Origin: Caecitellus pseudoparvulus
Lineage: Eukaryota; Protista; Bigyra: Bicosoecida
NCBI GenBank assembly: GCA_965644315.1
Contig: CBFFRQ010000044.1
Location: 248,001 to 312,000, forward strand
Direction of reading: 5' to 3'
Length of the DNA: 64,000 nucleotides
This document shows, piece after piece, positions 1-64,000 of the stretch. The translations under genes were made by a program, and so were the position numbers. Positions within the stretch are counted from its first letter, which is position 1; each line of letters begins with the position of its first letter. Under the pieces are notes generated by a model. That model did no database searches. It saw nothing but the letters and a program-made list of their open reading frames with translations, and was not told where the DNA came from.

Positions 1-3
1 GGC

Positions 4-1965
4 ATGCAACAACAGGAGACCAAGGGGATTCAAAGGCAGTGCAGTTCCAGTGCATGCAGTGCTACTGAGCTGCAACCCGTCCTGCGGGGCGTGGACGTCA
101 GGGCGCTGTCCGGCTTGCGCGGCCTCATGGCTCTGCATGTGGCCGTTTTTCACTTCATGTACTACAGCACGCTGCGGTGGGACCTGCAGGGCTCGCCGCA
201 GATGCCATGGTTTTTCATGTTGTCTGGCTTCACTCTCACTCTCGTGTACGGTCCTCAGCGGGTAGTGTCGGAATGCCCCTGCGGACCGTGGCGGTGTCAC
301 ACCCCGACAAGCCGCTCCACTCCTGACCTCGCCAAAGGCGAGGGCGGCCGCCAGAGCCGTTCCTGCGGCTGCTCATCCGGGGCAGCGTACCGGGCAGACT
401 CTGGTGACGTGGGGCTGGGCTTGGCTGCGTTCTGGCAGAACCGGTGTGCTCGAGTGGCGCCGTTGTACTACCTCATGACTGTGGCCGGCGCAGCAATGGC
501 GGCAGTGGGGCACGGGCTCACTCCACCCACTACGGCAGCACTGGGCTGGGCGGGCGTGGCAAACACCACCTTCACAACCACACTGCTTGTGTTTGCGGCA
601 GGGCTGAACCTGGACGTGCCTGCCTGGACCATTTGCACGTTGGCGGTCATGTGGCTGTTTTTCCCGCGCCTACTTGCACAGGCGCAACGCCAGACCAACG
701 ACAGCTTGGTGAGGAGCATGCTGCGGCACTTCTGGCTGCAGCTAGTGCTGACTGCTGTGGTGTTCGCGGCGGTGTTCTGGCTCCTGCCTGCCCCCTCGGG
801 GCCCTTGCTAGCCTTCCCTGCCGCAACCATGCACCCGTTGCTTCGCCTGCCACTTTTCTTCATGGGCATTGTCGCTGGCGTGCTGCGGCTGCGGTATGTG
901 CATGGGGCATCTGCCTGGCTGCGGTGCTCGTGCTTTAGCTGTGTGCGGTGCAGGGACGGCGCCGCTTTTGCGCCGGGGTGTGTGTCCCCCGTCGTACAGC
1001 GGTGCAGCTCAGGCGACGCGGAAACTGATGGTCACGCCTGGGCATCTGTGGTGGACGGCCACAGCGCACTGATGGCGCTGGCCTTCCTCGTCCCCATCCT
1101 GGCCAACATAATTTCAGGCGAAGAAACTCACGCCAATGTGTGGCTGCAAGCCCTTGTCCCGCTCAGCCAGCTGTCAGTGCTGTTTGCGCTGACGCTGGAC
1201 GACGGCAGGTCGTGGCTTGGCTGGCTTCTGCGCAGCCCGCCCGCCCAAGCCCTGGGCAACATTTCCCTTGCTCTGTACCTGTGCCACTTCCCAGTCATGA
1301 ACGCCACCACCTTCATCCTGGCTGGGCCCGTCACGTGGCACAGGGGCGTGCTGAACTGCCAGGGCGAGTTCGCAGGGCAGCCGGCGCAGCTGGCTGACTG
1401 CGAGAAACGCACCGAGCAGTGGTTTCAAGCCAAGCTGCTGCCTGCGTGGGCCATCGCACCCTGTCTTGGCGCAGCACTGCTCCTGGCTTACTTCCTGCAC
1501 GTGGCAGTGGAGGCACCACTGCGGCACACGTGCAGGGCGCGGGGCAGCGTCCTGCCACCTTCCGATCCGACCCGGCCGCCGATTTTCGTCGCAGCTACCG
1601 GCGGCAGTGGTGACACGCCTGGCCCATCCACTTCGAAGCCAACGAAACCCAACACGCTCGGCAGCGAATCCCGCCCTTCAAAGGTCTCAGCACACCCCCA
1701 GCGCATACTCAGCGTCGATGACAGTGCCGTGCTGGGTGCCAAGGGTGGGCAGTTTGGGACAAAGTTTGAAGGGGCAGGGGAGGCAAAGCAGGGGGAGCAG
1801 CCCAGTGAGCGCATGTTGCCTGGAATGGTGTCCCCTTCTGCTATCATGTGTGCCGACGGCGACACACCGAAGCCAACGGTGTGCATGGGGCAGAGGGCGG
1901 AGCGCAGTGGCTCGGGCGGCCTGCACACGGTCTCGGGCAGGCCCGCCTCGTCCTCCCTTGTGTGA
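4..1965 (+). CDS. Acyltransferase-3 (OafA/YrhL-like) multi-pass membrane O-acyltransferase, paralog 1
   Basis: 653-aa intronless ORF with AT3 motifs LSGLRGLMALHVAVFH, FFMLSGFTL, NRCARVAPLYY, WTICT, FFMG and LGNISLALYLCHFP. About 10 hydrophobic segments. The ATG is at the window edge, so an upstream exon cannot be excluded. Confidence 0.85.
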   Translation: MQQQETKGIQRQCSSSACSATELQPVLRGVDVRALSGLRGLMALHVAVFHFMYYSTLRWDLQGSPQMPWFFMLSGFTLTLVYGPQRVVSECPCGPWRCHTPTSRSTPDLAKGEGGRQSRSCGCSSGAAYRADSGDVGLGLAAFWQNRCARVAPLYYLMTVAGAAMAAVGHGLTPPTTAALGWAGVANTTFTTTLLVFAAGLNLDVPAWTICTLAVMWLFFPRLLAQAQRQTNDSLVRSMLRHFWLQLVLTAVVFAAVFWLLPAPSGPLLAFPAATMHPLLRLPLFFMGIVAGVLRLRYVHGASAWLRCSCFSCVRCRDGAAFAPGCVSPVVQRCSSGDAETDGHAWASVVDGHSALMALAFLVPILANIISGEETHANVWLQALVPLSQLSVLFALTLDDGRSWLGWLLRSPPAQALGNISLALYLCHFPVMNATTFILAGPVTWHRGVLNCQGEFAGQPAQLADCEKRTEQWFQAKLLPAWAIAPCLGAALLLAYFLHVAVEAPLRHTCRARGSVLPPSDPTRPPIFVAATGGSGDTPGPSTSKPTKPNTLGSESRPSKVSAHPQRILSVDDSAVLGAKGGQFGTKFEGAGEAKQGEQPSERMLPGMVSPSAIMCADGDTPKPTVCMGQRAERSGSGGLHTVSGRPASSSLV

Positions 1966-2148
1966 CATGCTGTGAGATGGCATTCGCCCCATCGCAGCCA
2001 AATTCATGTACTTCGCGCAGTCCTACCAGGGCACCCACAAGTCCCGTGAAGGTGCTGTGTGTGCCGGCTGCAGGCTGCACCAACGTGGCTGCCGTGCGGA
2101 AATTGGCTGTGCAAAACACGCTCCGCCGTGCGTTGTGTCCCTGTCGAC

Positions 2149-3771
2149 ATGCTCCCCGCCGCAAGCACCCCGCAGGGGCCAGAACACGAAAGTACTAATC
2201 GGCACCTTATTTCAGCCTCGGCTGTGCCTGACTCGCCCGTGGCAGGCACAGCGTCCCCGGGCCGTGTGGATCTGACTGCCCACACTGGCTTACGAGGTTT
2301 GTTGGCGGTGTACGTCGTCGTCTTCCACCTGTGCATGTTCGGGCCGCTGCAGTGGGACCTGCAGGGCTCTGCAATCATGCCTTTCTTCTTCTTGCTCTCT
2401 GGTTTCAGTCTCGCTGTCGTGAACACTGACCCCGACGCGCTGGCTGCCGAGGCGGCACGCAGCGCGCGGCAACGGGCCACATCCCCTCCCCGCCTGGCGC
2501 CCCTGGACTGGCAGACGTTCATGCAGAACCGCTGGGCACGTGTTGGGCCTCTGTACGTGCTGGGGAATGTGGCGGGGTTCGCGCTGACCTTCACGGGGCA
2601 TGGGAGCACGCCGCCTCAGCCAGACACCCTGGGCCCTGCCTCGGCAGTGACTGCTTCATTCACGTCAACCTTGTTTGGTGGCGCCTTTGGATTGCCACTG
2701 GATCCGCCCACGTGGACCATCGCCACGCTACTGGTGCTGTGGGCGGTGTTTCCGCTCGCGCTGCGGTGGTCCCAGAGACTGACGCGGGCAGAACTGGCCA
2801 GAAACATCGTGCTGCTGTACTGGCTGCAAGTGCTGACGATGCTGTGTTTCATTGTCTTCAGTGTGCTCACTGGCCTGGGCCAGCCCTTCATTAACGGCAC
2901 CATGAACCCGCTGTCACGAGTGCCGCTCTTCCTGATGGGAGTGCTTGGTGGCATTCTGCACCTGCACAACGCAGGGGCCGAAAGACACATCTGGCCGACC
3001 CTGCCGTTGTGCTGCACTCGATGCGCTGCGTCTGATGCGAACTCCTGCTGCGGTGATTGCGCTGGGAATGTGGACGCATGGGCAGCCGGCCTTGTGACAG
3101 CCTTCGTTGCCTTCATCATCCCCAACGTGGGCTGGGGGCTGCAGACGGGCGGAGCAGTGTACCTGCAAGCCTTTGCTCCCATGGCTCAGTTGGCGCTGAT
3201 ATCAGCCTTGGCACGGGGAGGGCAGGGCAGGGGGGAAGGCCAGGGTCCCAGAGGCAGGTGTCGGTGCAAGTCACTGCTGAGCAGCGCCCCTGCGCAGTGG
3301 CTCGGCAAGCTGTCGCTCGCCATTTACGTTGTGCACTTTCCCATCATGAACACGTTTACTTGGGCTGTAGCTGGGCAGTTGCCCGTGGACGTGGAGCTGC
3401 GCTGCGAGTCGGCGTTTCAGCCAGGCACGCTGGCAAGGAAACGCTGCGAGGATGCACGGGCAGAGTACTTTGCTGCTCGCGCTCTGCCAGTGTGGGCCAT
3501 TCTCCCCGCCTTTGTTGCTTCACTAGTCCTGGCCTGGACTGTGTACCAGCTTGTGGAAGCGCCGTGCAGAGCGCGGCTGCGGGCAGAAGCCACTCAGCGA
3601 AGTCTGCCAGAGCAGGCGGAGCTCTTCAATGTGCTGCCGACCGTGATGGAGGAGTCCCAAGAGGAATCCGACGGGGTGACATCTGCTTCCGAATCACCCC
3701 ACCTTGGGTCCACAGCTGCTGCAGGCGCACTTGTTGAACTGCCTGCTCTGCCCGCCTCTCGGGGCCCATGA
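2149..3771 (+). CDS. Acyltransferase-3 membrane O-acyltransferase, paralog 2 (tandem duplicate)
   Basis: Motifs HTGLRGLLAVYVVVFH, WDLQGS, FFLLSGFSL, NRWARVGPLY and LGKLSLAIYVVHFP, colinear with paralog 1. First in-frame ATG is at 2149. Confidence 0.85.
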   Translation: MLPAASTPQGPEHESTNRHLISASAVPDSPVAGTASPGRVDLTAHTGLRGLLAVYVVVFHLCMFGPLQWDLQGSAIMPFFFLLSGFSLAVVNTDPDALAAEAARSARQRATSPPRLAPLDWQTFMQNRWARVGPLYVLGNVAGFALTFTGHGSTPPQPDTLGPASAVTASFTSTLFGGAFGLPLDPPTWTIATLLVLWAVFPLALRWSQRLTRAELARNIVLLYWLQVLTMLCFIVFSVLTGLGQPFINGTMNPLSRVPLFLMGVLGGILHLHNAGAERHIWPTLPLCCTRCAASDANSCCGDCAGNVDAWAAGLVTAFVAFIIPNVGWGLQTGGAVYLQAFAPMAQLALISALARGGQGRGEGQGPRGRCRCKSLLSSAPAQWLGKLSLAIYVVHFPIMNTFTWAVAGQLPVDVELRCESAFQPGTLARKRCEDARAEYFAARALPVWAILPAFVASLVLAWTVYQLVEAPCRARLRAEATQRSLPEQAELFNVLPTVMEESQEESDGVTSASESPHLGSTAAAGALVELPALPASRGP

Positions 3772-4323
3772 AGGGTGCGGCGTGGCTGCTCTCAGCTTGC
3801 GCCTTGGCGCTGGCACATCCTTACCGGACACCCTCCGGCCCTCAGTGGACTGGCGTGCATGAATTTATCGATAATTTACACCATTGGTGACCCCGCCACC
3901 TTCTCGCAATGTTGTCGCATGGGTGTGATGTGTGAGTGACGTTGAAGTAGCGCATGTGCAGATTCCTCAAACATCCCAAGCGCTGCTGGGGCTCTGTAGC
4001 CTTGCCCAGGGCAAATGGTCTCGAGCCTGACAGAAAAATACAGCATATGACTCTCGGCATCCTGGTTTGAGCCCCCCGATGCCAGTGCGAAGGCGGGGGG
4101 TTGTGGCGTGGGGTCAAGATGCGGAGACCCGCGCCTCAAAATCCGCAGCGCAGCTCAGCTCACTGACAGCGAGCCGTCACATCCAAATTTCAGCGAGACT
4201 CAGCATCTCTGTTTAAAGCGTTTGAAAATTCAGTCAGCTTGCTCGTATTGAGTCCCCTTCCGAGGACTGTTTCAGACAGCGGGGCTTGACTCTAGGCTTG
4301 AAGTTCACTGCCGCGGCAAAAGC

Positions 4324-5316
4324 ATGCCAAGTACAGCTAGCCAGTTCGCTGGTGCGCCCACCAGAAAGGGTGAAAGCGCGGCTGGTGACTGGACTGTCGA
4401 CCAATTCCGACTTCCTCTCTTCGGGGTTGCCTGCGAGGTCTGGTTTGGTCAAGGAAGCCGCTGCAGTGGCACTTGCCTTGCAGCTGCAAAGGCAACTCTG
4501 GTCATTGACATCCCCCCCCGTGCAGCAGCGCTTCCTCAGCCTGTGGAGCTGAAGCCGCTTCCGACATGCACAGTGGAGCGATGCATGGCGTGCGACTGCT
4601 GGGCACGCCAGCGCTCAGGGCATGCCAACCCTACGCCGAGTCACATGCCTCCGCACCGCCCCGTACCACTTCGGGCAAAGCCCCCCGCGGGGTACAGAGG
4701 AGTGTGTGCAGCGCCAGACACCGCAACTATTTCCGGGCTTGTGTGCAGAACACAACCACGTTTTGGCCATGCGGCTGTGTGCGTTGTCCGAGGTGCGAAT
4801 GGGCCGGAATACCCCCCACCAACTACAAGCAGCGTTTCTTGGAACAGTTCATCTCGCTTTCGTGCGGCACACCCTGAGGCAGGTATGCCGCTGCTCTCCG
4901 CGAGCCCTTCTCTTCTTAATCAAGAGGCGCCTTGTGCACGAGTGGCATGCAAGTCGGGACGAGCGGGCCATGCCTGCCAGAGCCCAGCCTCAACATTGGT
5001 TGTCCCACCCTGCCGGCAGGGGCCAAGGTGGGTGAACCCTTCTTACACCAACTGGCTACGGGGCGCGGGCCCGGCGCAACACCCAAAGGAGCTCGACTCG
5101 CACTTTCAGCAGGTCTTGTACGTTGGAAGTGCAGGACACGGACCAGAGATGCCGTATGAGGTGGGCAGGCCTGCTGTCGGCGGCGTGGCAGCCCCAGGGG
5201 CTTTCTCCATTGCAGCACTGGGATGGAGTCCTACTCGAAAACGTGCGCGAAGTGCATCCAGCGCCGTGGGAGTTGCAAGCCCCAAAGCAGCTCGCGTTTG
5301 TGCTTGCTGCTGCTGA
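4324..5316 (+). CDS. Hypothetical protein (orphan, Pro/Cys/Ala-rich, ends CACCC)
   Basis: 330-codon ATG-started ORF filling an otherwise empty 2-kb gap. No recognisable domain. Confidence 0.35.
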   Translation: MPSTASQFAGAPTRKGESAAGDWTVDQFRLPLFGVACEVWFGQGSRCSGTCLAAAKATLVIDIPPRAAALPQPVELKPLPTCTVERCMACDCWARQRSGHANPTPSHMPPHRPVPLRAKPPAGYRGVCAAPDTATISGLVCRTQPRFGHAAVCVVRGANGPEYPPPTTSSVSWNSSSRFRAAHPEAGMPLLSASPSLLNQEAPCARVACKSGRAGHACQSPASTLVVPPCRQGPRWVNPSYTNWLRGAGPAQHPKELDSHFQQVLYVGSAGHGPEMPYEVGRPAVGGVAAPGAFSIAALGWSPTRKRARSASSAVGVASPKAARVCACCC

Positions 5317-5772
5317 AGTATGACAAGGAATGCGGGCGGGGGCATTGGCCCCATGGCAAACGTAAGCGCCCAGCCCAGCTGAGGGGGGTATAGTCAGAAC
5401 ACCAACACCAACTTGATGATACTATAAAATGAATGGTGTAGCTTCGCGGCACTGCGTAGGCATAATCAGCGCCTGTGCTCGCCGCCGGCACAAGATCCAG
5501 CTGTGGCGCCGAGCAAGGCAGACTTCAGGCCCACTTTCCAACCCCACCGTACACAATATCCCAGCAGTTCAGCGACTACAACCTGCTGACCGTGTGCATT
5601 GTGCCAGGCAGTGCTGTGTACGGCACCGCGACGTCGCATGTGCGTTTCAGCGTTTCGCTGCAGCTGCACGCTTTGCGTGCGGGATTCTGCAAGGCTCCGT
5701 GCCCCGCAGCGAAACACACCCCGCCCACTTGCCACAGAAACGACCAAGTAGCACCTCCTCGGCCTTTCAACC

Positions 5773-7883
5773 ATGCCTATCGACATCAATTGGCTCCGGG
5801 ACTACAAGGGAGGCGACCCTGGTGAGCTCGTTCTTGCAGCTCGCTGCCTTCTGTGAAAGCTGTGCACGTTCCGTGCGTCCACGGCTCCTTGGCATGTGCA
5901 GAGAAGTGGCGCCAATCCCAGGCGAAGCGCTTTGAAGGACCTGAGACTGTGGACGCAGTGGTGGCCAAGGATGAGGTGTGTGGCTGGTGCGGGGAGGGAG
6001 GGTGTTGTGCCTGGTGTGCGCTCAATTTCCGCACCATGCTCTCCTGCAGGAATGGCGCGCCATCACCTTGGAGTACGAGGGCAAGCTGCAGCAGGCTGGC
6101 GTCGTACAGAAGGAGGTGTGTACAGCCATGTCTACGCCCAGGTGATGAAGCGTGCTCTCAGCCACGTCGCCCTTTCAACCTTGACGTGCAGATCACCAAG
6201 CGCAAGAAGGCCAAGGAGGATGCCGCCGACCTCATCACCTCCCTGAAGGAGCTCAAGGCAGCTGTGCCCGCCCTGAAGGCCCGCCGAGCTGAGATCGAGG
6301 CTGAGCGCGCCGTCCTGCTGCGCTGTGTGGGCAACATGGTGCACGAGTCTGTGGTGGTGAGCAAGGACGAGGCGCTGAACGAGGTGGTGTCGGAGTGGGG
6401 AGTCAAGGGGCGGCCCGCAGGCATGCCCGCTGACGCGGAGGTGCTGCACCACCACGAGCTGCTGGCCATGATCGGAGGGTATGAGCCTGAGCGCGGGGCG
6501 GCCGTGGCCGGCCACCGTGGCTACTTCTTGCGCGGCCCCGGTGTAATGCTGAACATGGCGTTGCAGGCTTACGGCGCTGCGTTTCTGCGCGCACGCGGGT
6601 ATGATCCGGTGCAGCCCCCCTTTTTCATGAAGAAGGACGTCATGGGCGGTGTCGCGCAGCTGGATGACTTCGACGAGCAGCTGTACAAGGTGTCCAAGGA
6701 CGCCCCTGCCGCAGCGGCAGCAGGCAGCGGCGGCGCAGCTGACCCCGACGCCGATGTCAAGTTCCTGATCGCGACGTCTGAGCAGCCCATCTGTGCCATG
6801 CACCAAGGCGAGCACTTCGCCCCTGCTGACCTGCCCATCAAGTACGCCGGCATTTCCACGTGCTTCCGCAAGGAGGCCGGCAAGCACGGCAAGGACGTGT
6901 GGGGCATTTTCCGCGTGCACCAGTTCGACAAGGTGGAGCAGTTCGTCATCTGCGAGCCAGACAAGAGCTGGGAAGAACACGAGCGCATGCGCCAGACGGC
7001 AGAGGAGTTCTACCAGAGCCTGGGCATCCCTTACAACGTCGTGAACATCGTTTCGGGCGAGTTGAATTCCGCCGCGGCGAAGAAGTACGACTTGGAGGGC
7101 TGGTTCCCAGGCTACGGCGAGCACAAGGAGCTGGTGTCTGCCTCCAACTGCACTGACTACCAGTCCCGTGCCATGGAAATCCGCTTGGGCCACGCCAAGG
7201 ACGCGCAGGGCAACAAGACGTACGTGCACATGCTGAACGCGACGTTGTGTGCGTGCACCCGCACAATCTGTGCGTTGCTGGAGAACGGCCAGACGCCAGA
7301 GGGCATCAACATCCCCGAGCCCCTGGTGCCGTTCTGCGGTGGTGTCACATTCTTGCCCTTCGTGAAGAAGCGCCCTCCCCCCCCCAAGGAGCAGACTAAG
7401 GGTGGCAAGGGTGGCAAGGGTGGCAAGGGCGGCAAGGGCGGCAAGGGCGGCAAGAAGAAGGCTGCTGGCGGCGAGAAGAAGGCCGCCCCTGCCCCTGCTC
7501 CACCTGCCGCTGGTGCGCCTGGCACCGAGGCAGCCCCTTCAGCGACCAGCGCCACTGCGCCGCAAGTGCCGGCAGGGTCGGCTCTGCCAGCGGAAGCGCG
7601 CCCATCTCTCAGCACCATTGACGGGCTGAAGGCCTTGGATGGTCTGCTGGCCAACACGGCGTACGTGGACGGCTTCAACCCCACAGCTGAGGACGCTGTT
7701 GTGTTTGAGCTGCTGAACGCGGAGCTTGGCGGCACGGCACCCTATGAGCGCTCATACCCCCACATGGCACGGTGGTGGGCCACGATGCAGGCACAGACCG
7801 CCGCGGAGCGTGCTGCGTGGCCGGCCACAGCCAAGCAGTTGGCCGCAGGCACCCCCACGGAGTCCCTCCTGTTCAAGGCGTGA
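5773..7883 (+). CDS. SARS1: Cytosolic seryl-tRNA synthetase with C-terminal eEF1B/GST-like domain. Exons 5773-5821, 5902-5975, 6050-6115, 6192-7883
   Basis: Spliced N-terminus MPIDINWLRDYKGGDPEKWRQSQAKRF. Class II motifs LIATSEQP, CFRKEAG..GIFRVHQFDKVEQF, KYDLEGWFP, ELVSASNCTDYQSR and HMLNATL. Three GT-AG introns keep the frame. Confidence 0.95.
7401..7454 (+). repeat. Coding 9-bp tandem repeat, (GGK)x6 linker in SerRS
   Basis: ggtggcaag/ggcggcaag repeated six times in frame. Confidence 0.85.
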
Positions 7884-7903
7884 TGCCGCCGCACGTTCGC
7901 AGG

Positions 7904-7911
7904 AATGCATT
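7904..7911. terminator. AATGCATT palindrome, candidate bidirectional 3'-end signal (SerRS / ATP-grasp)
   Basis: Lies in the 34-nt gap between convergent stop codons. The motif recurs after most genes in the window. Confidence 0.45.
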
Positions 7912-7917
7912 GCAGGA

Positions 7918-9994
7918 TCACACGCGGATCTCATCCAGCAGGCTGGCATCGTCGTTGAGGGAGCCGAAGAGCTCCAAGTTGAACTTACCGCCAGTGGACA
8001 ACATCTTGCACATGCGGTCGATGGCAGTGGCGGCCATGACGGTTTGCAGGAACGCCTCGATGAGCTGGTCCACGCCAATGCCCAGGGTGGAGAAGTCCTT
8101 GCGGTCAGCCAGCAGCAGGCGCTCTGCCTCGGTGGTCCAGGTCAGGTCACCGGTCAGCTTGGACAGGTTGGTGCCCAGCATGCCCCAGGAAAACACCTCC
8201 CCGCCCACTTCGTCCTTGAGCGGGTCGCGCGCGCGGCGGGCATAGGCGGCCACCGGGCGCCACCCCGTTCCCGTGTAGCTCACCATCATGCGCATGTCAG
8301 CGACGAAAATGTCACCCTTGCGGTTGGGCAGGGTGCCGACGTGGTACAGGCGGCCTTCCCGCGCATCCACGCTGCCCCACGCGGCGTTTCCGATGAGCGC
8401 CTGCACGATGAACTTGTCGTAGTGGAACTCCGTCGCCATGAACTCGTCCAGCTCCTTCTTGGAGAGAATGGTGAACACACCCTGCCCTGCGTTGGAGTAG
8501 GGCACCTTGATGACGCCCGTGCCGCCGAGGGACTTGATGGCGAAGGGCACGGCCTCCTTCTGCACGTCGTGCAGGGTGGTGGGCGTCGTGATGCGCAGGT
8601 GAGAGCCCTTGGCCTCCATCTGCCCGTTGAAGTAGTCGTACGCCTTGCTGGCCATGAGCTTGTTGCGGCCACCAGCCAGGCAGGGCAGGATGGGGTTCAG
8701 GATGCGCGTGCGGGTGTGGATGGGGATGCGCGTCCAGGGGCGCTGGGTGACGTATCGGAACGCCGCACGCACTGGCAGCCACACATGCCCCGGCAGATCC
8801 AGGCTGGCAGCCGGCACCTCCACGCGCTCAGCGCCAGTGGCCTCGGCAGCGCCTGACGCAGACGCCTCTGCGTCTTGAGGAGGCAGGAAGGCCCCCGCAG
8901 GCGCTGTGGCGGAGCGCCTCTCAGTGTGGGGGGCGTCGGCGGGAATGTCTTCCTCCTTCACCCGCACCCACGCCACACGCTCCTCATCGAACACAACGGG
9001 GGGCTTGCTGTCCGTCAGGTAGAACTCGGCCATGTACACGGGCTCGCCGGCCACCTCGGACATGACGCTGGCGTACCCACTGGCCTCCATGACGTTCTTG
9101 TCATAGATGACTGCCAACACGCCCTCCACTGGGTCGCTGAGCTCGCACGAGGGCTCCTTGGGAGCGGCAGCCTCAGCGCCAGCCGAGCCGGGCGCTGCAG
9201 GCTCCTTCATGAGGTCTGCGAAGGTGGTCTCGATGAGGCGGCGGTAGCCACCGTCCTCCTCTGTCTCGCGAAGCAGGGGGAAGGACTTTTGCCCACTGGG
9301 ACAGCTGTTGGTCTCGATCACCACCACCTTGGCCTTGCCCTCCATGGTGGAGCACATGAAGGTGTCGCAGCCAGCCCAGCGGAAGAATTCTGTGGGGAGG
9401 GGTGGGCTAGCGCGCGGTGAGTGCGTGGCGCGGCAAGGAAGGCGGCAGCCGTGAGCAGAACCACAGCGGGCCTTCGCTGCGCAGATGGCTTCGACTCACT
9501 GGGCTTGTACGCGAGCAGCGTCTCCAGCTCCTCCTTGGTCACAGAGGGGTGCATGTGCGTGTATCGCTTGATGAGTTGCGCCTGTACAGGGGGCAGAGGG
9601 AGGCGCCGTGGCGAGCTAGTGGCGCCTTGCGAAGGGGGCGTCGCTCGGAGCAACTTCGATTTCCGCGCCGGCAGCCACAGAATCCTGGCCTGGCGGCAAA
9701 CCCGCCGAGTGCCCAGGCATACAGACATGTCACGCACCGGCTTCATGTTGAAGAAAGTCGCCACCATGGGGTGGATGGCTGCGTTCAGCACTCTGTGCAG
9801 GGTGGCGGGAGCTTGATGCAGCGCCTGATGCAGCAAGCGCCACCACGCCGATGCTGGTGATTGCAAGGGCTCCCCACGCACCGAGGGTAGAAGTGCTGCT
9901 CTGGCTCAAAGCCATCTTCGGGCTTGATGACCTTGGTGCTGCCAGACTTGGACTTGATTGCGGCAGTGCCGACGACGCTTGCTGCAGCAGCCAT
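7918..9994 (-). CDS. Circularly permuted ATP-grasp ligase-like protein (573 aa). Exons 9994-9882, 9792-9738, 9581-9500, 9389-7918
   Basis: Spliced length 1722 nt is in frame. ATP-grasp motifs VIKVPYSNAGQGV, FIVQALI, DMRMMV and TNL are present. The RimK-like AGxD...ExNxxP element (WAGCD...VIETNSCPSG) lies N-terminal to them. Confidence 0.8.
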
Positions 9995-10846
9995 TTCGAA
10001 GGGAGCTTGGCGGGCTGTCGTTCTGCGGCTGCACTTGCGAAGGCAAGCGTAGACCTGACCTGCGGACGGAGGCGGAGCAAAGAGTGCACTCAAGTGAAGC
10101 ATTGTGGTACATGCAACATTTGGGGCGCGTGGGTTGGGCCACAGCGCTGCTATAGCAGCACGCGTGCGGCCTAGGTACTTGTCGGCAGCGTTGGTACAGC
10201 ACATGCCAAGCAAGCCTGACGCGTTGCGCTGCGGGGGACTCACGAGTTTGGGAAGGAAAGAACGAAGTTGTTCTGGATGAAAGGGGCGGGTGCAGCACGC
10301 AGATGTGGCGGGAGAATTGGTTTTGCGCCGGGAGGAGGAAAGATCAAGTAGTCCCCTCTGCCGGCGTGGTGGCCCCCTCCACCCACACCTTCGTGCACCC
10401 CTCCGCCTTTGAACTCAGAAAAGCGGCCTCTGCGCGCCAGCCTCGCGGACACAGGGCGGTACTTGGATCGACTTTTCAATGTTTAGCGACGTGAACGACC
10501 TTGGGGTGCCCATGGGGCAGCGCCTGCTCCGTGGTGGCGGCTTGGGTGGTGGCAGGTGTCGTCTTCGCAGGCAGGCTTGGGTTAGCGAAGAGAGGATCCA
10601 TGCAGGGATCCTCGCTGCAGAGTGGAAGTCTGAGCACTTTCAACAACCCTCCAACACACAACACCCCACCATTTACACATTGGACCAAAAGCCCCTTGCT
10701 GCATCTCCCCACACTTGCTGCCAGGCGCGCCGAGGAAAGTCTGCTTCTCTTCGCTGCGCCTCAAGCCCACAGGACCGTGCTTGCACTGCACCGGGCTTCG
10801 CCAGCCTGCAGCTGAGTAGCACTCACCAACGAGAACAAACACCACA
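9995..10846. promoter_or_regulatory. Putative bidirectional promoter shared by the ATP-grasp and SPX-M14 genes
   Basis: 852-bp gap between divergent start codons with no convincing ORF. Inferred from geometry only. Confidence 0.5.
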
Positions 10847-13094
10847 ATGAAGTTTGGAAAGGTAGGTACTGCACAGCAAGCCTGGTGATGGGATCGGAGT
10901 GCTCCACTGGCAGCCTGCGTGGCGCTGCCTTCGATTTCCGCACGGCGCCGTCCCCATGTCGCTCACAGCGCCTGCGTCTGCTGGCCAAGGCCGAGTGGTA
11001 CGAAGAGTACATTGACTACAAGCTGTTGAAGCAGATCATTAATGGCTCAGGGGAAAGCTTCGCGTACGTGTGCAGATTGCCCACCACCTGGGCGCAACCT
11101 GGCTCCAGCTTACAGAACTTCCACACTTGCCGTCCCACTGCAGCATGGCCAGCGCCGAAGCCGGGGAAGGCGAGGGCATCCCGTGCACACCAGGTGGTAC
11201 AGCAGAGCTGGGTGGCGCCGGCCACCGTGCCCGGTTCGTCAAGGAGCTGAAGAAGCAGATGAACCGCAGCGCAAAGTTCATGCTGGCACAAGTTGCCATC
11301 CTCTCCACACGCGTGGAGGAGCTGCACGGGACGGTGCGCAAGGCCACCAGCGCTGGCCAGGCGGCTACTGCTATCTCGGCTGAGCTGGACCTGGAGCCCA
11401 GCGGCATCAACACGCCCAAGATCCTGCCTTTGCCAGCGCCAGCCATTCCCGACGACGGGGACAGCCCTGCAGCAGCAGAGACCCCTGCAGCGCCCGAAAC
11501 TGCGGCGGGGTCTGCTCCTTCGGAAGGCACTGTTGCTGCAGGTGCAGCTGGTGCGGCAGTGCAGAACAAGGTCGCCATCAAGGCTGTGCGGAACATGATC
11601 CAGCAGGTGGCAGACGAAGTGGAGGATTTGAAGGAATTCGCGACGCTGAACCTGCTGGCAGTGTCCAAGGCCAGCAAGAAGTGGGACAAGAAGCACTCCT
11701 CCCGCCTGGCTGCGTCCACTGACGGGCCCACCGCCGCCGAGGGCGAGGCAGGCGAGGCTGACGTGCTGGTGTGCGTGACGGCACCACTTCGCGGCGCGTT
11801 GGAAGCCTTGGCAGAGGCATCTGCCCTGAAGACATGCGCGCCCATCCTGGCACAGGCAGAGAAGGAGTGCCTGGCCATCATGACAGAGGCCGGGAGCCTG
11901 GTCAAGGGCGGCGGGCACAGCGCCGCGGCACGGGGTCGCGCAGCGCGCAAGGTGTTCGCAGATGCGGCATCGTCCGGGCAAGCCGATCCAGGTGCAGTGT
12001 CCGGCATCCCCATCGTGCACCGCCTGAAGATGTCGGAGTACCCCGTGGGAGTCACTAAGGTGCGCGTGGCAGTGGGCACCAACGCCCTCAGCGAGCCCAT
12101 GACCATCCCTGTCATCATCATCAAGGGCGCCACGCCTGGCCCCGTGCTGGGCATTACCTCTGCCCTGCACGGCAACGAGCTGAACGGCATCCCCGTCATC
12201 CACCGGGTCATGTCTGTGCTGGACCCCTCCACCATGGTGGGGTCCCTGGTGGCTGTGCCGGTGGCCAACCCGGGCGGCTTCGTGCGGCACCAGCGTGGCT
12301 TCTCCGACGGCGTGGATTTGAACCGCATCATGCCGGGCAAGAAGAACGGCAACTCAGCACAAACCTTCGCGTACAAGCTCCTGCAGCGCGTGGTGTCTGT
12401 CATGGATTACTTGCTGGACCTGCACACTGCCAGCTTTGGCCGTGTGAACTCCCTGTACGTCCGTGCCGACATGAACGTGCCACTCGTGCGCCGCCTGGCA
12501 CAGCTGCAGCAGCCGCAAATCATCGTGCACAACACGGGCCCTGACGGCTCCATGCGTGCCGCTGCAGCTGACATGGGCATCCACGCCGTGACCCTGGAAA
12601 TCGGCAACCCCCAACGCTTCCACTCCAGCTTCGTGGACCGCGCAGTTGCCGGCGTTCTGCGCACGCTCGCGTACCTCAACATCGCTAGCGAGGCGGACCT
12701 GCAGCTGCGCCAGGCAGCCTCGAGCAAGGGCCTGGCATCTGCTGGTGCCAAGCTGACTCCCAGCGAACCTCTCACGCCAGGTGCTGCGCTGACCCCGGCG
12801 CAAAGCGCGTCAGCTGCTGACCCGGTGGTGTGTGCGCGGTCCTTCTGGATCTTCACCCGGGCTGGTGGCGTGCTGTTCGTGCTGCCCAGTGTGAACACGT
12901 GGGTGCACAAGGGGCAGGTCATCGCGGAAGTGCGGAGCATTTTCGGCGAGCTCGTGGACCGCCATGTGGCGCCCATGGACGGCATCGTCGTTGGCAAGAG
13001 CGACAACCCTGTCTGTCGCTCTGGCGACCGCGTCCTGCATTTGGGCGTGCACGACCACCAGCACTTCCCTGGAACCGTGTCTGACGGCCACTGA
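10847..13094 (+). CDS. SPX domain fused to an M14 succinylglutamate desuccinylase/aspartoacylase-like zinc hydrolase (686 aa). Exons 10847-10861, 10969-11063, 11144-13094
   Basis: Spliced start MKFGKRLRLLAKAEWYEEYIDYKLLKQII and lysine cluster LNLLAVSKASKKWDK are SPX hallmarks. M14 motifs are HGNE, DLNR, LDLHT and TLEIG. A biotinyl/lipoyl-like barrel forms the C-terminus. Spliced length 2061 nt is in frame. Confidence 0.9.
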
Positions 13095-13161
13095 AGAGGG
13101 TTGTCCCTTCTGCAGTGCAATGCACAAGTTCTGATCGTGGTCCAAGCGTCCAGGGTGCCTG

Positions 13162-15458
13162 TTAAGCCCACTGCTGCCCGACGTTCGCCTGCATGCGTTG
13201 CCGGCGTGATGCGGCTTCGGGGGTTGCGTCAGCGATGCGTTTCACTGCTTGGAACAGCACCATCAGGCTGGCAGACTTGACACCGGGAACGTTTGCAGCA
13301 GCTGCAATGGTGGGTGGAGCCGCTTGGGTCAGTGACTCTTTTTCCCACGCGCTCACGCCGTGCAGGCTGCTGAAGTCGAAGGTGGCCGGAATGGCAAGGC
13401 CTGCCCCTGCACGGTACGCCTCTATGTCAGCCGCCTGCCTGTCCAGGTATGCTGCATACTTGCACTCCACCTCCACACTGGCTCGCACGTGGTGGGGCAC
13501 GGCGCTGGCTGCGAACTCCGCTGGAGTCAGGTCCGCGCTGCCACTGTGCTGAACACGCCAGGCGTCAAACGCCTGGCGCGCAGCGCGGGGAGCGGCGGGG
13601 CCGTCCACGTCACCACTCTGCACTTCGCGCTCCACCTCTCCCTGCACTGTGTGCATGACTCCCAGCACATCACCCAGGGACACGTGAGGAGCAGCCAGCA
13701 TCTCGGCAGCGGTGGAGTACGAGCCGTTCTGGGCCGTGCGCACGCCCCGTGCCTGCCAATCATGCGCTGATAGAGAAAAGCCCCCCAAGCGCTGCATGGC
13801 AACGGTGACGTCCCGCCTGCGCCGGTTGAAGACGGCCCAGCGGTGGTCATCGACGAGCCCGGCTTCCCGCCCCAGTGGTGTCAGGCGCTCGTCGGCGTTG
13901 TCAGCACGCAGGGTCAGGCGGAACTCCGAGCGACTCGTGTACATGCGGTACGGTTCTTTGACACCGACTGTGATCAGGTCGTCGATGAGGGTGCCAATGA
14001 AGCTGCTGGAGCGGGGCAAGACGAGCTCGCGAGGTGCCTGGTCCCTCCGCTGCGCCACCGCAGCCAGCCCGGCATTGGCCCCCGCCACAACGCCCTGGGC
14101 TGCCGCCTCCTCGTACCCCGTCGTGCCGTTGATCTGGCCTGCCAGGAACAGCCCCTGCACCGCCATGGACTGCAGGGTGGGGCGCAGCATGCGGGGGTCC
14201 ACAAAGTCGTACTCAACCGCATAGCCAGGCCGAACCATGTGCACGTTCTCCAAGCCAGGAATTGTCCGCAGCATCTGCAGCTGCAAGTCGGGGGGAAACG
14301 ACACTGTGGCACCATTGGGGTACACCAAGGGCGTGTTCAGCCCCTCTGGCTCCAGCCACACCTGGTGGGACTCCCGGTGCGGAAAGCGAACAATGCGCTT
14401 GTCCAACGACGGGCAGTTGCGGGGACCGATGCCGGCACCGTCGTTTGCAACGAAAGAAGGCAGCTGATGCAGGTGCTCCCGCACCAGTGCGTGCGTTTCT
14501 GCTGTCGTGTGAGTCAGGTGGCAGGCGTGCAGCCGGCCAGCGTTGGTTGGCGCCATGCCGGCATGCAAGAACGAGAAGAGCTCTGGCGGGTCGTCAGACG
14601 GCTGTTCCACTAGCCCCGCGTAGTTGATGGAGGCGCCATCAAGGCGAGGCGGCGTGGCGGTGGTCAGGCGTGCCATGGGCAGCTTGAGGCCCTCCAGGGT
14701 CGACGCGATGGCGACGGTGGGCGGCTCCACTTCATCGCTGCTTCGCACGTGGCGACCTGCCGGGTACGACGCTCGCCCCACGTGCACGACACCACGCAGG
14801 AAGGTGCCTGTCGTCAGCACCACCTGCTTGGCGTGGATTTCCTCTCCTCGCCCCGTGCGCACCCCCACCACCTGCGGGGTGTCGGTCCCCCTGTCACTGG
14901 GCGAGTGCAAGATCAAGTCATCCGCTGAGTCACCCCACAGGGCCAGGTGGGGTGTGGCCGCCAGCTCGGCTTGCATGGCTTCCCTGTACTGGTCTCTGTC
15001 ACACTGGGCACGTGGGCCGTGCACAGCAGGCCCCTTCCGGCGGTTTAGCACTCGGAATTGGATGCCGGCGGTGTCTGCCATGCGCCCAATGAGGCCTCCC
15101 AATGCGTCAATCTCCCGCACCAAGTGCCCCTTGCCGATGCCACCAATGGCAGGCTGCATGCAGAGGGGGGGCATTGGTGTGCTTTCGCGCCTGGGGACTC
15201 GCCGGCGCCGCAAGCACTTACGTTGCACGACATCTCGCCTACAGTGCTCACGTTCTGGGTGAGCAGGACCGTGCTGGCGCCAGTGCGAGCTGCTGCCGCG
15301 GCTGCTTCGCACCCTGCATGGCCACCGCCAATGACAACCACATCACAATGTTTGATGGACTCTGGCATGGCGCTGGAAGCTCTGCTCCAGCTTGGCGGGC
15401 TGAAGACAGCGCGCCTGCCCTGCAGGGCGAAACGAGCACGTAACGCTGCACACGCCAT
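13162..15458 (-). CDS. MTO1: Mitochondrial tRNA U34 modification enzyme MnmG/GidA/MTO1. Exons 15458-15222, 15153-13162
   Basis: [20 protein letters not shown]|[41 protein letters not shown] and [14 protein letters not shown]. Arg/Ala/Ser-rich N-terminal transit-like peptide. Confidence 0.95.
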
Positions 15459-15930
15459 GTGGTCTGGGAGTGGAAGGCTGGCAAGGTGCACGGCAGACGA
15501 AGCTACACTGATTTGGGTGATGGTAGATGGAGTTGTATTGTGGCGTGCTAGTCACTGCTTCGCTGTGGAGGTGGGCTGGTGCCTGCCTGCCACTGGCCAA
15601 GTGCGTCAGACCGCCTGAGAGAGCAGCAAGCAAGGCATGCGTGAAGCGAGTAAGACAGGGTGTCCAGAGACACCGGAGTGCTGTCGCACTGTCCGAAAGT
15701 CCCCGCACTACCGCACAAGCAGCGAGGGCTCCAATCAGTGCTTAGCGATGTAGGCGCGCTGGCAACGTGCGGAAGGGTATGAGGAACCCAGCCGCGGTGT
15801 GTGCCTGGGCCAAACCTGGGGAGAGTGTGTGGCAAGTGGCGGGAGGAGGGGCGGCGCGTGAGTGTGGGCATGCCTCGTGCACCTGCATTGCTGGGCAGCA
15901 GCGCAGGCTAACACCCACACAGCGGCACAC

Positions 15931-16813
<883 letters not shown>

Positions 16814-17107
16814 GGCTGAAGCGTTGAAGGTGGGCTGGGCTCACAACAACGGGGCACACACGGAGGCAGTGTGTGGTATCTGAGGCATGGAAATGTAGCG
16901 CGGGCGAGGGACTGCATTGTGCGCGTTTCGGCCCCGTTTCATCCGAACGCTGCCCCCACTTCCGCTGCTCCTGTCCAGCCCGAGGCGGGGGCTGCTCTGC
17001 ACCCCGCAGCGCACAGCCCGGCCCCACTCAAACTGCACACAGCACTTCAACTCCTTGCCCCTTTCCACTGTGGCTGTGCCCCCGCTTCCTGCACTGTTCT
17101 CGTCGCC

Positions 17108-17906
17108 ATGGCTCTCGCTGCGGCTGCCCGGTGCTGGGCACCCCCTGTCATGAGGGCAGGTACTCCGGTCTTGCAGACCGGGCGCAGCGTGGCTGTGCGG
17201 GCGCTGTCCAGCACTGCTCCTGCCCGAGGCATTGAGGAGTTCTTCGGCCCCAACATGTATGACCCCAAGGCTGTGCCAGCTGGTGCGTGTGCCACACCGT
17301 ACACGAGCGTTTCGTCGTTTCGCCGCCTCCACCTGCCCCTGCCATCACCTCCCCCTCCCACCCGATGTGTGTGCCTGACGCGCAGGCCGAGCATGGAAGG
17401 CGGCCGAGTTGCGCCAGAAGAGCTTTGAGGACCTGCACGCCCTCTGGTTCGTGTGCTTGAAAGAGCGCAACATGTTGCTGACGGAGCGCTTGTGGTTCCG
17501 GCAGGGAAACATGGCAGCTCCAGACGGCAGCCGCCTGGGCAAGGTCAAGGCCACCATGGCCCGCATCAAGGTGGTGCTGGGTGAGCGCTTCGCTGCCCAC
17601 AAGGAGCTGCGGGCTGTCCGTGGTGAGGACTGGGCCAAGGCCGCTCCCGCCTATACCGATGACTTGGTGCTGATCAAGAAGGCTGGGCGAGTGGTGCTGG
17701 TGCCGGCCGACCACCCCGACGCCATGGCGCCCACTCAAGCGGAAACCAAGCGGGCTGCATACCGCACCAAGCGCTTCGGGCGCTGGAAGCGGCGCCTGGC
17801 CGCCCGGCACGCCTCCCGCCAAGCCATTCCGCAGGAGGCGTTGCCGTATGCGTTTCGGCGACATGGCACGCCCGTGGAGCTGGACAGCGCCACGGAAAGC
17901 AGGTGA
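17108..17906 (+). CDS. MRPL47: Mitochondrial ribosomal protein uL29m (MRPL47). Exons 17108-17282, 17386-17906
   Basis: Transit-like N-terminus, then RGIEEFF and [33 protein letters not shown]...[16 protein letters not shown]. Confidence 0.92.
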
Positions 17907-17913
17907 GACTGAT

Positions 17914-17921
17914 AATGCATT
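17914..17921. terminator. AATGCATT palindrome, candidate bidirectional 3'-end signal (uL29m / myosin-like)
   Basis: Lies in the 23-nt gap between convergent stop codons. Confidence 0.45.
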
Positions 17922-17929
17922 TCGCCACG

Positions 17930-20900
17930 TCATTTGCACTGTGCGTGGGCTGACAGAGTGCGTTGCAGGACGCTGCAGTGCTGCAGCAGCGCAGCGAGCA
18001 GGGTTCGTGAAACACCCGCATTTGCAGGCAGTTCTGACGCGTTACGCACCTGCTGTGCGGCTTCGCGAGCCATGCCAGGCGTGGGAGCAGCAAGCACAGC
18101 AGCCGTGAGGGTGAGGAGAACGCGCAAGGCCGCCCCCGCTTTTCCACACAAGGCTTGCAGGGGCAGCGTGATGGGCGCCGAACGGTTTCCGTTCGCAGTC
18201 GCACACTCGCTCAGCAGCGGCACTGGGGCCTTAAGCCAAGCGCGGAGAGGCAGCAGGGCCCGCGTAGTGCACGCGGTGGTACTTGCTGGTGCGAGGGTGT
18301 GGGGGCAGGTCAGGCCGTGCTCGCACAGGCGTGCGATGATGGTGGGTGTGTGGTCCCCAAAAGCACGCTGGTCGCCGCCGAGCAGCGCCAGAGCTGCGAC
18401 CAGAACTGCCACGGGCAATGCCGACGCCAGAAGTGCGCGGAGGTCATAGTCCAGTCTGACCAAGGCCGTTGCCATCAGCGGCGAGGCCTGGGCGCGCTGG
18501 CCTGCCAGCGTGTGCAGGATTGCAGGGCTGGCTTCGGCAGCTGCGAGAAACGCCTCGCTCGCAGCCAGCGTCGGCGCGCCACGCAGCACGGCCGACGCCA
18601 TGCAGTGCAGTTGCAGGGCAGAAAGCAGGGCAGGCGCTCCACGGAGCACAGCCTCGGCCTCGTCTGGCAGACAGGTGGGCAGGGGGCACGTGCGAGCCCG
18701 CAGCAACACCATGCCCTGCCGCGAAACGCGCTCCATTGGCAGGTCGCTTTCGCGAAAGTCGGGCGTGCCGGGCTGTAGCAGGTGCCCATGCATGCAAGCC
18801 AACACCTGTACAGACGCTGCCATGGTGCTTGTCAGCGCACCAAAGCGCTGGCGTGTGCTCAGCAGAGTCTGCACTGCGGCAGTATTTCTGTGCAGGCCGC
18901 TCGCCCGTCGATCAGAATGCACAAATCCCAGCAGAGCATGCAGTGCAACGCCCCATGCCACGCATGCCTGTGCCGACTCGGCACAGGCTTTGTCCTCTTC
19001 CCATCCAGCAGCGGCGTCGAGGAACGCTCGCCCTGCGGTAGACAGCACTGCCAGGACAGCTGCCATTCTTGCACCACCACTTGCGGCCACAAGTGATACT
19101 TCGTCTTCGTACAACGCGAACAAGTCCTGGGGATCAGGTTGCACCGCAGAAGTGCAGGCCATGCGAGGCCACTGGGGGAGTGCACTCTGAGCTTCACCTG
19201 ATAGAGTGCTGGCCAGGAGCACACCTGGGTCCAGGGAACTCAAAGTGTCGATTGTCTGCGGTGTGGCAGGCGCTGAGACAGGTTGCAAGCACGACTGCAA
19301 GGCGCACAGGAGGGTACACAGGTCATGGGCGCCTTGCTCTAGGCGTACTTCTTCACGCAGGGCCGACAGCAAGCTCGCTGCTGCCTCTTGCAGCCCTGCC
19401 TGCTGCGTGGCACGTTCAAGCTCAGCTAGCAACTTGGCAGTTGAACCAGGCATCGCCTCTGGTGATGTCTGTGCGGCCTTCTCCGGGTATGCACCTCTCA
19501 ACACACGGTGGCACCGGCACACTAACCACAGCACCTTCTGGATCTCAGGCGCCAGGCGTGCTTGCACCTCCGCCGCCTGGGTCAGCCCTACATAGTCTAG
19601 TTCAGCCAGCAACTCAGGAGTTGCGCACATGGCGCCCAGCAAGCTTCCCTCGCGTTGCTGCCAGATCAGAGGCCGACGGGCCGCAGTGAGAGTGTGTGCG
19701 ATGAGGTCATGCACCAGCTGGGAGGGAGCCAGTGTCTTGGGGTGGCGCGTGTAGCGCCGGTGGCGCAACACTTCCCCGCCCAGGCTGCTGCGAACTACCA
19801 TGCCGCGTGCGACCTCCAAACTGCAGAGGGAGCCCTCCTCAGCAGATGAGTCACCCTGTACAAGCTCCTTTCCATCAAGAGTTACCTGCTGTGTTTCTAC
19901 GTTGGGGTGTGTTGCCGGTGGGTATGCCAGCGCCTGGTGCGCCAGAGCCGTTCCATGCACTGCTTCCAACTGCTCCTGCGCAAACCTCGCCAATTGCTGC
20001 AGGGTTGCAAGTGCAATCTGTACTGGGCGGATACAAGCGACAACTCCTGAGCCTGAACTAGCTTGGCACTGCCCGGTACCGAGGTGTAGACTGCTGAAGC
20101 CCAAACCCGCCGCAGCATCCAGCGAACGACTGGGTTCTTCTCCCAGCACAGCTTGAAGTGACTCTGAGCAGTCTTGGCACGCGGAGCGCAGTGCAAGTGC
20201 GGACGATTCCCCACCCCGCAAGAATAGCAAGCTCGGCGAGGCAAGTTGGGGCCACAGCCAGGCGGGAAGTGGCAGAGCGGCGCCGCTTGCGCAGGGGCTC
20301 ATTCGAAGCCGGCGCAGACAGCTAGCGCCCCACGCGCCCAGCTCACGCAGGGCACCGCGCAGCGCAGGTATAGAACCATCGCTGTGTGCAGTGCTGTGCA
20401 ACATGGCACATGCAACGATGTTCCCCACAGTTCGGCACTGGCCCCACACGCTGTGTTGAACGGCAGAAATCTGCTTGGCAGACAAGTCGCCCTCGCCGGA
20501 CGTGTCGAAGGCTGGTGCCAATGCCGTGGCCAGCTGTGACTCGGCCATGTGTAGGTGTTGCAAGCACTCACTCCACGCGGATGGGCCTGTGTCATCCTGC
20601 GCTGGCTGGTCTCCACTGCCTTGCAGGGTGGACAGCTGAGAAACGGCTGCCGTCGCCGCAGCAAAGTGTGCTGTGACTGCCAGGGCTGCCACGTGGGCAG
20701 CGGCACCAGCAACAGCACAGGAGACGAGGGACACTGTGCGTTCCCCGCTTACTACGAGCTCATCGGCCTGCGCAGTGTCCTCTGCAAACGCTGCGGCGCG
20801 GAGGCGCCTGGATGCCGCGATCAGCGGCTGCACACACTGCAGTCTTCGCAGGGCCAGTTTGGCGTGGGCACCGTGTGTTCCGGCGAGCAGAACCACCTCA

Positions 20901-23900
20901 CCAGAGCCAAGGTCATGTACAGGCGATACAGTCTGGTACAGGGCGCCAGGCATGTTGCTCAGGAAACACAGGGCGTGCAGGTGCGCCGCGCCGAACAGCA
21001 GCGGCAACAAGGCCGGGTGCAGGGGTCGGGAAGGCCGTTGCTCCGCCTCTGCAAGGCCACCTTGGCCATCTTCACTGCAAGACAGGAAATCTGCAAGCTG
21101 TGATGGTCGGCTCAGAAGCGGAAAGGACAGAGGAGGCGCGGATGGGGAGGGGGGGGCGCCTGCAGTCCAAGACTGTTCGCAAAAAAGCGGCAGCAGAGCG
21201 ACCGCAAGCTCACCTGGCGCCGCGCGTGCACAATGAAAGCTCCTGAGAACGCACGTGGCGCCATCCAAAGCGTGGCTCACTGCATGGCTCACAGATTGCA
21301 AGCCGTCGTGTGAGGCGCAGGCGGGGGGGGCGCCGCCCTCCATCGGCATGGCCAGCTCAGAATACAGTGTTTGAGCTGAGCTGCGCAGTGCATGCTCAGC
21401 GCGGGTCAAGTGCTGCTTGGCTTCGTATAGGCGCGTCTGGAGCACACGGGTGCTGGTGCAGTGGACGGTCTCCAGGCACGCCGTGGGCGGCTCTGCCCCT
21501 GGCAGGCACTGCCCGTGCCATGCAAACTCAGCAAGCGCGTGGAGAGGCAGCAGCATGCCAGCTGCGCAGGTACCTCGCTCAGCCTGGGCGACATCAGTTA
21601 AGGAAGGCCCCCCTTCCTCATCATCTGTCGTGTCGTCGTCGCTACCGACAGAGTCGCTGCTTTCGCCGTCTAGGTCTGCGCAGGCCGCTCGCACTTCGTC
21701 ACGAACGCAGCCTGGCAGAACACTCGCGGGATACGGCGCAGCACTCCACCAGGCCAGCTGTGGGAAGGCAGCATCCAGCTGGTCCCCTCTGAGCATGGCG
21801 TGCAGCACACGCGCCAGCTCAGCAGGGCAGTGCTCGCTGTGTGCGAGACTGCGGGCTTGGCTGGCAAGACCTGCACGGTAGGTCAGCGGCAGCTCTGCGC
21901 ACGCAAGCGCAGCATGCAGCAAAAGGGCAGCCGCACCATCCACAGCCTGCTGCAGGGCCTCCATGGCGCACAGCAGTGCTGTGGCACTCTGGACTTCGCC
22001 CTGGGGGAGGCTGACCGAGAATTTTCGTCCCAGTGCGTCGCCCTGTGCCAGGGCATCCCGCAGCTGAGCAGCGTCCCACGCCAGGGCTGCTTGCATGATG
22101 GCAAACTCCACATGCCGCACAGCTTGAATGCGCGTGATACGGTCCCGTGGCGACTCTGTCGAGCCACGCTCGTCTCGTGGCGGCAGCGAGTGCTGTCGAC
22201 TTGGGGGCGAGGCGTCACTGGTTGCAACCACCGCTTCTCCGTCGGCTGGTTGAAGCGCCAGGACAGCTGGCCGCACCAGCCCTATGTGTGTGGCATACTG
22301 CAGCAGCGCTTGCAAGGACTGATCGCTGCTGTCCTTGTCAGCTTCGCCACCTGGCGGGGTGGCCTGGTCACCAGCATGCCTTGCTGATTGTGCTGCCGCC
22401 TCCAACTCCGCCGCCACGCGTTGGCGCTCCATCACCAGCGCCTCAAGCCACGCCATGGCTGTGATCAGGGCCCTGGACACATTGTCTAGGCTGGTGCATG
22501 TCCGGGACACATGCTGAGGGAGCTCTGGGAGCTCCTTGAGTGCCGTGCGGGCTGCCGTGGAAAGCACACGCGGGTGTGTTCGTCGGCCAGGTCTTGCATC
22601 TGACGCCCCACCTCCAGAGCCAAGCTCAGCCAGGGCATGCGTGACGCTGCAAATGCTGGCTGGGGTGGCAGTAGCCAGCAGGGCTTTCAGTGTGCTCACG
22701 TGCTCGGGTCGCACCTCCCCCTCTCGCAAGCTGCTGGCGAGCACTTGCGACATGCCGACCAGCTCAAGGGCTGCCGCTTCGTGAGGGGCGAGGGACGACG
22801 CAGGTGCGCCTTCATGGCTGACTTCGGTGAAGAGAAGGCTCTGTGTGCACGCAGCGAGGCGACCAGCCCACATGAGGCGTCGTGAAAGGCTGAGGGTGGA
22901 GGACTCCGTTCTGCCGGCTGCCACGACCCTGGCCGGCACACTTGCTTGTGTCAACGCCACCCACCACGCTGTCAGGCGACGCCGGACCAGAAAACCCCTG
23001 GTCCAGCGCTGGACACACTGTGCCGCTGTGTGCTGCCGCAAGTCCATGAGTCCTTGCAGCACTAGCGCTCCCTGGCAGGACAGGTGCAGTTGCTGTGCTT
23101 CGGATACCACTGCCGTTGTCGCTCCCAGACCGAAAACTGGGAACAGTGTCGCCAGCACTGGCACCAGTTGTGTGCAGTCACCGCTGTGCAGCAAGTGCAA
23201 GGCTTCGTCGCAGGCCCGTCGTGACAGGCGTTGGGGAGCAGCCCACCGCCCCAGCGCTTTGAATGTGCCCTGTCGCCGAGCTCGCTGCGCTTCGGCACGC
23301 AGCAGCCTGCGCAAGGACAAGCGCGTTTCATCGTAGGCTTGCTGGAGGGGCAGGCAGAGCGGCAGGCCTGCCCGCAGCCACACGCCTAGCGCGAGCACTC
23401 CAGAGTCCGTCAGGTGTGCTAGCCTGCGCTCCACTGTACTGGACTCTTCGCTGAGCGGAGCGAGGCACAGCACGCCGGCGATCTGCATGCCTGTCACACG
23501 AGCAGGGGGGGTATCCTGGCCAACTGCACTCCAGGCTAGCTCCAGCGTGGAGGGGTGGGCCCACCAATGGCCGGTGCGCCGACGCAAGCACTCCGCTTCT
23601 GTCGGAACAGCCGGCAAGAGCAACAAGCCCCTGCTCGCAGGTGCACCAGTTCCACGTGGTTCACGGGTGCTGTGTGGAGTGACAGTCTGCGACCTACGTC
23701 GTGTGGGGTGAAGCGGCGCGGCTTGCGCTGGGGCGCCAAGTGTCCCCGCCCCGACCGCTGACAGGGCCGGGTTAGACGTGCTCCGGCGCTTCAAGTGATG
23801 GTGTGGGTGATTGGAAGCATCGGTTTGCGCCCAGGCTGTCGCAGGTGACGACGTCTCGCCTTCATGGAAGCATGCAAGGCAAGGGTGCGCTGCAGGAGCC

Positions 23901-26669
23901 AAGAGCAGAGCGGTTTCAGCGTCTGGCAGCGCAGTGCAGCCTGCCAGCACCCACTGAGATACGTCATACGTTGCAGGGCCGTTCCAGTGCATCACAGTGA
24001 CTCCTCGCACCGCTCGAGGTGATTTCGATGCTGCGACCATGCCAGACACTGCAGCGGCGAACGCAGCAGCTTCGGCAGCGCATGCGTCTGCGATGCTCCC
24101 TTCCGTGGGTATGGCCTGCTTGGGAGCGAACGAGCGTGGCACGGCCGACGCACGGCGAGCGGCTCGCATCCCCCTGGCTGACGCAGACATCGGTCCACCG
24201 GCGTGTGCTGCGTGGGTGGGCCCATCCCGGAGCCAGGCTCGTGGAGAGCTCACCCGCGCGCAGTGCTGGGCAAGACACTGCAGGATGCCAAGGGAGGGAG
24301 ATGGGTCCCCCTCCTGCCCCTCCACACTCCACGTGTGGCAAGCTGCAAAGGCGCCTTGAAGACGGGCGGCGTGTGCCGGCCACATAACACAGCGCTGCAG
24401 CGTGGTGGCCCGAAGTGCGTCACTGTGTGAGCGAGCCGCGAGTGATAGGCTTGTGTGCGTCGAACTCGCCACGGGCGGCAGGTGCAACTGCACCTCAAAG
24501 GGGTCAACGACGCGCAAGGTTTGGGCACTGCCAGGCGCCGCAACCTTGCGCAATGTTCGTGTGATGCCCACCGAGAGGCGGCCCAGGAGCCAGGAGTGTG
24601 CGGCACGAAGCAGCGCGGTTGCCAGCGCACGGCACCGCAGGTGGGCCTGGGGCGGCGCCAGAGGAGTGCTGGTGACTTCCCCACTCGTCTCCACACACTG
24701 CGTTGCACTGAGGAAGTGACTGAGGGCTGCAGCGTCCACCCCCAGCAGCCTGGCCGCAGCGGATAGGTGGGACGGGTGTCGATTCCCTCGCGCCGCTGCA
24801 AGGAAGCTGGACGCCCGAAGACGTGAGGATGGGGGCCCGCCTTCTTCAACTTTGTGTTCTGAGTGGTCCCTGCCTGCAGATACCCACAGTGGGTTGTGTA
24901 GGGGCGAGTCACTGTCCTTCAAGGGCGCGACGAAGGTGCTGTGAGTCGTCGGCCGGCTTGACACTGACGTGCTGCGTTGTGTGTTCCGAGTGGAGTGCAC
25001 GCCGCTCGCACACAGCTGACTCAGGTGGATGGCAGCTGCCAGGACTTGCAGGGTCCCCCGCACGCCCTGCTCGTCGCAACCACACGCTTGCAGACAGTGG
25101 AACAGCGCCAGAAGTTCCTTCGCTGCTTGTGGCGATGCGACGGTGCTGCTGCTAGCCCCCCGCGTCTCCACACCCCATACATCTTGCAAAGTGGCGCCGT
25201 GAGGCAAGCACAGGTGCAGAAGAGTTCGGCTGAAGTTCAGGTGGGGAGGCAGGTCGCCTTGCGACGTAGCATACGGACCGCCTGGTCGCAGGGCGTGTGC
25301 TGCATAGCAGCAGGTCGCATGCAGCATGGCCAGGAGGGGACTGAGGGCGAGGATGCCACCCTGGTCTGGCGTGCCCCATGCTGCGTTTCGAGCGACGTCC
25401 CATGTTGCAGTGACTCCCACACACTTTGGCAAGACAGCGGTGTCAGCTCCTCGCCTTCGCGCGGCTGCAGCGGAAGTCGGCACATGCCCGAACACCAAGT
25501 GAAGCGACCCCGACAGCAGGTCTGTTCCACACAACACCCGGCGGAGGGTAAGGTGCAGGTGGGGTGGGGTGTTGCTGGAGTCATCGTGTGCTTGCATGCC
25601 GGGTGCGTTGCTCAGCAGTGCCGCGACGAAGCTGGGCGCAGTGCATGGGTGCCGCTGTGGGAGCAGCAGTTGGTGGAAGGCGATGGAGACTTGGGGCATC
25701 TTATGTCTCTGCTGCGTTGCGTCCTCAGGCTGGTCTGCCGGCGGCATTGCGATGCGGTGGGCCCACCCACTCCGCGCACTGCCCAGCCACGCCCACGCCC
25801 GCGCAGCCAGCTTGGGGAGGGGGGCGGCAGGGCTGTCAGCGGGAAGGAGGAGGCTCCCTGGCCCCAGCTGTACGCCAGGTGTGGCGGAGTCACCCTCCGT
25901 GCTGCGTTTCAGCGCGTATGCCAGTGCCGGCGCGCTGACGCAGGGCAGCAGCGCGCTCAGGCTTGCGCCTTCCTGGCTGTGCAGTGGGCAGAGCTCGGGC
26001 ACCCTGGCAGTGAGGACACCCTGAGCAGGTGCTGTGCTTGCGGCGCCATCGTGCACTGTCAGGCCACCCTGGTCGTCCACTGCCCAGTGTTGCTGCGATG
26101 CGAGGGCCGGAGCCCAGCCCTCGCAGCTCTCCCTCAGCACGGCAGTGGGTGGCTTGGCTGTGGGGAAGGAAGTGCGTGCGAAGCGTTGGAACAGATAAGT
26201 GCTGAGTGGATTGGGCATTGTTGCCCACCGCCCGCATGGCCTAGCGAGCCAGGCAGGGGCCCAAACACGCACCTGGCTGGGACTGGGCGCTGCGAAACGC
26301 AGAGTCGAAACGCCGCTCCACATCGACCGTGCCCCACGCTCGGTGCAGCCTCGCCAGGAGCCGCTCTTGCAAGCCATGCCATGGTGCATGTGAATCCTCT
26401 GCACCATCCACCCCAACCACGTCTTCTCGTCTTGGGAGAGCGGTGAGAGGTGCAGGTGCACCCTGCTGAGTGCGAGCGAAGCGGGCGTGGTGTCGACCCT
26501 TCACCCGCAGACCACCCTGGGCAACGAGGCCTCGCCCCTCGCCACCGCCAGTCGTGGACGTGGAGGAAAAGGAAGAGCCCGAGTCACTGTCTGAGTCACT
26601 GCCGCCCAGCGCAGCTCGCCGCCGCCGCAGCTGGGCGGCCAAGTGCGCGTGCACCGCGCCACCCTGCAT
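17930..26669 (-). CDS. Very large (over 2800 aa) protein with a degenerate myosin motor-like region and an IQ motif. 5' exon structure uncertain
   Basis: Uninterrupted ORF 17930-26461. Myosin-like segments occur in the correct order: LQVLAAAIHLSQL, AARLLGVD...QA...ALATAL...WLLGRL, VMHWNGPATYDV, LCLAP, LTDSGVL...RAGLP, then the IQ motif AAQCVQRWTRGFLVRRR. No GESGAGKT P-loop seen. Candidate start ATG 26669 needs an intron that was not resolved. Confidence 0.6.
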
Positions 26670-26858
26670 GCTTCTGCACGCCTGCGAGCCGCCACGCGAG
26701 GCAGAGGGGGAGGAGGGCTGTGCGGTTGCCTCGCCTGAATGCCGCAATACGGCAGCACCCAGCGTGGTGCGTTTTGTGCTTCCTAGTGCATTCTAGCAGT
26801 GTGTGAGGCAGCCCACGCAGCGAACCAGCTGGGGTTCCCACCTACGTGCCCCGTCTCG

Positions 26859-29800
26859 TCAAGGCGACGAGCTTGGGGCAGGAGCTGCGCTGCCTTCTGT
26901 CGCCTGCAGGGTGATGAAGGGGTTGGGAGGGGGGTTCACGCCCGCCGGGATCACCTGCGCATCAGCCCTTGCTGCCTGCTCTGGGTGCTCCGTGCGCCAG
27001 GTCTGCACATGCGCACGCAGACGCTCCACGAAACACTCCTGGAAGATCAGTTGGCGGGCTGCGTCTTCATCCAGAACAGGGAGCCTGCCTGCTCGAGCAC
27101 CCTGTGCACCCCCCCCTGCCGCGGCGTCTGGTCCAGTGGAGGTGGGGGATGCCGCGGAGCTGCAGGGGGGGTCCTGTGCCTGTGCCGCAGAGCCGGTGCT
27201 GCCGCCGGGCATCCTGGGTGACCCGGAACACGGAACACTCACGCGCATGCCTGTGCGTGCCGCGAGGGGGGAGTCCTGCAGTGTGACGGTGGAGGGCGGC
27301 GGTGCCCCCCCAGACCCAGCGGGGAGGGGCTTGACCCACGCGTCACCCCGTGGGCCGCTGTGGCTGGCTGCGGAGCTGGAGCCCCCACTCCGATCTGACG
27401 CTGTGCGCTCAGCTTGGTGTCCTGCCAGGGCGTCCAGGCTACGGGGCCGGGGCATGGGGTGCTTTCCGGCCGAGGCTGGAGGGCGCACGAGAGCTGTGGC
27501 GGCGTGGCGTGTTGGGCCCGGCTTCTGCTGCACGCGCAGCATGCTGAGGGCGGTGGGCCCACCCTTGCCTGCTGCCGGCACCACCCCTTTTGCTGGTCTG
27601 GGCGCCTGCTTCACGGGGGTGGGGGGGCCACTGCCCGCCGCCGACCTCTCACTCTCAGTGCCGGCTTCTGGGATGGGGGGTGGGGCGGTGGCAGCTGGAG
27701 AGGTCGGCTCCAAGCTGTGCCGTGCCTTGCTGCCGGTGAGGGTGCCGTAGTCTGATGCGTTGAGGATGATGGTCTGCTGGTCACCGTCCCACACCTGTCC
27801 CAGCAGGGCCACAGGCCCCACCACAGTCACCCGCACATCCACCTGGCTGGCCTGAGGCGGCGGCAGGGGCTGGGGCCCCGAGCTGGTGTGCTGCAGGCGA
27901 CCTACACGGGCGAGGCCGCCGCCCTCGGCCCCTGGCAGGGCCCCCCCTCCGGCACCCACCTGGCCCACACCCGTGCCGAGTGACTCGCCTGCCAGGGGGT
28001 CTACCGTGGCTTGCTGCGTCTCTGACGCCTTGGGACTGGCGTAGGGGACCATGGCCACGCTCATGAGGGTGGGCCCATCGCCGCCGGTGGGCGGGCGGAT
28101 GAGAGGTGCGTTGGACCCTGGAGGCCCCGTCAGGCTGCGCCCCGCGCCGACACTGCCTCCCCCCTCCACCCGGTGCAAGGCACTGCCTTCAGACAGCACG
28201 CGGCGGAGACCAGGTTTGCCCAGGGATGTGCCCGCTGCCGGCCCTCCCCGCCGCCCCAGCACGCGTTCTGAGGACACGTACGGCACGTGGGTGCGACCAG
28301 GCGCGGCGGTGGCCAGGGCTCCAGCGCGGTGGTGGGACCAGGACGTCTCTGAGCGCTGGATGGACATGGTGCCGGCTGAGGGGGTGGTGCCGGGCGCCGA
28401 CGGCGTGCGGCGTGCGGCAGACCAGACGGTGAAGGTGGCTGCGCGGTGGAGGGAGGGTGCAGAGGGGGGGGGCGCACCCCCCCCCTTCGCCGCTGCGGCG
28501 GGTCCCAGGGACAGGCCTGCCATGGCGCCACCGGCGGGGCGTGCGCCCATGTGCAGGGGGGGCATGGCGCCACCGCCCCAGGACCCAGGAGTCACGAGCG
28601 GCGACGTGCGCCCCCCCGTCCACACAGCAGGGGGGTGCGTGGGCCCACCCCCCGCTGTCTGACTGCCCAGCTTAGGGAACAGCTCGCCACCCTGCGCCCC
28701 ATCACCACCTCCACCGCCGGTCGACGCGACCACTGTGCTGGTGGAGCCAGACGCCCCACCACTCGTGCTGGCAGGGGCAGCCGGGGGACTGGAGGCCCCA
28801 CTCACCAGGGCTTCCAGCAGGCGGCTGCTGGGGGGCACAGCTTGCAGCAAGGACGACCCGAGGGTGTGGGGTGGCATGACGCCGGCGCCGCCGACGACGT
28901 CGGCAGGTCGCACAGACCGACGGCGTAGCTCCTGCACCGGCACGGGCTCCACGGCGCCGTCTGCATCGTCTTCGTCGTGGGGGTCGTACCCGTGGGCCTC
29001 TGACTTGCTGCGGGGTTTGTCGCTGCGACCTCGGCGCCCGCGACCCTTGCGAGCCCGCCCAGCTCGCAGGAAGTCCATGAGGCAGGCGGAACGGTCGCCC
29101 GACTTGCGGGAGGTGGGCCCACCCCCCGCCTCGTCGTCGGCACTGGAGTCACAGTCGCTGCGGTCGCCAGACAGGTGGCTTGCAATGCCGATGGCAGCGT
29201 CCAGCGACGTCGCTCGGTTGTCGCGACGTGCTGCGATGGAGGCCCGGAAGACCGCCTGGCGCCGCGCCTGCAGGGTGGGGTCGCCCCCCCTCACGATGTT
29301 CCGGCGCAGGGTGGAGGCGTGGGGGTCGCCGGCTGGGCCGAGGCGGGGCGTGGTGGTGGCGGCGCCCGCGCCCGCGCCCACCCCCCCACATCCACTGCCC
29401 AAGCTCACGGCTGACGACTGGTGCACGGGGGATGCCTCTGGCCCCGCACCATGCGCACTGCCGCAGCTGTCGCCGCCGCCGCCCCCCAGGCTCAGGTGGG
29501 GCGGGGACCTGGGCCCACCACTGGCCCCAGACAGCATGGGCGACGCGGCGGGTTGCGCCACCGCCAGCTCTGCAGCGAGGAATGACTCACGGGGCAGCGT
29601 CACCTCCCCGTTGGGGCCCTGCAACGCAGCAGTGAGGCAGGAAAACAGGGACTGCGTCTGTGACTCGGGCGCGTGTGTGGGCAGGGCGCTGCCGGGGGGC
29701 ACCGCATCCGCGTACCGGGCCAGCTGGAACTGGTCCATGCGCCCGCCCACGACGCCGGGGGGGACGTGTTCCGGCAACAGGGGTGTTCCGTCCACGGCCA

Positions 29801-32278
29801 CGGGTGCCCCCACGATGGCTGCGATGGCCGCCGCCAGGCCCTGCGCCAGGGCGTCCTCGCACTCTGGCCCCGACTGGAAGGCGACGTGCTTGACCGCAGG
29901 CGTGACGATGGCTGTGGTAAGGAAGCCGCCCCACACCACAGACACCGCCGCCGCCGTGACGGCCTCCTTCTCAGGCTCCCAGGACAGGTCGTCCCCGGCA
30001 GCTGCGACGTCCGGCAGGGCTGACTCGCCGAAGGAGGGCATGCGGGCGAGGGCAGGGGAGGGGGTGGGCGCGTCCGGCCGCAGGACACTCTGCACCACTG
30101 CGCGATCTGAGGTCATGGAGAGGGCCACGGACGCGCTCATGCCCTGCGCGTGCAGCAGGCTGCCGTCCAGCTCGGGCAGCAGGCGTGTGACGTTCACCGC
30201 CCGCCGCCGCGTTCGGCGCCCTGTCCGCCCCTCCACCGCCGACATGACCCGGGCGGCCTGGATGGCGGCGGCATCCGCCAGGGACCGCTGGAAGCGCCGT
30301 CGGTCGTCTGCCGTCACGGCGCGGTGGGGCTGCACATCTGTGCCGGAGGAGACGTCCCCGGGTCCGCCCGTCAGGCTGCGGCCGGGTACGGACCCGAAGG
30401 AGGTGTCCAGGGCGGAGGGGGGGGGCGGCTCCAAGGACAAGGTGGACGCCAGGCTGGTCTGGCGGGTGGAGGGGTCTCCCCCGCCACCCACGTCACCTCC
30501 GCTGCCAGGGGTGGCGGCGTGGGGGTCCAAGGCGGAAAATGGAACAGCGGGAGGGGCAGCAGCCAGTGCCGCCAGGGCAGGGGTGGGGGGTAGCCCCTGC
30601 AGGGCATCGGCGTCCCCCTGCCCCCGGTGGCTGGAGGTGCTGTCAGAGACGGAGTCTGACTCGTCGGAGTCACTGAGTGGCAGCGCGGATGAGGGCGACG
30701 CCGCCGGCGTACCACCCCCACCCGACGCTTGAGGGCTGACGCTGGATGAGAAGCGGATGGCAGGGGGGGGCAGTGTGCGCAGGATGGGGGATGCCCGTGG
30801 CGCACCCCCCGTCATGCGCACGGCAGCCATCTGCCGCGCCTGGTTCCAAATGTCCAGCAGGGCACACTTGCGCATGAACACGTTGCGGTTGGCCTCCAGG
30901 TCCTCCCGCGTGTACGTGTTCAGGCCGGGCAGCCACCCCGAAATGTCGTTCAGCGTCATGCCAGCGGCGACGCCCTGCTGCAGCAGGAGACTGCCCATGC
31001 GCACGAGCTCCAAGCACTGCTCCCGGATGTGCAGGGTGCGGCGCAGCATGGCGATGTCGGCTTCCACGTCCAGACGCGCGATGTAAGCTCGCAGGTCGGC
31101 GTGCACCGGCTCCCGCATGGCTGGCGCCTTGGCCCACTCCTTCTCCATGAACTGCATGGCCGACGGCATGCAGTAGCCGTGGTCGATGGGGATCAGAGTC
31201 CACATGTTCCCGTCTCCTGCCTCGCGCACCTGCAGCAAGTTCTCGTAGTTCCGGTCTGTGTTCATGATGCGGATGTCCAGCGCGGCGATGTTCTGCACGA
31301 CCTCAGGTCGGAAGGACGTCCACCACCGCTCCAGACACCCCCCCCGCACAAACACCTGGAAGGAGCCCAGCTTGCGGGGGGGGGGCCGATACCCCCCTGG
31401 TGGGGACAGGGGACTGCTCGCAGCAGGCGAGGCACTCCCCCCGCTGCCACCGCCGCCGCAAGCAGCCGCCGCCCCGGGACCAGGGGCAGGCGTCAACACG
31501 CTGTAGGAACGGGACCACGCCTCCACCAGCCCCGTGGGCGGCACGCCCGCCCTGCCCTCGTGGTCCATCAGGTACGCTGCCACTTCCCGCACACACCCCT
31601 CGCCAGACATGATGCCAGGCTGGATGGGGGAGTACGTGCCCATGGCGGCCACGTTGCCCCGAGGGTTGTTCGGGGCGTAGGGCTCCTCATCCTGGGGCTT
31701 GAAACACGCCACGCGCCTGGGGGCGAACGGAAGCAGGGGCAGTGTGTGCGCTGCGGACTTTGCTGCCGCGCCGCAACACGCACCTGCCGTCAACAGTGCT
31801 GAGGAAGTACGCTCCACCCGTCCCATTGCCAGCCAGTTCGGGGCGCCTGCCGGAGTCTTGTCCCAGTGCGACCTGTGCACAGGGCAAGGGGGTGGTGTGG
31901 ACTTGCGCGCGGAATTTGCTTCGTGTGTCCTGCGCGCCTCACCTGCACCAACACTTCCTCCAGCTCGGGTGGGAAGGGGCACTGGCTTCGCAACGAAACG
32001 ATGCCCCACTGCCCTGATGCCTGCAAGTCAGGCATGCGCAGCGAAAAGTCTATGCGCGCCCCCTGCGGAATGCTGTCGTCCAGAGCCTCATCGTTGTGCA
32101 GCTCCCTGCGCTGGTACTGCAGCACCTGCTGCCCGACGGGCACACCCAGCCGCTGCTCCAGGAGGGCCTTGATGGCGCTGATGCGCGTGAAGTTCGCAAC
32201 AGACAGGTTCAAGACATGCAGCGCTTCGCCGTCCCGCCTGTCGCTGGTGAAGATGTGGACTCGGAGCTCGTGGGTCAT
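26859..32278 (-). CDS. Ubiquitin-like domain plus type II PI4-kinase (plant PI4K-gamma-like) with a long low-complexity tail. Exons 32278-31943, 31872-31784, 31716-26859
   Basis: N-terminal UBL domain (IKALLEQRLGVPVGQQVL). Kinase motifs GTGGAYF, FKPQDEEP, REVAAYLMD, GSFQ, DIRIMNTDRNYENLL and PIDHGYC. Spliced length 5283 nt is in frame (1760 aa). Confidence 0.88.
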
Positions 32279-32856
32279 GGCTGGCAAAGGGAGAAGCTAT
32301 GCAGCACAACGTTCAGGCAGTGCAGACACCCTGCATGTGCTCGTGGCGTGGGTGCGCTGCCGTTTGTGGCCAGGCAGCAAGCCTCCGGTGCGGGTGGCGC
32401 AGTGCAGCAGGAGAAACGCTGGCGCGTTGCTGCCAGCATCTGCTCACCCAAACGCCTTCACAGCACGTGCAGGCACATGGTCAAAGGGGACGTGCCTTAT
32501 ACCACACCGGGCCTGGGCATTTGACCGAGCAGTGCCTCTGCCACAGCGTGCGGCCCCCCCCCCCTCGGCGTGGTGGTGAGCGGGTGTGTGCCGCTGGTGC
32601 GTGAGGCAACTTTGTCTCAAGTGCACCACCTCGCACCTTGTGGCAGGGCAGCGCCTGCGGCGTGGAGGCAGTGCATGCCACGCGTACACTTGCCAGTGCA
32701 CCCCCCCTCGCGACTCATCCACCTTGCATTGCACCTTCACCACTGCGAAGCCTCGCCAGTCCTGGCCTCTCGCCACCTGGCCGCCTCCACAGTCACACCG
32801 GGCGGAGCCCGTCCCAGCGCCACTGGACGGGGCTGTGCTACAGTGCCTTCCCCCCC

Positions 32857-33894
32857 TCACGGCGCCTGGGGCATGGAGTTGAACACTGTGGCCCAGTAAG
32901 CACAGCGCTTGCCGTCGGTGCGAGGCCCCTCCTCCGCCTCGTCCCACTTCATGAGGCCCTTGAAGTGCTGCATGATGTAAGGTCGCATGTGCATGCCGCC
33001 CACCGCGTCGCGCGAGCCGCCCGTGTGGTAGAACCACACCGTGTCCTTGTGTGTCACCGTCTTGAGTGCGTACAGCATGTCGGACGGGTGGATGGCGTCC
33101 AGGAACATGAAGTCACAGCTGATGCCCTCCTGCGCTGCCTTGGCAAAGGTGGCCTTGAAGTCGCCCTGGTGCAGGGTGACACGGGGCCCGAACACGCCGC
33201 GGAGGTACCCCGCGACCTTGGCCTGGATGTCCGACCCCAGGTCGAACGAGTGCACGTGTGGCTTCCACTCCACAGACCCTGCAGCCATGAGCAGCGTGGA
33301 CACGCCAGTGCCCATGCCCACCTCGCAGACGCTGCCGGGGCCCTTGGCACGCTTCACCATGTCAAACATGAACTTCTGTGTTCCGCCGCAAATGGCCAAG
33401 CCGCCGTAGCCACCCCCCTGCCCTGCGTTGATGATCATCACGTCACGCACGTTGGCCTGCAGATCAGGCGGCAGCTCCGTGGAGATGTTCACCTTCTGCA
33501 ACTCCGATGGCACGCCGCCCAGGGGCTTTGGCTTGGGGGGCGTCACCGGCTTGGGAGGCGGCGGGCAAACCACTGGCTTGGGCTCGGGAGCCTTCTCGAC
33601 GCTGGCGGGAGTGTTGGCAGGCGCCTGCACGTACACGACGGGCAAGAACCCGCTGGGGACGTTCTCTGCGGCAACATAGCCCCCCTTGATGTCTGCACGC
33701 GCGACGACTGCGTCTGGGACGACAGTGGCGGGCTTCACAGCGTGCACGGTGGCAGCGGCGCCGACTGCTGCAGGCGTCGGTTGTGACGAATCGGACAGGC
33801 ACTGGTTGGCCCCTACGAGAGACAGGATAACCAGGGCTGCCCCCAGGGCAGCAGCAATCCACATCCAGTGGCTCTGCTTCATGGCGTTGGCCAT
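32857..33894 (-). CDS. Type II membrane class I SAM-dependent methyltransferase (Methyltransf_24-like)
   Basis: N-terminal TM anchor, Pro-rich stem, motif I VCEVGMGTGVS, then SFD, GDF and FLDAIH. Intronless. Confidence 0.75.
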   Translation of the reverse strand: MANAMKQSHWMWIAAALGAALVILSLVGANQCLSDSSQPTPAAVGAAATVHAVKPATVVPDAVVARADIKGGYVAAENVPSGFLPVVYVQAPANTPASVEKAPEPKPVVCPPPPKPVTPPKPKPLGGVPSELQKVNISTELPPDLQANVRDVMIINAGQGGGYGGLAICGGTQKFMFDMVKRAKGPGSVCEVGMGTGVSTLLMAAGSVEWKPHVHSFDLGSDIQAKVAGYLRGVFGPRVTLHQGDFKATFAKAAQEGISCDFMFLDAIHPSDMLYALKTVTHKDTVWFYHTGGSRDAVGGMHMRPYIMQHFKGLMKWDEAEEGPRTDGKRCAYWATVFNSMPQAP

Positions 33895-34412
33895 GCTGCC
33901 AGCTCAGGCAGGGCGAGCAGCACCACGTGACAGCCAGCGATGAAACGCTTGCACTCGGACCAATGCAGGGGCGTGGTGCCGGCGCTGGGGCAGCTTTCGT
34001 GTTCCGGGGGCGCCTGTGGTTGGTGTGATTTGGGGTTGTGTGGGCTTGTGGATGTCTGGCTCCTGCCATGGCCTGGGGGGGCATGGCCATGGGACTCCAG
34101 CACCTCATGTGCCTCCTGCCTCCACCGCGATCCGCAGTCCATGCAAACCGCTGCCCGCCACACTGTCCACAAACACTCCTGGCGTGCCAGTTTTTGTCTG
34201 GGCGCCCCAGCTAGGGCACACGGTCAAGTTACTTTGTCCTCTGCCCACTGTGCCGCAGACTTGGCCGCTCTCCGCAGCTTCGTGCAGTGTGGGTGGCGTT
34301 TCATCTTCGCCACTGCGCGACAAGCGGCACGCCACCGTGCCTGCCGCCGCCGTGCTTGCCCCAGGCAACGAGTGCCGCCACGCACGACCGTGTCACGCAT
34401 TTCATCCCCCGC

Positions 34413-36680
34413 ATGGCTGTCTCCCTGAACCGCTTGTGCGGATCTGGCGGCCACTCGTCCACTGGCAAGGCTGGCTCAGGCTCGAGTGGCACCATCTCCC
34501 GCTGGGCCCTGAGAGCATGTCTTGTGGTGACCCTCGCGCTGCTGCTGTGGCAGGTGGCAAGCATGGCCCTGGGTGGCTCTCTCGGCACGAGGTCCCTCCT
34601 GCGACCCGAGTCTGGCAGCGCACCATCCTCGGCTTCAGGCGGCCTGGCTGCGTTGCCTGTGGGCCAGTCTCCGCCGACAGTTGAGACTCTGCCACAGCCC
34701 CCTGCCGACAGGCCCTCGGCCCCCAAAGTCGACAAACCTCCCACGAAGGCCCCTTCGCCGGCACAGTCACCAGGCCAGCCCGCTGGCACCCACGCCCCCA
34801 CCCCAGCCGGGCACGCTGTGCAGATCATGGTGCTCACGTACAATCGCCTGGAGGGGCTGAAGCGCTTGCTGGAGAGTCTGACACAAGCCGATTACACGGG
34901 CTTGCCGCCCCACCACCTTCGTCTGTGTGTGGACCGCCCTGAGGGGGGGGACCCCGACGCTGCCATCCTGGCCGCCATGGCAGACTTCACCTGGCAGCAC
35001 GGCACATTTGAAGTGGGTGTACAACGCCAACACCAGGGGCTGGCCAAGCAGTGGTTGACGTGCTGGGAGGGGGCCTCCCTGGAGCGGCAGGGGGGGGGCG
35101 GTGGCTCCCTGGATGACTCGGCTGCCACAGTGGGCATGGTGCTGGAGGACGACATGGTGGTGTCCCCCCACTGGGCACGGTGGATCCAGGGTGCTGCTGC
35201 CGCGTATGAGGACAGTGATGTCATCCGCTCCTTCACCCTGCAACGCCCTCAGCTGCGGGCCAGCGACGGCGGCAGCATTGCGGAGAACATCCCAGCAGGG
35301 GCCACAGTGGTGGGGTACCGCCTGCTGGGCTCCTGGGGCTTTGGCGTATTCCGCAACACGTGGCGGGACTTTGTGCAGTGGCAGCGCAGCGCTGCTGCCG
35401 CTGGCCAAGACCCCTCCGTCCCCGGCCTGGTGCTGACAGACTGGTGGCGCACCTTCAAGCGGCAGGGCAAGGACAAGAGCATGTGGACCATGTGGTTCGC
35501 CAAGTTCGCGCAGGACAAGAACTTGTTCACGCTGTACGGGGCGCTGGGCGGCGACCTGGGCTGGGCCGCCAATTGGCGCGACCCTGGTGAGCACTACCAT
35601 GGCAAGAGCCAGGGCCCTGACTCAGTTGTGGTGCCCTTCTGGCGAGCGGAGTATGGAGTGTTCCCAGCGGAGCCGGTTCTGCTTGACTGGAACGGGGCCT
35701 TGGCGCCAGGGTCAGCTCAAGTGCAGGAGGCAGAGACTGCTGCGCTGGCATCACTGTTAAAACTGGCCACGCCTGATTCGCCGGCTGGTTTTGCTGGCCT
35801 GGTCATCTTGAATGATGGCTTTGTGGAGATGACCCTGTCCTGGCTGTGCAACACAGCTGGCATGCCGGGGGTGCACGAGCGTACCATCATGGCGTGTACA
35901 GATTCGTCCTGCCTGCGTCGCATGCGCAGCAGCCCCTTGGCATCGCGTGTGGGGGGGCTCATGTCCATTGACCTGTTCAAGCGTGCCGAGCACATCCCTG
36001 GGGCAGACAAGCAGGCCTTGAAGGAGCAGCAGAAGGGCGCTCTGGAGTATGCCACTCCAACGTACGTATTGATGATGGTTGCGCGGCAGCGCCTGCTGGC
36101 TGACTTAGTGCAGCGTGACATCGCGTACTTGCTGTTCGAAACGGACGCGCTGTGGGCGGTGGACGCCTACACGTGGATTGACGACGCCCTAGCGTCAGGC
36201 ACAGTGGGGGACTACAAAGCCCTGCCCAACCTTCAGCCCTCCGAGCCCGCCTTTGACTTCATCGGGTATGTGGACGTGCAACCCGACAAGATTGGGGGGG
36301 GCTTCTTCCTCGCCACCAGCTCCCCGCGCTGCAAGGAGTTCTTCCAGGAGTGGAGCAGCAGCGTGGACGCCGACATGAAGCGTGTGGGCCTGCACGGGGC
36401 CAAGGCTTCGCAGGTCGTCTCCGACCAAGTCATGCTGCAGCGCGTCTTTGACAAACACAAGCCGGAAGGGCACGTGGCGTACTTCCCACCGGCGGCCTTT
36501 CCCTCTGGCGAGTGGTACAAGAAACACCCCGCCTCTGAGGGTGGATTCGCCGCTGCAAAGAAGGCTGGCCTAGTCGTCCTGCAGTTCAACTGGGTGTACG
36601 GCCTGAACACCAAGGTGGAGCGGGCCAAGCGCTACCAGCACTGGTTTCTGGACGGTGAGGGCAAGTGCATTTCGACGTGA
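34413..36680 (+). CDS. Type II membrane two-domain glycosyltransferase (GT2-like GT-A domain plus nucleotide-diphospho-sugar transferase/GT77-like domain)
   Basis: TM anchor and Pro-rich stem. Domain 1: VLTYNRLEGLKRLLESL and LEDD..VSP. Domain 2: LNDGFVEMTLSWLCN, ETDALW, GGGFF, SDQVML, FPSG and FNWVYG..KVERAK. Intronless. Confidence 0.8.
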   Translation: MAVSLNRLCGSGGHSSTGKAGSGSSGTISRWALRACLVVTLALLLWQVASMALGGSLGTRSLLRPESGSAPSSASGGLAALPVGQSPPTVETLPQPPADRPSAPKVDKPPTKAPSPAQSPGQPAGTHAPTPAGHAVQIMVLTYNRLEGLKRLLESLTQADYTGLPPHHLRLCVDRPEGGDPDAAILAAMADFTWQHGTFEVGVQRQHQGLAKQWLTCWEGASLERQGGGGGSLDDSAATVGMVLEDDMVVSPHWARWIQGAAAAYEDSDVIRSFTLQRPQLRASDGGSIAENIPAGATVVGYRLLGSWGFGVFRNTWRDFVQWQRSAAAAGQDPSVPGLVLTDWWRTFKRQGKDKSMWTMWFAKFAQDKNLFTLYGALGGDLGWAANWRDPGEHYHGKSQGPDSVVVPFWRAEYGVFPAEPVLLDWNGALAPGSAQVQEAETAALASLLKLATPDSPAGFAGLVILNDGFVEMTLSWLCNTAGMPGVHERTIMACTDSSCLRRMRSSPLASRVGGLMSIDLFKRAEHIPGADKQALKEQQKGALEYATPTYVLMMVARQRLLADLVQRDIAYLLFETDALWAVDAYTWIDDALASGTVGDYKALPNLQPSEPAFDFIGYVDVQPDKIGGGFFLATSSPRCKEFFQEWSSSVDADMKRVGLHGAKASQVVSDQVMLQRVFDKHKPEGHVAYFPPAAFPSGEWYKKHPASEGGFAAAKKAGLVVLQFNWVYGLNTKVERAKRYQHWFLDGEGKCIST

Positions 36681-36825
36681 CCGGCCGTGGCTTGGCTGGG
36701 CCTGTGCAGTGCGACAGCAGGGAGGTGGACTTTGTGGACCTTTACAACAGCACTCACTTGCTGCAATGCACGCAGAGTCAACATGCCGCCGGGCTGTGCG
36801 TGTGGTCGTGCAGCCCACGGTCCCT

Positions 36826-38238
36826 TCACGCCGCTTTGGCAAGATCCTCCGCCGACGGCTGGCACTCCGCGCTGGTGCCGCCCTTTTGCAGGCACTGGAA
36901 GATGGAGCCCCCAGAATCGTTCCACCAGCCATCCACCGCGATCATCCACCCTCCATCCGGCAGCGGCACGGCGTTGTACGTGTGCATGCCAGAGGACCGC
37001 CACTTGGGAGCACCCGGCCACGCGCGCACCGCCATTTTCGCCTCTCCGGTGTACTTGTACGACGTGCGGTTCAACTCCAGCGCCCGGGCAGTGACAGAAC
37101 TGCCAGTGTGGTGAAAGGCCCACAGCCCACCACCTTCCCTCGGCACCAGGCGGCCAGAGTGCCGAATTGCGGCCTTCCCGCTGCCTTCCAGCTCTTTGAA
37201 GGGGCCAGTGATGTCTGGCGCCCAAAAGCCGCGATCGCGCCCTGTGGCATCTTCAGAAAACAGCAAAAACCACCCACCTTCCGGGTCGGCATGCCACACG
37301 GGGTCAATTACGAAGCCATGCACCTGGGACGCCTCAAACAACTTCCTGTCGCGTTTCCACGGTCCCAACGGAGAAGGCGCCGTGTACAGCCAGACGGGAG
37401 AGGGCTTGGGGGCGTACCCAGTGGGGCACAGCGTCATGAACCATTTGCCTTTGTGGAACAGTACGAATGGGAAGCTGACATGGTAATCCTCTCGCAGAAC
37501 AATGCCGTGGTGGCGCCAGGTACGCCCGCCGTCCTCTGACACTGCCAAGCCCACCACACCCTCTTGCTCGTCCGAGTCCAGGACTTCTGAGTACATGTAC
37601 CAGACACCCTCGTGCTGGATGATGTATGGATCTGCCACAAAGATGGCTGGTGTGTCAAAGATGTCCCCTCCCGTGATGGCGGGGCTGCCAAGGTCCGACT
37701 CCTCCAGAAAGGGGCCCTTGCCGGGGGGCAGGCGCACGACTGCAGAGCTCCACAGCATGTTGATGTCACCCCTGCACGTGATGTCGGGGAAACCCGGGCA
37801 CCGCGGGTCATTCTTGTGCTCCCGGTGGCTTGAGAGAGGAGCTTGCCCGCCTCTCACTTCCACTCGCGGCGGCGGACTGGGGCTCGCTGATGGAACGGTA
37901 GATGGCTCTCCCCGCATGGCTGAGAAGCGAGAAAAGGAAATGTCATGTTTTTGTGCGGTACGTGGGGTGTGGGTAGGCGTGGGGGGCTCTACAGGGCCTG
38001 TGCGGTGAGCAAGGCGCTTGCGGAAATTGCTAGCATGCTCACCATCCACAGCAGGAACCAGCACGTCAGGTGCCGCTTGTGCAGCTGACAGCGCGCCACT
38101 GCGCCTTACGCCTTGCAAACGCTCATCTGCCCCCGAGCCGGTCCCCCACAGTGACGTTGGGGAGAAGATGATGGCCAGCAGTACGAGCGCGGTGGCCGCC
38201 ACCACAACCAGACGCAGAGCGCCGGAGAACGAGGTCAT
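36826..38238 (-). CDS. Type II membrane five-bladed beta-propeller glycoside hydrolase-like protein (GH43/GINT1 N-terminal-like)
   Basis: TM anchor, then FVADPYII...WYMYSE, GLAVSEDGGRTW, HVSFPFV, PLGPWK and IDP. Intronless. Confidence 0.7.
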   Translation of the reverse strand: MTSFSGALRLVVVAATALVLLAIIFSPTSLWGTGSGADERLQGVRRSGALSAAQAAPDVLVPAVDGEHASNFRKRLAHRTGPVEPPTPTHTPRTAQKHDISFSRFSAMRGEPSTVPSASPSPPPRVEVRGGQAPLSSHREHKNDPRCPGFPDITCRGDINMLWSSAVVRLPPGKGPFLEESDLGSPAITGGDIFDTPAIFVADPYIIQHEGVWYMYSEVLDSDEQEGVVGLAVSEDGGRTWRHHGIVLREDYHVSFPFVLFHKGKWFMTLCPTGYAPKPSPVWLYTAPSPLGPWKRDRKLFEASQVHGFVIDPVWHADPEGGWFLLFSEDATGRDRGFWAPDITGPFKELEGSGKAAIRHSGRLVPREGGGLWAFHHTGSSVTARALELNRTSYKYTGEAKMAVRAWPGAPKWRSSGMHTYNAVPLPDGGWMIAVDGWWNDSGGSIFQCLQKGGTSAECQPSAEDLAKAA

Positions 38239-38785
38239 TGCGCCTGCGTTCTGCAGCGAAGACAATCAGCTCCAAGGAAACGGGGGGGTCAAATCATTCG
38301 TGGGTTGCGCCCCGAGACACCATACCGCCCTTCCTCTGCGTGCACTTTGTCACTGCGACTGCACTACAAAAATTGAACTTGGCTTGCCCTGTCAGGCCAG
38401 ACAGTCGCCACAGCAACACGCCACGGAATGGTGGCACAAGGCGGCCCCCTGCCGCGAAAAACGCCCTCCTGCATGCCCAACTGTCAAGCATGGCCGTTTT
38501 GCATTGTGAAAGCCTGCTTTCTACGGGGTGTTGACGTACGGGGCACCAGGGCGTGCTCAATGGACACGCCGCACGTGCTTGTTTGCCACCCAACGGTTCT
38601 CAGCCAACCTTGCGGGCCTGGCACCTGAGCTCAAGAGGAACAAAATGCCACACACGCCCCGAACACACAAGTTTCGCGACACATACGTGCATGTGAAGTG
38701 CGTGAGCTGCGAGAGTGGCACAGGGCAAGCATTGCGATTTGTCACGTGGAATAGGAAGAGCCGCCACGCCAACGCCAAGCTCAGC

Positions 38786-39907
38786 ATGGCCGGACAGCGG
38801 CACCAGGACGGGAGCTGCCTGAGGAAGGGTGCCAACATCATCACACTGGCAGCTAGTTTTGCCTTGGGGGTAGCCTTGACCCTCGCCCTCACAGGGGGCT
38901 CCACTTCGCCCCAGGCTGTGGAGCGGACGCAAGGCACTGCAGCGTCGGCCACAGAGCGCAGTGGGGCCGGTGCCAGTGGCAGCCAGGCATTGAGACACCC
39001 GTCTCTGATTGATGCAGCACCTGTTGCACCCTCGCCAGTGGTCATTGTGCCCTCCCCTTCCGCTGCGCCAAGCCCATGCCCAAAGGTCGCGGAAGTTGCT
39101 CCTGCACCCCCCGCAAAGCCTGCGGGCCACAGGCGCATCATTGACGCAAAGCAGCTCCCACCCCCCAAGCCATACTCTTGCATGGGTGGAGACTCGCCTT
39201 GCGTCCGTGAAACCCAGCTTCGCCTCCAGGACGGCACTGCCGTGCCGTGCACGTTGCAATGGGTTGGCTCTGGCGCCTCAGCTGATCCAGAGTATGGCAA
39301 GTGGCCGGTGTGCATGCATGACATGCAGGGGAAGGCGGCGCTGTCCTTTGGCGTTGGCCGAGATGCTTCCTTCGACATGTCTTTGCTCGTGCACGCGAAG
39401 CTGGCAACGGTGCACGCTTTCGACCCAACCCTGGATGACTTGGCGCTGATCGAGGTTGAGCCGCACCCTGAGCCTGGCTTCCACATCCACCGGGTGGGCC
39501 TGGGGGTGGAAAAGGGCACGTCCACGTTCATGAAGCCCATCAAGGGCTATGCATCCTTTGCCAACAACAAGGGCATGGCAGGCCAGAACTACATCCGCAA
39601 GGATGCCCAGGGCAAGCCCATTTCTGTCGAGCTGCCTGTCGACACGGTGCATGGGCTGGCCAAGGAGTACGGCTTCGATTGGGTGGCCCTGGTGAAGGCT
39701 GATGTGGAGGGGGCCGAATTCGACTATTTTGCCCGCCCAGACCTCGTGGAGGCGTTGCCAACGTCCCAGGTGCTCATGGAGTTTCACGATCGACTGGTGC
39801 CCCAAGGCAGCGAGAAGCGAGCAAAAGTCATCAAGGTATTCGAAGATGCTGGCTGGCAGACAATTCTCAATGGCCCGGAACACGTGAACTTTGTGCGCAA
39901 GCCTTGA
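38786..39907 (+). CDS. Type II membrane FkbM/Methyltransf_21-22-like methyltransferase
   Basis: TM anchor, Pro-rich stem, LSFGVGRDASFD, VHAFDPT, LVKADVEGAE and QVLMEFH. Intronless. Confidence 0.8.
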   Translation: MAGQRHQDGSCLRKGANIITLAASFALGVALTLALTGGSTSPQAVERTQGTAASATERSGAGASGSQALRHPSLIDAAPVAPSPVVIVPSPSAAPSPCPKVAEVAPAPPAKPAGHRRIIDAKQLPPPKPYSCMGGDSPCVRETQLRLQDGTAVPCTLQWVGSGASADPEYGKWPVCMHDMQGKAALSFGVGRDASFDMSLLVHAKLATVHAFDPTLDDLALIEVEPHPEPGFHIHRVGLGVEKGTSTFMKPIKGYASFANNKGMAGQNYIRKDAQGKPISVELPVDTVHGLAKEYGFDWVALVKADVEGAEFDYFARPDLVEALPTSQVLMEFHDRLVPQGSEKRAKVIKVFEDAGWQTILNGPEHVNFVRKP

Positions 39908-40065
39908 AGGACCGCCAGCCCGTACCCATGAGTTGAGGTGCGGCACAGCGCGCACCTGTGCTCAATTCACAACCCCCCCCTGATCCGACGCCGAAGCAAA
40001 GCATCAACAGACAAGCCCTTACCCTTGCAGCTCTTCCTCCTTGACTTGCTCGCCTCTTGGTCAGC

Positions 40066-42882
40066 ATGTCAACCAGCGACGGCAGTGGAGCGAGAAACGC
40101 GCAGGCTCTGCCCGCTGCTGCGCAGGTAGCGGCTCGAAAGCGGGCCGCGACCAAGGCAGCCGGACAAGGAGGCAGCGCCCAGAGCCGGCTTGGTTCCAAG
40201 CATGGCGCTTATTCGTGGCGAGGGGCTGTGAGGCTGCTGCGCATGTACAGCCCAGCGCTGGGTGCGTGAAACGTGCGGCGGCAGGAAAGCCCTGCCCAAC
40301 ACGTGGGCCAAGCACAACGCCTGTCCTGCGCAGCTTTCTGGTTCACTGTCTTCCAGCTCATTGCGGCACCCTTCAAGTTTGACATTGGGTTCCCCCCCGC
40401 CGTTGTGGAGGTGTTTGCTGTGGTGGGCAGCGTCCTGTATGTGGAGGTGGGGCACCCCGAGTCACTGCCTCTCAGTGGCAGCCCCGCACCAGCACATCAG
40501 CACCCTTGCACGCCGCAGGTGCCACTTCCAAGTGCTGGATCATTCACTTTGCTGGGCCTCCTTGCCCTTCTCATTGTCGCCGACGTTGTGCTCCTCACGG
40601 TTCCAGCGCAGCACCTACACGTGGCACTTGGCGGAACTGCAGTGCTGTCCATGCACACCTTACTGGTAGTGAAGCAGACCTTCCTCTTCATTCCCATTTG
40701 CAAGTTCCTCATCAGTGCCTGGGCTTGCAAGCATGGGCACTCAGCCTTTGTCGAGGCGGCATGTGCTGGGCCCCAGCATGCGACTGCTGCATTTGCGGCC
40801 GCGGTGCTGTTGCTGGCAATGGTGGGCGTGGGGATCACGTACGCCCGCAGCCAGCACGACGACATCGCACAAGCAAGGCGAGGCCTCGTGCTGCCCCCCT
40901 CCAGCCAGAAGAATGTCGCCTTCGCTTTGGCAATGATGGCTCTGAAGGCAACCTTGGCGTTGGTGCTTGGCGTGCTTGGGGCTCTTCTTCCCACAACCGC
41001 CACTGTTGCCATCCTCCTCGTCCTTGCTGCTGCCGCAGCTGTCATCGTCAGCCTCACACAGCCTTTCTTTAGCTGCGCGTGGACAGCCATGGTCATTTCA
41101 GGCCTCGCCTGCGTCATGTACACTGACTTGGTGACGCTCATTTCCACCGGCTTCGGGCAGGAGTCGGACGCAGCGCCAGTGCTGGCCACCATCTGGCTCG
41201 CACTCATGTTCCCCATCGCCTGGCTGACGCGCGCATGGTATCATGACCGGCACAAGACAGCGCTGGAGGCGGAGGTGACCCACCAGCTCTGCCATCCCAA
41301 GCGGCAGCCGCCAGGTCCGGATCGGACCTCTGTGGCAGGGCCAGGCAACCTGAGAGTTGCAGACTTCAGCAGGCTGTGTCTGGGCCTCTCCCGCGCAGAG
41401 TGGGGCGCGTTTTACTCCTGCTTTGCCACGAACCATCCCGCAGAAGCTGCCGGCAAAGGGGTGTTTGCGGACTTCTCAGGGAATGGCCTGAACCCCGAGC
41501 AATCGCGCTTGTTGCTGGGGGCCGCCTCCACCAACTCGGCACTGCGCATTGCAGGCTTGTCGTTCAAGGGAAACAAGAGCATGCTGGCCCGGGCAGACCA
41601 GGCCAGAAGCCCGCTTGCTTGCCCGTCTGTCGTCCCCGCCACCAACCTGAGCAGCGATGGGCAGCCAGCGTTGAGCCTTGGAGGTCTCGACGCATTCCTG
41701 GTGCAGTACACGCCCCTGACCAAGCTGGACCTGTCCCACATCCCCCTGTCCCCGGGAACACTGGACACGCTCGTCACGGCCCTCGTGCACAGCCGCGTCG
41801 CGCAGCTGAGCCTGGCACACTGCGGCTTGACGCCCCTGCACGGCGCTGCCCTGGCCCGCCTGCTGTCTGACAGCACCACCCTCACACACCTGAACCTGAC
41901 AGGGAACGAAGACCTTGCCCCCGCGGGTGCAGAGCTCATGGCGCCTGGCATCGCCCACTGCACCGCTCGGGGCCAGCTGCAACATCTGGATGTGTCCTGG
42001 TGCGGCCTGCAGCTGCAAGGTGCAACAGCCGTCCTGAACGCCGTGAACCGCGATGGCTGTGCCGCGCTGCCCAAACCCTTGGCCCTGCACATGCACTGCA
42101 ACGACATCCCCTTCCAGACCTTTGCGCAGCTCAAGGGCCAGCTGAGCCAGCTGCTGTCGGCGGGCTTGCCTGCCTCCACCACCTTGGCCGAGCAGGCAGA
42201 AGCCAACGAAGCAGCGCTGGCTGAAGTGCTGGGTGGCAAGACGATTTACGAGGCCATTGGCGGTGCCCCCGCCGTGCACGCCGTGGTGGACACGTTCTAC
42301 ATCTTCCTCGTGTCACACCCCGCCACGGCGCCGTTCTTCAAGAACGTCGCCATGGGCCGCATGCGGCACCTGCAGGAAACCTTCATCTCCACCGTTCTGG
42401 GCGCTGGCGATGTGAAGTACTCTGGGAAGGACATGGCGGCGGGGCACGCACATCTGGGCATCACTGACGATGTATTTGACCAGACGGTGGCGCTGCTGGT
42501 GTCTGCCATCCTGCACCACCTGCCCGAGGCGCCCGTGCCCATCCTGCACAAACTCCTGGCTGTCGTGGAGACGCTGCGGGAGCCGGTGGTGGATGGGTCC
42601 ACTCGGGGAGAGGATGCTGCAGAGGAACCTGTTCCATCCAATCTGCTTCTTGAGCAAGGCCCGGCTGTTCTCGCGGGGCAGCCGGCAAAGTCTGCAAGTG
42701 GCTCGGAGGACTCGAGGGAAGATTTGGCCGAGGGAGCGCCGAAAGAGGGTCAGGCACAGGCCACTAAAGTCTCACGAGGTTCACACAGTTCTCTTGACGC
42801 CAAGGAACCCGAGACTGTCGTGGACGGGCGTCACTCGGCTGAAGCAGCCTCAGAGGAAGGCAGGGAGGCTGAAGCGCAGTGA
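40066..42882 (+). CDS. Multi-pass membrane protein fused to RNI-like LRRs and a group I truncated hemoglobin. Exons 40066-40261, 40334-42882
   Basis: About 8 hydrophobic segments. LRRs LTKLDLSH, LSLAHCGL, LTHLNLTGN and LQHLDVSWCGL. Globin TIYEAIGG...VVDTFY...PFF...QETFI...LGAG..YSGKDM..AHLGIT...FD. Confidence 0.82.
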
Positions 42883-43127
42883 TGGAGCAGGGCATGCCTG
42901 CTTCCCAATGCAAGCCATTGCCAACCCGTCATGTCATTTCGATCTACCTGCCCAGTCCAAGTTTGAGTGCACGTGGGGTAGTTTATCCCCAGGTGCGTCC
43001 CGGTGAGGACTGACATCCACAAGCACGCCTGGCACAGCGAGACCGTATACTCACTTTCACTCAGCCTCACACCCGCGCCTCATCGCCCGCGTCTCTCTGC
43101 CACCTGCCACCCCATACAGTATCAACC

Positions 43128-44187
43128 ATGGCTGCAGCTCTGTCCCTGGCTGCCGTCACGACGCAGGACCTGGTCGCTGAGCTCAAGCGCAGGAACGAAT
43201 GCCTGAAGAAGCCCCAGACCCACGCCATCCTCGTCGGCCCGCCCGGATGTGGCAAGGGCACGCAGGCCCCTCGCGTGGTGGACGAGTACTGCGTCTGCCA
43301 CTTGGCAACTGGTGACATGCTGCGTGCAGCTGTGTCTGCCGGTACGGACTTGGGCAAGAAGGCCAAGGCAGTACGTGGTGCGCGGCGTGCCTGCGGTTTT
43401 TGGGCGTGTTGCTGCGGGCTTGCTGAATCCCCGGCACAGCGCGCTGGCGCCTCATGCCTGGCAGCCAAACGTCAACTTTTCTGCATGATACACGTGTTTT
43501 CCTGTGCTTTATGCCCAAGGCGTTCTCCCCAGAGCAGCTGCCATGCTCAGCTGACGCAGGGCTTGATGGTGTCAGCTCGCAATACCCTGAGCCCCCCTTC
43601 ACACCCCTGCTTGCCGCTGCCTGCACAGGTGATGGAAGCAGGCGGCCTCGTGGACGACGACTTGGTCGTGGGCATCATCGCCGACAACATCAACCGCACC
43701 GACTGCTACCGCGGCTTCGTGCTGGATGGCTTCCCGCGCACAGTGGGCCAGGCTGAGAAGGTGCGTTGCCGTGGCACGAACGACGGCACTCTGCTAAGCC
43801 CCCTCGCACCCCCCCCGCCCCTGCCGCCCTCTGCAGCTGGACGCACTGCTGGCCAAGCAGGGCAAGGCCATCAACCACGTCGTGAAGATGTCCGTGGACG
43901 ACGAGGTGGTGGTGGAGCGCATCTCGGGGCGGTGGATCCACAAGCCCTCTGGGCGCAGCTACCACACCAAGTTCAACCCGCCCAAGGTGGCTGGCGTGGA
44001 CGACGTGACGGGGGAGGCCCTCATCCGCCGCAAGGACGACAACCCAGACACCATCCGCACCCGCCTCGCCGCCTTCCACAAGCAGACCGCCCCAGTTCTG
44101 GAGCACTACAAGAGCGTCGTCGCGTCTGTGGATGCGCAGCAGAAGATCGACACCGTCACGGCTGACATTTTCGCCGCCCTGCGATGA
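43128..44187 (+). CDS. ADK: Adenylate kinase (AK2-like). Exons 43128-43370, 43629-43760, 43837-44187
   Basis: GPPGCGKGTQ, HLATGDMLR, GFVLDGFPRT, LID RWIHKPSGRSYH and RRKDD. Confidence 0.95.
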
Positions 44188-44218
44188 GTCTGGTAGGCGG
44201 GCTCTGCACCTGCTGCGG

Positions 44219-44230
44219 GCAATGCATTGC
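44219..44230. terminator. GCAATGCATTGC palindrome, candidate bidirectional 3'-end signal (ADK / Rpn13)
   Basis: Lies in the 44-nt gap between convergent stop codons. An identical 12-mer occurs at 45933-45944, downstream of the GPI-protein gene. Confidence 0.45.
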
Positions 44231-44231
44231 G

Positions 44232-45809
44232 TCACGCTTCGCCGCCGCCACTCTGGGGGTCACCCTCCCCCCCCTCTTCATGCTCTCCGTCCTCGGGTGA
44301 CTCACTGCCCTCTCCAGCTCCCCCTGCACCCCCCTGGTCGGCTTGGCCCACGGAGGCCTGCAGCGCCGCCACAAACGCTCCCACGGCATCGCCCGCCGCC
44401 AACGCATCAGCGCCATCCTCCGCCGCAAGGTCGAAGCTGGCGAAGACGGTGTTGAAGTTCTCACCTTGCAACGCACCAGTCAGAGTGCGCAGGGTCTGTT
44501 GGAACTGCGGCGAGGTGAGGGTGGCGCGCAGGCCTGCTGCGTTACGCTGTGACTCGGGCAAGTGCTGCATGAGTGACTCCACTGCGTCCTCGTCCTGCAT
44601 GACTCCCTCCACTGCCTCGGGCGTCACCAGTGCCGTGAGGGAGACGGGGAGGACACCGCCACCCCCCTGCTGCTGCGCCAGCGCCGCCATGGCGCCCGCC
44701 ACCAGCCCCTCCATCATCTCAGCGGTGAAAGCGGCCTCCCCCCCCTGCTCAGCTGCCCCCGTGGAGGTGGGCGTGGCGGGGGCCTCACTGTGGGGTGATG
44801 TGGCGCCCTCACCCCCCCCTGTCCCAGACGGCGTCTCAGCAGGCGGTGACGGCGCTGCTGCCGCCTCCATGGACTCTGCAATCGCCCGAGCCAACTGCTC
44901 TTCCTCACTCATACCCCCGTAGCCACCCATGTCAGGGGGGGGTGCTTGCCCCTCCCCACCGCCACCACCGCCACCACCGCCACCGCCACCCCCCCCCAGA
45001 AGAGCGGCCAGGTCCCCCCCACCGCCTCGCAGCAACTGCTCCAGGGCAGCAGCCGAGGCGCCGGGGTTGCCGCCGCCTTGCCCGCCGCCACGCCCCAGGC
45101 CCAGCTGTGCCAGGAGGTCCCGCCCCACACCGCCTGCAGCACCGCCGCCACGCTCCCGAGCGGGCGGGTTTTGGATGAGCTCGTTGACCTTTTTCACGGC
45201 GGCGGCGTCACCAGCCGCCTTGGGCTCCTGCATCCAGAAGAACAACCGACGACGACCGGCGAACTCGAGACGGTACACTCGATCCCCCTCGCGCCCCGTG
45301 TCCACAGGCAGCAGCTCTGCGTCGCCGGGGAAGACGGCCAGGTCCTGTGCAGGGGAGGGTATGGGAGCGTACGTGGCAAGGTTGCGCACACGGCACGAAG
45401 GAGCAGACTATCACCAGCGCACTGGGGGAACACACACCTCAACAGTCGCGTTTGTAGTACGGTCACGCCACTGGAAGTGCAGGGAGCCATCTGCGTTCTG
45501 CGGGCACGGCGATGCGCGAGTCGTGCACCTGGCGTTTCATGTGCGCAGGCGTGTCAGCAACTCACCTGCACAAGCAACACCTTGCCCTTGCGCTCGTCCG
45601 CGACGATGCGAAGCTTGGGACCGCCTGCAATTGGCTCAGTGTTCATGCGCCCAGCGCGGAACTCCGTCAGCACAGTCTGTGTGGGCAGAAAAGCGGGTAT
45701 GGCATGGAAGCAAGGCGGCGTTACGCCTGAAACGTACCTGCTGCCGAGCAGGGGCGCCAGGGGCGCCGCCGCGGGCTGCGGCGAACAAGTTGCCGAGGTT
45801 GGCTGCCAT
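44232..45809 (-). CDS. RPN13: Proteasomal ubiquitin receptor Rpn13/ADRM1. Exons 45809-45738, 45676-45566, 45497-45438, 45344-44232
   Basis: Pru domain EFRAGRM...ADERKG...LHFQWRDR...DLAVFPGDA...RVY...FFWMQEP. C-terminal UCH37-binding domain LMQHLP...TLTSPQFQQTL. Confidence 0.92.
44953..44997 (-). repeat. Coding GGN microsatellite (poly-Gly) in Rpn13 linker
   Basis: (ccaccgcca)n on the + strand. Confidence 0.7.
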
Positions 45810-46005
45810 AGTGATTGGGACCTACTGTGCCACATGCAAAGTTGGAGTCTCATTCGTGGCGCACGCAGTCGGTGTGGATTTTGCTGTGCTGGCTTGGCGT
45901 GCCACCCCGCCACCTGCCTCAAACGAGCGCAAGCAATGCATTGCGCAGACCACAACACGAGCGAAGGCCAACTGGCGAGACACACTGTCTAGGCGTCTTT
46001 CCTGC

Positions 46006-48729
46006 TCACAGGCGCAGGGAGATGGCGGCAGCGATGGCCATGAGGAGGGCGGCGAGGGAAACCCAGGCTGCCGCGGCGGAGTCAACGTCATCGTCCCCTG
46101 CCTGCTCAATGGTGGCGGCAGAGCCCTCGGCCTCCACGCCCTGGCCACAGTCGTTGCCAGTGCAGGGGCAGTCCGTGCTGGTGCACTCGGAGGCGAGGTA
46201 GGCGTTCATGGTGCTCCAGTCAAAATCCGCAGTGGCAGCTGCACCACCCGAGGCAGGCAGCAACGTCTCCAGTTCGTCAGCGATGCGGGTGGTCTCGCCG
46301 TCGTCGGTGGCACGGATGGTGTAGTCCACGACCACGGAGCCTGCTCGGATGTCGTCCACAATCACGTCGTTGAAGCCGGCGCCCGTGTTAGCAACAATCG
46401 CCTCCACGAAACGCTCCACGAACTGGTCCCGGCGCTCCTGCGTGGCGGTAACCCACGCGTACTTGACGTTGGTCAGGCGGGCACGCAGGTTGGCCTGCTT
46501 GGCGCTGCGGCAGCGAGCGGGGGGGAAGTTGCTGCCGCAGTAGCTGTTGACGCCGTTGGCGAAGTCACGAGCAGGGCGGGCAGAGGGGCGGAAGGTGATG
46601 CCGTCCAGAATGTCGCTGGAGCCAGAGCTGGAGCCGCCAGGGGAAGCTGTGTCGTCGCCGCCGGCAGGCAGGGTACCGTCGGGCTGCAGGACTGCCGTGA
46701 ATGTGCGCACCATCAGCTCGAAGAAGCCGGTGAGGCAGCAGCCCCACTCGTTGGCGAGGTTCTGCAGCTGTGTCTTGCAGCCGCGGCATTCACGGATGGC
46801 GTCGGCCATCTCAGCGGGAGCGCGGTTCAGCAGCTGCTCCACGTCCACGCCCAGGGCACGGTACATGCCCAGGGACAGCATGGGGGTGCACTCCTCTGTG
46901 AGGCTGTCGAAGGTCTGTGACTCCTGCACGTTGCCGTTGGCGTCACAAGTGCCGAAGAGAACGTCAGCACACAGCTGGTTGTTGGGCCCACGGCCGCAGG
47001 CCAGGGACAGAACCGTCTCCAGGATGGAGATCTGGTTGCCAAAGAGGCCGCCAGCGTTGTTTGCGCCAGGAGTGGAGGGGCCAGCGTTGTTGGCGCCTTG
47101 GTTCTGAGCGTCGGTTGGGGCCTGTTGGCACAGGCTCACCAGCTCCGAGTTCACGGTGCCGTTGTTGGCAACGCGCTCGAACTCCTCCAGGGCACAGGCA
47201 TTGTCCAGGTTGGACTTGAGGAAGGCGAGGTAGTGCCCCATGAGGCTCTTGCCGCAGAAGGAGCAGGTGAAATCCCACGTGCACTCGTCAAACAAGTCGA
47301 AACCATTGTCGTCACCGCTACCGCCGCCGCCAGCTGCGTTGATTGCGTTGGCCTCGGTTGCGGCGACAATGCAGGGCTTGGTGCTGGAAGGTGCTGTGGA
47401 GCAAGCCCACTCCACAGTCTTGGAGCGAATGCGCGCTTCGGCGCCGAGGGCGAAACCGATGGCGCGTTGCGCGCGCGCTGACACAGCCATGTTGTTAGTG
47501 CGTGCCACGACGGCCCAGTTGGAGGCAGCCAGGTACTTGGCTTCAGCGTCGAAACGAGTGCGGGCAGCACTGGCACAGGCGCATGCCTTGGTGGCGTCGG
47601 CGGCAGAGACAGTGGTCAAGTCATCGTTGCCGTCGAACACGCCAGAGGTGGCAGGGTCTTGGTCCAGCACAAGGCAACGGTCACCGCCCGTGCCGGCCGT
47701 GGCACACATGAAGTCCTCCAGGTAAGTGATGGAATAGGAGATCTTGGGACAGCCTACGCCTGACTGGGAGCTGACTGTCTTGAAGGCGGCCACAGCGTTG
47801 GTGTAGCAGGTGGCGCCGCACAGCGTTGTGATGTTGGCGTTGGTGGCAGCCCGTGCGCTGGCTCGTGCAGCAGCCGAATCAGCCCGGGAAATGGCACGCA
47901 TGTTGGTGGCGATGTCCTTGACCAGGCCAGGGCACTCGCTCTTCTGCACAGGGGAAATTCGGCGTGGGTGAGGGTGAGTGCCAGCTGGGCAGAAAGAACG
48001 CGCCTTGCACAATTGCACTACGTACAAGTGCTGCCTCAACCTCAGCATACTTGTTGCAGCAGGGCGTGTCCTTCAGCTCGAAGGTGGCGGTGTAGCACTC
48101 AAGAGGGGGGTGCATGGGGTGGCTGAAGTCACCCGGCTCACCAAAGCCGTCAGTGTCATCGTCTTGCATCAACCGGCGTGCTGCGTCGAGGGAGGGCAGC
48201 TCTGGGCTGGCCACTTCCACCGACATCCTACGCGCAGCGCCCAGCAGCTCCCGCCACTCCGCAGAGAGCCTGTGCAAGGCATGAGTGCATCATGTGCGCC
48301 TAACACAGCCATTTGCAAGGCAGTGCAGGCACTCACGTCGCCTCAGCAGCCATGGCGTGTTGGCGGGCTGCGGCTGCAGCAGCGCCTGGCTTCATGTGTT
48401 TGGCCTCCGCCACGATCTGTGCAGGGGCGAGGCGATGATGCTGGCCCATGCAGGTAAAGTTGGGACATTTCGGCTTTCGTTTGGTGGGTAGCCGGTGACC
48501 AGGCTCTGTGCCTGCGCCCGTGGCAACTCCAAACTCGACCCGCCACTGCAACGCTCTGCAGCGTCGGAAGGTGCGGATGCACCAAGTGCCACTGTGCACG
48601 CACCTGCTTGGAGTGCCACTTCTCGAAGGCCTTGACCGCCTTCACACCTTCGTCAAAGGTCATGAGGTGGTCCAGAGGGGCGGCTGTGGCGGCAGCGGCG
48701 GCCGCCAAAAGTAGCGCAACCACACGCAT
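46006..48729 (-). CDS. Secreted, probably GPI-anchored Cys-rich surface protein with a C-terminal SEA-like domain (about 4 exons)
   Basis: Signal peptide MRVVALLLAAAAAATA. Spliced through KWHSKQ|IVAEAK..AEAT|LSAEW..EAAL|KSECP. Many Cys, an SEA-like segment IRAGSVVVDYTI, and a hydrophobic C-terminus after DSAAAA. Confidence 0.75.
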
Positions 48730-49933
48730 GATGGCTACACAAAGAGAGCTGCTACCGACGGATCGGTGTGTTTAGCTCGGCAAGCGGTGACAAGCGTGCA
48801 CGTGCAGTCAGCACGGAGAGCACACTGGGTTGTGTCGGCAGTGTAGAGGTGTTTGGATCAAGTACGCAAATGCTGGCAACCGGGCTGGCTGAGATGAAGT
48901 GCAGGGGGGGCCAGACAGCGTTTCCTAGAATCTGCTCCAGGTTTCACCGCCACCCATTGGCACGGATGCACAGCTAGGTGCGGCGTGTGGCCCCGGAGAG
49001 TCATACCAGTAGACTTTGTCAATATGCATGGATCTACTTTCACGTGCTTGGGTTCCAATCTTCCGTTTAACGCGTGTGGTGGTGCATCGATTGTGCGGAA
49101 ATTGACGCGGGTGGTGGGGGAACCCCCCAACTGCATTCCTCTCATGCTGTCCCTTTGAACAACCCAGCCGCGTCGACGGCGATCAGATGGCTACCACTCA
49201 TTGGGGGGCAAAGTTCGAGAAGAATCCGCGCCAGCGCGCGAAATTCACCTAGTTGTGGCTCGGAATGAGTGCTTCATGCTGACACACCAATGCACGCTCC
49301 CAGCACTCTGACAAGCGCTGCGCAGTAAAAAGCGTTTGTCGGACCACGAGCCTCGAGGCATGATAGTGGCACTGGCGCACACGAACTGCGGTGTTGCCTG
49401 CTCGTATCGCTTCGCTCCACTGGGACAAAGGCCAGAAATCGCTTCACGAGGCAGCGCAACAAGTGCTCGGGAACCGTGAGGGGTGTGAAGGGGGGGTACA
49501 GGTTTGCAGGAGGCGCGATGCTTGCAGCAGGTAACCAGGCCTGCGCCAGCACACCCAAGCTGCGGGCTGCAGAATGCAGCAACTGGGGCGCACAGTGGGG
49601 ACACTCTCGAGACTTCTGGGCAAGATTTGGAGTTGGCAGGCCTGGCGAGAGAACCTGCCACAACTGATGCAGTGCATACCCCGCGTTACACGCTGCAGAC
49701 AAGGCCACCCCACAGCCACAACACGCGCGCAAATAAACACTGCACACAACTGAGCATTGACTGCCTTTGTGAACGTGCACAGCCTCGCAAAGGCAAGCAG
49801 CGCCACGCAGAGTTCGTTGGCTGGCCACGAGCTGAGCCCATTCCTCCGCCGCTCGCGCCACACCACAAGGGACGCGCCGCTGCCCGGCCTGAGGGTCAGA
49901 TTGCCTCCTCACACAAACAAGCATCTTGAAATC

Positions 49934-52900
49934 ATGGCCCAGGCCCCTCACACCAGGGCCCAGAGCCGGATGTGGATTGTGCTGGTCGGCCTTCTTGCCA
50001 GTCGAGCTGCTGGCTCACAAGGTACGAGAAGCTCAGCGCAAGCACTGCACGCCGGGCGTGTGACATGCTCACGGCCATGGCATTCTCTCTCCTTTGGTTG
50101 TTTCCCGCAGAGTACTGGAGCGTCGGCCAGGTTGCAGGAGGTGGGTCGGACCGTGCTTCGCTGCCAGCCATTCGATGGCCGCGGCGACGCCAGCTCTTTG
50201 ATGCATTCCGTGCACTCTTGAGCCGCGGCCCTTGCTCGCACAGGCGTGGGGCGCACGGCAGTTGGATTCGACGATGATCAGCTTTACTTCTCTGCCTTTG
50301 GAAACCAGCTTGTGCCGTGGTGCAACGGCACACACCTCCTCGCAGAGGGTGGAGCTCGGCGTTTCAAGGTGAGGGCGGCGTGACATAGGCGCCACATCCC
50401 GCACGCCACCGCTTTGGAGGAGAACTGTGCCGATTTAGCCCGCACAGTAGCTCAGCTTGGTCCAGGCCCACCCCCTTCTCACCCATGCTCGCACCGCACT
50501 GGCCACCTGCCCTCAACGCTTGCAGGTGGTGGAGGCCAACCGAAGCCTGACGCATGTCGCCGGGTCAGGGAGGGACCCGCTCACCATGCCGACTGTCGGG
50601 AACATCAGGCGCGACCCGCTGCAGGTGGACATTGGCGAGATCATGGCCTTGACGAGCCATGTAGAGGCCACGCGGTGCTCTGCCTACTTCACCGAGCGTG
50701 TGCGTTTCACCTTGGCGCTGCCCCGCTGCCGCCCACGCTTCACGCGCACCAACAACGCACGACCCTGGCCCGCCCGGCTTGCACAGGGAACTGGCTCCAT
50801 CCGGCGGCTCCTTGCCGAGACAGACGGTTCCTACGCCGTGACCACCATCCTGAACACGCAGTCCCGCGGGACATCCCCGGTGCGGTCGTGCGAGTACGAG
50901 GTCGCAGGCATGCCCAGGCCTGAGGAAATCAAGCAGTGCAATTTGACCACCTTTGTCAGTGATCATCCCTTCTCCGACGGCCCCGTGCATGCCAAGGCCA
51001 CGGAAGGCCTCGGCGCGCTGTTCACCACGCCAACGGCGCTCTTGTACGACGACGATTTGCCTGGACTGTTCTTCTTCGATGGACCCGCCTTGCGTGCTGT
51101 GAACCTCATCGAGGGCAGAGGTGCCAAGCAGACCGCTGGAATCCTTCAAACGTTAGGAGGCAGTGGCTCGTCGGGTTGGGAAGACCCGCTGAAAGTCCTG
51201 CAGGGATGGGCCAACACCACCACGACAGAGTACCGTCCCCTGGACAGCAGCCACGGTGATGGACCCCGCATCACGCCTTTTGTCGGTTTCTCCTTGGTAT
51301 GGGGGGGTGAACATGAGATCTTGTTCCTGGACCCCCTTGCAGGGCTCTTGCGGCGGGCCAGCATCTCCTGGTCCACTAACGTGGAGCTACTTTCTTTGTC
51401 GTCACTTGACACACTCATCGGCGACCCATCCGCGCCAGGTGCTCGGGTCCAGCATGCTCGATGGCACCAGCGGAAGTACCAAGGCCAGCCCGACCTTGAC
51501 ACTGACACGTACAAGTACACGAAGGAAGACCTGGGCGCCGCAGCGCTGCTGCGGGAGCCCAATGCGCCAGCAATCACAGACGGGGCGGGCGCAGCGGGAT
51601 CCATGGGTTTCGCCCGGTACATGTTGAAGCTTGGCTCCAGCACGCCTGCAGAGACTCGCCTCCTGGTGTCAGGCGCAAACACAGCCATGCTGACGGCCCA
51701 GCACGTCATGCTTGGTGCAGCTGCGGCGTCGTTCTTCGAGGAGCACCCCATGATGACTCTGCAAGACCAAAACGTTGGACACCAGCTCATGGCCCACCTG
51801 CGGTACGCAAAAGTAGTATCAGACCCGGCCGCCTGCAGCGTGCACACCTTGTACGGCAGGGGCACGACGGATGGGAGCAGCATGGCCACAGCTGGTGATG
51901 TGCCTTTTGAGGTGGATGGGATCCAGGTTCCCTCAGCACATGTCGTGGGCATGTCCGCTGGCGGGCAGAATTCCTCTGAAGTCCTCTTTGCCACGGTGGG
52001 CGCCGAAGTTGTGCTCGTGCCCTCCAGGTTTGCAACTGCTGACGCGCTGAGTGACGAGGCACAAAGCCAGACAACCTCCAATACGTATGACCGGCGCGGC
52101 TCGACTCCCACTGAGCAGGTCCTTACAACACTGTATGGCAGGTCAGATGTCTACTTCGCGAGGAGTGTTCGCCGTGCACTGGCTGGCAGCACATCAGAGC
52201 CTTCCTCCTCATCCAGTGGCAGCGACAGCGATGCCGAGGATGCTGCAGCCAGGCTGCTCTCCTCGTCTACCTCTGCCGCCCGGATTTTTGCGAGGTCCTT
52301 CATGCGAAACCCTGTGACAGAGCGATCTCGACTGATTGAAAGCCCGTATGCGGGTGCGTACGACGTCCGCCGGGACTTCTTGACGCAGCAGGAGTGGCGA
52401 ACGTTGGCGCAAGATACGATGGTGCCCCGCTACCTCAATCCCGGTGGGCAGCTGAACTTCCAGGGCAGTGTAGCTGACACTACGGCTGATTTGCAGGTGG
52501 CATTCCCGACCGGCGGTGCCGAAGTTGCTGCGCGGCTGATGGAGTGGCGGGAGCGTGGCGAGGGTGACGTCTGGCATGCCAGGAGTGTGACGGCAGACCC
52601 AGTGCTGACTGCGGGGGATGGCGCACCTGACTACAGCGTGTCTGAGCGGGACCGCAGTCGCCAAGCAGTCATTTCCTTCAAGGGCTTCCTCATGGTCATC
52701 GGCGGGAACAGCTTCCCGCAGGCCCGGCTCTTCCGCCCATCTCAAGTATTCTACAACAAGCAGGCCTTTGTCGAGGAGAGGCCCCGAGATCCCTTTGGGC
52801 AAGGGACGACATCAAACGCACTTGACACTGACGCTGACGCGTTTCGAGTGGAGGGGGAGTCCACCGCTAGTGTTCTCGTCTTCAACCCTGATACCAACAC

Positions 52901-55900
52901 GTGGAAGAGCGGCCAGCCCCTGAACACGCCTCGAGAGGACGCGGCAGTTGTGGAGGCAGATGGACAGCTTTACTTGATTGGCGGAGTCCGCCGAGTTTTT
53001 GAAGGCGGGGACTTCGGGAACCCGTCAGACCCCCCACGCTACGAAACCTACGGCGTGAACACGATTGAAGTGCTAAGCGACCCCTTCGGGGCGTGGGACA
53101 ACACGTCACTGCCGGCCATGCCCTTCTTCCGAGACCGCATGGGCGCTGCATACTCCAACGGCAACATCTACCTGGTTGGCGGACGGAAGCAATGCCCCCC
53201 TCTCGATGGGCCCATGCGCCCAGAAACCCCCATGCAGGCGCTGCGCGAAAACCGCACACGCCCGGCTGGCCTCGGTGACTTGGACTTGTACGGACAGAGC
53301 TGGCAGCGGGCTTTCGGGCCAACTGCCGCTCAGGGCGGGGACCCTGGTCTCAGCCGGCGACTGCTGGCTGACTTGTCGCCTGCTTCCAGTCAGCTGTCTT
53401 CCTCCACTTCTTCCGCTTCCACCTCAGCCTGGGCCAGCGCCGAGACGACCTTCGAAGCTGTCAGCGCCGTGGCCGACAAGAGCGGCAGCGACCACGTCGC
53501 GCTCGCCGCATGGGAGGCCCACGCCGACCTCCTGGCAGCCGGCAAGCTCAGCCTCCAGCAGCAAGGCGAACGTGCTGCCAGCGCGATCCGCCAAGCAGTC
53601 GGGCAGGTGGGCGATTTTCTCGCGGCCGCAGAGGGTGCTGCCGCTGTGCTCCTGGAGGGCTCGCCACGCCAACGAGGCCTGAGCAGCACCCCCACGTTTG
53701 TCGTCATCAATTCGTCCAGTGTGTTCACAGGAACGACAACATCGTCGTTGTACAGCAGTCCCGCCCAGGGCCAGTGCGTGGCCTTTGGTGGCGAGGTGAC
53801 GGCACTGAACCTGCACTGCCTCGTGCTCTCCAACACGCTGCTCCCACTGCCCGTGGGGGGCACGGCGAAGCTCACTCGCCTGGAAGAGGGCACTGACCCT
53901 GGCAGCCGGCTGCCCTTGTTCCAAGAGGAGGGGGGTGAAAGCGCTGTGGACTTCAAACAGTCCCAAGAAAACCCGCAGAGTCGTGGTGAGGTGTGGACCC
54001 AGGGCGGCTTTTGGACGCAAGACGACTGGGCCACGGAGCCACCCCAGTTCACTGACATCTGGTTCGTGAAGCAGTGGTTCTCCACTGCCAACTCTGACTG
54101 GCGTGTGGGCACGCAGCTCCCCACCAACCCCACGGATGTGGACGCCTCGGCACCAGCAGCCAGCAACGTGCAACTGCCCCAAGCCTCCACTGCCCCTCTG
54201 CCGGGTGGCTCCTCCGCCACGGGTGGAGGAGGTGACACCGCGGCCCCCGTCGTGCCGCAACCCATCTATACACGAGGCGGCTTCAACTGCCTGGATGACT
54301 CTCGGGACCGCCCGTACACGTCTGTTGACGTGCTGGACATCCTCACCGGCGCGTGGCGCCAGCACAGGAGCCGGCTGAAGGTGCCGCTCGTGCGGCCTGC
54401 AGTGGCTGCGGTGGGTGGCCAGATCTACGCGACTGGCGGCGTTCGAGCGCTCATGAACATGCCTGACCGTGTCAGTGTTGTTGCGAACGACGCTGTGTCG
54501 GCAGTGCAAGTGATGGATGCTTGGGCCGGCGGCGAGTGGCGCGTGGACAACTTGCAGTACCCCACAGAGCTGTTCGACTCTGTCGGCGTGCTCAGATCTG
54601 ACGTGACTGAGAATGTGCTCAAGGCCCAGCTGGACCAGGGCGTGTTCCACACGTTTGGTGAGGTGTCTGCCGGCTACGCAGGGTCCTCCCACGCGCCCCG
54701 CATCAGCATGGTGCCCATGCTTGGCAAGCTCTTCACGGCTTGGGAAGTGTACGACCTGACCCTGCCTGAGTCTCAGCGCAAGTGGCAGCCAACCTCCCAG
54801 CGCGCTTTCGAAGGCTTCTCTTCGTACGTGCACCTGGCAGCCGTGCGGGGCAAGATCTTTGCTGTGAGTGAGTTCCCCGTCACACGCCACGGTGGGCGAA
54901 GGGAGATTCCACAGTCATGGCGCAATGATTGGTTCGAGACGCTGGCCGTCTTCGAGCCACGCTTGCCGGCTACCGTCGTCGTGGAGGGTGTGCTGTTCCA
55001 GCGCTCGCCTGCGGGCACCTCCCAGACCAACGAGGTCACCTTCACTGTGGACCAAACGCTGTTGCCGAGTGGCTCCTTCTCCTCCGAAGACGTGTCGGTG
55101 TCTGTTGGCGGGCAGCCTGCGACACTGCTGAGCTTCGCAAACGCGTCGCGGCCCACCTACCACGCCACCGTCCTCTTCCCACCAGGCGTCGGCGAGAACC
55201 TGGACGTGAAGGTCACCATCACCACGCAGGTCGACACGTACGCAGGCAGCGCCCCGCTGTTCTCGTACGAACCTCCCGAGATCACGCAGCACCTACCCTC
55301 CACTGGCCCTACCTCTGGCGGCTTCCTCGTCACGCTCAGAGGGCGGAACTTTGGACCCGCCAACGCCGCCACGCGCGGCAAGCTCCTTGTGCACTGGGAA
55401 CGCATTGACCACCCCCGTTGCAGGCTGCTCAAGCCGACCAACAGCTCACTCCTGGTGCACGTGGACGACACTGAGCTGCGAGTGCCCATGCCCCCTGGTG
55501 TCGGGTATGGCTGGATTCCCCGAGTCACAGCCGGCGGGCAGCTGGACATCACCGGCACGCAGCACTACGAGGCGAACTTTTACCAGCCCAGGACTTGGGG
55601 CTCCCTCCAATCCCCGCGCAATGCCAGGCCTGCCTACAACTTCTCCTACAACCCGCCTGAGCTCACCAGTTTGCGGTTTGAGGGCGGCGGCAACCCTGCA
55701 GTGGGTGGCGCCACTCTGCGGATCATGGGGTTGAACTTGGGGTACGTCAACCAAACCACAGGGAAGGTCGCGGACTTCTGCGGCTACCAGCCCTCCTCCC
55801 CCAGTGATCGGTTCTCTCTGCGAGACCCCAAGGTTTCCCCATCTGCCCTTGTGGAGCTGCCTTCCATGGGGCCAGATGCAGTGCACCTCGCACACCCCGC

Positions 55901-58900
55901 CTTCAAGAGGCGTTTCTGTGCCGGAGGGGTGCAAGCAGGCATTTTGAACCAGAGAGGAGTGCTTGTGGAGGCGCTGCCTCCCTCTGAGCGCCGAGATCCC
56001 ACCAAGTTCAAGGTGGTCCTGCGCTGCCTGTTGCCGGCTGGCGTCGGCGGCAACTGGACCGTGTCGCTGCAGGTTGATGGGCAGAAAGACACGCGTTTCG
56101 ACGCCACAGGCACGGACGTCGCTCCGCCCGCATCACGCTCCTTTTCATACGACCCTCCTGAAGTCTATGTCAGCATTCCTTTCCAAGGGCTGCAGACGGC
56201 TGGCGGAACGACGGTTGTCGTGCGAGGCGTGAACTTCGGCTCCGAAGCGTACAGCAATGACTCCTCTGTTTTCCGCCGTGTCAGGACGTCCCTGCGACAC
56301 TCCATCATTGGCGACGTGCGGGACGCTATCCGCGCCCGCATTGGGCCCTACGAAATCACCGACATCCAGTGGACATCCAATTCCTTCGTGAACCTCGGCA
56401 TGCCAGCTGGCGTCGGAAAAGACCTCGTGCTGAAGATTTGCGTCCTTGAGCAGTGCTCCAGCACAGAGCGGAGTTCCAATTCCATCAACACCTTGTCCTA
56501 CGATTCGCCCATCGTGACCAGCATTTCTCCCGAGGAAGCATTTGCCGGCATGCAGTCCCTGAACTTCACAATAAGTGGCTTCAACTTCGGCACTGAGCCG
56601 GACAAGGTGGAGCTCGTGACGGTGGCTGGGGAAACCTGCCCGATTGTGACGCTCGTGTCGCCCTTTGAGATCCTCTGCTCGAACATCTCCTTTGCCAACG
56701 TTGCTTCCTCCGCCGGCCGGCAGGCTGTGCTTGTGACCATCGCTGACAATGATTCACCGAATGCGCAACTCGTAACTGCCGTTGGCGAGCCCATCGTCTC
56801 AGCAGTGTCCCCAGCCACTGCTGATCCAGGTGACACCGTCACGATCTCGGGGCAGAACTTCTTCGTCGACCCGGGCATGGGCGAAGACTTGAGCGTCATT
56901 CCAAAGGTGGCCTTCGATGGCATCCCAGCTGAAGGCTGCTCTGCCACATACACGGAGGCGTCCCCCAACGCGGTGCTGAAGTGCCGTGTGCCAGATCATG
57001 GGCAGGCGGAAACGCCGTCTGGGTTTGTGAACATCATGGTCATGACAGCGGGCGGCAGCGTGTCGCCACCCAACCAGATCTTCTCGTATGCAGACGAGGG
57101 GCTGCCTGCGCCGGCTCCCCTTGGCCTGGAGATGGCGTCGGTCGCGCCCATTGCCGCCGACGTCCCGAGGGAGATCACCATCACGTGGATCCAGACTCGG
57201 CTTAAGAACTCCAGAGTGCAGACTGTGAACCAGTGGACCCTGTACTACAGCCACAGCAGGGAGGACGTCGAGGCACTGAACGTGACGCTGAATGCGAACG
57301 GCGCAGTGGACACGACCGTCCTCACCCCTGACTCCCTCACCGCCGAAGTCATCACCGCCCTGCCTTCGGACATTGCAGTGGATGGCAGGCGGCGGCAACT
57401 TGCTGCCAGTCAGGTGGGGCGTCGCCCAGCGGTGGGCCCCCGCCAGGGGCACGACCCTGAGAACCCCCACTGGCCAGAGGAGGTCGTGGAGTTGTTCAAC
57501 TCTGTGAACAACGGCTCGTACGAAGTCGTGCGGTACACCGTCACCAACACTTTCCTGAACTCTGAGCCGTACTTCTTCCGCATGGTGTCCCGCAACGCCG
57601 GCGGCTCGTCTGACTACTCGCCCGTCATGGGGCCTATTTTCGACGCTTGCCACACCAGCCAGTACCTAACCACACACCTGGCGCTGGAGGACGTGGGCTG
57701 CGATCCGTGCCCGACAGGTGCCTTCTGTGGAGGGCAACCTGCGCACCGCGTGGTGAACCTGGAGGGGTACTGGCGTGCGCCGTGGTCGCCGGTTGAGAAC
57801 TTCGTCGCCTGCGACGAAGTGACGGCATGCGACGGGTACTCACCCAGCGACACCAGCAGGCCGGCGTATTTATTCTACCCCCAGCCCAGCGCAGTGGGCG
57901 GCCCACTCGCCCGATCAGCGTCCCTTCTGAATGAGCCCACTGACGCTGTGCTGGTGAGTTTGAACGGAACAACATTCGCTGTCCGGACATCGCAGACGGC
58001 CGCTGAAGTTGAGGCCTTTTCCGCGGCGGGTGGGCAGTCCTTCACTCCCGTCAGCTCAGCCCAAGGCACGTGTGCAGCTGGGTATGGCGGGAACCTCTGC
58101 AACCGGTGTGAAGTGGGGTATGCGCGCACAGGCACTGCCTCCTGTGGCGAGTGTCTGGGGGAGGGCGTCAACGCGGTTAGCCTCATCGGTGGCGCCATCC
58201 TGGCAGTGGGCGTCATTGCCGGCGTGACGTTCATGGCACTGCGCTCGCGAGGTGAGGCGTCCAAGCTGCACGTGAGTGTCGTGAAGATTCTCTTCACCCA
58301 CATCCAAGTCGTCGCCATTGCGGCGTCCTTCCCCCTGCAGTGGCCCGCAGACATCAACCGCATGTTCATCGGACTGAATGCGGCATCGTCCGTGAGCGAC
58401 CAGCTCATCTCGCCCGACTGTGTGTCGGACCAGACCAGTGTCAGGGAAGATTTCGCCGGCTCCACATTTTTCCTGCGAGCAGTCGTGACAGTCGTGCTGC
58501 CCTTCATCATTTTCACCGCGCTGGCACTGTTTTGGTACGCCCACTGGGTGTGTGGCTGTCCGTACCTGTGGGAGGAGGGCGAGATCTCACGCATCATGCC
58601 GTGCCTGGCGTGTCTGGAGGACAAGGACTCCGTCGCCCGCTCACGCCGCCTGCGCGACGCACAGGCGCAAGCCATCAAGGACGGCGAGCTGCCTGCGCAC
58701 CACTGGCCCACCACGCGTGCCATCGTGCAGGGGCGAGGGAAGGAACCCCACGCCTCTGCCGCCGCGCCTTCCATCCGCACCACCAGCGGGGTGCAATTGG
58801 GAGTCACTGAGGATGGCGTGCTGCGTTCCGCGCCGCCGTCAGTGGACCCCGCCGAGTCAGCCACCGGCTTCTCCCTGCCCAACCCCATGCTTGCCACCAG

Positions 58901-60125
58901 CCAGGCGTCAGCAGAGGAGAAGAGCAGGGCTGGCGAGAAGCCCCGCGCCAGTCGACTGGCCACCTCCCGCGTGTCAGTAGAGCCCAGCGGGTCGGAGGAC
59001 CGCCCCAGCAGTGTCACGGAGTCGGTCCTGAGTGGGCCCACCACCACCGCCACACGACCCGCCTCCGCAGCCTCCGCCGCCTCTGACATGCCAGCACGGC
59101 CCAAGTCATCCCTGGATGAGTACGGGCGTCTGCTGCGCCGCTCCAGCATGTCGCGCGTCGTGCCGTTGCGGGAACCCAACAGAGTGAAGTCCTGCGGCGA
59201 CGCATGCAACCTGGCGAAGTTCTGGGACTCTGACCACATTGACCTGCTCATCGTCTCCCTCACCGTGACGGCATTCCTCATCCACCCCACCCTTACCCGC
59301 GTGACGCTGTCCATGTTCACGTGCTCCTCCATCGCGGACTCCGACGAACGATTTTTGGTCGCGGACCGCGGCATCGTCTGCGACACGCCCGAGTCCAGCC
59401 CCTGGATGTACGGCGTCGGGTTGCCCTTTTTCTTCCTGTACGCTCTGGGCATTCCCGGTGCCGCGTTTTTGGCGCTGTGGATGCGGCGCACGCGGTTGCA
59501 GCGCGACCCCATCGTGCGTGCAACGTACGGTTTCCTGTACGCCTCCTTCGACGCGCGGTACTACTGGTGGGAGGAACTCACCATGATCCGCAAAGTGCTG
59601 TTCGCCATCATGGGCGTGCTGCTGACGCCCGCCGGCATCGTGACGCAGACCACCCTGGCGACACTGACACTGACGTTTTACGCCGTCCTGCATTCCCGCG
59701 CATCTCCCTTCAACGCCAAGCTACTGAACCGACTGGAACTCACATCCCTCATCGTCGCGCTGCTGACACTGCAGGGAGGGCTGTACCTCTTCTCCTCCGG
59801 CGTCGGCAGGGCCGCCAAGGAGGCCGTGACAGTGCTCATTTTACTCATCAACGCGGGTTTCTTCGTGCACACTCTGTGGGCGCTGCTGGAAGCCTTCGCC
59901 ATCCAGGCTCAGCAGGGAAACCTGGACCGCACCGACAAAGCCTCCACCCTTGCCACGCTGCTCGTCGGCCTCGCGCGCTCCGTCTTCAGCTACCTGTGCT
60001 GTGGCGACGAGCAGCGCTCTTCAGAAGGCTCGCGGGGAGGCGGCGGCGGCGGCGGCACAGCGACCTCTGCGGGAGACACCAGCGGGGGTGGCACTGCGCC
60101 ATCCGGCGGAGGGGGCAACGTGTGA
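49934..60125 (+). CDS. Giant (about 3300 aa) receptor-like membrane protein: NHL/Kelch propellers, IPT/TIG repeats, FN3-like, Cys-rich and multi-TM domains. Three short 5' exons precede the main exon at about 50527
   Basis: Signal peptide MWIVLVGLLASRAAG. Kelch repeats (VIGG...W..G.PLNTPR, LYLIGG, IYLVGG, IYATGG). At least 5 IPT repeats (FSY.PP.I...P..GG..TLRG.NFG...P.GVG). CDPCPTGAFC and C..GYGGNLC..C motifs, then 7 or more TM helices with YGFLY..F...YYWWE..RK. Confidence 0.85.
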
Positions 60126-60333
60126 TGTTCTTGATTGTGACGCTCGTGGCTGTACTCTATCCTGCCTTGCCGTTACCCAATGCAGGCATTTTTTGACGCC
60201 CAGCGTGTGCGCCGTCCCTTCGCCACACGCCGCCCGTGTCCCAGGCCGGCCGCCCACGCAAAATTACGCCAATGCATGGCATGCACCACGTGCACGGAGC
60301 AGTTCGGTGTAGGTTTCTGTGAACAGGGCAACC

Positions 60334-63148
60334 ATGTGTGCCATGCAGCTGGCGCGAGCGGCCGTCTCCGGTGAGTGCGGACTTTGGCGTTTCGCAGTGA
60401 AACGCCAGTGCCGAAGCAGCTCGCCCGCTTTCCCTTTGGATGCTAGCGCCACACCCCGCCCTGCAGGCAAGCGAAACAGGTGGAAAGACGATCGGTATGA
60501 CTTGGACTTGACGTACATCTCAGCAGACCGCAGGTGAGCGAGCGGGGCTGGTGTCAGGAAGCGATCGTGCACCGCTCTGTCGCAGCCGATTGCACCAGCT
60601 GCTCACAACGCTGCCCGTGGCGCCTGCCGGCACAGGGTGATCGCGATGGGCTTCCCAGCGTCAAATTTGGAGTCCACGTACCGGAACGACATTGCAGAGG
60701 TGCGCTGTGCGCCTGTGTGGCTTGTGACGGGTGCTGCCCCCACCGCCGCCTCCTCGGCTCTGCTGCCCGCAGGTCAGCCGCTTCTTGGACGAGCGACACC
60801 CTGGCACATACAGGCTGTTCAACCTGTCTGAGCGCAAGTACGACTATGCTCGCTTCCACGGCCGCGTGGTGGAGCTGGGGTGGCCTGACCACCACGCGCC
60901 GCCGCTGGGCGTGCTGTGGCAACTGCTCAGCATCATGCACAAATGGCTGGCCGCAGACCCTGCGCACGTGGCTGTCGTGCACTGCATGGCGGGCAAGGGC
61001 CGGACAGGGGTGCTTGTCGCAGCCTACGACATTTTCTCGGGGCGGAGGCTGTTCCACCCTGCCGCTGGCCCCATCATGCGTGCCGCTTGGCTGCAGGCGC
61101 AAGTCACAGACGCAGAGGACGGCAGCAGCGGTGAGCAGGCCCCTGCCGCTGCACAGAGTGCGACTTTAGGATCTAAATCTGACGACAGTGTGCTGTTTCG
61201 ACCCCTGGATGCGACGACTGCGGCGCTGCAGCACTTCAAACGCACTCGTGGCGAGGGTGTTTCCCAGCCCTCGCAGAAACGCCAGGTGCTGTACGTGGCT
61301 TGCATGGTGCATGACTGTGTCGCACGATACTGCCACGCTGCGATGCACCAGGCCACTTCTGGCCCTGTGACTCCCACTCAAGGGCCGCTTGCCTTTACAG
61401 TGTCAGCGGCAGCGCTGCACGCTGGAGCCAAGGCGGCAAGCCAGTGCAGCAAGCCGCACGACGAAGAGCTGGCCAGAGCACTGGGCATTCCGCCTGCCAC
61501 CTTTGCCCTCATGCAAAGTGCAGTTTGGATCCACGCCTCGCCGCCCATGCCGCAGCCAGGGGCCTTGGTGCGCCCAGCGGGTGGCACCGCGGCGAGCTCA
61601 CCTGGCGAGGCTGCAGCGGCCACCGCCACGCCTGCCACCAGTCAAAGCACGGCAGTGGCGCAGCCTGGCACAGTGAGCGCCTGGAGCAGCCCTTTCGCGG
61701 TGCGTGCGACGTCGCTGGTCATGCACGGGCTGCCCCGTGTGCCGGGCGGGGAGGCTTTTCGCCCCTTCTTGCAGATTCTGTCCGTGCCGTCCCAGGCGCA
61801 GCAGGGGGCAGTGCGCCTGTACTACAACACTGCCTGGGACACCCCCCGCCTGGCGGAGTACACGCCCAGCACGGGAGCGCAGGCATTTGACCAAGACCCC
61901 CAAGGGGGGCATGCCGTGGACCCGCCCTGCGTTGTGGAGATGGCGCCATGGGAGGGAGTCAGTGCACACTACGGAGCGTCAGAGGCCGGGCAGGCTGGGG
62001 GAGGGCACTGCGGGGCCTTCCCCACGCCCACTGCGTCATCTGACATCGTCACATTGAAGTTTGGCACTGCTGTGGACATGGGCGGCGACATCCTCGTCAG
62101 GTGCCTGCACATGCCAGGCAGCGTGGAGATTTGGCGCATCGCGTTCCACACGGCGTTTCTGCAGTTCGAGCCCATTCCCGGCGTCCTGCGCCTGACGCGC
62201 GAGCAAATTGACTGCTCCAAACGAAACAAACGCATTGCCAAGCTCCTGCCGCCCGGCTTCATGATTGACTTGTTCTACGACTCCGCCACTGTGCGTGAGG
62301 CTCACGGGCTGCCCGTGCTGGCACCGCAGGAACCTGCCAGCCCGACAGGCACGGGAGACAGCCTCCAACGCCCCCGCATGGCCAGCTCCATGAGCGAGGT
62401 GGAAGTGGGCAGCCACCCACACAGTGGGCCCACTTCCTCCCCCATCAAATCAGCCCTGCGCCGCCCGCTGACCACCCAAGACGAAGCCGTCCCTGCCTCG
62501 CCGAAGCGGGGTGCTGGTAAGCGCCTTCCACGCGTGGGTGCGGGCAGTGGCGCGTTCAGTGACGAGGAGGGCGACGGCAGCGACGCCGAGGCAACACCAG
62601 GGTTGGCCTCCCGTCTGGACCGCCTTGCGGCGCTGCCCCGCGAGGCGGTCGCATCCACCGGCGAGCTGTTGCCTGACGTGGAGCAGCTTCGTGCCGAGCA
62701 GACACAGAAGGCCGGCCCCCGTCCACGACAGCGCACAGCCAGCACCACCTCAGTCGCCACAGCTGCATCGGTGCAAGCCACGCCAGAGGAGCGTGCCGAG
62801 GCGGCTGCCAGTGTGGGGCGCATCGCCAGTGACACAGTGCGTCAGGGTTGGCTGCGGAAGGAGGGGGGGTGGATCAAGTCCTGGCGGGACCGGTACTTCG
62901 TGCTGCGGGGCGGGGCGCTGTCGTATTACGCGGACGAGGCGGCAGGCGTCCCGAAAGGCTCCATTCACCTGGGCGACTGCATTGCCGTGCGAGCCTGCCA
63001 GCCTGATGAGGTGCCGGGGAGACTGTTCTGCATTAAACTGCTCTTCCCCACACGTACATACATCCTGCAGGCGCCGTCCCAAACCGCCATGGAGGAGTGG
63101 GTGCTGGCACTCGCGACAGTGCACGGGTCACTCATGATGTGCGCCTGA
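60334..63148 (+). CDS. PTEN-like phosphatase with C2 domain and C-terminal PH domain. Three 5' introns, start codon 60334 or 60343
   Basis: DLDLTYI, IAMGFPA...YRN, FNLSE..YD, WPDHHAP and the P-loop HCMAGKGRTG. C2-like GDILV..WRIAFHTAF. PH domain RQGWLRKEGGWIKSWRDRYFVL...EEWV. Confidence 0.88.
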
Positions 63149-63161
63149 TGCGGCACGCCCG

Positions 63162-64000
63162 CTATGCGTCTGGGCTGGAGGTGTCAGCTGTGGCCAGCCA
63201 CGCCGCGGCCACCTCAGCAGCCGAAGTGACAGGGCCGGGGGCAGTCTGGGCAGTGGTCCCAGTGGCCTCGCGCTGCCGCTTTGCCGCCTCTCGCGCCGCG
63301 ACGCGCTTGGCCTCCGACGCGGCGGCGTCGGCGGCCTCCTTGGCAACCCGCTTCTCCACGCCCTCCTTGATGATGGCCACGATTGAGTCAGGCAGCTTCC
63401 CCTGTGGTGCTGGCCCTGTGAAGGCCGGCCAGGCGGTGAAGGGGTCCGGGTACTCTGCCCACTTGGCGGGGCCCTCGTCGAACTCCTCGTCTGTCAGGCA
63501 CGCCGCGTCCAGGGCCGCCGTGATGCTCGCCTGATCGTGGCTCATGCCGATGATGACCAGTTCCGTGTGGCGGTCGCCCACTGGCTCCGGCAGCCACTCG
63601 TGCCGCATGGACCGCCAGCTGGGCGGCCACATGGCGTAATGCACCGCTGCGTACCACGGACCCCCCGGCACGACCCGGTGCACACGCCCTGCATGCTCCC
63701 ACACACCGCCGGTGCTCTGCCGCGTGGCCAGCCACAGGAAGCCCTTCGAGCGCACAACACGCTTCAGAACGCTGCCGTCGGCCAGCGCATCCGCCAGACG
63801 CTGAGGATGGAAGGGCCGGCGGCGGCGGTACACAAATGAGCTGATGCCGTACTCCTCTGACTCTGGGATGTGCTCGCCTCGCAGCTCGACGAGCCAGCCT
63901 GGCGCAGACTCCGCCTCAGCCATGCTGAAGCGTTTCGTGTTGAGGATGCTAGTGAGCGGCACAGCGGACCGTGTGGCGGTGAGGATCTCCGCCTTGGTGT
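63162..64000 (-). CDS. CobW/COG0523 (ZNG1/YciC-like) metallochaperone GTPase, 3' part only (runs off the window)
   Basis: HIPESEEYGISSFVYRRRRPFHPQRL, VVRSKGFLWLATR, GDRHTELVIIG and LDAACLTDEE match CobW_C. Confidence 0.88.
   Translation of the reverse strand, partial: TKAEILTATRSAVPLTSILNTKRFSMAEAESAPGWLVELRGEHIPESEEYGISSFVYRRRRPFHPQRLADALADGSVLKRVVRSKGFLWLATRQSTGGVWEHAGRVHRVVPGGPWYAAVHYAMWPPSWRSMRHEWLPEPVGDRHTELVIIGMSHDQASITAALDAACLTDEEFDEGPAKWAEYPDPFTAWPAFTGPAPQGKLPDSIVAIIKEGVEKRVAKEAADAAASEAKRVAAREAAKRQREATGTTAQTAPGPVTSAAEVAAAWLATADTSSPDA

Follow-up and report, generated by a model that had tools for sequence, protein, structure and literature searches.

A head-to-head gene pair encoding an ATP-grasp-fold ligase and an SPX-fused AstE/AspA-type hydrolase in Caecitellus pseudoparvulus: a candidate make-and-break module for a small amide compound

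Gene structures and transcripts at the locus

We analyzed a window of 64,000 nucleotides from the marine eukaryote Caecitellus pseudoparvulus, whose DNA is GC-rich; in it, two genes, designated A and B, lie head-to-head with start codons exactly 852 bp apart (Table 1). Spliced transcript contigs defined gene A on the minus strand (ATG at 9994, stop at 7918, 573 aa) and gene B on the plus strand (ATG at 10847, stop at 13094, 686 aa), and these transcript-defined start codons bear out the divergent spacing that had been read from open reading frames. The core of gene A is a 479-aa ORF (7918-9357, minus strand), which is lengthened by three short upstream coding exons, the outermost coding over 9882-9994. 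These exons were set by GT..AG joints in spliced metatranscriptome contigs together with exon-wise translation; the joint 9389/9500 was seen in contigs of runs X1, X2, X4 and X6. Exon 3 lies between introns 9390-9499 and 9582-9737, both GT..AG, and its peptide agrees with the family consensus RI..RYCHLHP.V. A further intron (9793-9881) separates exon 2 from the first coding exon, which contributes 37 codons from the ATG (9994-9992) and ends ...PEDGFEPEQHFYP. The 5' UTR of gene A is also spliced (contig joint 10057/10242, cut +2), and the contigs have a loose end at about 10298. Gene B consists of a 15-nucleotide first exon (10847-10861, encoding MKFGK), a second exon (10969-11063) and a long third exon, separated by introns 10862-10968 and 11064-11143.

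Spliced contigs of both genes were present in the same metatranscriptomes. The original prediction of a co-transcribed module was not upheld, as the genes yield separate spliced, divergent mRNAs whose known 5' ends are about 350 bp apart; therefore, they can have at most a bidirectional promoter region in common. The gap between these 5' ends showed zero depth in the metatranscriptome contigs, and a search of it for a P1BS motif and for notable repeats found neither. We presume that it is a shared bidirectional promoter. In a whole-genome search, gene A and gene B were each single-copy in the 30.6 Mb genome.

Table 1. Features of the gene A and gene B locus, with positions counted from the first letter of the window.
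Feature	Position	Strand	Basis
Gene A last and largest coding exon, 489 aa plus stop	7918..9389	-	ORF, splice joint, translation, invariant columns
Gene A coding exon 3, peptide AQLIKRYTHMHPSVTKEELETLLAYKP	9500..9581	-	Contigs, translation
Gene A coding exon 2, peptide VLNAAIHPMVATFFNMKP	9738..9792	-	Contigs, translation, family alignment
Gene A first coding exon and part of 5' UTR	9882..10059	-	Contigs, translation
Gene A 5'-UTR intron 10060-10243 (GT..AG) and upstream UTR exon	10060..10298	-	Contigs, splice sites
Gap between known 5' ends of the two divergent transcripts	10299..10650	.	Depth table, contig pieces
Gene B SPX domain, exon 1 through early exon 3	10847..11693	+	Profile search, translation, residue pattern
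Gene B exon 3, 649 aa plus stop: remaining SPX, low-complexity linker, hydrolase	11144..13094	+	ORF, contigs, translation
Gene B AstE/AspA catalytic (M14-like) domain	12135..12674	+	PF24827
Gene B C-terminal beta-rich domain, start approximate	12900..13091	+	Alignment with bacterial partners

Fold of the gene A protein and domains of the gene B protein

Gene A gave no match in Pfam, NCBIfam or PDB in sequence and profile searches. Its fold was modelled on a bacterial orthologue, P0016, which is 47-55% identical to the window protein; the AF2 model (pLDDT 89, pTM 0.91) has the three-domain alpha/beta ATP-grasp fold. Foldseek matched this model to many ATP-grasp ligases with probability 1.00, and Foldseek and VIA returned ATP-grasp amide ligases only. 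The best VIA match was 3k1t, an ATP-grasp-type gamma-glutamylcysteine ligase, with Z 17.5 over 326 aligned residues; it was followed at Z 12-14 by LysX/ArgX, GspS, YjfC/YgiC, Ddl, glutathione synthetases and RimK. Small-molecule ligases account for the top fold match and for most of the matches over the full length. An Atlas language-model feature search placed gene A with GshA and YheCD/TTL-type ATP-grasp clusters (similarity 0.91-0.94). Judged on its modelled fold alone, gene A is predicted to encode an ATP-grasp-type ligase, and the ligase-like character first proposed for it holds at this level only.

Family A has an invariant E, N and K in the motifs IE(T/N)NSCPSGQK and VKVPYSNAGQG, which are putative Mg/ATP-binding residues. 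All three lie in the last exon of gene A, in IETNSCPSGQK (E at about 9313-9315, N at about 9307-9309) and in the conserved motif VIKVPYSNAGQGV (K at about 8506-8508). The E-x-N motif is N-terminal to the part that aligns with the classical enzymes (model residues 142-452), whereas the alignments with glutathione synthetase and GspS begin near model residue 19 and thus cover it. Eukaryotic glutathione synthetase has a permuted order, with which the placement of E-x-N in family A agrees. The model suggests an ATP-grasp fold of the glutathione-synthetase, GshA or glutathionylspermidine-synthetase type. Clustering at 50% identity gives about 930 clusters for this large family, whose members in bacteria, fungi and protists are strongly conserved: identity is 65-74% among fungi and about 47% between bacterial and eukaryotic sequences. 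Even so, Pfam has no entry for the family, and its source records say just "hypothetical protein". Gene A carries no recognizable sensor domain.

The predicted sensor lies in gene B, which was correctly read as an SPX domain joined to an M14-like AstE/AspA hydrolase. Pfam PF03105 scored below its cut-off of 27.8 bits, both exon by exon (23.7 bits over profile positions 280-332 and 17.8 bits over 12-30) and in the whole-genome scan (24.9 bits); full-length homologues of gene B bear precomputed PF03105 annotation. Following the initial MKFGK, the spliced model has Y22 and K26 in exon 2 (...YIDYKLLK...) and a lysine cluster, KASKKWDK (KxxKKxxK), at 11667-11690. These residues agree with the PBC/KSC pattern tabulated for Vtc SPX domains (PMC9911596), and both motifs recur in the L005 and Rozella homologues. 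The SPX domain of gene B thus has a complete predicted inositol-pyrophosphate-binding surface. In this it resembles Vtc4 polyP polymerase, Gde1, Pho81, Pho87/90 and XPR1, in which an output domain is fused to an N-terminal SPX domain whose surface shows Y22/K26 and KxxKKxxK. Unlike in those proteins, the output of gene B is an AstE/AspA amidohydrolase, for which phosphate chemistry is not obvious. No paper found in our literature search mentions an SPX-AstE/AspA amidohydrolase architecture.

The catalytic domain was matched by PF24827 (AstE_AspA_cat) at E 6.1e-30 and 104.6 bits against a cut-off of 25, and the whole-genome scan agreed. The catalytic residues are intact in HGNE (H 12168, E 12177), DLHTAS (H 12423) and TLEIG (E 12597). 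In the hydrolase alignment, H38, E41, H123 and E181 are invariant, and HGNE, DLHTAS and TxExG occur in all eukaryotic and bacterial members; from general family knowledge, we take HxxE...H to be the zinc ligands and the last Glu to be catalytic. The C-terminal domain has the pattern GG.L.V...AP.DGIVVGKS...G.R.LHLG, common to the bacterial partners. Gene B fell below the NCBIfam equivalog cut-offs for DoeB (42.8 vs 402.7 bits) and aspartoacylase (21.7 vs 180), and the AstE equivalog gave no match; by these scores, it is a distinct subfamily apart from the AstE, AspA and DoeB equivalogs. Its hydrolase domain is 43-46% identical to bacterial A-linked hydrolases.

Linkage of the two genes across genomes

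Hundreds of bacteria, as well as the fungus Rozella, carry family A and an AstE/AspA-type hydrolase side by side. Among informative Saprospiraceae loci, the two orthologues were adjacent in 63 of 68, in the order A, GshB-like ligase, AstE. In a second bacterial phylum, 29 of 30 loci had AstE no more than 1.5 kb from A, and the two genes could be co-directional, divergent or convergent; with orthologues called at E <= 1e-90, the hydrolase was present in 54 of the 56 genomes with A and in none of the 245 without it. The bacterial genes are co-directional and adjacent, sometimes overlapping, and the core module comprises just A and the hydrolase. A GshB-like ligase follows A in Saprospiraceae and in operon L123, which also encodes an MFS efflux pump; these GshB-like partners score far under glutathione synthase cut-offs. 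No conserved small carrier or target gene was found in the operons with A and the hydrolase.

Rozella and a related metagenome contig have the same head-to-head pair of A and SPX-fused hydrolase. The original prediction knew of no described eukaryotic system of this kind; our literature search found no paper describing the pair, but the layout is not unique, as Rozella shares it. SPX-AstE fusions and family A are widespread in early-diverging fungi and several protist groups. In most fungi having both genes, they lie on separate contigs, and in Cafeteria, Plasmodiophora and Linderina no A was found within 8 kb of the SPX-AstE gene. AstE does not adjoin divergent members of family A.

Eukaryotic gene order usually carries no functional meaning, and together with the unlinked genes of many fungi this would allow the two genes to be unrelated neighbors in the window. 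We consider this highly improbable, because two bacterial phyla keep the genes adjacent, in several arrangements, the second phylum shows near-perfect co-occurrence and Rozella has the same head-to-head pair. The pairing exceeds chance because both genes are single-copy in the window genome and the pairing recurs widely elsewhere. The conserved adjacency sought in bacteria and fungi is clearly present, the proposed functional pairing is borne out, and the functional link between A and the hydrolase is strong. Since the pair is shared by hundreds of bacteria and Rozella, both enzymes almost certainly work on one amide compound.

Chemistry of the pair and its control

We propose that A and B together make up a two-enzyme module that is old and functionally coupled. 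Gene A would use ATP to convert a carboxylate to an acyl-phosphate and couple this to an amino acid through its amino group, yielding a small N-acyl amino acid or pseudodipeptide, and the zinc amidohydrolase of gene B would break the same kind of bond. In eukaryotes, the SPX fusion would allow cellular phosphate status to switch the hydrolase and hence the turnover of the compound. We assign a probability of roughly 0.5 to this reading, make-and-break of a small amide compound with the hydrolase under SPX phosphate control. Its logic would be like that of E. coli glutathionylspermidine synthetase/amidase (Gss; PDB 2io7-2ioa, 3o98), in which the ATP-grasp ligase falls in the same structural subgroup (Z about 13), a hydrolase opposes it and the amidase is the regulated half. 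However, the halves of Gss are fused, its amidase is a CHAP cysteine enzyme where the pair has an M14-like zinc enzyme, its control works through oxidation instead of an SPX sensor, and sequence similarity is not detectable.

The bacterial operons may also be read as a pathway of consecutive steps, in which an N-acylated precursor is cut by the hydrolase to give an amino acid or acid, which the ligase, joined in bacteria by the GshB-like ligase, builds into another product, or in which the order is reversed, with SPX gating entry. Co-directional and sometimes overlapping genes in one operon are the usual sign of such steps, the operon can also include a second ATP-grasp ligase and an efflux pump, and the known AstE and DoeB enzymes are catabolic. 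Antagonistic pairs are likewise commonly linked or fused, as are glutathionylspermidine synthetase/amidase and cyanophycin synthetase/cyanophycinase, and a core of just two enzymes leaves no intermediate step in most genomes; we regard consecutive steps as unlikely. The order A then GshB-like ligase also echoes the two-step logic of GshA and GshB, and GshA (PF08886; PDB 3k1t) is the best structural match of gene A. Nevertheless, PF08886 gives no match on gene A, glutathione synthesis lacks an obligatory AstE partner, and fungi carrying A also possess canonical glutathione enzymes.

The ligase might instead modify a conserved protein by attaching amino acids at its C-terminus or on a side chain, with the M14-like enzyme trimming the tag and SPX tying it to phosphate. 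RimK, LysX/ArgX and TTL enzymes add amino acids to proteins, M14-clan enzymes include protein deglutamylases, and CCP deglutamylases reverse TTLLs, so that TTLL/CCP (M14D) and RimK/RimB offer the same logic of ATP-grasp writer and peptidase eraser. RimK and LysX/ArgX are among the structural matches, a TTL/YheCD-type cluster is among the Atlas feature matches, and family A is unusually conserved. However, sequence does not place family A with TTL or RimK, the hydrolase is of the AstE/AspA type rather than CCP, and the AstE/AspA branch is, to our knowledge, known for small N-acyl amino acids only. Small-molecule ligases make up most of the full-length matches and include the best fold match, the operons have no conserved small carrier or target gene, one of them holds an efflux pump, and a protein substrate is not indicated for the pair. 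A tag on a protein therefore seems still less probable than consecutive steps. Because the closest relatives of A and of the hydrolase have small-molecule substrates, and an efflux pump is part of one operon, we lean toward a small N-acyl amino acid or pseudodipeptide as the product rather than a polymer or protein tag.

Small compounds of this class have known ligases and hydrolases. RIMKLA and RIMKLB (NAAG and beta-citrylglutamate synthases) are ATP-grasp ligases making small anionic N-acyl amino-acid compounds, and animal ASPA is an AstE/AspA-family zinc enzyme that hydrolyses an N-acyl amino acid but does not cleave RIMKL products. These resemble the proposed pair in combining the same two kinds of enzyme; unlike the pair, the ligases are RimK-family and Pfam-detectable, the genes are unlinked and SPX is absent. 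Cp1B of fungal E-64 biosynthesis (PDB 9cjn), which has a glutathione-synthetase-like ATP-grasp fold and was annotated as a hypothetical protein until characterized, joins a dicarboxylic acid to an L-amino acid (PMC12568646). Cp1B is a structural neighbor of gene A, and its product class is what AstE-type enzymes cleave; however, it belongs to another family (Foldseek TM about 0.37) and to a secondary-metabolite cluster without a hydrolase or SPX partner.

A more specific and doubtful version of our make-and-break reading is that the compound is an anionic N-acyl amino acid or pseudodipeptide, e.g., a polycarboxylate of the beta-citrylglutamate or N-succinyl-amino-acid type. It might serve as a phosphorus-free cellular anion, metal chelator or exported phosphate-mobilizing agent, its level being set directly by inositol pyrophosphates via the SPX-gated hydrolase. 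If so, eukaryotic phosphate signaling would have a new output branch, inherited from a bacterial two-gene module. The strict partnership of A and the hydrolase gives a concrete route to a new metabolite or modification, and, with the SPX-fused hydrolase, the few outputs under SPX control would come to include an amidohydrolase. The module would tie phosphate signaling to nitrogen or organic-acid chemistry in early-diverging fungi (among them chytrid pathogens and Mucoromycota) and marine protists.

Conservation as strong as that of family A is seen more often in enzymes whose substrates are conserved macromolecules, and it counts against a small-molecule substrate. In bacteria, co-expression of a synthetase and its own hydrolase from one operon would be futile unless regulated, and such an operon suits consecutive steps equally.

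A putative phosphate-responsive ligase/hydrolase pair

We postulated that gene A, encoding an ATP-grasp-fold ligase-like protein on the minus strand, makes an amide that gene B, a zinc hydrolase of the AstE/AspA type fused to an SPX domain, cleaves under phosphate-dependent control; as the best joint reading, we assign it a probability of about 0.5. Protein A would be an ATP-dependent carboxylate-amine ligase yielding a small N-acyl amino acid or pseudodipeptide, B would act as a zinc amidohydrolase on the amide bond formed by A, and in eukaryotes the SPX domain would allow the hydrolase to respond to inositol pyrophosphates, hence also to the phosphate status. Of known working systems, the nearest is the E. 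coli glutathionylspermidine synthetase/amidase, in which an ATP-grasp ligase of A's structural subgroup is tied to an amidase, the regulated half. Pairs of ATP-grasp ligases and hydrolases, as well as SPX-fused outputs, are already known kinds. Within the searchable open literature, no description was found of the ligase family (family A, i.e., gene A and its orthologues), of the hydrolase subfamily or of the SPX-amidohydrolase architecture, and no text there connected SPX to succinylglutamate desuccinylase, aspartoacylase or ATP-grasp; an earlier mention of ATP-grasp/AstE operons is possible.

Linkage of family A to the hydrolase genes

The original prediction had treated the two genes as one module, and their adjacency proved to be conserved in bacteria, in 63 of 68 informative Saprospiraceae loci and 29 of 30 loci of a second phylum. 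Among 80 fetched Saprospiraceae loci, 63 carried a same-strand AstE gene downstream of A, usually with a GshB/RimK-like ligase gene between them; 12 of the 17 loci without AstE were cut by contig ends, which left 68 informative loci. One bacterial locus (L123) has the operon order A, MFS efflux pump, AstE and GshB-like ligase. In another (L111), the AstE and A genes share 29 nt, read in different frames, at 2910-2938, and this overlap suggests translational coupling. Operon organisation in bacteria favours a sequential pathway, in which the two enzymes would not act as antagonists; we consider this alternative unlikely. Long open frames at L111 and at a further locus, L113, were rejected as fusions, and no Rosetta-stone fusion of A with AstE or SPX was found among the long family A members. 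One long A protein with an RFC-like AAA region is probably a merged gene model and not a true fusion.

In the second phylum, AstE lay within 1.5 kb of A in the 29 linked loci, in co-directional, divergent and convergent arrangements; the linkage outlasts rearrangement, which argues for selection for it. Family A was present in 56 of 301 sampled genomes. An AstE orthologue (E <= 1e-90) occurred in 54 of these 56; among the 245 genomes lacking A it occurred in none, their best matches being 1e-77 or weaker. The genomes are phylogenetically non-independent. The window hydrolase domain is 43-46% identical over its full length to the bacterial A-linked hydrolases. Two divergent family A members (P0346 and P0307) are not adjacent to AstE and lie in other genomic contexts.

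The assembly of the window organism contains one A and one AstE_AspA gene, and the two adjoin. For two given single-copy genes, we roughly estimated chance adjacency at ~2 in 10^4, assuming ~10^4 genes; a merely fortuitous arrangement of A and B is very improbable. Conserved adjacency was also found in fungi, as Rozella allomycis has SPX-AstE and A head-to-head, ~294 bp apart, and a metagenome contig from a relative of the window organism shows the same head-to-head layout. No A was found within 8 kb of the SPX-AstE loci of Cafeteria, Plasmodiophora and Linderina. In ~10 fungi with both genes, A and SPX-AstE lie on contigs whose recorded lengths differ and are thus unlinked. In a quick tree, one branch (SH-aLRT 98) divided all eukaryotic from the bacterial A sequences, and the window A grouped with non-fungal eukaryotes. 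On several independent counts, A and the hydrolase are linked.

Domain composition of the hydrolase and the ligase

Exons were taken singly, and natural full-length homologues stood in for the spliced proteins in searches and folding. Exon 3 of gene B matched PF24827 (AstE_AspA_cat) above the cut-off (E 6e-30), and the SPX domain is split, with its N-terminal part on exon 2 and its C-terminal part on exon 3. The spliced product begins MKFGK and has Tyr 22, Lys 26 and then the cluster KASKKWDK, matching the Y22/K26 and KxxKKxxK pattern described for Vtc SPX domains, where it marks their phosphate-binding and lysine surface clusters (PMC9911596). Gene B scored far under the cut-offs of the AstE, AspA and DoeB equivalogs in NCBIfam and is therefore placed in a separate subfamily. 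The motifs HGNE, DLHTAS and TxExG, which in this enzyme family provide zinc ligands and a catalytic glutamate, were invariant in the alignment of eukaryotic and bacterial relatives.

The SPX-AstE fusion was present in fungi (Kickxellomycotina, Mortierellomycota, chytrids, Basidiobolus, Pneumocystis and Saitoella) and in protists (Cafeteria, Plasmodiophora, Spongospora and Balamuthia); close AstE homologues with no SPX match on record occur in Fonticula and Hondaea. Six proteins from chytrids and Amoeboaphelidium (P0205, P0224, P0227, P0229, P0230 and P0238) have AstE_AspA fused to HutD (PF05962) and not to SPX; both kinds of fusion occur in at least Cladochytrium and Phlyctochytrium bullatum. 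A scan of the window organism's genome gave one further SPX match only, above the Pfam cut-off, on contig C30 at 555257-555956; on this showing, SPX proteins are few in the organism.

Gene A had no match in Pfam, in NCBIfam, in a PDB phmmer search or in a PDB search with the family profile. Family A comprised more than 3,600 matches in a word-indexed search (928 representatives at 50% identity), with members ~485 aa long. These occur in Saprospiraceae, other Bacteroidota, the second phylum (reached via a record deposited as Deltaproteobacteria) and many eukaryotes. Where a source supplies a name, it is uninformative and nearly always "hypothetical protein". Proteins 62-74% identical to that of Rozella were found in early-diverging fungi, among them chytrids such as Batrachochytrium, Mortierellomycota, Mucoromycota, Glomeromycota and Zoopagomycota, and in the aphelids Paraphysoderma and Amoeboaphelidium. 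Physocladia obscura has tandem family A paralogues (P0406 and P0431) with adjacent locus tags on one 34-kb contig.

The AlphaFold model of a bacterial orthologue, P0016, was confident (pLDDT 89, pTM 0.91), and among the matches listed in structure searches with it, all were ATP-grasp amide ligases. A putative ATP-grasp-type gamma-glutamylcysteine ligase (3k1t) aligned over 326 residues with a Z of 17.5; LysX/ArgX, glutathionylspermidine synthetase, YjfC/YgiC, D-Ala-D-Ala ligases, eukaryotic glutathione synthetases and RimK had Z values of 12-14. Another structural neighbour, Cp1B, formerly annotated only as "hypothetical protein", is a ligase of a dicarboxylic acid and an amino acid. The LysX/RimK similarity, together with the extreme conservation of family A, favours a protein-tagging system, which we regard as less probable still than a sequential pathway. 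Classical ATP-grasp enzymes cover only residues 142-452 of the model, and glutathione synthetase and GspS start at about residue 19. Eukaryotic glutathione synthetase has a permuted ATP-grasp order. The invariant E-x-N motif of family A, IE[T/N]NSCPSGQK, lies N-terminal to model residue 142, a position that would be compatible with this permuted order.

Gene models, transcripts and neighbouring genes

The window, from contig 44 of a 30.6-Mb assembly, has a GC content of ~64% and is eukaryotic, with short GT..AG introns; the stretch is present in seawater metatranscriptomes. In the ORF listing, gene A appeared as 479 aa at 7918-9357(-) and gene B as 674 aa at 11070-13094(+). Compared with its aligned homologues, the 479-aa ORF of gene A is short of ~95 conserved N-terminal residues, which are supplied by three short upstream exons. 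Both gene models were fixed by spliced joints within 7900-13100 in contigs from four metatranscriptome runs, the splicing proving RNA origin, and a scripted check found canonical splice sites and uninterrupted reading frames in both genes.

Features of the A/B pair and its flanks (window positions)
Feature	Position	Strand	Details
Acyl_transf_3 membrane acyltransferase ORFs, two in tandem	4-1965, 2059-3771	+	upstream of pair
Seryl-tRNA synthetase	5853-7883	+	convergent; stop 35 bp from gene A stop
Gene A coding exons	9882-9994 (ATG 9994), 9738-9792, 9500-9581, 7918-9389	-	573 aa
Gene A 5' UTR	to at least 10298	-	UTR intron 10060-10243; spliced contigs
Gene B exons	10847-10861 (ATG 10847), 10969-11063, 11144-13094	+	686 aa
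MnmG/GidA tRNA-modification enzyme	13162-15312	-	downstream; convergent with gene B, 68 bp between stops

Exactly 852 bp separate the two ATG codons, as predicted. The genes had also been predicted to be co-transcribed, which was not borne out; transcription is divergent from a shared upstream region, with 5' ends at ~10298 for gene A and at or before 10651 for gene B and ~350 bp without coverage between them. Both genes were expressed in the same metatranscriptome samples. No P1BS motif (GNATATNC) was found anywhere in the 64-kb window, and the region between A and B held short repeats only, at chance level. Many synonymous-looking differences between runs suggest that several strains of the organism occur in the sea. 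Run X4, from a related strain (contigs 95-99% identical), has an extra T at 9993, directly beside the gene A start codon.

The neighbours had no obvious functional tie to the pair. The seryl-tRNA synthetase is extended at its C-terminus by a tail that holds a (KGG)n/Lys-rich run and matches weakly as Arc1p_N-like (GST-C-like), and the 3' ends of its transcript and that of gene A probably overlap; MnmG/GidA is presumably organellar. Farther downstream, a single 2,843-aa ORF at 17930-26461(-) had no Pfam match at E <= 1e-4, and beyond it the GC content climbs to 0.73 at ~28-30 kb of the window.
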